In this document: piece after piece, positions 1 to 20,000 of the stretch
Position numbering within the stretch: position 1 is the first letter of the stretch
Layout: each line of letters begins with the position of its first letter
Virus record (IMG/VR): IMGVR_UViG_3300034418_007342
Coordinates: 56,111-76,110 of that record
Source of the DNA: an uncultured virus (IMG/VR IMGVR_UViG_3300034418_007342)
Taxonomy: Duplodnaviria; Heunggongvirae; Uroviricota; Caudoviricetes
Length of the DNA: 20,000 nucleotides
Strand: one strand, 5' to 3'
Translations under genes and position numbers: made by a program
Notes under the pieces: model-generated
Seen by the model: only the letters and a program-made list of their open reading frames with translations
Databases searched by the model: none
What the model was told of the DNA's origin: nothing

Positions 1-727
1 CCAACATTTGAGCGCAGTCTACTTCTGACATTTTACTGTTAGTGCCAGTTATGTCATGACTGTTGGTTTTGCCGTTGTCTCTGTAGTCACGTATGGTTTT
101 GGCATCTGCCAAATTGTCCACTAACACCATGCCACCTGATCCATAGTTGGGCAAGTTCTTTGTAGGATCAAAACTTAAAATGCTTACGTCTCCAAGACAG
201 CCACTGGGCATGCCCCGATAACTTGCACCAAAACTCTGTGCAGCATCCTCGATAATTTTTATGTCTTTATTAAAAAATCTACAGATGTTGTAGAATCTGT
301 CGTAGTCAACAACGTTGCCAAATATGTTTACGTACATTACTGCCTGTATGCCGGCAGCATCTATGGCATAGTCCATACTTTCCAAATTTATCAGTGCTTG
401 ATCATCTGTGTCGCATAACACAGGTGTGTTGCCGTTTAATAACACAGCGTTTATTGTAGCAATAAAACTAATTGTAGGAATAATAATCTTTACAGGTTCT
501 TGAAACAACAGTTGTTGTGCAAATACTAAAGCCTGTGTGCCGCTGCCTACTGCTACTGCATAACGTCTATGGCAACGTTTTGCTATTTCCTGTTCAAACT
601 TTTGAGTATAGTCACCGTCCAGCATTTGTCCACTGGTGTAGACCTGATCTGTTACTGCTAACAGTTCTTCACGTAGGTTTTGATATTGACGTGCTACGCC
701 GGTAAAAGGGATAATTTGTGTTGCCAA
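1..727 (-). CDS. DegT/DnrJ/EryC1/StrS-family PLP-dependent sugar aminotransferase (3' end runs off the window)
   Basis: Not in the ORF track; translated by hand from a probable TTG at 727: MATQIIPFTGVARQYQNLREEL...AVGSGTQAL...SFIATINAV...IIEDAAQSFGA...SFDPTKNLPNYGSGG...TGTNSKMSE. EDAAQ and SFxxxK (PLP lysine) are family hallmarks. Start codon uncertain. Confidence 0.9.
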   Translation of the reverse strand, partial: MATQIIPFTGVARQYQNLREELLAVTDQVYTSGQMLDGDYTQKFEQEIAKRCHRRYAVAVGSGTQALVFAQQLLFQEPVKIIIPTISFIATINAVLLNGNTPVLCDTDDQALINLESMDYAIDAAGIQAVMYVNIFGNVVDYDRFYNICRFFNKDIKIIEDAAQSFGASYRGMPSGCLGDVSILSFDPTKNLPNYGSGGMVLVDNLADAKTIRDYRDNGKTNSHDITGTNSKMSEVDCAQML

Positions 728-1692
728 AATTTACTTCCTACTAACCAAGCGTGATATCGTTCAAAACCTTGTTCTACATCTACTGTGGGGAAATAGCCTA
801 AGTCTGCCTGTGCTCGTTCAATACTAAGTCTACCACGTTTGGGAAAGTTTAAGTCTCTATCTTGAACTTCGTAACTGCCACGACCTACAATATCTATACA
901 AAGTTGGGCAGCACCCTCTAACGTTAGCGCAATGGGATTACTGCGTGTGATGTTATAGATGTTGCCATTGGCTTTGGATTCTAATGCCGCCAATGCAATT
1001 CCTTTGGCAGTGTCGTCGACGTGTGTAAAGTCTAATACTTCCTGTGCGCCTTGTACTTGTAAGGTCTTGCCCTGTAATGCACTTAGCATGAACTTGCTGA
1101 CTACTCTGTCGTCGACATCCAATTCACCATAGACTGCACTGGGACGAACAATAACATAGTCCATGCCTATGCGGCGTGCATAGTCTGCTACAATTTGTTC
1201 GCCCGCTAATTTCATAATAGCGTACTGACCTTGTGGCGTACACTGTGCAGTTTCTGTGACAAAGTCTTGTTCAAAATCTCCATAGACCATACTGGAACTA
1301 ATGTAGACAAACTTCTTTACACAATGATTTTTGCACTCTTCCAATAAGTTAATTAAACCAGTGATCATTACTTCACTGCCTACCACAGGATTTTGTAGTA
1401 CTACACGCTGTCTAGGAAAACTGGCAAGGTGTACTACCATCTTAGGGTGGAATGCCAACATCATATCTGAAATGCCTTTGCGATTTCTAATATCAATGTT
1501 GTGTGTGTTACATCTTACTTTGCGTTTGCGTTCACGCTTTAAGTATTCAAGTTCATCTTTAGGAATAAAATTGTAATTGGTAAAACTGTCTATACCAAAA
1601 CATGTATGTCCTTCTTGTTCTAGATATTTTACAACATTATGTCCAATGAATCCACTGGCACCAGTTACTAATACGTTCAATTGTTGCCCCAC
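694..1692 (-). CDS. NAD-dependent NDP-sugar epimerase/dehydratase (extended SDR)
   Basis: VLVTGASGFIG Rossmann motif, VVHLA, SSSMVYG, catalytic YAIMK (YxxxK), RPSAVYG, DFTHVDD. Confidence 0.93.
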   Translation of the reverse strand: MGQQLNVLVTGASGFIGHNVVKYLEQEGHTCFGIDSFTNYNFIPKDELEYLKRERKRKVRCNTHNIDIRNRKGISDMMLAFHPKMVVHLASFPRQRVVLQNPVVGSEVMITGLINLLEECKNHCVKKFVYISSSMVYGDFEQDFVTETAQCTPQGQYAIMKLAGEQIVADYARRIGMDYVIVRPSAVYGELDVDDRVVSKFMLSALQGKTLQVQGAQEVLDFTHVDDTAKGIALAALESKANGNIYNITRSNPIALTLEGAAQLCIDIVGRGSYEVQDRDLNFPKRGRLSIERAQADLGYFPTVDVEQGFERYHAWLVGSKFWQHKLSLLPA

Positions 1693-1925
1693 TTTAATTG
1701 AAAAAACGTAGCGTCTTCGTCTGATAGGATAGCTTCTACTCTACATCGGTAACCATAAGTTAACATACAATGTCCTATGTAAAACACAGGTCGTTCTACA
1801 GCATGCTCCATAACCCATTGTCCTTGTTCTGTTTCTTTTTCCCAGCGATACAAAGGTTCAGCCACATAAATTTCCGGGTCTTCTACATCGCCCATTGGAA
1901 ATTCATAGACTTTAAGTTTTATCAT
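1677..1925 (-). CDS. Hypothetical phage protein (82 aa)
   Basis: Start moved to the ATG at 1925 (MIKLKVYEF...), which overlaps the thyA stop as ATGA; ends ...[12 protein letters not shown]. Confidence 0.75.
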
Positions 1926-2821
1926 ACTGCCATGTCTGCTCGAATCGGGGGGTGTGAGGTATAGCCAATGAGCTCGATATCCTCCATACCGAATGAATCT
2001 ATCGTCTTGCATTCTGAATTTAGTTTTAGATGTGGAGCAGGTAATGGTTCACGCTCTAATTGTTCTTTTACTTGCTCTACATGGTTTAGGTATATATGTG
2101 CGTCGCCCAGCACGTGAACGAACTCTCCAACCGCTAAATCGCACACTTGTGCAATCATGTGCGTTAGTAAGGCATAAGACGCAATATTAAAAGGCACGCC
2201 TAAAAACATGTCACAACTGCGTTGATACATTTGGCAACTAAGTTTACCATCTGCAACATAGAACTGACTGAACACGTGGCAAGGAGGTAGTGCCATATCA
2301 TCTAGTTCTGCTGGATTCCATGCAGTTAAAATATGTCTACGTCCATTAGGATCCTTTTTAATACCCTCAATCAAGTTTGCTAATTGATCTACTTCACGAT
2401 ACACTAACTTACTGGGACCATCAAATACTTGATCCTTGGCTTGCCAATGACGCCATTGTACTCCATAGACTCTGCCTAGGTCTCCTTCAAACTGTGGACC
2501 TCGGGGCGGAAACTTTTTGTATTTGTTTGTCCAATACGGAGCTGTGGCATTGGCAGTCCAGATGGTTGTCTTTTCAGACGCTCTACTACCATGTAGTATC
2601 TCTCGTAGACGATTTTCGTCCCCTGAACCTTCAATGAACCACAGCAACTCTGAAACTACGCTCTTCCAGGCCAGTTTCTTTGTAGTGACAGCAGGAAAAC
2701 CGTCAGCCAAGTTGTAGCGTTGTTGCATGCCAAACACACTGACAGTACCTGTACCTGTACGGTCTGTTTTAGTTACGCCATTGTCTAAAACAAACCGGAG
2801 TGCATCTAAATAAGTTTTCAT
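1922..2821 (-). CDS. thyA: Thymidylate synthase (299 aa)
   Basis: [32 protein letters not shown] (catalytic Cys), [26 protein letters not shown]. Start moved to the ATG at 2821 (MKTYLD). Confidence 0.97.
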
Positions 2822-2827
2822 AACTGT

Positions 2828-2857
2828 ATTATACTGACAAGGGCCTGAAAATGTCAA
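2828..2857 (-). promoter_or_regulatory. Consensus sigma70 promoter for thyA, inside the 3' end of DHFR
   Basis: TTGACA (2857-2852), 18-nt spacer, TATAAT (2833-2828), then 6 nt to the thyA ATG. Confidence 0.75.
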
Positions 2858-3335
2858 CGTTTTTGTAAACAGTCCAAGTACATTTTCCGTCTTGACTGGG
2901 CCAAGCACCCATTGCTCGCATCATCAAAGTCATCTTACGCATGTCTATTTTGACATCACTTTTGAATTGACTTTTGAAATGAGTAACGTGCATTTCGTCA
3001 ATAATGTCTTTACAGGAGAGGATAATCTCAGGACCACCGATTATCCAAATGTGCTTATTGGGATGACGTTTTTGCAGTAACGGAACTTGCTCGACTAAAT
3101 TACCCTTGACTGTGCCGGCAGTATAAAGTGGACGATTGGTTGCTACATACGTTATTCGATTTTTCAAAGGCTTAGGCATTTTAGGATCATCGTATGTACG
3201 TCTGCCCATTACTACAACATGTCCTTCTGTTTGCTTTTTAAAATACTGCATGTCTTCACTGTGGTGCGGCCATGGGAGGCTACCTCGGAATCCCATGCCA
3301 CCCCAGGTGTCGACGGCAAATATTGCTTTAATCAT
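2829..3335 (-). CDS. folA: Dihydrofolate reductase
   Basis: [45 protein letters not shown]; adjacent to thyA. Confidence 0.95.
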
Positions 3336-3661
3336 AAGTTAGAAAGTATTCTATCTGTCTCGGGCTGGATTGCCTGCTCAACCAGATCTACATCAACATA
3401 GAAATCTACATTAGCAATATATTGATCAAGTTCTTCTAATTTTTTACTAACATGGTGCTCGATCTCATCGGGATCGGCACCTTCAGATAATATATGTTTG
3501 ATATCAATATTTACTTCAGTGCCATCTTTAAGATGTACTATTAAACGTTCTAATACGTGTACCGGTACTTCTTTTTTCTCTACGTCCTTGAGAATCTCAC
3601 GCCATGCTTTTTTATTGTTTAAGTTAAGCCGTTTTGGCTTTGGCTTTTTTCCTTGGGGCAT
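3332..3661 (-). CDS. Hypothetical phage protein
   Basis: ORF fits the operon and its stop overlaps the DHFR start (ATGA). Likely start MPQGKK at 3661; the track gives 3673. Confidence 0.75.
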   Translation of the reverse strand: MPQGKKPKPKRLNLNNKKAWREILKDVEKKEVPVHVLERLIVHLKDGTEVNIDIKHILSEGADPDEIEHHVSKKLEELDQYIANVDFYVDVDLVEQAIQPETDRILSNL

Positions 3662-4295
3662 TCTTTGTCTCACCGGAAAGATTAGCAGCCTCTGCCATTA
3701 AACGCTCAGACTCTGCAAGTAATTGTTTTGCTTCTGCGGCCATCTTCATTGCCTGTGCTCTACGTTGCGTAGCAATTTGATCATCGCTTAAGAAGTCTGT
3801 GGCATTTGCGGTTCCTTGTACTTGTGCAGGTTGAGCACTTCCAGGAGGAGCACGTAGTTCGCCCACGTCCTGGCCTTCATTGGTTCTCCTTCGAGTTACC
3901 ATTCCTGCATTGGCATCTAAGTCAGCCATTTCTTTAATGGCTTCTTCGCCAAGAGCCATTTTGTCAAGGATAGCATTTAGTTCATCTAGTCTAACATTTG
4001 ATGTTGCAGTTGGAGTAACAATAACTTGATTGGTAGGAACTTTTTTGATCATTGCTTCGGAGTGCAATGTTTGTAATGCATTGTTGCCGTCTCGCAAAGT
4101 ATACCTAAATAAGTAATCACTGAACTCTTTTGCTTGTTGTCCTGAATCAGATTCCAGTGCTTGCATGATGTCATCATGAATATGTACAGGTAATGCATCT
4201 GGATATGTGACTAGACACATATGATCCTCTTCTGGTACTTTTCTATATAGAATAACAACTTTGCGGCTGTTATGTTTACCGACGTGCTTAATCAT
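3624..4295 (-). CDS. Hypothetical phage protein with C-terminal coiled coil and basic tail (223 aa)
   Basis: Long ORF with AGGA RBS; Ala/Glu-rich helix followed by KNAPRKKAKAKTA. Confidence 0.8.
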   Translation of the reverse strand: MIKHVGKHNSRKVVILYRKVPEEDHMCLVTYPDALPVHIHDDIMQALESDSGQQAKEFSDYLFRYTLRDGNNALQTLHSEAMIKKVPTNQVIVTPTATSNVRLDELNAILDKMALGEEAIKEMADLDANAGMVTRRRTNEGQDVGELRAPPGSAQPAQVQGTANATDFLSDDQIATQRRAQAMKMAAEAKQLLAESERLMAEAANLSGETKNAPRKKAKAKTA

Positions 4296-4306
4296 AAAAA
4301 TATCCT

Positions 4307-4525
4307 TTATTGATTTTCTTCGGGAGCGGGTTGCTCTGGCTGTTGAGGAGTTACTACTCCACTAGCCACTAAAAAATTGTATAAGTTTGTGTATGCTTGA
4401 CCAATAGCAGTAAATTCTTCTACTCTGTAAGCACCACGATTAGATGCTAGTTGAATTGCTTCTAGTGCAACAACTAGGTCTTGAACTTGTAAAGGGGTTG
4501 TTTGTTTTTGGTCTTCTTCTGCCAC
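4307..4525 (-). CDS. Small acidic hypothetical protein (72 aa), probably late-expressed
   Basis: GTG start, GGAGA RBS at 4531-4535, TAAATA motif upstream. Confidence 0.75.
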   Translation of the reverse strand: MAEEDQKQTTPLQVQDLVVALEAIQLASNRGAYRVEEFTAIGQAYTNLYNFLVASGVVTPQQPEQPAPEENQ

Positions 4526-4574
4526 AAAAATCTCCGTGTTTGTAAAGATATTTAACCCTTACAGACAACGGAGA
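4526..4574 (-). promoter_or_regulatory. RBS-sequestering/terminator-like hairpin with a TAAATA late-promoter-like motif in its loop
   Basis: Minus strand reads UCUCCG-U-UGU-C-UGUAA-GGGU [UAAAU] AUCU-UUACA-A-ACA-CGGAGA-UUUUU-GUG; TAAATA at 4554-4549. Confidence 0.75.
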
Positions 4575-4581
4575 AATTTTT

Positions 4582-4863
4582 TTAAAACTGGTTTTTGTTA
4601 AAAGTATCTAGCATTAGTGTAAAATAACTGGCTTCACTGTGACGTTCAAAGGCCGCACACTTGCGACTAACCAAAGATCCTGAATCAGTAGTAATGTGCT
4701 CACCTAAATAGAAACGACCTTCTAAATTTTCATATATCCAGTTTAGAATGTCTCTATCGTAAGTACGAGATTCGAAAAATACTTTTTCAAAATGCGGAGG
4801 GCATTCGTCCCACTTACGTAAGTTATGAACATTAAGTGGATTGACTTCACCGTGTTTAAGCAT
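4582..4863 (-). CDS. Hypothetical phage protein (93 aa)
   Basis: ORF coupled to the upstream gene; WIYEN...AFERHSEASYFTL pattern. Confidence 0.75.
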   Translation of the reverse strand: MLKHGEVNPLNVHNLRKWDECPPHFEKVFFESRTYDRDILNWIYENLEGRFYLGEHITTDSGSLVSRKCAAFERHSEASYFTLMLDTFNKNQF

Positions 4864-5155
4864 CGTCTAACTCATCTGTGGGAGGCAAACCATTGCTGTG
4901 AAAGTCACGTGTCTGATCCACATCTTGAAATAATCTTTGTTCTTGTGCTGTCAGTTCGCCAAATTTTCTTGGATTAGCACATAGGGTGCATTTGGGATCA
5001 CCGCAGTTCAGTGCATGGTGCTTGGCAAAGCGATGTCCCTCATATTGGTGATCAGGCATTCCGTGCGACTTAGCAATTTTTTGTTGTTTGTGAATTGCGT
5101 TTTCTTCTTTTTGTAAACGTTTACTATGCTTTAGTTTATCTTCTGATTTGCTCAT
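4856..5155 (-). CDS. Hypothetical basic protein with putative Zn-binding motif
   Basis: HHALNCGDPKCTLCANPR (C-x4-C-x2-C plus His); preceded by TAAATA-N5-ATG. Confidence 0.7.
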   Translation of the reverse strand: MSKSEDKLKHSKRLQKEENAIHKQQKIAKSHGMPDHQYEGHRFAKHHALNCGDPKCTLCANPRKFGELTAQEQRLFQDVDQTRDFHSNGLPPTDELDDA

Positions 5156-5163
5156 ATTGATAT

Positions 5164-5394
5164 TTAAAGATTTTTATTCAAGTCACTTTTCTTCACACGA
5201 TTTACTTCTAATGTTACACACATGGTGTTAAACTGTTGTCCTGGTTTAAGCCTGGGCCATAGTGTGTCACGAAGTTTTTTCTGGCACTGTTGTTCACTTT
5301 CATAATAACCTTCGTACTGTACCATTTCACAACTGGAGACCTGATTACTAGCACAGGCCATTATGACCGGAATAAAAAACGTTACTAGTTCCAT
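5164..5394 (-). CDS. Small protein with hydrophobic N-terminus and 4 Cys (possibly exported)
   Basis: MELVTFFIPVIMAC..., YESEQQC, TMCV; TAATG overlap with the upstream gene. Confidence 0.65.
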   Translation of the reverse strand: MELVTFFIPVIMACASNQVSSCEMVQYEGYYESEQQCQKKLRDTLWPRLKPGQQFNTMCVTLEVNRVKKSDLNKNL

Positions 5395-6689
5395 TATGCA
5401 CCTGCCAGTTCTTTTGCCTTTTCATAGTGAGCCCAAACACCAAAGGGCGGCTCGCACTCAGTGTTGCCTTTGATAATGAATACAGTATCACAGTAGTCGG
5501 GGTCACCCCACGAACCATATGGATAACCATCAGTAAACATGATAAACTTCTTAGGTTGAATATCATTTTCTTTCATGTAAGTCCAGTTACAGTCGTAGTC
5601 AGTACCACCACCGCCTTGGGGTTCATATTCCAAGATGCTGTCGAGATTGTCACTGCTAAACTCTTGATGATTGTACACTTCTGTATCAAATGACCAGATA
5701 TGAATTTTGTATTCATCATAGGCTTCCATAATGCCTTTGACTTCGCCCAGGAAAGCCTTGATGTCTTCGTCACCAATACTGCCCGACATGTCCAATGCGA
5801 TGTGCGCTTCAATTTGGTCACCGGGAATCATACCGGGCATAACTGCATCCATTGCCCAACCACGTCGGCTGGGACGCATCCAACTAAAGTCATCTTTGAC
5901 AATACTTTGGATCTGTTGCTGAAGCAGTTCACGCCAGTCAACCACAGGTTGCGTCAAGTCCTTAATAAGACGCTTAACACCTGAGGGCAAGTTACCTGCA
6001 CCTGTAGCCTGAGCAGCCTGTAGTACTGCTTCGCGAACTTCGTCACGAATTTGACGGCGTTCCTCATCTGACATTTTAGGACGACCTTTGCCGTTGCCTT
6101 CTTTGTCTCCGTCCTTGTCATCGTCCTGATCACCCGAACCTTCCTGCTCGTCGAGGTGCTCGTCAATCATTTTGTCAATGAGATCGCTGATGTCAATCTT
6201 CTCAGCCTTCTCATACAAATCGTCGTAGACTTCTTCAGCACTCCAACCTTGATACTTTGTATCATGCAGGCAAGGAGTAATCTTGTCGCCAATCCGTTGT
6301 TCAACCAAGTCTGCGTTTACGCAAAAGTCTGCGGCGCAATTAAAAAGCATAGGGTCACGATCCGGACCGCAACGACCCATATGGTCGTAGACATTATGTA
6401 ACACTTCATGCCCAAACAAGAATTCAAGTTCTTTGGGTTTGAGTTTGTTTACGAATTCGGTATTGTAGTAAAATTTCCTGCCATTGGTTGCGGCAGTGCC
6501 ACACCATGAATCAGCATTAACCAATTCCAGTCGAGTAGCCAAGTTACCAAAAAACGGAGCACGAAGCAACAAGCCAATTCGAGCAGTAGTCAACTTTTCA
6601 CGCACCGCACGATCCAATGCGGGATCTGTCGTTTCGGTTAGCCTGCCGCTGATGCCGGACTTGGGATTGGTTGTAGTATCTTTTGACAT
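5394..6689 (-). CDS. Metallopeptidase-like (HExxH) plus VWA-domain protein (DUF2201-like)
   Basis: TAATNG, HEVLH, FNCAADFCVN, acidic linker, VDWRELL, SWMRPSRR, MIDAS DMSGS, GGGGTD, FTDGY; AAGGAG RBS. Confidence 0.9.
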   Translation of the reverse strand: MSKDTTTNPKSGISGRLTETTDPALDRAVREKLTTARIGLLLRAPFFGNLATRLELVNADSWCGTAATNGRKFYYNTEFVNKLKPKELEFLFGHEVLHNVYDHMGRCGPDRDPMLFNCAADFCVNADLVEQRIGDKITPCLHDTKYQGWSAEEVYDDLYEKAEKIDISDLIDKMIDEHLDEQEGSGDQDDDKDGDKEGNGKGRPKMSDEERRQIRDEVREAVLQAAQATGAGNLPSGVKRLIKDLTQPVVDWRELLQQQIQSIVKDDFSWMRPSRRGWAMDAVMPGMIPGDQIEAHIALDMSGSIGDEDIKAFLGEVKGIMEAYDEYKIHIWSFDTEVYNHQEFSSDNLDSILEYEPQGGGGTDYDCNWTYMKENDIQPKKFIMFTDGYPYGSWGDPDYCDTVFIIKGNTECEPPFGVWAHYEKAKELAGA

Positions 6690-6710
6690 TTCTGCTCCTT
6701 GTTATAGTGT

Positions 6711-6753
6711 ATTATACAATCTTTCTGAATTATTGTCTATTAATACTAAAGTA
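6711..6753 (-). promoter_or_regulatory. Early-type sigma70 promoter with upstream TACT-WW-AGTA palindrome
   Basis: TACTTTAGTA (6753-6744), 4 nt, TAGACA (6739-6734), 17 nt, TATAAT (6716-6711). Confidence 0.75.
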
Positions 6754-6755
6754 TT

Positions 6756-6804
6756 AAAAGGGGAGGACTTACATGGTAAAGAAAGGAGTAAGACCAATGC
6801 CTCC
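6756..6804 (-). terminator. Hairpin plus short U tract after the AAA ATPase gene; loop carries an anti-SD sequence
   Basis: GGAGG/CCUCC and CUUAC/GUAAG stems followed by CCUUUU; contains UACUCCUUUC. Confidence 0.45.
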
Positions 6805-6809
6805 ATAAA

Positions 6810-7916
6810 CTATCGATTGCCGGCGCTTGCGGCTACAATGTACTTACCAAACCGCTTGTGGAACTCATCGAAATTCTTGAGTTTGCCAGGAACAAACGGC
6901 AGGTTGTAAGTGGTAAGAGCAGTACGAGCACCCATAACAGTCAACTCCGTTGTGAAATTGTCCATCATATAACGGAAGAAGTTATCTGCCATCTCATGCC
7001 ATTCTGCATTAGGCTTGCCACCAATCTTGTCTGCGGCATCCTTAAGTTCGTAGCACATACTGACTACCAAACTGTACATGGCGCTGACTTCTTTTACTTT
7101 GAGTTCTTTGACCTTACCAGCCAATACATCTTCAGGCTTGGGTAACTGTCCAGCAATCTTGCGGTGAGCCATAAACTTAACAGCCACACCCTCACCAACT
7201 GCACCTGTTACCAAGTCAGTGAGATCTGCTTCACCAACGTCCTCGTCTTCAAGGATTTCGCTAACAAAGGTCCACGAGCGAGGTGTAGCAAAACTACGAC
7301 TGCTACTACGCGGATCAAAGTCGTAAAGGTCCTGCTTGGCAAAGCCAATGTAACCGACCACGTCTTTGTGGATGCGGTTAATGGTAGCCCACGTCTCCCA
7401 TGCTTGGTGATCTACTCGCATCTCCAAGTGCAGGAAGCGGTTAGCCAACGGAGCAGGCATACGATAAGTAACACCCTTGTCCGATTCACGGTTACCAGCC
7501 GCAATCACTACCACATTGTCAGGCAGTTTATACTTGCCAATGCGGCGGTTAAGAATCAACTGATAAGCCGCAGCCTGAATGCTGGGAGCCGCTGAGTTCA
7601 TCTCGTCCAAGAACAAAACAACCACAGGATACTGACTGGCCAACTCTTCGTCGGGCAAGTCGATGGGCGGTGCCCAATCCATCAAACCACTGTCTTTATT
7701 GTAGTAAGGGATACCACGCAGGTCGGTGGGCTCCATTTGCGCCAAACGCAGGTCAATCATCAGACCATTTTGCTCTTCGGCGATACTGGCAACCACTTCA
7801 CTTTTGCCAATTCCTGGAGGACCCCATAGGAATACAGGGCGCTTCTTCTGGAAGCACTTAGAGATGAGCCGTGACGCCTGCTGGGTCGTTACGGTACGGT
7901 GTTCACTTACGGTCAT
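6810..7916 (-). CDS. MoxR-like AAA+ ATPase
   Basis: Walker A GPPGIGKS, DLRGIP, Walker B VLFLDE, sensor AAGN, PLANRF arginine finger, TPRSW; GAAAGGAG RBS; directly upstream of a VWA gene. Confidence 0.92.
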   Translation of the reverse strand: MTVSEHRTVTTQQASRLISKCFQKKRPVFLWGPPGIGKSEVVASIAEEQNGLMIDLRLAQMEPTDLRGIPYYNKDSGLMDWAPPIDLPDEELASQYPVVVLFLDEMNSAAPSIQAAAYQLILNRRIGKYKLPDNVVVIAAGNRESDKGVTYRMPAPLANRFLHLEMRVDHQAWETWATINRIHKDVVGYIGFAKQDLYDFDPRSSSRSFATPRSWTFVSEILEDEDVGEADLTDLVTGAVGEGVAVKFMAHRKIAGQLPKPEDVLAGKVKELKVKEVSAMYSLVVSMCYELKDAADKIGGKPNAEWHEMADNFFRYMMDNFTTELTVMGARTALTTYNLPFVPGKLKNFDEFHKRFGKYIVAASAGNR

Positions 7917-7941
7917 AAAATACTCCTTTCAACATATCTAT

Positions 7942-7970
7942 ATTATATGACTTTTCGGAATTATTGTCTG
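7942..7970 (-). promoter_or_regulatory. Early-type sigma70 promoter for the AAA ATPase
   Basis: CAGACA (7970-7965), 17 nt, TATAAT (7947-7942); shares AGACAATAATTC-x-GAAA with the 6711-6739 promoter. Confidence 0.7.
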
Positions 7971-7986
7971 TAGTTTTTTTACAACA

Positions 7987-8355
7987 CTACCAAGAACTAT
8001 TGTAAAAAACCTTCAAACCCAGGAAGATTTCTGCCCGGGCATTTCGGACGAACTCTAATACTGATTGCTTATAGTAATCGTCACTGTCCTCGCCAAAAAA
8101 GAAGCCTTTAGTTTGCGGTAGTTGGTCATGGATCACTGCTCGTTCAAGTTCAGCGAGATCCTCCCAGGTAAGTTCCAACTCAACGCCGTTGAACATATTA
8201 TTGCCTTCTGGATTATAGTCAGGATTTCGTTTGATCCAGAGTTGTTCCATCCAACCCTGAAGGTTGGGGTGTTTACGCCAGTAGGCAATTTCACGACTGT
8301 CACCATAACTGCCTTTTTTCTTAGCACGGCAGTAAGCATATTGATCCAACCCCAT
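7987..8355 (-). CDS. Hypothetical phage protein (122 aa)
   Basis: Start moved to 8355 (MGLDQYAY...EIAYWRKHPNLQGWM...GFFFG...FYNSSW); TAATG overlap with the upstream gene and GGAGG upstream. Confidence 0.8.
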   Translation of the reverse strand: MGLDQYAYCRAKKKGSYGDSREIAYWRKHPNLQGWMEQLWIKRNPDYNPEGNNMFNGVELELTWEDLAELERAVIHDQLPQTKGFFFGEDSDDYYKQSVLEFVRNARAEIFLGLKVFYNSSW

Positions 8356-8633
8356 TATACAGCCTCCAACATATTGGCAGGAACACGCCATAGGCCATAG
8401 CCTGGACTACGAACAGTGACATACTTACGAGCAATCTTGGTGACATCACCAACATAAGTCTGACCATTGCGGCCGCTAGTGAACTTAACCTTGGTGCCTA
8501 TAACCAGGCTTCCACGATTCTCTTTTACCAACTGATTACGAGCAAATTTAATAGCCATCGAAATACTGTTCAACTGCTCGTTGGTAAAGTTACCAGCAAT
8601 GATAGAGTGATTGATGTCGTTAATTGAAACCAT
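8355..8633 (-). CDS. Hypothetical protein with possible SH3/KOW-like C-terminal barrel
   Basis: AAGGAG RBS; LVIGTKVKF...GDVTKIARKYVTV...WRVPANML. Confidence 0.75.
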   Translation of the reverse strand: MVSINDINHSIIAGNFTNEQLNSISMAIKFARNQLVKENRGSLVIGTKVKFTSGRNGQTYVGDVTKIARKYVTVRSPGYGLWRVPANMLEAV

Positions 8634-8644
8634 TTTAGTTCTCC

Positions 8645-8914
8645 TTAAACCAAGTCAACTTGAACAGGCGTAATGCTACCATCCACGCCGTTATAATTAA
8701 AGCCAAAACCAACAGGCATTTCTTTGTCGCCCCGACGTTTTGCATGACGACGTTCTTGTGCCAAATTCATAAGAGCCATCTGGGTTGCTGTCGCATGCAT
8801 GTCAGTGCAGATATCGGCAGTGCCAGCTACCGTGGTGTAAAAACCAACACCATCGACAATAACACGAATACGTTGGCTGTTTTTGAAGCCGCCGATAAAA
8901 GTAGGTGTACGCAT
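8645..8914 (-). CDS. Hypothetical protein (89 aa)
   Basis: AAAAGGAG RBS and own promoter. Confidence 0.75.
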   Translation of the reverse strand: MRTPTFIGGFKNSQRIRVIVDGVGFYTTVAGTADICTDMHATATQMALMNLAQERRHAKRRGDKEMPVGFGFNYNGVDGSITPVQVDLV

Positions 8915-8944
8915 TTCAAACTCCTTTTCTTACACTATGCCTAT

Positions 8945-9001
8945 ATTATAGCAAAATGACGAATTTCGAGCAAGTACTACTTTAGTAGTAATACTTTAGT
9001 A
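8945..9001 (-). promoter_or_regulatory. Early-type promoter with two tandem TACT-WW-AGTA palindromes
   Basis: TACTAAAGTA at 9001-8992 and 8987-8978, 4 nt, TTGCTC (8973-8968), 17 nt, extended TGc-TATAAT (8950-8945). Confidence 0.75.
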
Positions 9002-9241
9002 CTACCATTCTTTCTTGCCGCCCAAGTCTTCGTTCCAGTCATAGCCCGCATTGTATTCGGCTATCTGATCCTTGGTCATAAAACGCTCTTCGATCTCGTC
9101 ACTTTGATAAGTGGCATCTGTGAAAAAGTGTGGGCGACGTGGACGGCTGTACCAACTATCGGCGCTACCACGGTCGAATGGGCCACCGTGACGACCATCG
9201 TAAAATTTACCCCGATACTCTCGAATTTCTGTGCTTTGCAT
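9002..9241 (-). CDS. Hypothetical phage protein (79 aa)
   Basis: AAAAGGAG RBS and own promoter; RHGGPFDRGSADSWY...IAEYNAGY. Confidence 0.8.
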   Translation of the reverse strand: MQSTEIREYRGKFYDGRHGGPFDRGSADSWYSRPRRPHFFTDATYQSDEIEERFMTKDQIAEYNAGYDWNEDLGGKKEW

Positions 9242-9271
9242 TTATTACTCCTTTTCTTAACTGATGCCATA

Positions 9272-9314
9272 ATTGTAGCAAAAAACGGAATATTCTGCAA
9301 GTACTACTAAAGTA
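9272..9314 (-). promoter_or_regulatory. Early-type promoter with TACT-WW-AGTA palindrome
   Basis: TACTTTAGTA (9314-9305), 4 nt, TTGCAG (9300-9295), 17 nt, extended TGc-TACAAT (9277-9272). Confidence 0.7.
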
Positions 9315-9322
9315 TTATTTTT

Positions 9323-10462
9323 TTAGGATGTTATTGATTCTTTTGCGATAGGGTACATTCCTGCGATAAATCCTGTCAGTTTTTCCCCTTCTGCTACTGT
9401 TTGAAAATATTTGTTTTCAATTACAGAATGCAACCCTTGCATTGTTTCAAAGAAATGATAATTAAGTTTGTCATTCATTGCTGGATCAAGATCCATGAGC
9501 GCTAGATCCCACGCAAAATTAAAATTGCTCCATTTAGATCCTTGGAAAAAGTTAAGATCTACTTCTGGATAAATTATTGCTCTAATACAATTTTCGTAGA
9601 ACTCCCTGGCTCTTGGTGTTTGCGGCCACCGTATAAATTGTTTGAACATTGGATTTTCTTCAAAAAACCTTACAATTAAATGGCACTGCTTTGCAATCAT
9701 TCTTGCACTACTGGGATGCCAATAAAAATATTCTGTTCTTTCATTGTTAAGTTCCGAAGTTGTTGCAAAACCAACTTGATCTAAGAAATACAATTTGTAA
9801 GTATTGTCCTGTAAACATACTCTTGGTTTACATATACCCCAGATGATAATACTATTTTGCATTGTACTGATACGTTTTTCGATTGAAGATATATTATCTA
9901 TACTCCATCTTTTGTCAGCAAAATACGCTAGGTTTGTTCCTCTATGCAAACTAAAATCATCATCTATTTTATAATTGCTGTATCCATCAGTCCAATCATA
10001 AACAGTAATTTTAGTTTCGGGATGATTTTGTCTCATCCACTGTAGTTTGGGTTTTACAGTTAATTCCCATTCAGACAATTGATTGACATCTTTATAGTCC
10101 CATGGATCAGTACCTCGTACTTCTGAAAGTTTTACTGCCCATGAGACTACGATTTCGTCGATTTTCAGATTATTTTTTATAAATGCATTTAGTATATTGT
10201 GACTGTCAGAACCACCACTAAAAGCAAGTATTACATAATCGTAAGTTTGCCTTATCTCCTTTGCTCTTTGCGAATACAATTCACTGAGACTCTCCTCTGG
10301 CTCTTCAGACCAAGAAAATTTATCGAAAACATCATTGTTGAAGACCCATTCAGGGTGTATGTTTCTTTCTGTACCATCTATTAAGGCAGCAACCTTATTC
10401 AAATGAATTTTGTCGCCGACTTGATAGTAGCCTAGTCTCATTGAGGAAGGAGAATAAAGCAT
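9323..10462 (-). CDS. PP-loop (adenine nucleotide alpha-hydrolase/HUP superfamily) protein, substrate unknown
   Basis: YVILAFSGGSDSHNIL (SGGxDS) followed by IDEIVV; AGAGG RBS; starts 11 nt after the tctC stop. Confidence 0.75.
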   Translation of the reverse strand: MLYSPSSMRLGYYQVGDKIHLNKVAALIDGTERNIHPEWVFNNDVFDKFSWSEEPEESLSELYSQRAKEIRQTYDYVILAFSGGSDSHNILNAFIKNNLKIDEIVVSWAVKLSEVRGTDPWDYKDVNQLSEWELTVKPKLQWMRQNHPETKITVYDWTDGYSNYKIDDDFSLHRGTNLAYFADKRWSIDNISSIEKRISTMQNSIIIWGICKPRVCLQDNTYKLYFLDQVGFATTSELNNERTEYFYWHPSSARMIAKQCHLIVRFFEENPMFKQFIRWPQTPRAREFYENCIRAIIYPEVDLNFFQGSKWSNFNFAWDLALMDLDPAMNDKLNYHFFETMQGLHSVIENKYFQTVAEGEKLTGFIAGMYPIAKESITS

Positions 10463-10473
10463 GTTTTACCTCT

Positions 10474-11391
10474 TTACTTCAATAGTTTTTCGGTATCTTT
10501 GATTTGCTTGTTAATAAACACTTCTGCATCTGCACCTGGAGTCCAATCTACAGGAGCAAAAGCAACCTCTGCAAATTCTTTGAAACTATCAGTGGTAATA
10601 ATAGATTTCATACGATCTGCTAGTTTGGCTTTGTAAGCAGGATCCATATCTGCATTCACAGTAAGTCCTAGCCATAGACCAAATGTTTTCATATTTTGAT
10701 TAACTGAATCAAAGTTTGGCTTATCTTTAAGAATGCTGTTTTGCTTGATCATGTTGTAGCCTACAATTTGAAATTTGCCTGCTTTGGCTGCTTTGTAACC
10801 TACGCCTGGATCTAGCGCCAAGTCCAAATCACCTTTTGAAAGTGCTGGCAAAATTTCTGGGCCTTTCTTGAAAGGAACAACAACTAAGTTCAAATTGTAT
10901 TCTTTTGCCAACCATGCAATTTGGGCACGGTGTACACCAGTAAAGCCGCCTACTTTAATTGGCCGGTCAAAACTCCTTAGGTAAGACATCAGTGTATCCC
11001 AGGAATTAACTCCTTTAACACTGTTGGGTACATACCATAGTGTTGGTTCATCGCTGTACTTAACAAGAATTGATTTGTCGCTTACACCGATATCTTTGTC
11101 TTTGTGTACAAAACGGTTTTGTACCCATACACTACTACCATGGCAAAGAACTTTAGTTTTACTAGAGTTATTGCTCATTTCCCTAGCAGCCAAAATTCCA
11201 TCAGCACCGGTTTTAACATTGATTTTAACTGTTTCGTTGAATTTTTGTTCATACTCACTAAACATTTTTCGACAGATTCGATCTAGAAGTCCACCACCGT
11301 GTGTGAGGAAGGCTTCAAGTTGTTGTGCGTAAGAAAAATTAATAGTGCCAAGTGTTAGCGCACCTGTTAATAAGATTGATTTAAATTTCAT
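10474..11391 (-). CDS. tctC: Tripartite tricarboxylate transporter substrate-binding protein (TctC/Bug family), divergent
   Basis: Signal peptide (MKFKSILL...SYA/QQ), GGGLLDRICR, KTGADGILA, VPFKKGPEILPALSKGDLD, WLGL; downstream of tctA. Confidence 0.8.
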   Translation of the reverse strand: MKFKSILLTGALTLGTINFSYAQQLEAFLTHGGGLLDRICRKMFSEYEQKFNETVKINVKTGADGILAAREMSNNSSKTKVLCHGSSVWVQNRFVHKDKDIGVSDKSILVKYSDEPTLWYVPNSVKGVNSWDTLMSYLRSFDRPIKVGGFTGVHRAQIAWLAKEYNLNLVVVPFKKGPEILPALSKGDLDLALDPGVGYKAAKAGKFQIVGYNMIKQNSILKDKPNFDSVNQNMKTFGLWLGLTVNADMDPAYKAKLADRMKSIITTDSFKEFAEVAFAPVDWTPGADAEVFINKQIKDTEKLLK

Positions 11392-11420
11392 TAATTTCTC
11401 CGTAATAAAGTCATAGACAA

Positions 11421-11450
11421 ATTATACTTTTTTGTATAAAACATTGTCAA
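11421..11450 (-). promoter_or_regulatory. Consensus sigma70 promoter for tctC with overlapping palindrome
   Basis: TTGACA (11450-11445), 18 nt, TATAAT (11426-11421); TTATAC-N6-GTATAA inverted repeat at 11422-11439. Confidence 0.8.
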
Positions 11451-11464
11451 TAGTTTTGGTTTAA

Positions 11465-11578
11465 TGCTTGCGAGAATTCGCTTACGGACGGCGTTCTGTT
11501 GTAACACAACAGTAAAAGAGTTTTGCTACTCTAAGCGTCGATTGATTGTTCCGACGTCACATCATTGTGGCGTTGCTA
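11465..11578 (-). ncRNA. Candidate structured RNA (family not recognised)
   Basis: About 115 nt of non-coding sequence, GC-richer than its flanks, forming five consecutive hairpins and starting just after TAAATA (11588-11583). Confidence 0.55.
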
Positions 11579-11581
11579 GAA

Positions 11582-13066
11582 TTATTTAGTCAACTGTCGA
11601 TGTAAGTAATTAAATTTTCTGACAAAACTCCAAAGTATAAAGATTACACTAATTGACAAAAAGAACAAACTTATATTGCTTTCTAAAAATTTCATAAAAC
11701 TGCCATCTGAAATCGTTAGTGTTCGCCTTAGGTTTTCTTCAAATAAAGGTCCTATAATATATCCAAAGATTAAAGGCGCTGACTCTAACTTACAGAATAT
11801 AAAAACAATACCCAACAAAGTAAAAAATATAGCAGTGCCTACATCAAACCAACTCTCTTTGATAAAATAGACTCCAACTAATGCTATGGAAATTAATAAA
11901 GGATATAAAATAGATTTTGGATAACTTATAATCTTCATCCACATTTTTACAAATGGTATGTTTAGAAATAACAAAAACATATTGCCTAGAAGCATACTTG
12001 CTAGTAATCCCCAAAATAATTCAGGATACTCTGTAACGGTCCCGGGACCAGGTTGGACGCCATTTATAATCAGCGAAGACAGTATCAACGCCATAACTGG
12101 ATTTTCAGGAATTCCCAAAGTCAGCAATGGAATTAGGCTTGTTTGACTAGCAGCATTATTGGCACTTTCCGGGGCCGCAACTCCTTCTATTGCGCCCTTT
12201 CCAAAATCTTGTTTGTTTTTACTTACTTTTTTCTCTACTACATAAGCGGCGAAAGCACTCATAACTGCACCACCACCCGGAATCACACCCATTACTGTTC
12301 CTACTCCTGTACCTCTTAGTATACTAGGGATAACTCGTTTTAAATCCTGGAAACTAAATCTGAGTTTAAACTCCATGGGTTTATTTTCTAAGTTTTTGTC
12401 TAATAAATGCGTTACTAAGGCCGGCAATCCTAACACACCAATAACTAACGCTCCAACAGTAATGCCATCTACTAGTTCAAGTTGATTAAGTGTGAATCTT
12501 TCTGTGGCAGAATTTATGTCTGTGCCAACAGTTCCTAATAGCATGCCAATACAGGCCATGCCCAAACCTGTCACAAGGTTTTCACTAGTAATTACACTAA
12601 TGCTTATTATACCCAATAACATTAAACTGGCAAACTCTGTTGGTCCGAACTCAAAAGCAATGTCACTTAGTGCTGGAGCGGCAAAGGCAATGGCAAATAC
12701 TGCAAAGATACCAGCAACAAAACTGCCTATGCCTGCTGAGATAATTGCTTCGCTGGCCCTGCCTTGTTGTGCCATTGGATACCCATCTATACAAGTCATT
12801 ACTGTACTGGGTTCTCCTGGCACATTAAGCAAGATACTAGTATTGGATCCTCCATATTGTGCTCCATAGTAGATTCCTGCCATAAGAATAATACTAGTAA
12901 TAGGATCAAAACCGTAGGTAAAGGGTAAAAGAATACTTAAACAAATTACAGTACCGATACCCGGTAGAATACCAATAGCAGTGCCTAACAAACAACCTGC
13001 AATTAGAAACAATAAATTATTAATTTCAAATACTGTTTGAAATCCGAGCAAAAGATTGTCTATCAT
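11582..13066 (-). CDS. tctA: Tripartite tricarboxylate transporter permease TctA
   Basis: IGILPGIG, IYYGAQYGGS, ILLNVPGEP, DGYPMAQQGRA, GVIPGGGA, EGVAAPESANNA, IPLLTLGIP, GVQPGP, EENLRR. Confidence 0.95.
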   Translation of the reverse strand: MIDNLLLGFQTVFEINNLLFLIAGCLLGTAIGILPGIGTVICLSILLPFTYGFDPITSIILMAGIYYGAQYGGSNTSILLNVPGEPSTVMTCIDGYPMAQQGRASEAIISAGIGSFVAGIFAVFAIAFAAPALSDIAFEFGPTEFASLMLLGIISISVITSENLVTGLGMACIGMLLGTVGTDINSATERFTLNQLELVDGITVGALVIGVLGLPALVTHLLDKNLENKPMEFKLRFSFQDLKRVIPSILRGTGVGTVMGVIPGGGAVMSAFAAYVVEKKVSKNKQDFGKGAIEGVAAPESANNAASQTSLIPLLTLGIPENPVMALILSSLIINGVQPGPGTVTEYPELFWGLLASMLLGNMFLLFLNIPFVKMWMKIISYPKSILYPLLISIALVGVYFIKESWFDVGTAIFFTLLGIVFIFCKLESAPLIFGYIIGPLFEENLRRTLTISDGSFMKFLESNISLFFLSISVIFILWSFVRKFNYLHRQLTK

Positions 13067-13236
13067 TTCTTGACTCCGTTAAGTACCCCTAATAATATTA
13101 AAAATAATCCCAAAGCCAACGGAAAAAATCCTGGGCCCATTTTAGACAACGAGCCAATTTTGTAAAATATAACTGCGCCGATGCTAAAATAGGCACCAAT
13201 GCTACAAAACAGTAAACTGGTAATAATTTTTTTCAT
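13063..13236 (-). CDS. tctB: Mini TctB-like membrane subunit (57 aa, about 2 TM helices)
   Basis: Below the track cut-off; MKKIITSLLFCSIGAYFSIGAVIFYKIGSLSKMGPGFFPLALGLFLILLGVLNGVKK. Has the TctB GxxxxMGPGxFP motif and ATGA overlaps at both ends. Confidence 0.8.
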   Translation of the reverse strand: MKKIITSLLFCSIGAYFSIGAVIFYKIGSLSKMGPGFFPLALGLFLILLGVLNGVKK

Positions 13237-13616
13237 GTATTGATTTCTAAGTTTTCCAAATAACTTCTTAGATCGCCGTCCATTAATGATAACATACTTG
13301 CTTCTGTTTCGTCAAACACAATTATTTTTTTATTTTGAAACAAGTAGTAAGGACCTTGAAAGTATCGTTCAAGTTGAATGAGGTTTTTACTGGACAACGG
13401 CGATTTTAATTTATACTCGTAACCTTTTAGTTTAACATTGTCCATTAAAAATTGATAACCTACTAAGTTTAATCTGAGACTTTCATTATCTACAGGATTA
13501 AACCAGATACGGCGTTGCCATGTGCTTAGTTGTTGAACAGGTATATTCGACGAAGCTAGAAACACTTCGGTTAACTGTCTTTGTGTATACCTTTTAGGGG
13601 AAGATTTGGTCACCAC
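13233..13616 (-). CDS. Hypothetical phage protein (127 aa)
   Basis: ORF in operon; WFNP...SLRLNLVG...PYYL...DETEASMLSL. Start uncertain. Confidence 0.75.
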   Translation of the reverse strand: MVTKSSPKRYTQRQLTEVFLASSNIPVQQLSTWQRRIWFNPVDNESLRLNLVGYQFLMDNVKLKGYEYKLKSPLSSKNLIQLERYFQGPYYLFQNKKIIVFDETEASMLSLMDGDLRSYLENLEINT

Positions 13617-13881
13617 TTTTTAAAAGCACCACAGTGAATTGGTCAGTTTTAAAAAGCGTGTTCAATTTTTTAGCCAAGTTGATTGCGTGTCCGGGATTAC
13701 TAAAAGAAGTCTTTTTATACTTAGGACCTGGATAACTGACCAGCATGTTACCGGACTTTAAATTAATAGGTTTGTTTTCGTAAAACACAGCCCAAATACC
13801 TTCACTACTGAGTACTTGCTCAGTTTTATAGTTTTGTTTGTTGACATACTCGATTAGTACATTAGGTTTGGGTCTACTCAT
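13594..13881 (-). CDS. Hypothetical phage protein (95 aa)
   Basis: MSRPKP...GIWAVFY...GPKYKKTSFSNPGHAINLAKKLN; ATAAATA motif upstream. Confidence 0.8.
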   Translation of the reverse strand: MSRPKPNVLIEYVNKQNYKTEQVLSSEGIWAVFYENKPINLKSGNMLVSYPGPKYKKTSFSNPGHAINLAKKLNTLFKTDQFTVVLLKSGDQIFP

Positions 13882-13899
13882 TGAAGTTCTCTAGTATAT

Positions 13900-13906
13900 T
13901 ATTTAT
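13900..13906 (-). promoter_or_regulatory. Late-promoter-like ATAAATA motif
   Basis: GATAAATA in the 44-nt intergenic gap, 18 nt upstream of the ATG at 13881; resembles the T4 late promoter TATAAATA. Confidence 0.55.
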
Positions 13907-13925
13907 CTTTAAATGTGCGTAGTTT

Positions 13926-14144
13926 TTACCAATTGCCACCGTCCATACGCACATTGGTACTAGTTTCTCCACTATCCATTACAGTTTTGCTTAGTTTGGT
14001 GCAATAAGCAAGTAGTTCGTAAATTTCATTATGCAAACTACGTGCTTCATTGGCATTCAATGTTAAATTTTGTTTGTTAGTTTGGTTCATCAGTTTAACT
14101 TTGTCGTTAAACTTTTTAATGTGTAATGGCAAGTTACTTTCCAT
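13926..14144 (-). CDS. Hypothetical protein (72 aa)
   Basis: ORF overlapping the upstream gene; AAGG RBS-like sequence. Confidence 0.7.
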   Translation of the reverse strand: MESNLPLHIKKFNDKVKLMNQTNKQNLTLNANEARSLHNEIYELLAYCTKLSKTVMDSGETSTNVRMDGGNW

Positions 14145-14607
14145 TTGCTAACCTTAACTGTTCCTGCATTTCCAGTTTTGTTTTAAAAGGTCCTTGATAC
14201 TCATACCTATTAAGTGTAATAAACTTAGGACAAAAACTTTTGACCCAGCCATTATTAAATTTAATAATATAATGACCTGCACAATAGTAACTTTTACTTT
14301 TGCTGGTCTTGGTATAAATTGGAAATTGATGTTTTATATCGTACAAACTATTCCACGGTTTACCGTTAACAGGATACCCGTATAGTTCATGTTCTGTTTT
14401 TACGTCTTTGGATTTTTTATTTTCTTTGTCAAATACGATGTTGTAATCTTTACTCAATAGTTTAATGCTGGCGTACTTCTTACGTTCTGTCGAACTTACA
14501 TAAACTACACTACCATCGTCCACCATTTGAATAGTGGCAACTTTTTCGCCTTGGTTTTCTACTATCCAAAATTTATTTTTTAATACTGGTTTTGCAAACA
14601 CTGTCAT
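14134..14607 (-). CDS. Hypothetical phage protein (157 aa)
   Basis: AAGGA RBS; ATGA overlap; YTKTSKSKSYYCAGHY...CPKFITL...GPFKT. Confidence 0.8.
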   Translation of the reverse strand: MTVFAKPVLKNKFWIVENQGEKVATIQMVDDGSVVYVSSTERKKYASIKLLSKDYNIVFDKENKKSKDVKTEHELYGYPVNGKPWNSLYDIKHQFPIYTKTSKSKSYYCAGHYIIKFNNGWVKSFCPKFITLNRYEYQGPFKTKLEMQEQLRLANGK

Positions 14608-14759
14608 TGTTGTTGTCCTTGTTGATATCTATACTCTCTACGTAACCACCATTTGTACTGTTGAAAATATTGTTGAACTGTATGTGTGTCCATGTGCCAA
14701 GCACCACGCTCTTCGCAGTTTTCTAACCACATCTCGTGAAGCCATTGTCTAAATGTCAT
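14604..14759 (-). CDS. Small Trp-rich hypothetical protein (51 aa)
   Basis: Below the track cut-off; GGAG RBS; MTFRQWLHEMWLENCEERGAWHMDTHTVQQYFQQYKWWLRREYRYQQGQQQ; fills the gap exactly with ATGA overlaps at both ends. Confidence 0.75.
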   Translation of the reverse strand: MTFRQWLHEMWLENCEERGAWHMDTHTVQQYFQQYKWWLRREYRYQQGQQQ

Positions 14760-15742
14760 TGATACTCCGCACTTAAAAAGTCGCTGAAACTGGTAGCATG
14801 TTCGCTTAACCTGTTAAGTTCGTACTTGCCACAAAACTTAAGAAACTTAGCACCTACCATACTTACAGTTTTTGGTACAGCCATTGTTTTAATTGTTTCA
14901 TTAATTTTTACTTTTACTGCATCCGGTTGTGCAGTTAAGTCTACCAACACACGATTACGCTCATAGTCATCTAATACACGATGTTCATCACCATTATGAT
15001 CAACCCAACGTTGTAGCATTAGGTTATTCCAGTTAAAGCCTTTGTGACTTCTATCTTCGTATGCTTCCTGTAAGCCAACCTTATTCCTGCTACCTTTGGT
15101 GCGTACACCTGGATAGGCACTGAATATGTTATCTGTGGGATCACCGCGCATACATTTTTCAAATAAGATCCAACTTGGGTCTGGAATTTTTTTAGGTTCT
15201 TTGGTCTTCTTGTCTATTACAAGTTTGCCCCGTTTATCGAATATTCCCTCTATGGTATGCAATTCGTCTGCTATGCCATTGTATTGTTTGACATTAGTAT
15301 TTAGCAGTTGATGAAAGTCCGAATCTGAGGACACAATAATGTGCTCATCATTGGGGTGATTTTGTATCCAGCCTGCAATCAAATCATCTGCTTCAAGTTC
15401 AGGGTGTTGCAGAACGGTACAGTTAGTCTGTTCACGCAAGAACTGTTGCAGTGTGTCAAAAGTTTCCCAAAACAGTTTATCTTCTTCTTGTTCTGCTTCA
15501 GTTAAGGCAGCACGAGCAACCTGACGGTTCTTTTTGTAAGGTTCGTAGTAGTCTTTGCGCCAACTACGCCCTTCTAAACAAAAAACTACGTGATTGGCCT
15601 TTTGATCTCGCCAGGCTTTGTTAACGCTACCCAGTGTAACGTGTATGGCAAAACCCAGTCGGTCCCAAGTATCAGCCTGTCTATGTGCCGCATGCCGGGC
15701 ACGGAAAAATGTATTAGCAGTGTCAACTATTAGATATCGCAT
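14756..15742 (-). CDS. rnh: T4 RNase H-like 5'-3' exonuclease (PIN/FEN family)
   Basis: LIVDTAN, SWRKDYYEPYKKNR, LEADDLIA, IVSSDSDFHQL, MRGDPTDNI, YERNRVLVDL. Confidence 0.9.
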   Translation of the reverse strand: MRYLIVDTANTFFRARHAAHRQADTWDRLGFAIHVTLGSVNKAWRDQKANHVVFCLEGRSWRKDYYEPYKKNRQVARAALTEAEQEEDKLFWETFDTLQQFLREQTNCTVLQHPELEADDLIAGWIQNHPNDEHIIVSSDSDFHQLLNTNVKQYNGIADELHTIEGIFDKRGKLVIDKKTKEPKKIPDPSWILFEKCMRGDPTDNIFSAYPGVRTKGSRNKVGLQEAYEDRSHKGFNWNNLMLQRWVDHNGDEHRVLDDYERNRVLVDLTAQPDAVKVKINETIKTMAVPKTVSMVGAKFLKFCGKYELNRLSEHATSFSDFLSAEYQ

Positions 15743-15749
15743 AAGGATA

Positions 15750-15778
15750 ATAATAGCATATTATCCATTATGTGTCAA
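15750..15778 (-). promoter_or_regulatory. Sigma70 promoter for rnh (leaderless geometry)
   Basis: TTGACA (15778-15773), 17 nt, TGc-TATTAT (15755-15750), 7 nt, ATG; no SD sequence. Confidence 0.7.
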
Positions 15779-15839
15779 TGTATTTTGATAAATTATGAAA
15801 CTTCGGTTCTACCGCCTTGCCGTTTACGTACAGTATCAT
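15768..15839 (-). pseudogene. Gene remnant/recombination scar
   Basis: 23-aa ORF MILYVNGKAVEPKFHNLSKYIDT coupled by ATGA; another frame encodes GGRTEVS-stop, identical to the end of the 16063-16437 protein. Confidence 0.45.
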
Positions 15840-16063
15840 GTGTATTTTAACGTAATAAATGTTGCCAGTTCGGGATCTTCAACACAAACAACAACATTTA
15901 GGCTAAATTTATTTTTTATAGCCCAGTTTTTACCACCAATTTGACTGTGTAAGTGATAGGTTCTAGGACCTACATTTTTTTCTAGATACTCTTGAACAGT
16001 GTTACAACTTTTTTGAGGAATATTAAATTCCATTTGGAATTTTTTTTCAAACACACTAGGCAT
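15836..16063 (-). CDS. Hypothetical protein (75 aa)
   Basis: TAATG overlap, GAGGT RBS; ends DPELATFITLKYT. Confidence 0.7.
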   Translation of the reverse strand: MPSVFEKKFQMEFNIPQKSCNTVQEYLEKNVGPRTYHLHSQIGGKNWAIKNKFSLNVVVCVEDPELATFITLKYT

Positions 16064-16437
16064 TAACTTACCTCAGTTCTGCCGCCGCCTATGTCTTTTT
16101 TCTGTACACCATTGACAGGCCTAGGATTATTTGCTTCGTACTGCTCATAAGTTTCAAGAACTACATTACGGCAAACATCTTGAAACCAGCGATCCACAAT
16201 GTCCTCATCGGTACGTCCTTCATAACCTGCACGTACAAGTTTGGCAAGGAAAATGTCATTCCATTCTAATTCAAACGCACCCTGTCCTATATTGTCTGGA
16301 TCAATGTCCACACTGATAATTTCCACATAAGGCTCGCCCCGTTCTGTGGCTAAGTCCTTTTTTGACTTCTTTTTCTGTTTAGGCTCTGGCTGTGCCTTTA
16401 CAGGCTCAGGTTTACGAAATCTATCAAACAGTCCCAT
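16063..16437 (-). CDS. Hypothetical phage protein (124 aa)
   Basis: Start moved to 16437 (MGLFDRF) with GAGGA RBS; ATERGEPYV...GAFELEWN...IVDRWFQDVC. Confidence 0.8.
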   Translation of the reverse strand: MGLFDRFRKPEPVKAQPEPKQKKKSKKDLATERGEPYVEIISVDIDPDNIGQGAFELEWNDIFLAKLVRAGYEGRTDEDIVDRWFQDVCRNVVLETYEQYEANNPRPVNGVQKKDIGGGRTEVS

Positions 16438-16936
16438 TGTTGTCCTCTTCAACTTCTTGCCAAGTGTAGTCACCTAAGAATTTAACCTTGGCTATATATT
16501 CATACCAGCTGGGTGCGCCCACAGTCCAGTCATTTGGACCATGCATTGCCAATATTACTTGTTGTTTCATTGTGTCGTGTGCTAACCAATATGTGTGCCC
16601 ATGCACTGGCTTGAAACTGTATTTAGCACCATGTACCATGTCGGTAATATCTAGTCGCCGTCGTATGTCTTGGGCCTGTCGCTGTAGTACTGCAACCAAA
16701 TCCATTATGCGATTGTATTCTTGTTCGGCATGTTGACGTGCAACATTAATCATGATGTCTTTTTGCTGTTTGACATCGATTAATTCAAACTTTGGTGCAC
16801 CGGCCTCAGTGGGATACTCTGACACATTGCGATTAAAAAACGGTATTAGTTCGCCCGCAACATTGGCATCAAAACTGGTTCGTCCCTTTGCGCTGTTAGA
16901 CTTTGACGTCAACGTATCTACCTTTTTCTGTTTCAC
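16424..16936 (-). CDS. Hypothetical protein, possibly DUF2452-like
   Basis: YPTEAGAPKF, coiled-coil middle, AKYSFKPVHGHTYWL, GPNDW. Family call from recall only. Confidence 0.65.
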   Translation of the reverse strand: MKQKKVDTLTSKSNSAKGRTSFDANVAGELIPFFNRNVSEYPTEAGAPKFELIDVKQQKDIMINVARQHAEQEYNRIMDLVAVLQRQAQDIRRRLDITDMVHGAKYSFKPVHGHTYWLAHDTMKQQVILAMHGPNDWTVGAPSWYEYIAKVKFLGDYTWQEVEEDNNGTV

Positions 16937-17096
16937 GGTCTCTTATCTTATCTAAATGTTCTACATGCAGTCTTTGTGCTTTTAACTGTTCTTGCTCTTG
17001 AACATGTTTTCTATGTAATTCCTGCTGACGCACAACTTCGGTGTATGAGTCAGTATATCGATTAACATGGGCTCGTCTTTGAACACTATCTATCAT
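16896..17096 (-). CDS. Small helical hypothetical protein (66 aa)
   Basis: Gln/Glu/Arg-rich, ends KGRYVDVKV; preceded by TAAATA-N5-ATG. Confidence 0.6.
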   Translation of the reverse strand: MIDSVQRRAHVNRYTDSYTEVVRQQELHRKHVQEQEQLKAQRLHVEHLDKIRDRETEKGRYVDVKV

Positions 17097-17331
17097 TATT
17101 GTATTTAAGAGCAGTATAACTCACATATTGCTCAAAACCGCGAGCAAAATGAATCAATATCCGTTCAGTACTGATGTCAAAATACCAAGTAAAGTCTGTG
17201 TTAGCAGTTAGTCCCTGCGCCTGTAACCAATGAACTATTTCTATTGCTTTTTCTGACGCTCGATATCTGTAGTTATACTGACCGTAGTTGGCTTTTGGAA
17301 AGTCTATTACCGCAGTATCTGATACTGTCAT
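17086..17331 (-). CDS. Hypothetical protein (81 aa)
   Basis: Start moved to 17331 (MTVSDT), which overlaps the upstream stop as ATGA. Confidence 0.65.
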   Translation of the reverse strand: MTVSDTAVIDFPKANYGQYNYRYRASEKAIEIVHWLQAQGLTANTDFTWYFDISTERILIHFARGFEQYVSYTALKYNNDR

Positions 17332-17579
17332 TGCTTTAATTGCCAAACAACAAATTCTTCTGGTGATAGCCAGTAATAGTTGATAACAGGTTCCCCAGGT
17401 CCAGTAATAATATGATAACCCACGTAGGCCTTGCGTAACCAAAGTTGTTTGTCACTTAAAAAGCATTTACGTGGCAACCAAGTACGCAGAAGACGCCAAT
17501 TTTGTACATGTTGTAGACCAAAGTCGCCATTGATTGACAAACCTCGTAATTTGTTGCCTACGTAACTGGTACCCATCAT
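17328..17579 (-). CDS. Hypothetical protein (83 aa)
   Basis: Start moved to 17579 (TGATG overlap); WLPRKCFLSDKQLWLRKAY...WLSPEEF. Confidence 0.65.
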   Translation of the reverse strand: MMGTSYVGNKLRGLSINGDFGLQHVQNWRLLRTWLPRKCFLSDKQLWLRKAYVGYHIITGPGEPVINYYWLSPEEFVVWQLKQ

Positions 17580-17752
17580 CACCAAAAGCCCAGCGTTCTG
17601 CCGTTGCCCACTATAATGAATACGCAGGTTGTGATGTGTAGCACAACCCAAAAGGTTCTAATTACAGCAACTCTTGTGTCATAAGGTCGAGTAGTTTCGT
17701 CATCAAACGAACCAATAGCATACTGCCATGTTTTCCAAAAACTTTTAATCAT
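17579..17752 (-). CDS. Small membrane protein (57 aa)
   Basis: Below the track cut-off; MIKSFWKTWQYAIGSFDDETTRPYDTRVAVIRTFWVVLHITTCVFIIVGNGRTLGFW; 1-nt overlaps at both ends; one hydrophobic helix. Confidence 0.75.
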   Translation of the reverse strand: MIKSFWKTWQYAIGSFDDETTRPYDTRVAVIRTFWVVLHITTCVFIIVGNGRTLGFW

Positions 17753-18651
17753 TATGCCAAACTTGCGTACAAGTGTTGTTGTAAGTTAAGTTTAAATCCG
17801 TTCTCAATACAGAACTGACCCACGTATTCGTGATTGCGTTGATTGTCTGCTAAGTTAAGCAGTCCAGGTTCCCAGAAACTAATAACTTCATCAACAGTAC
17901 TACGCTCTGCCATTGTGATTGTGCCTTTTTCCGCACGTAGTAATTTAATCCGTTGTGGAAAACTGTTGTAGATATTCATAGGACTACAGTAGACTTCTTT
18001 GTTGGGATTGTTTGCCTTCCACTCAATGGCCCAGTCTGGAACTGTGCTGTATGGCGACTCTGGGTCTGCACTGACCACAAACTTCAAACAGTCTGCACGT
18101 TCTAAGATAGTCTTACTTGGTGCAAGATACTTGATAGCACGCCCATTCTTTTCAATGCACTTGGGACTACATACTAGGGTCACGCCTTCGGGCACTTCTG
18201 TCTCTGGCACACCGTTGCTTTCAACCTGAACTGCTTTGTAATTTGCTAACTGTTCCTGCATCCATTCTGTAATGTTTTCCTGTAGCAAAGGTTCACCACC
18301 AGTCATTACCAACACAATGTTAGGATACTGTTGGCTGTCTCTTGGATCACCGTTGTCAACTGCAGGTACTGCCCACTCTGGAACCGACTTGCCTTTGTCT
18401 AGCCAAAAGCCTGTAATAGTTTCGTGTGCTTTGCGTTCCAATTCTGCAAACGTCATCCATTCACCGTCATCAAAGAAAGTGTCGCAAAAACTGCAATCCA
18501 AGTTACACTTGGTCAAACGGATAAACAACGCAGGCATACCAGCGTAGGGTCCTTCTCCTTGTAGTGTAAAGAACATACTGGTTACAAATAGACTGCGCTC
18601 AGGTGCATCTTTAAAATACTTTTTGCCAATAATTTCGTTAGTGCCAAACAT
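17752..18651 (-). CDS. queE: 7-carboxy-7-deazaguanine synthase (radical SAM)
   Basis: FFTLQGEGPYAGMPALFIRLTKCNLDCSFCDT (CxxxCxxC), MTGGEPLLQ, VESNG, VCSPK, LKFVV, LNLQQH. Confidence 0.88.
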   Translation of the reverse strand: MFGTNEIIGKKYFKDAPERSLFVTSMFFTLQGEGPYAGMPALFIRLTKCNLDCSFCDTFFDDGEWMTFAELERKAHETITGFWLDKGKSVPEWAVPAVDNGDPRDSQQYPNIVLVMTGGEPLLQENITEWMQEQLANYKAVQVESNGVPETEVPEGVTLVCSPKCIEKNGRAIKYLAPSKTILERADCLKFVVSADPESPYSTVPDWAIEWKANNPNKEVYCSPMNIYNSFPQRIKLLRAEKGTITMAERSTVDEVISFWEPGLLNLADNQRNHEYVGQFCIENGFKLNLQQHLYASLA

Positions 18652-18653
18652 AG

Positions 18654-18941
18654 TTAATCTTCCGGATTCAATGTAAATTGGATATTACTCCAAGTTTTTA
18701 ATTTTTCTCTTTTATTTGCTTTTGCTTGATGTAGCCTATCTAAGTTTAACATTTTACGCTCTATTGCAATATCAATCAAGCATAATAAATCGCCAATTTC
18801 ATCTTCTAGTGTTTCTTGCTGGCTTTTGTTTGAGTGATAATTGATTTCGTCAATGCCAAAACGTCTAATTTTACAGACAACTTGGCTTACTTCTGCACAC
18901 TCTTCCTGTAGTATGCACAATATTTCTTCTTGTTCGGTCAT
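18654..18941 (-). CDS. MazG-like NTP pyrophosphohydrolase
   Basis: LQEECAEV...LEDEIGDLL acidic metal-binding pattern. Confidence 0.8.
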   Translation of the reverse strand: MTEQEEILCILQEECAEVSQVVCKIRRFGIDEINYHSNKSQQETLEDEIGDLLCLIDIAIERKMLNLDRLHQAKANKREKLKTWSNIQFTLNPED

Positions 18942-19408
18942 TCCGCTACAGTATGGTATACGTCGATTCTAACAGTCTGGCCTGGATGACTGTTCATTCT
19001 GGTTGTATATCTGCGATTCATAAATTCATAACTGACATCAAATCCCTGCAGTCTGTCCTGTTCGCGATAGGTTCTGTTAACAGTTCTACAACGGTTTTCT
19101 GTTATAGTTTCAGTTCTGCCACCTTGTCCACCAATCTGTGCACCTACAACACCGCCTACCACAGTGGCCACATCCTTACCGCTGCCTTTACCAAATTGAT
19201 TGCCGATAGCAGCACCTGCAATAGCACCCAACACAGTACCAGCGGTATTAGTACTCTGACGTTCTACCTGCACTGGCTCACAGACTTCCATTGGGATATT
19301 GACTTCGCGTACACCATATATAGGCTTAACGTTTAATACTCGTGCTTCATAGATTTCTGCCTGTGCAACGACAGGCACAAACAACATTGCTAATAATAGT
19401 TTTTTCAT
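18938..19408 (-). CDS. Exported glycine-zipper 2TM domain protein
   Basis: Signal peptide ending AQA; GTVLGAIAGAAIGNQFGKGSGKDVATVVGGVVGAQIG. Confidence 0.88.
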   Translation of the reverse strand: MKKLLLAMLFVPVVAQAEIYEARVLNVKPIYGVREVNIPMEVCEPVQVERQSTNTAGTVLGAIAGAAIGNQFGKGSGKDVATVVGGVVGAQIGGQGGRTETITENRCRTVNRTYREQDRLQGFDVSYEFMNRRYTTRMNSHPGQTVRIDVYHTVAE

Positions 19409-19741
19409 TTAATGATTCCTTTTTCCATCAAAAACACAGACAAAATAAAGTTTTGTGTTACTGGTATTGTGTACTCTATGAAACACACCATCCTTTATTA
19501 ACACAACATCGCCACCTTGCACTTCAAATTTTTCATCGTCTAACTCCATTTCTCCCGTGCCACTTACAAAATAATAAACTTCTTCCTGTCCCTCATGGCG
19601 ATGTCCTCTGGTGCTCTGTAAGCCGTGCAGTTCGGTTGAACTTACTACTAAGTTATTTAGAGTTTTATTGTCTTTTAAAACATAAGTTTCATTGTCTTTG
19701 ATTGTTTCGCCACCTATGTTGTAAATTTTAAGTTTAGTCAC
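19409..19741 (-). CDS. Cupin-domain protein
   Basis: GHRHEGQEEVYYFVSGTG...GDVVLIKDGVFHRVHN. Confidence 0.88.
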   Translation of the reverse strand: MTKLKIYNIGGETIKDNETYVLKDNKTLNNLVVSSTELHGLQSTRGHRHEGQEEVYYFVSGTGEMELDDEKFEVQGGDVVLIKDGVFHRVHNTSNTKLYFVCVFDGKRNH

Positions 19742-19746
19742 AGTAG

Positions 19747-20000
19747 TTACCCTTCGTAGATAGCACTGTTGCCTGCGTGTTCAAATACTTCTGCGCTTTT
19801 GATACGCACAGTGGGATTAATAGGATAACGCATGGTACCGCTGGCAATCAGTTCGGACATTTTGTCGTAGCACATTTTTGCAAACATTTCGCAGCCAACA
19901 CCTTCTACAATCCGTAAATCACAGACAGCTTCGCGTTCATGTGGTTTCACAGACTGTACTGCACCTGTGCCACTGTCTAATGGCAGACCCATGTTGGACA
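19747..20000 (-). CDS. queD: QueD/6-pyruvoyl-tetrahydropterin synthase family, C-terminal part (5' end outside the window)
   Basis: Frame is open to the window edge; CDLRIVEGVGCEMFA...SAEVFEHAGNSAIY matches the T-fold C-terminus; queE nearby. The N-terminal His motifs are not visible. Confidence 0.72.
   Translation of the reverse strand, partial: SNMGLPLDSGTGAVQSVKPHEREAVCDLRIVEGVGCEMFAKMCYDKMSELIASGTMRYPINPTVRIKSAEVFEHAGNSAIYEG

Follow-up and report, generated by a model that had tools for sequence, protein, structure and literature searches.

A jumbo-phage locus joining tripartite tricarboxylate transporter genes, a conserved structured RNA and a PP-loop enzyme gene

Introduction

Why would a phage carry genes for a tripartite tricarboxylate transporter next to a structured RNA and an ATP-using enzyme, and do these parts form one system? 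The question is raised by a 20,000-nt stretch of an uncultured Caudoviricetes virus (IMGVR_UViG_3300034418_007342, record positions 56,111–76,110), hereafter the window. A sequence-only reading had listed mini-tctB, tctA, an RNA, a promoter, tctC and an SGGxDS enzyme as one AT-rich uptake-plus-activation block joined to phage operons by ATGA overlaps, and all six items are indeed present where it placed them, on the minus strand, to which all coordinates below refer. Here we ask which of these parts belong together in other viruses, and what the RNA is likely to do.

Results

The tct block belongs to a jumbo phage

The block sits on a jumbo-phage contig with phage genes on both sides, and it is found in other assemblies at 100% protein identity. 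Judged by the exonuclease (50%), the nearest cultured relatives are the Pseudomonas jumbo phages PA5oct/Paride and Rak2-like phages, and the PP-loop enzyme, TctC and the RNA have no match among 50,697 phage records. Cellular contamination or a chimera would be suggested by the normally cellular distribution of tct genes, and some IMG/VR TctA matches are indeed high-GC host flanks at contig ends (L005–L009, L099 and L103); yet the flanking phage genes, the recurrence of the block in other assemblies, the viral clade of its TctA and the lack of the enzyme gene at all 80 cellular tctA loci examined make this explanation practically negligible, and the contig is viral, neither cellular nor chimeric. 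The ATGA overlaps hold only at the 5' side, where the stop codon of a flanking 127-aa phage gene (13233..13616; homologues of ~30% identity in other phage loci) overlaps the tctB start and tctB in turn overlaps tctA, whereas tctC and the enzyme gene are separated by 11 nt. The description as AT-rich is weak: GC content is 36.4% in the block against 41.3% in the rest of the window, but the contig averages 38.1% and 30% of its equal-sized windows are equally low. The window also encodes queE and queD.

TctA is of a viral lineage and is preceded by a half-length TctB

The tctA gene (11582..13066) is intact and encodes 494 residues that match PF01970 with 467 bits, and both copies of the duplicated glycine motif G-x3-G-x3-G-x2-P-G-x-G, as given in the accessible text of the TTT review (PMC5812351), are present at residues 24 and 252. 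As the sequence-only reading had suggested, we placed TctA in a phylogeny, in which it falls within an 18-row clade that is viral throughout. Its small partner, mini-tctB (13063..13236), encodes 57 residues whose two hydrophobic segments amount to half the usual four-helix TctB, rather than the four to five transmembrane helices of that family; its PF07331 match (E 3e-5) is below the curated cut-off and covers model positions 3–47 of 137, the first third. Such short versions are not confined to the window, as TctB genes of 57–63 aa precede tctA in 6/18 rows of the viral clade. The transporter taken alone is a variant of the known TctABC family.

tctC and the enzyme gene form a recurrent pair

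The tctC gene (10474..11391), preceded by a Shine-Dalgarno-like GGAG (11398..11401), encodes a divergent 305-aa solute-binding protein of the TctC/Bug family. Its PF03401 score of 26.7 bits falls just short of the cut-off of 27, and its Bug fold is evident from Foldseek, in which Bug27 is matched with E 3e-19 and a TM score of 0.77 and TTT binding proteins fill all top rows. The N-terminus is signal-peptide-like, as judged by eye, and a Cys40/Cys83 pair is conserved.

The adjoining gene (9323..10462) encodes a 379-aa enzyme with an SGGSDS PP-loop, to which no Pfam or PHROG family is assigned. Its SGGxDS loop on a Rossmann-like fold identifies it as an AANH-like PP-loop ATP pyrophosphatase, and its family comprises more than 1,000 clusters, with SGG[SA]DS in 88/120 members and an FQxxK-like lysine motif in 107/120. 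The overall fold appears closest to that of asparagine synthetase: the best structural alignment, to AsnB, is modest (Z 10.5, rmsd 5.1 Å over 288 residues, 10% identity), with GMP synthetase at Z 7.5, whereas Foldseek put LarE and GMP synthetase ahead, and none of the 120 members matches Pfam Asn_synthase. The protein lacks a full glutaminase domain, and we found no Ntn glutaminase with Cys1, as the PP-loop lies at residue 82, the alignment begins at AsnB residue 71 and no N-terminal Cys is conserved. There is a weak match to the WbuX amidotransferase (E 0.0045). A methyltransferase, the sole PDB match of the enzyme profile, was insignificant and was dropped as an identity. No full-length match occurs in ~800 sampled cellular genomes, the only cellular match being a partial one of 70 positions; in the genomes sampled, enzyme and RNA alike are essentially virus-restricted.

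Recurrent linkage of tctC and the PP-loop gene in viruses, the test proposed by the sequence-only reading, is borne out: a TctC-like gene is adjacent to the enzyme gene in 24/55 viral loci against 4.7 expected, where TctC-like neighbours match Pfam TctC in only 6 of 12 sampled, the remainder being called by an iterated profile. Both gene orders are seen (36/59 and 23/59), and the distances within the two families co-vary (Mantel r 0.27, p 0.001), a co-divergence that could arise from linkage alone. When loci were retrieved by the RNA pattern alone, 40/66 contained tctC and the enzyme gene within 3 kb. Membership of tctA is looser. Within the fetched flanks, the enzyme gene accompanies tctA in 5/18 rows of the window's own viral clade (the window included) and in 0/12 rows of a second viral TctA clade, and it is absent from the 80 cellular loci; the proposed module thus stands as a tight unit of tctC and enzyme gene, to which tctA is more loosely attached.

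One genome carries several diverged tctC–enzyme pairs that fall into different clades in both trees (L016, L024 and L042). Such paralogues would suit a phage signalling circuit, in which a diffusible amide produced by the enzyme is imported through TctC/DctP with TctAB and sensed by the RNA, and the paralogous pairs differ in specificity; the virus-confined distribution of enzyme and RNA fits as well, as do neighbours that resemble tailoring enzymes. However, most genomes tested have one RNA and one to several enzyme genes, and we regard a signalling circuit as unlikely.

The RNA is supported by homologues and covariation

Between tctA and tctC lies a 111-nt RNA (11466..11576) with seven helices arranged around a four-way and a three-way junction. 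Folding of single sequences was unconvincing (minus-strand z from −1.2 to −1.8; plus-strand z of −2.2 and −2.8), and the comparative fold of the window RNA lies 9 kcal/mol above the minimum-energy fold; we accept the RNA as structured because its homologues and their covariation support it, which establishes what had been a candidate. There are at least 120 viral matches. In an alignment of 78 distinct rows with a mean identity of 62%, the 24 core pairs are 96.7% paired, and covariation reaches 0.472 against 0.176 (0/500 shuffles; slid controls at most 0.112). The RNAalifold consensus, which joined column 21 to the 3' end, was replaced by the pair 21–48 indicated by mutual information (A-U 59, G-C 12, G-U 6). 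The RNA has no match among the Rfam 15 covariance models at the gathering score or up to E 10, and it is absent from ~300 sampled proteobacterial genomes; one cellular match of 31 bits was discarded, being within an ORF and missing the core.

The RNA probably begins late-type transcripts and mostly precedes uptake genes

A TAAATA motif (11583..11588) overlaps the tctA stop codon at the 5' end of the RNA, and this motif marks the RNA start in 66/69 clusters. On the contig it precedes 9/65 called genes, several of them structural, against 0.9 expected. From this placement, and from its likeness to the T4 late promoter consensus, TAAATA is probably a phage late promoter. The accessible text on PA5oct (PMC7318152) describes the motifs TATAATA and TTGAC but not TAAATA and does not confirm the late label. 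The sequence-only reading overlooked both this conserved motif and the size of the RNA family, which heads varied uptake genes.

In 64 of the 65 clusters for which a downstream gene was called, the first such gene shares the strand of the RNA; in 59/65 it lies within 42 nt, and the median distance is 20 nt. These first genes encode TctC (19), DctP (13), the enzyme (7) and DUF2061 (5), and also TctA, an ABC binding protein and a porin. Split regulation, with tctC served by a promoter of its own, would hold for the window, where a sigma-70-type consensus (12/12; 11421..11450) separates RNA and tctC; across homologues such a site follows the RNA in only a minority (9/78), and as none is found in the other 69/78, transcription of those downstream genes apparently proceeds through the RNA. 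In the reverse direction, 94 sources seeded with the enzyme or TctA yielded the RNA at only 11 places, and the majority of enzyme genes therefore do not directly follow it.

These counts bear on the idea of an independent small RNA, expressed late, that rides in the same island with an enzyme that amidates surface sugars or modifies a nucleotide. Its own promoter motif and closing helix do make it a compact unit, it is present once per genome in 4/5 genomes, tctC has a separate promoter in the window, and the WbuX match together with queE and queD could hint at such enzyme chemistry. The close same-strand gene in 59/65 clusters, the lack of a terminator, the lack of a second promoter in 69/78 and a tctC–enzyme adjacency five times expectation argue otherwise and render this reading improbable.

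The RNA is best read as a cis-acting leader of a late uptake-and-ligase operon, with a putative riboswitch role: a conserved structure lies directly 5' of functionally related genes, a relatedness that is partial. The chemistry of the genes downstream of the RNA is varied (desaturase, acyltransferase, TauD, halogenase-like), a poor match to a single metabolite. By crude tests, homologues show neither a terminator nor an anti-SD signal: a run of at least five T near the 3' end occurs in 13/69 clusters, and the last hairpin pairs with the SD region no better than in shuffles (mean z −0.42, n=51). The lack of these signals and the mixed genes both fit a constitutive leader or an element bound by protein, serving as a translation enhancer, stabiliser, localisation or feedback site rather than as a metabolite sensor and heading a general late host-remodelling cassette whose products share no ligand. 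The A/T-rich, open spacer before the SD also suits that explanation, as do short natural variants without P0, P2 and P6 that still lie before DctP (L427 and L498) and an RCGCC/GACGY helix with a C-A mismatch that is present in two copies, which could suit a dimeric protein, the second copy being without covariation. Against it stand the strong bias of the RNA to uptake genes and the many invariant junction nucleotides, kept in 37/41 when the search pattern did not demand them; on balance we consider it rather unlikely, though less so than either the signalling circuit or the independent small RNA.

Discussion

Taken together, these data lead us to propose a jumbo-phage operon that imports and converts a small carboxylate and is headed by a cis-acting RNA, a proposal we hold to be evenly poised between right and wrong. 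TAAATA, as a late-type phage promoter, would start the transcript, whose first ~110 nt would fold into the two-junction structure with its invariant core. By binding something, the leader would control expression of the next gene; a metabolite is a plausible partner, though short of an even call, and a protein is slightly less so. TctC would capture the carboxylate in the periplasm and pass it to TctA, the phage's own if present and otherwise the host's, as in the orphan Bug proposal. In the cytoplasm, the enzyme would use ATP to adenylate a carboxylate and would join it to ammonia or an amine as an amide; its substrate could be the imported compound, or its product could be what TctC binds. 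In this genome, the host-type promoter would give tctC and the enzyme gene a second, RNA-independent route.

That the RNA represents, for one ligand or another, a novel class of riboswitch restricted to jumbo phages is a tentative possibility somewhat below even. The most far-reaching version, in which a small-molecule circuit is encoded wholly by the phage, with a phage-only AsnB-fold enzyme to make or convert a metabolite, TctC/DctP with TctAB to import it and, on late transcripts, a riboswitch class unique to phages to sense it, is a long shot. If the operon proposal is true, late infection by jumbo phages would include regulated solute uptake, and its genes would be more than stray host genes. 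The RNA motif is well supported and new, is represented in viruses more than 100 times and has a clear gene context; the PP-loop family adds over 1,000 clusters of phage enzymes without assigned function, and the TctC partners offer a direct route to a putative ligand for RNA and enzyme.

Comparison with known systems

The enzyme–TctC pairing and the RNA-led unit are without counterpart in the libraries and literature searched. That literature, mostly open access, contained no report of a phage TctABC operon, this PP-loop enzyme or this RNA, the supplement of Weinberg et al. 2017 (PMC5737381) and the alignments of Fremin et al. 2023 lying outside the comparison. A viral tctA was described from SUP05 viral contigs by Roux et al. 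2014 (PMC4164917) as a domain match only, and the accessible text mentions no TctB, TctC, enzyme or RNA. Fremin et al. (PMC10690425) list, in the accessible part, an anonymous candidate viral RNA, DNAVirus_2108, with 24 sequences, one instance of which has a TctC gene no more than 25 nt away; compared by description, the two RNAs may overlap, and description also sets them apart, DNAVirus_2108 being 70 nt long with 3 covarying bases and the window RNA 111 nt long.

With TctABC systems (TC 2.A.80) the window shares the TctA signature repeats, the Bug27/TphC/MatC fold of TctC and a small partner gene before tctA; it differs in a TctB cut to two helices, as in the 6/18 viral rows, in a TctC less than 20% identical to solved members, and in the linkage of tct genes to a ligase-like gene and an RNA instead of a TctDE two-component system, none of which is seen in the window. 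According to the accessible text of PMC5812351, many TctC genes are without membrane subunits of their own. The synthetase domains of the AsnB family (AsnB 1ct9, beta-lactam synthetase 1jgt, TsnB9 7ylz and CarA 1q15) are among the enzyme's top five structural matches (Z 8.2–10.5) and have the SGGxDS loop in common with it, whereas the enzyme is ~10% identical to them and, at 379 aa, has no room for a full glutaminase domain. Finally, like bacterial riboswitches upstream of transporters, the RNA is a leader of several helices, its junctions invariant, that lies immediately 5' of uptake genes; unlike them, it stands outside Rfam and is tied to a phage promoter motif.

A recurrent gene block in a jumbo phage

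The window occupies C1:56111-76110 of a virus record that is 76,110 bases long; CheckV puts its completeness at 22%, so that the full genome would measure roughly 345 kb. The contig encodes phage baseplate wedge, hub and tail-fibre proteins and SbcC/D-like nucleases, and the window flanks match phage exonuclease, ATPase, thymidylate synthase and QueE families; together with the CheckV record, these genes bear out the viral origin on which the sequence-only reading depended. By the exonuclease, the nearest cultured relatives are PA5oct/Paride-type and Rak2-like jumbo phages (about 50%). Four further IMG/VR or related hits aside from no others, namely four IMG/VR records, one of which stops after tctC, and three metagenome contigs, carry the block (9323-13236, minus strand) with 100% identical proteins; these records may come from shared samples, so the recurrence counts only against a one-off misassembly. 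The block is a real, recurrent jumbo-phage unit, the function of which we infer.

Elsewhere in the window, QueE-like (17752-18651), MazG-like (18654-18941) and QueD-like (19747-19998) genes probably represent a 7-deazaguanine pathway, and 5394-7916 encodes an AAA ATPase and a DUF2201 peptidase/vWA pair. Outside the window, the same record contains a single ORF of 4,473 aa (C1:16117-29538) and a series of unannotated 350-600-aa genes, radical-SAM/transferase-like by eye (C1:38570-55750).

A viral tripartite tricarboxylate transporter with a short TctB

The tctA gene is intact and its product has both signature repeats; the 57-aa gene upstream of it corresponds to the first third of TctB, with two hydrophobic segments. 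A quick LG+G4 tree with 102 rows, built without bootstrap and carrying long-branch warnings, places the window's TctA inside an all-viral clade of 18 (SH-aLRT 97) amid mostly proteobacterial sequences; the cellular rows are the best 80 among the matches listed, and eight high-GC contig-end IMG/VR matches were assigned to them by us. tctB lies directly upstream in 16 of the 18 dereplicated rows of this clade, six of them encoding 57-63 aa, one 104 aa and nine 132-159 aa, whereas cellular TctB ORFs called in 80 loci are at least 146 aa in all but one (62 aa). The TctC model (pLDDT 94) structurally matches Bug27, TphC, BugD and MatC.

A second viral TctA clade (13 rows; L125-L160, stretches from other records) is separate in the same tree, and there a ~350-aa tctC adjoins tctA, with no tctB or enzyme found. 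In L122-L124, TctA has 614 aa and is possibly a fusion.

The PP-loop enzyme pairs with tctC

The 379-aa enzyme (9323-10462) matches no Pfam or PHROG family. Its model (pLDDT 92.8) best matches AsnB, human ASNS, beta-lactam synthetase, TsnB9 and CarA (Z 10.5-8.2), followed by GMP and NAD synthetases, and Foldseek returned weak LarE and GMP-synthetase matches only. Enzymes of the AsnB/GMP-synthetase type adenylate a carboxylate and then form an amide or related bond. Among clusters made at 50% identity, the family has 1,016 representatives with E of 1e-30 or lower; its Atlas clusters are 99-100% viral wherever the taxon is known, and what it matches in BFVD are phage proteins that have not been characterised. 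The enzyme was found in 0/401 genomes of an order sample centred on Polynucleobacter, and a phylum sample of 401 genomes gave one partial match; the phage's own genome served as positive control.

Two enzyme matches in other genome records (G781:C1:116380-117540 and G783:C1:233552-234673) carry one in-frame stop each and may reflect neighbouring-gene overlap or broken genes. Other ~310-aa island families with an SxGxDS-like loop (L072:3142-4065, L032:7064-7993) often lie beside the main enzyme, and one of them shows a weak QueC match.

Linkage was assessed in the best 80 of 475 viral stretches encoding an enzyme relative, giving 55 clusters at 90% identity. TctC, called by an iterated profile (Pfam TctC also matched in 6/12 sampled), is present somewhere in the locus in 35 clusters and adjacent to the enzyme in 24, against 4.7 expected from gene-order shuffling. 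The co-occurrence proposed from the sequence thus holds for tctC, whereas tctA is tied to the enzyme more loosely (5/18 rows of the window's viral clade, 0/12 of the second). Among 59 distinct adjacent same-strand pairs, tctC comes first in 36 and the enzyme in 23. Tree distances of the two correlate (r 0.27, p 0.001; 54 representatives), and in 26/54 the partner of the nearest TctC is one of the three closest enzymes; linkage alone could produce both results. Further island genes encode DctP, desaturases, 2OG and Rieske oxygenases, and nitronate-monooxygenase-like, AMP-binding and radical SAM proteins.

The site that the block occupies in the window, next to a 127-aa gene, is an island hotspot: in other phages (L040, L043-L046, L051 and L109) it carries enzyme/tctC or tctA cassettes, some inverted. 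DctP recurs in different phages as two ~160-aa ORFs or a 156-aa first half, often directly behind the RNA (L329, L265, L034, L498, L427), a predicted split or programmed frameshift.

A structured RNA precedes the uptake genes

The RNA (11466-11576) has no Rfam match, and nhmmer finds homologues in other phages, lying upstream of tctC or of the enzyme gene. From the 5' end, its helices run in the order P0 to P6. A pattern built from ten homologues has at least 120 matches in viral contigs; a covariance model is full-length in 79/79 loci tested (81 matches, one overlapping locus excluded), and the remaining 40 pattern-found loci all match a profile. Hairpin P1, with a C-A mismatch, and hairpins P4 and P5 covary strongly on the model-fitted alignment, substantiating the RNA candidate. 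P3, a second C-A-mismatch helix preceding P4, never varies among homologues and is a predicted helix. In P0, the 2-bp helix closing the 5' and 3' ends, each pair has a single compensatory change in a MAFFT alignment of 20 rows to which variant rows were added on purpose, and a P6-like segment (the last hairpin, 3' of P5) followed by the P0 partner occurs in 75/78 under permissive search. Because the first pattern forced invariance on the middle of the RNA, a second was built from the ends only. Treating loci without a model match as pattern noise, it gave 45 model matches in 44/79 loci, 41 of them distinct and 37 with the core kept; exceptions include L381 and L438, with compensatory changes in P2, the helix closing the variable linker, and L427, without P2 and P6.

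Short variants (L427:1469-1589, L498) keep P1 and the P3-P5 junction, lack P0, P2 and P6, and have DctP next. Copies in L311:2890-3083 and L267:126-322 carry ~60 additional bases in the variable linker, and L280 and L313 have a tandem RNA pair with one gene behind each copy (tctC, then dctP or tctC).

Across 69 clusters at 90% identity, TAAATA stands at the RNA 5' end in 66. This motif also precedes 9/65 called genes on the window's contig (0.9 expected), baseplate genes among them, and is read as a putative late promoter by likeness to the T4 late consensus. In four clusters gene calling gave nothing usable. Of the remaining 65, 64 have their first downstream gene in the same orientation as the RNA, with a median gap of 20 nt after the model ends. 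This gene encodes TctC (19), DctP (13, although the ORF caller overlooked DctP at two or more loci), the enzyme (7), DUF2061 (5), a hexapeptide acyltransferase (4), a desaturase (3) or TauD (3); TctA, an ABC binding protein and a porin are among the products seen once each. The separate promoter proposed for tctC and the enzyme is present in the window as a sigma-70-like site, but such a site lies between RNA and gene in only 9/78 homologues, the window included.

Among five near-complete genomes (316-357 kb), three picked for having the RNA, four have one copy, and all five have the enzyme. No credible copy was detected in two samples of 151 cellular genomes each, which may have members in common, at the 80 cellular tctA loci or in cultured phage records.

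The position and orientation of the RNA, together with the lack of a second promoter, make it quite probable that it is a cis-acting leader. It may bind a metabolite, as the invariant junctions and downstream uptake genes suggest; however, no terminator or anti-SD signal was found, the downstream gene set is mixed, and short variants exist. A signal peptide, judged by eye, in TctC and none in the enzyme would place TctC in the periplasm and the enzyme in the cytoplasm. The best explanation of their pairing is therefore a common small molecule rather than contact. TctC could import a compound from which the enzyme would then form an amide, or the enzyme could synthesise first and import follow.

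Comparison with known systems

Among the sources searched, PMC4164917 notes a viral tctA as a domain hit only, PMC6359870 contains the abbreviation, and PMC5812351 gives the TTT features used here. PMC7318152, on phage PA5oct, gives the motifs TATAATA and TTGAC. No description of the RNA family or of the enzyme-TctC pairing was found in these sources. DNAVirus_2108, an anonymous candidate viral RNA in PMC10690425, could be part of the window RNA. The transporter belongs to a known family, within which it represents a new variant.

Follow-up and report, generated by a model that had tools for sequence, protein, structure and literature searches.

Structured orphan RNAs ahead of auxiliary metabolic genes were described from marine cyanophages, namely manA (RF01745), wcaG (RF01761) and PhotoRC-II (RF01717). 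They are likely 5' UTR RNAs of these phage genes and were proposed to adjust host metabolism (PMC2864571, in part). Riboswitches are rare in phages but have been reported, with glutamine riboswitches in phage Melnitz as an example (PMC9004378, in part). An automated IMG/VR candidate, DNAVirus_2108, is 70 nt long and comprises 24 sequences, 23 of them from freshwater, one of which is followed by TctC within 25 bp (Fremin and Kyrpides 2023, PMC10690425, in part); the main-text portion of that paper that was examined contains no function or discussion of this candidate.

The RNA described here is located in a 20,000-nt stretch of DNA (the window), which forms the final 20 kb of a phage contig that is 76 kb long and has an estimated completeness of 22%. 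Like the cyanophage RNAs, it precedes auxiliary metabolic genes, but its fold, hosts, habitat and genes are different; it also comes with a late-type promoter, and the only contigs that yielded it were those of phages. The models RF01745, RF01761 and RF01717 did not match it. With metabolite riboswitches upstream of transporters it shares a multi-stem conserved core, a variable periphery and transporter genes downstream, whereas a terminator, an anti-Shine-Dalgarno element and bacterial copies were absent in the searches made. Compared by its catalogue description alone, DNAVirus_2108 is shorter and has 3 covarying bases; it may be a piece of the present RNA, which bears on the novelty of the latter.

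The original prediction, a functional RNA that could not be matched to a known class by eye, was consistent with the database searches. Rfam 15 gave no matches on the window and none at E ≤ 10 on positions 11350-11700. On 20 homologue loci, Rfam returned only a neighbouring tRNA and two chance rows, and ARAGORN detected no tRNA or tmRNA in the window or the contig. By-eye likenesses to pistol, hatchet, twister and HDV-like ribozymes, SRP RNA and attC had no Rfam support and were discarded. No description of the motif was found in the literature searched, subscription journals lying mostly outside that search. We regard the RNA as a real, widespread and uncurated phage motif outside Rfam.

Genomic context

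The exonuclease of the contig was nearest to its counterparts in PA5oct, Paride, XaC1 and CBB, all of which are jumbo phages (48-50%), and freshwater metagenome runs contained identical copies of the region. The cassette that carries the RNA (Table 1) was missing from its site in close relatives (L022-L024), and L025 had a different gene of 501 aa at this position. A 5-nt microhomology was present at both cassette junctions (13233-13236 / 9322). The site is an insertion hot spot, flanked by a 127-aa gene and an early-promoter gene. Two 90-nt modules (8911-8999 and 9238-9326), each with a promoter and a ribosome-binding site and 74% identical, precede consecutive small genes.

Table 1. Coordinates of the promoters, RNA elements and genes in the window
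Feature	Position	Strand	Remarks
TAAATA late-type promoter box	11583..11588	minus	overlaps tctA stop codon
Predicted transcription start (+1)	11577	minus	A after U
Sigma70-type promoter	11421..11450	minus	perfect, 12/12 consensus; between RNA and tctC-like gene
Structured RNA motif, 111 nt	11466..11576	minus	model R2
P0	11576-11575 with 11467-11466	minus	2 bp; closes four-way junction
P1 hairpin	11554..11573 (11573-11566 with 11561-11554)	minus	C11570-A11557 mismatch
P2	11485..11553 (11553-11551 with 11487-11485)	minus	encloses two variable linkers and P3
P3 module	11490..11539	minus	GACG 11539-11536 with CGCC 11493-11490; A11538-C11491 mismatch
P4 hairpin	11517..11532 (11532-11528 with 11521-11517)	minus	sequence variable
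UUUAC junction and P5 hairpin	11496..11516	minus	UUUAC 11516-11512 conserved; P5 11512-11506 with 11502-11496
P6 hairpin	11470..11481 (11481-11478 with 11473-11470)	minus	then AAGC 3' end
tctA	11582..13066	minus	upstream of RNA; PF01970 E 7.7e-140
Short tctB-like gene, 57 aa	13063..13236	minus	PF07331 E 3.3e-5, below cut-off
TctC/Bug-like solute-binding protein, 305 aa	10474..11391	minus	PF03401 E 4.9e-6, just below curated cut-off
PP-loop ATPase, 379 aa	9323..10462	minus	no Pfam match
Cassette tctB-tctA-RNA-tctC-PP-loop ATPase	9322..13236	minus	inserted, variable site; 3.9 kb

The first gene downstream of the RNA in the window encodes the TctC-like protein, which has phage-type relatives; its start codon is located 74 nt past the RNA. 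The structure model of the PP-loop ATPase (pLDDT 87.6) was comparable to asparagine synthetase (Z 10.8, rmsd 5.6 over 294 residues) and beta-lactam synthetase (Z 9.2), and these are the closest folds to the predicted one. Foldseek yielded no match at E ≤ 0.001 and weak rows to MnmA. Asparagine synthetase and beta-lactam synthetase are enzymes that activate carboxylates. The PP-loop ATPase family is large and virus-only and often occurs beside TauD-like oxygenases, desaturases and halogenases, a neighbourhood that is possibly a phage module for small-molecule biosynthesis.

A tie between the RNA and the 3' end of tctA was rejected, as the other phage tctBA loci inspected did not have the RNA; the tctA loci L059 and L060 were negative with covariance model R2. 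In many phages of the group and in varied contexts, tctA was accompanied by a short tctB-like gene (57-139 aa) but lacked an adjoining tctC (L059-L061, L063, L065-L070 and L073).

Identification and distribution of the RNA family

Against cultured phages, blastn gave nothing meaningful and tblastn of the TctC-like and PP-loop proteins gave no match. Searches by the TctC protein or by the exact two-part motif recovered identical copies alone. The first full-length homologue (58 bits, E 4e-12) was obtained in one of five related phage records with a covariance model (R1) built from a single sequence and its plus-strand minimum-energy fold. Its neighbours were a PP-loop gene on one side and a DctP-like gene on the other. 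The plus-strand structure of R1 was dropped after this homologue had been found.

A search pattern for the 3' half matched 27 stretches, of which 23 were true (20 distinct, including that of the window) and four were due to chance. All 20 distinct matches carried TAAATA and the 5' half, although the pattern specified neither. The 5'-half pattern matched at least 122 stretches. With all loci pooled, there were at least 129 distinct matches, at least 117 with the 3' elements and 12 by chance; eight of the latter served as controls for model R2, which scored none of them. The RNA of the window, with 112 bits in model R2, is one of at least 117 distinct copies of a real structured RNA (positions 11576-11466, minus strand). 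The invariance of the core bases is partly built in, because the search patterns prescribe many of them.

Among the matches listed, the RNA copies were situated solely on jumbo-phage contigs. Five near-complete genomes (316-354 kb), picked as carriers of the RNA, had one copy each, and at least three contigs, including L141, had two. None of five phage fragments picked without regard to the RNA was positive. Of five cultured related jumbo phages, one gave a match at E ≤ 1 (E 0.12), which was judged to be chance on inspection. The patterns matched 25 stretches in the GTDB, 23 of which were chance matches on inspection; the two real copies were on contigs rich in genes of the phage group, and a third GTDB copy, found by the model, was likewise on a phage-derived contig. 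Jumbo-phage contigs (L233, G011:C94; L242, G012:C31; L259, G012:C90) had been binned into two GTDB bacterial assemblies, which makes these assemblies unreliable as host evidence. In a search of 151 genomes of one bacterial family with 23 candidates scored per genome, 150 were negative and the centre itself matched. So far, all finds of the RNA belong to a single group of freshwater jumbo phages.

Secondary structure and covariation

Covariation supports a four-way junction (P0, P1, P2 and P6) with P3 as a branch. In a MAFFT alignment of 42 copies, 96.1% of the cells were paired and 14 of 25 pairs changed on both sides; the covariation score was 0.44, compared with 0.19 in shuffled alignments (0/500) and at most 0.11 for slid partners. 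In a model-fitted alignment of 89 distinct copies, which leans towards the model, the respective values were 98.8% and 16 of 25. The top mutual-information pairs were all helix pairs.

Support for the core was uneven. The first pair of P1 (A-U 94, G-C 16, G-U 3, A-C 1; n = 114) changed about 13-15 times on the RNA tree, and the outer pairs of P1 covaried strongly. Two tree changes each were observed for the third pair of P2 (G-C 108, A-U 6; n = 114) and the fourth pair of P3 (G-C 97, C-G 17; n = 114). P0 was recovered unaided by RNAalifold and showed no two-sided change. The position of P3 that follows its fourth pair was C-A in 96 and U-G in 15 of 114 copies, an alternation that would be expected of a wobble-shaped pair. 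The same CGCC/GACG helix with a C-A mismatch occurs in both P1 and P3, and this accounts for the repeat of AACGCC in the original prediction, each copy being a strand of one of the two helices. RNAalifold suggested an ACG/CGU pairing instead of P2 and P3; we rejected it because it is broken in the 17 copies with GACC/GGCC, whereas P2 and P3 show covariation.

The periphery was more variable. P3 was capped by a three-way junction (P4, UUUAC, P5) in 97 of 114 copies and by a simpler arm in the other 17, and the whole P3 module was duplicated in tandem in three homologues (L077, L122 and L183). Two-sided changes were seen in all four pairs of P4 (99.7% of cells paired), in all four of P6 and in the three modelled pairs of P5, to which mutual information adds two more. 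The RNA ranges from 82 to 121 nt in length, small enough for immediate in vitro tests. Three DNA read runs contained no variant within it. A subtype in which a conserved 20-nt arm replaces the three-way junction (L104, L133, L203, L213, L220 and L222) was tied to one radical SAM/SPASM family.

The interpretation as a functional RNA is supported, with a corrected secondary structure. All strings listed in the original prediction are present on the minus strand where it had placed them, and its five hairpins constitute the minimum-energy fold of the sequence. Three of these, AGAGU/ACUCU, CUGUUGU/ACAACAG and GCGA/UCGC, correspond to P4, P5 and P6 and are conserved and covarying among the homologues. 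The CACA/UGUG stem is also conserved and covarying, but represents only the outer part of the longer P1. The CGUCGG-N9-UCGACG hairpin does not belong to the conserved fold, in which its strands pair elsewhere (P1, P2 and P3); five or six of its six pairs can still form in 85 of 114 copies, and it may be an alternative conformer. The competing CGCUUA/UAAGCG pairing, proposed to close a multiloop, retains all six pairs in 4 of 114 copies and is not part of the conserved fold either.

Folding energy was unremarkable. Of the outcomes named in advance as refuting the prediction, one alone came about, in that the single-sequence energy was not significant (z -1.72; 7 of 200 shuffles were as good). 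The minus-strand z ranged from -0.9 to -1.7 across six windows, and 817 of 2452 contig windows were more extreme; it was the homologues that settled that the RNA is real. Enforcing the core raised the energy by 5.0 kcal/mol above the free minimum on average (85 copies), and the full drawn structure in the window was 8.4 kcal/mol above it. A core penalty of about 5 kcal/mol fits an RNA that needs a ligand, a protein or tertiary contacts.

Promoters and transcript

TAAATA was positioned 5 or 6 nt ahead of the core in 104 of 114 copies. The sixth base past the box was a purine and the fifth a pyrimidine, each in 102 of 114 copies, so the motif should begin at +1. In the related phage CBB, ATAAATA was proposed to be the late promoter (PMC5259590, in part). 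The box is the same as that of T4-type late promoters (TATAAATA; ATAAATA in phage CBB), but these are followed by a short unstructured leader, whereas here a conserved RNA fold starts at +1. On the contig of the window, TAAATA precedes 9 of 73 ORFs, seven of them in one block, which we read as presumed virion genes. The many covarying homologues under a late-type promoter support the original prediction of a structured RNA.

As had been noted, the RNA is followed by a sigma70 consensus site and has no U-tract terminator. In 14 of 116 homologues, the window included, the gap ahead of the gene contained a sigma70-type site. A run of four T occurred in 11 of 117 copies and no intrinsic terminator was found; consequently, transcripts should run on. 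One RNA read run covered 205 nt of tctA and none of the motif, and is uninformative about expression. The region of the sigma70 promoter is quasi-palindromic. It includes a promoter-like site of lower strength that reads on the plus strand into the RNA, making antisense transcription possible.

Genes downstream of the RNA

The distance from the RNA to the next start codon had a median of 31 nt, and was within 40 nt on the same strand in 90 of 116 loci. The next genes were classed by Pfam on 65 chosen genes, and all 116 were sorted by seeds. Uptake proteins made up 68 of the 116 (DctP-like 30, TctC-like 25, TctA 5, porin 4, ABC binding protein 4) and enzymes 32 (PP-loop ATPase 10, TauD-like 8, radical SAM 6, hexapeptide transferase 4, desaturase 3, halogenase 1), in addition to DUF2061 (6), one unknown family (3) and unassigned genes (7). 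No single pathway was represented. In loci with long flanks, such gene classes were present downstream in 86 of 87 and upstream in 42 of 87, a comparison that is biased because the classes were seeded from downstream genes. TctC, DctP, 2-oxoglutarate oxygenases and the carboxylate-activating synthetase-like fold suggest carboxylates as a common thread. The RNA also marks a so far uncharacterised cassette that combines binding proteins with TauD-like oxygenases and asparagine-synthetase-like enzymes.

By eye, the DctP-like proteins encoded behind the RNA (L078:2103-3044; about 30 loci) begin at the mature domain, seemingly without a signal peptide, and hence may act in the cytoplasm. In two different phages (L074:1651-2629; L084), the DctP-like gene consists of two overlapping ORFs with the same split point, either a true split or a programmed frameshift.

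Function of the RNA

The RNA is probably a structured leader that acts in cis at the 5' end of late phage transcripts. Its conserved fold lies on the coding strand, right behind TAAATA and shortly ahead of uptake and metabolic genes. This position and orientation, the missing terminator, and the two copies of L141, which lie 1 kb apart at the head of consecutive genes and each have a separate TAAATA, argue for a leader. The single copy in each of the five near-complete genomes, as in a stand-alone RNA gene, the sigma70-like site that intervenes before the gene in 14 of 116 homologues, and L212, in which a tRNA gene comes after the RNA, argue against it.

In the leader mechanism that we propose, the phage late sigma factor would set the start of transcription on the motif's first base. 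The core, built of two helices that contain C-A wobble-like pairs and surround the four-way junction, would be only marginally stable, and its folding would require a partner, either a small metabolite or a protein. When folded, P0 would join the 5' triphosphate end to the 3' end of the motif and could protect the mRNA against decay that depends on the 5' end, while the ribosome-binding site stays free. The downstream gene would be ON once the RNA is folded, and control would be exerted by mRNA stability or translation instead of termination. We favour 5'-end protection or translational control because no expression platform, either a terminator or a sequestered ribosome-binding site, was found among the copies examined. 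Pairing of the Shine-Dalgarno window to the motif was 0.14 for the own gene versus 0.13 for swapped genes, so there was no anti-Shine-Dalgarno signal; the only sign of a platform was a weak one at P6 (-4.52 vs -4.14 ± 0.19 kcal/mol).

This leader may be bound by a protein or be purely structural, or, about as likely, it may sense a ligand. Consistent with a riboswitch are the 5' position on the same strand, the covarying conserved core and the shared metabolic theme downstream, but not the lack of an expression platform. Known riboswitch classes occur in bacteria, whereas this RNA was not found in the bacteria searched, apart from phage-derived contigs. A possible form would be a phage-only riboswitch, an aptamer made of C-A-mismatch helices at the late +1 that senses a carboxylate or pH and switches genes via 5'-end protection. 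It would act on phage-encoded uptake and small-molecule genes without a terminator or an anti-Shine-Dalgarno helix. Judged from the gene set, the best guess for the metabolite would be a carboxylate (2-oxoglutarate, citrate, aspartate or glutamate); alternatively, protonated A-C pairs might sense cytoplasmic pH. A metabolite sensor would represent a virus-owned riboswitch class, with a ligand type hinted at by carboxylate transporters, and would show how a phage tunes nutrient uptake in the infected cell late in infection.

Somewhat unlikely, but next in order, is a gene for a trans-acting small RNA with a late promoter, which would bind a host or phage protein as a decoy or a scaffold. Cleavage in the A/U-rich linker that follows P0 (79% A/U) would free such an RNA, its C-A helix would be a repeated protein-binding site, and it would head these cassettes because the promoter is shared. 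The one copy per genome, the paired ends (P0), as stable RNAs have, and the separate sigma70 promoter for the downstream gene keep this explanation alive. The exact start at the predicted +1, the own promoter in all 20 unselected homologues and the tandem P3 of three copies, suggestive of extra binding sites, also fit. However, the RNA was never opposite to the next gene, its distance to the start codon is tight, no intrinsic terminator was found, and the twin copies of L141 head consecutive genes. A decoy RNA would point to a protein target.

A new class of self-cleaving ribozyme that processes the 5' end of late transcripts is improbable. Phages carry many ribozymes, and a core that is compact and invariant, peripheral hairpins that vary freely and a minimal form of 82 nt would suit one. 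Yet Rfam ribozyme models did not match even at E 10, the narrow gene association and the duplicable internal module fit poorly, and cutting the extreme 5' end has no obvious purpose. We give slightly less credence still to a link with the neighbouring PP-loop ATPase, for which the RNA would be a substrate, a guide or a site of feedback. The PP-loop gene was present in the flanks of 56 of 87 loci and its superfamily includes tRNA-modifying enzymes (compare the Foldseek rows to MnmA), but 31 of 87 loci had no PP-loop gene within the flank examined, and the best fold matches were small-molecule amide synthetases rather than RNA enzymes.

It is very improbable that the plus strand is the functional one, as an antisense RNA or a single-stranded DNA structure: its folding was stronger (z -2.0 to -3.5; 2 of 2452 contig windows more extreme) and lower in energy in 114 of 114 homologues, an advantage that arises because the conserved C-A pairs become G-U there, but the variable stems contained 28 G-U versus 2 A-C on the minus strand, beside 999 Watson-Crick pairs, confirming the strand originally predicted, and the promoter box as well as the initiator signature indicate the minus strand.

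Outside the window, two further regions of the contig (G000 C1:40549-40672 and 26165-26288, minus strand) folded more strongly than their G+C content predicts (residual z -3.9 and -3.6, respectively).
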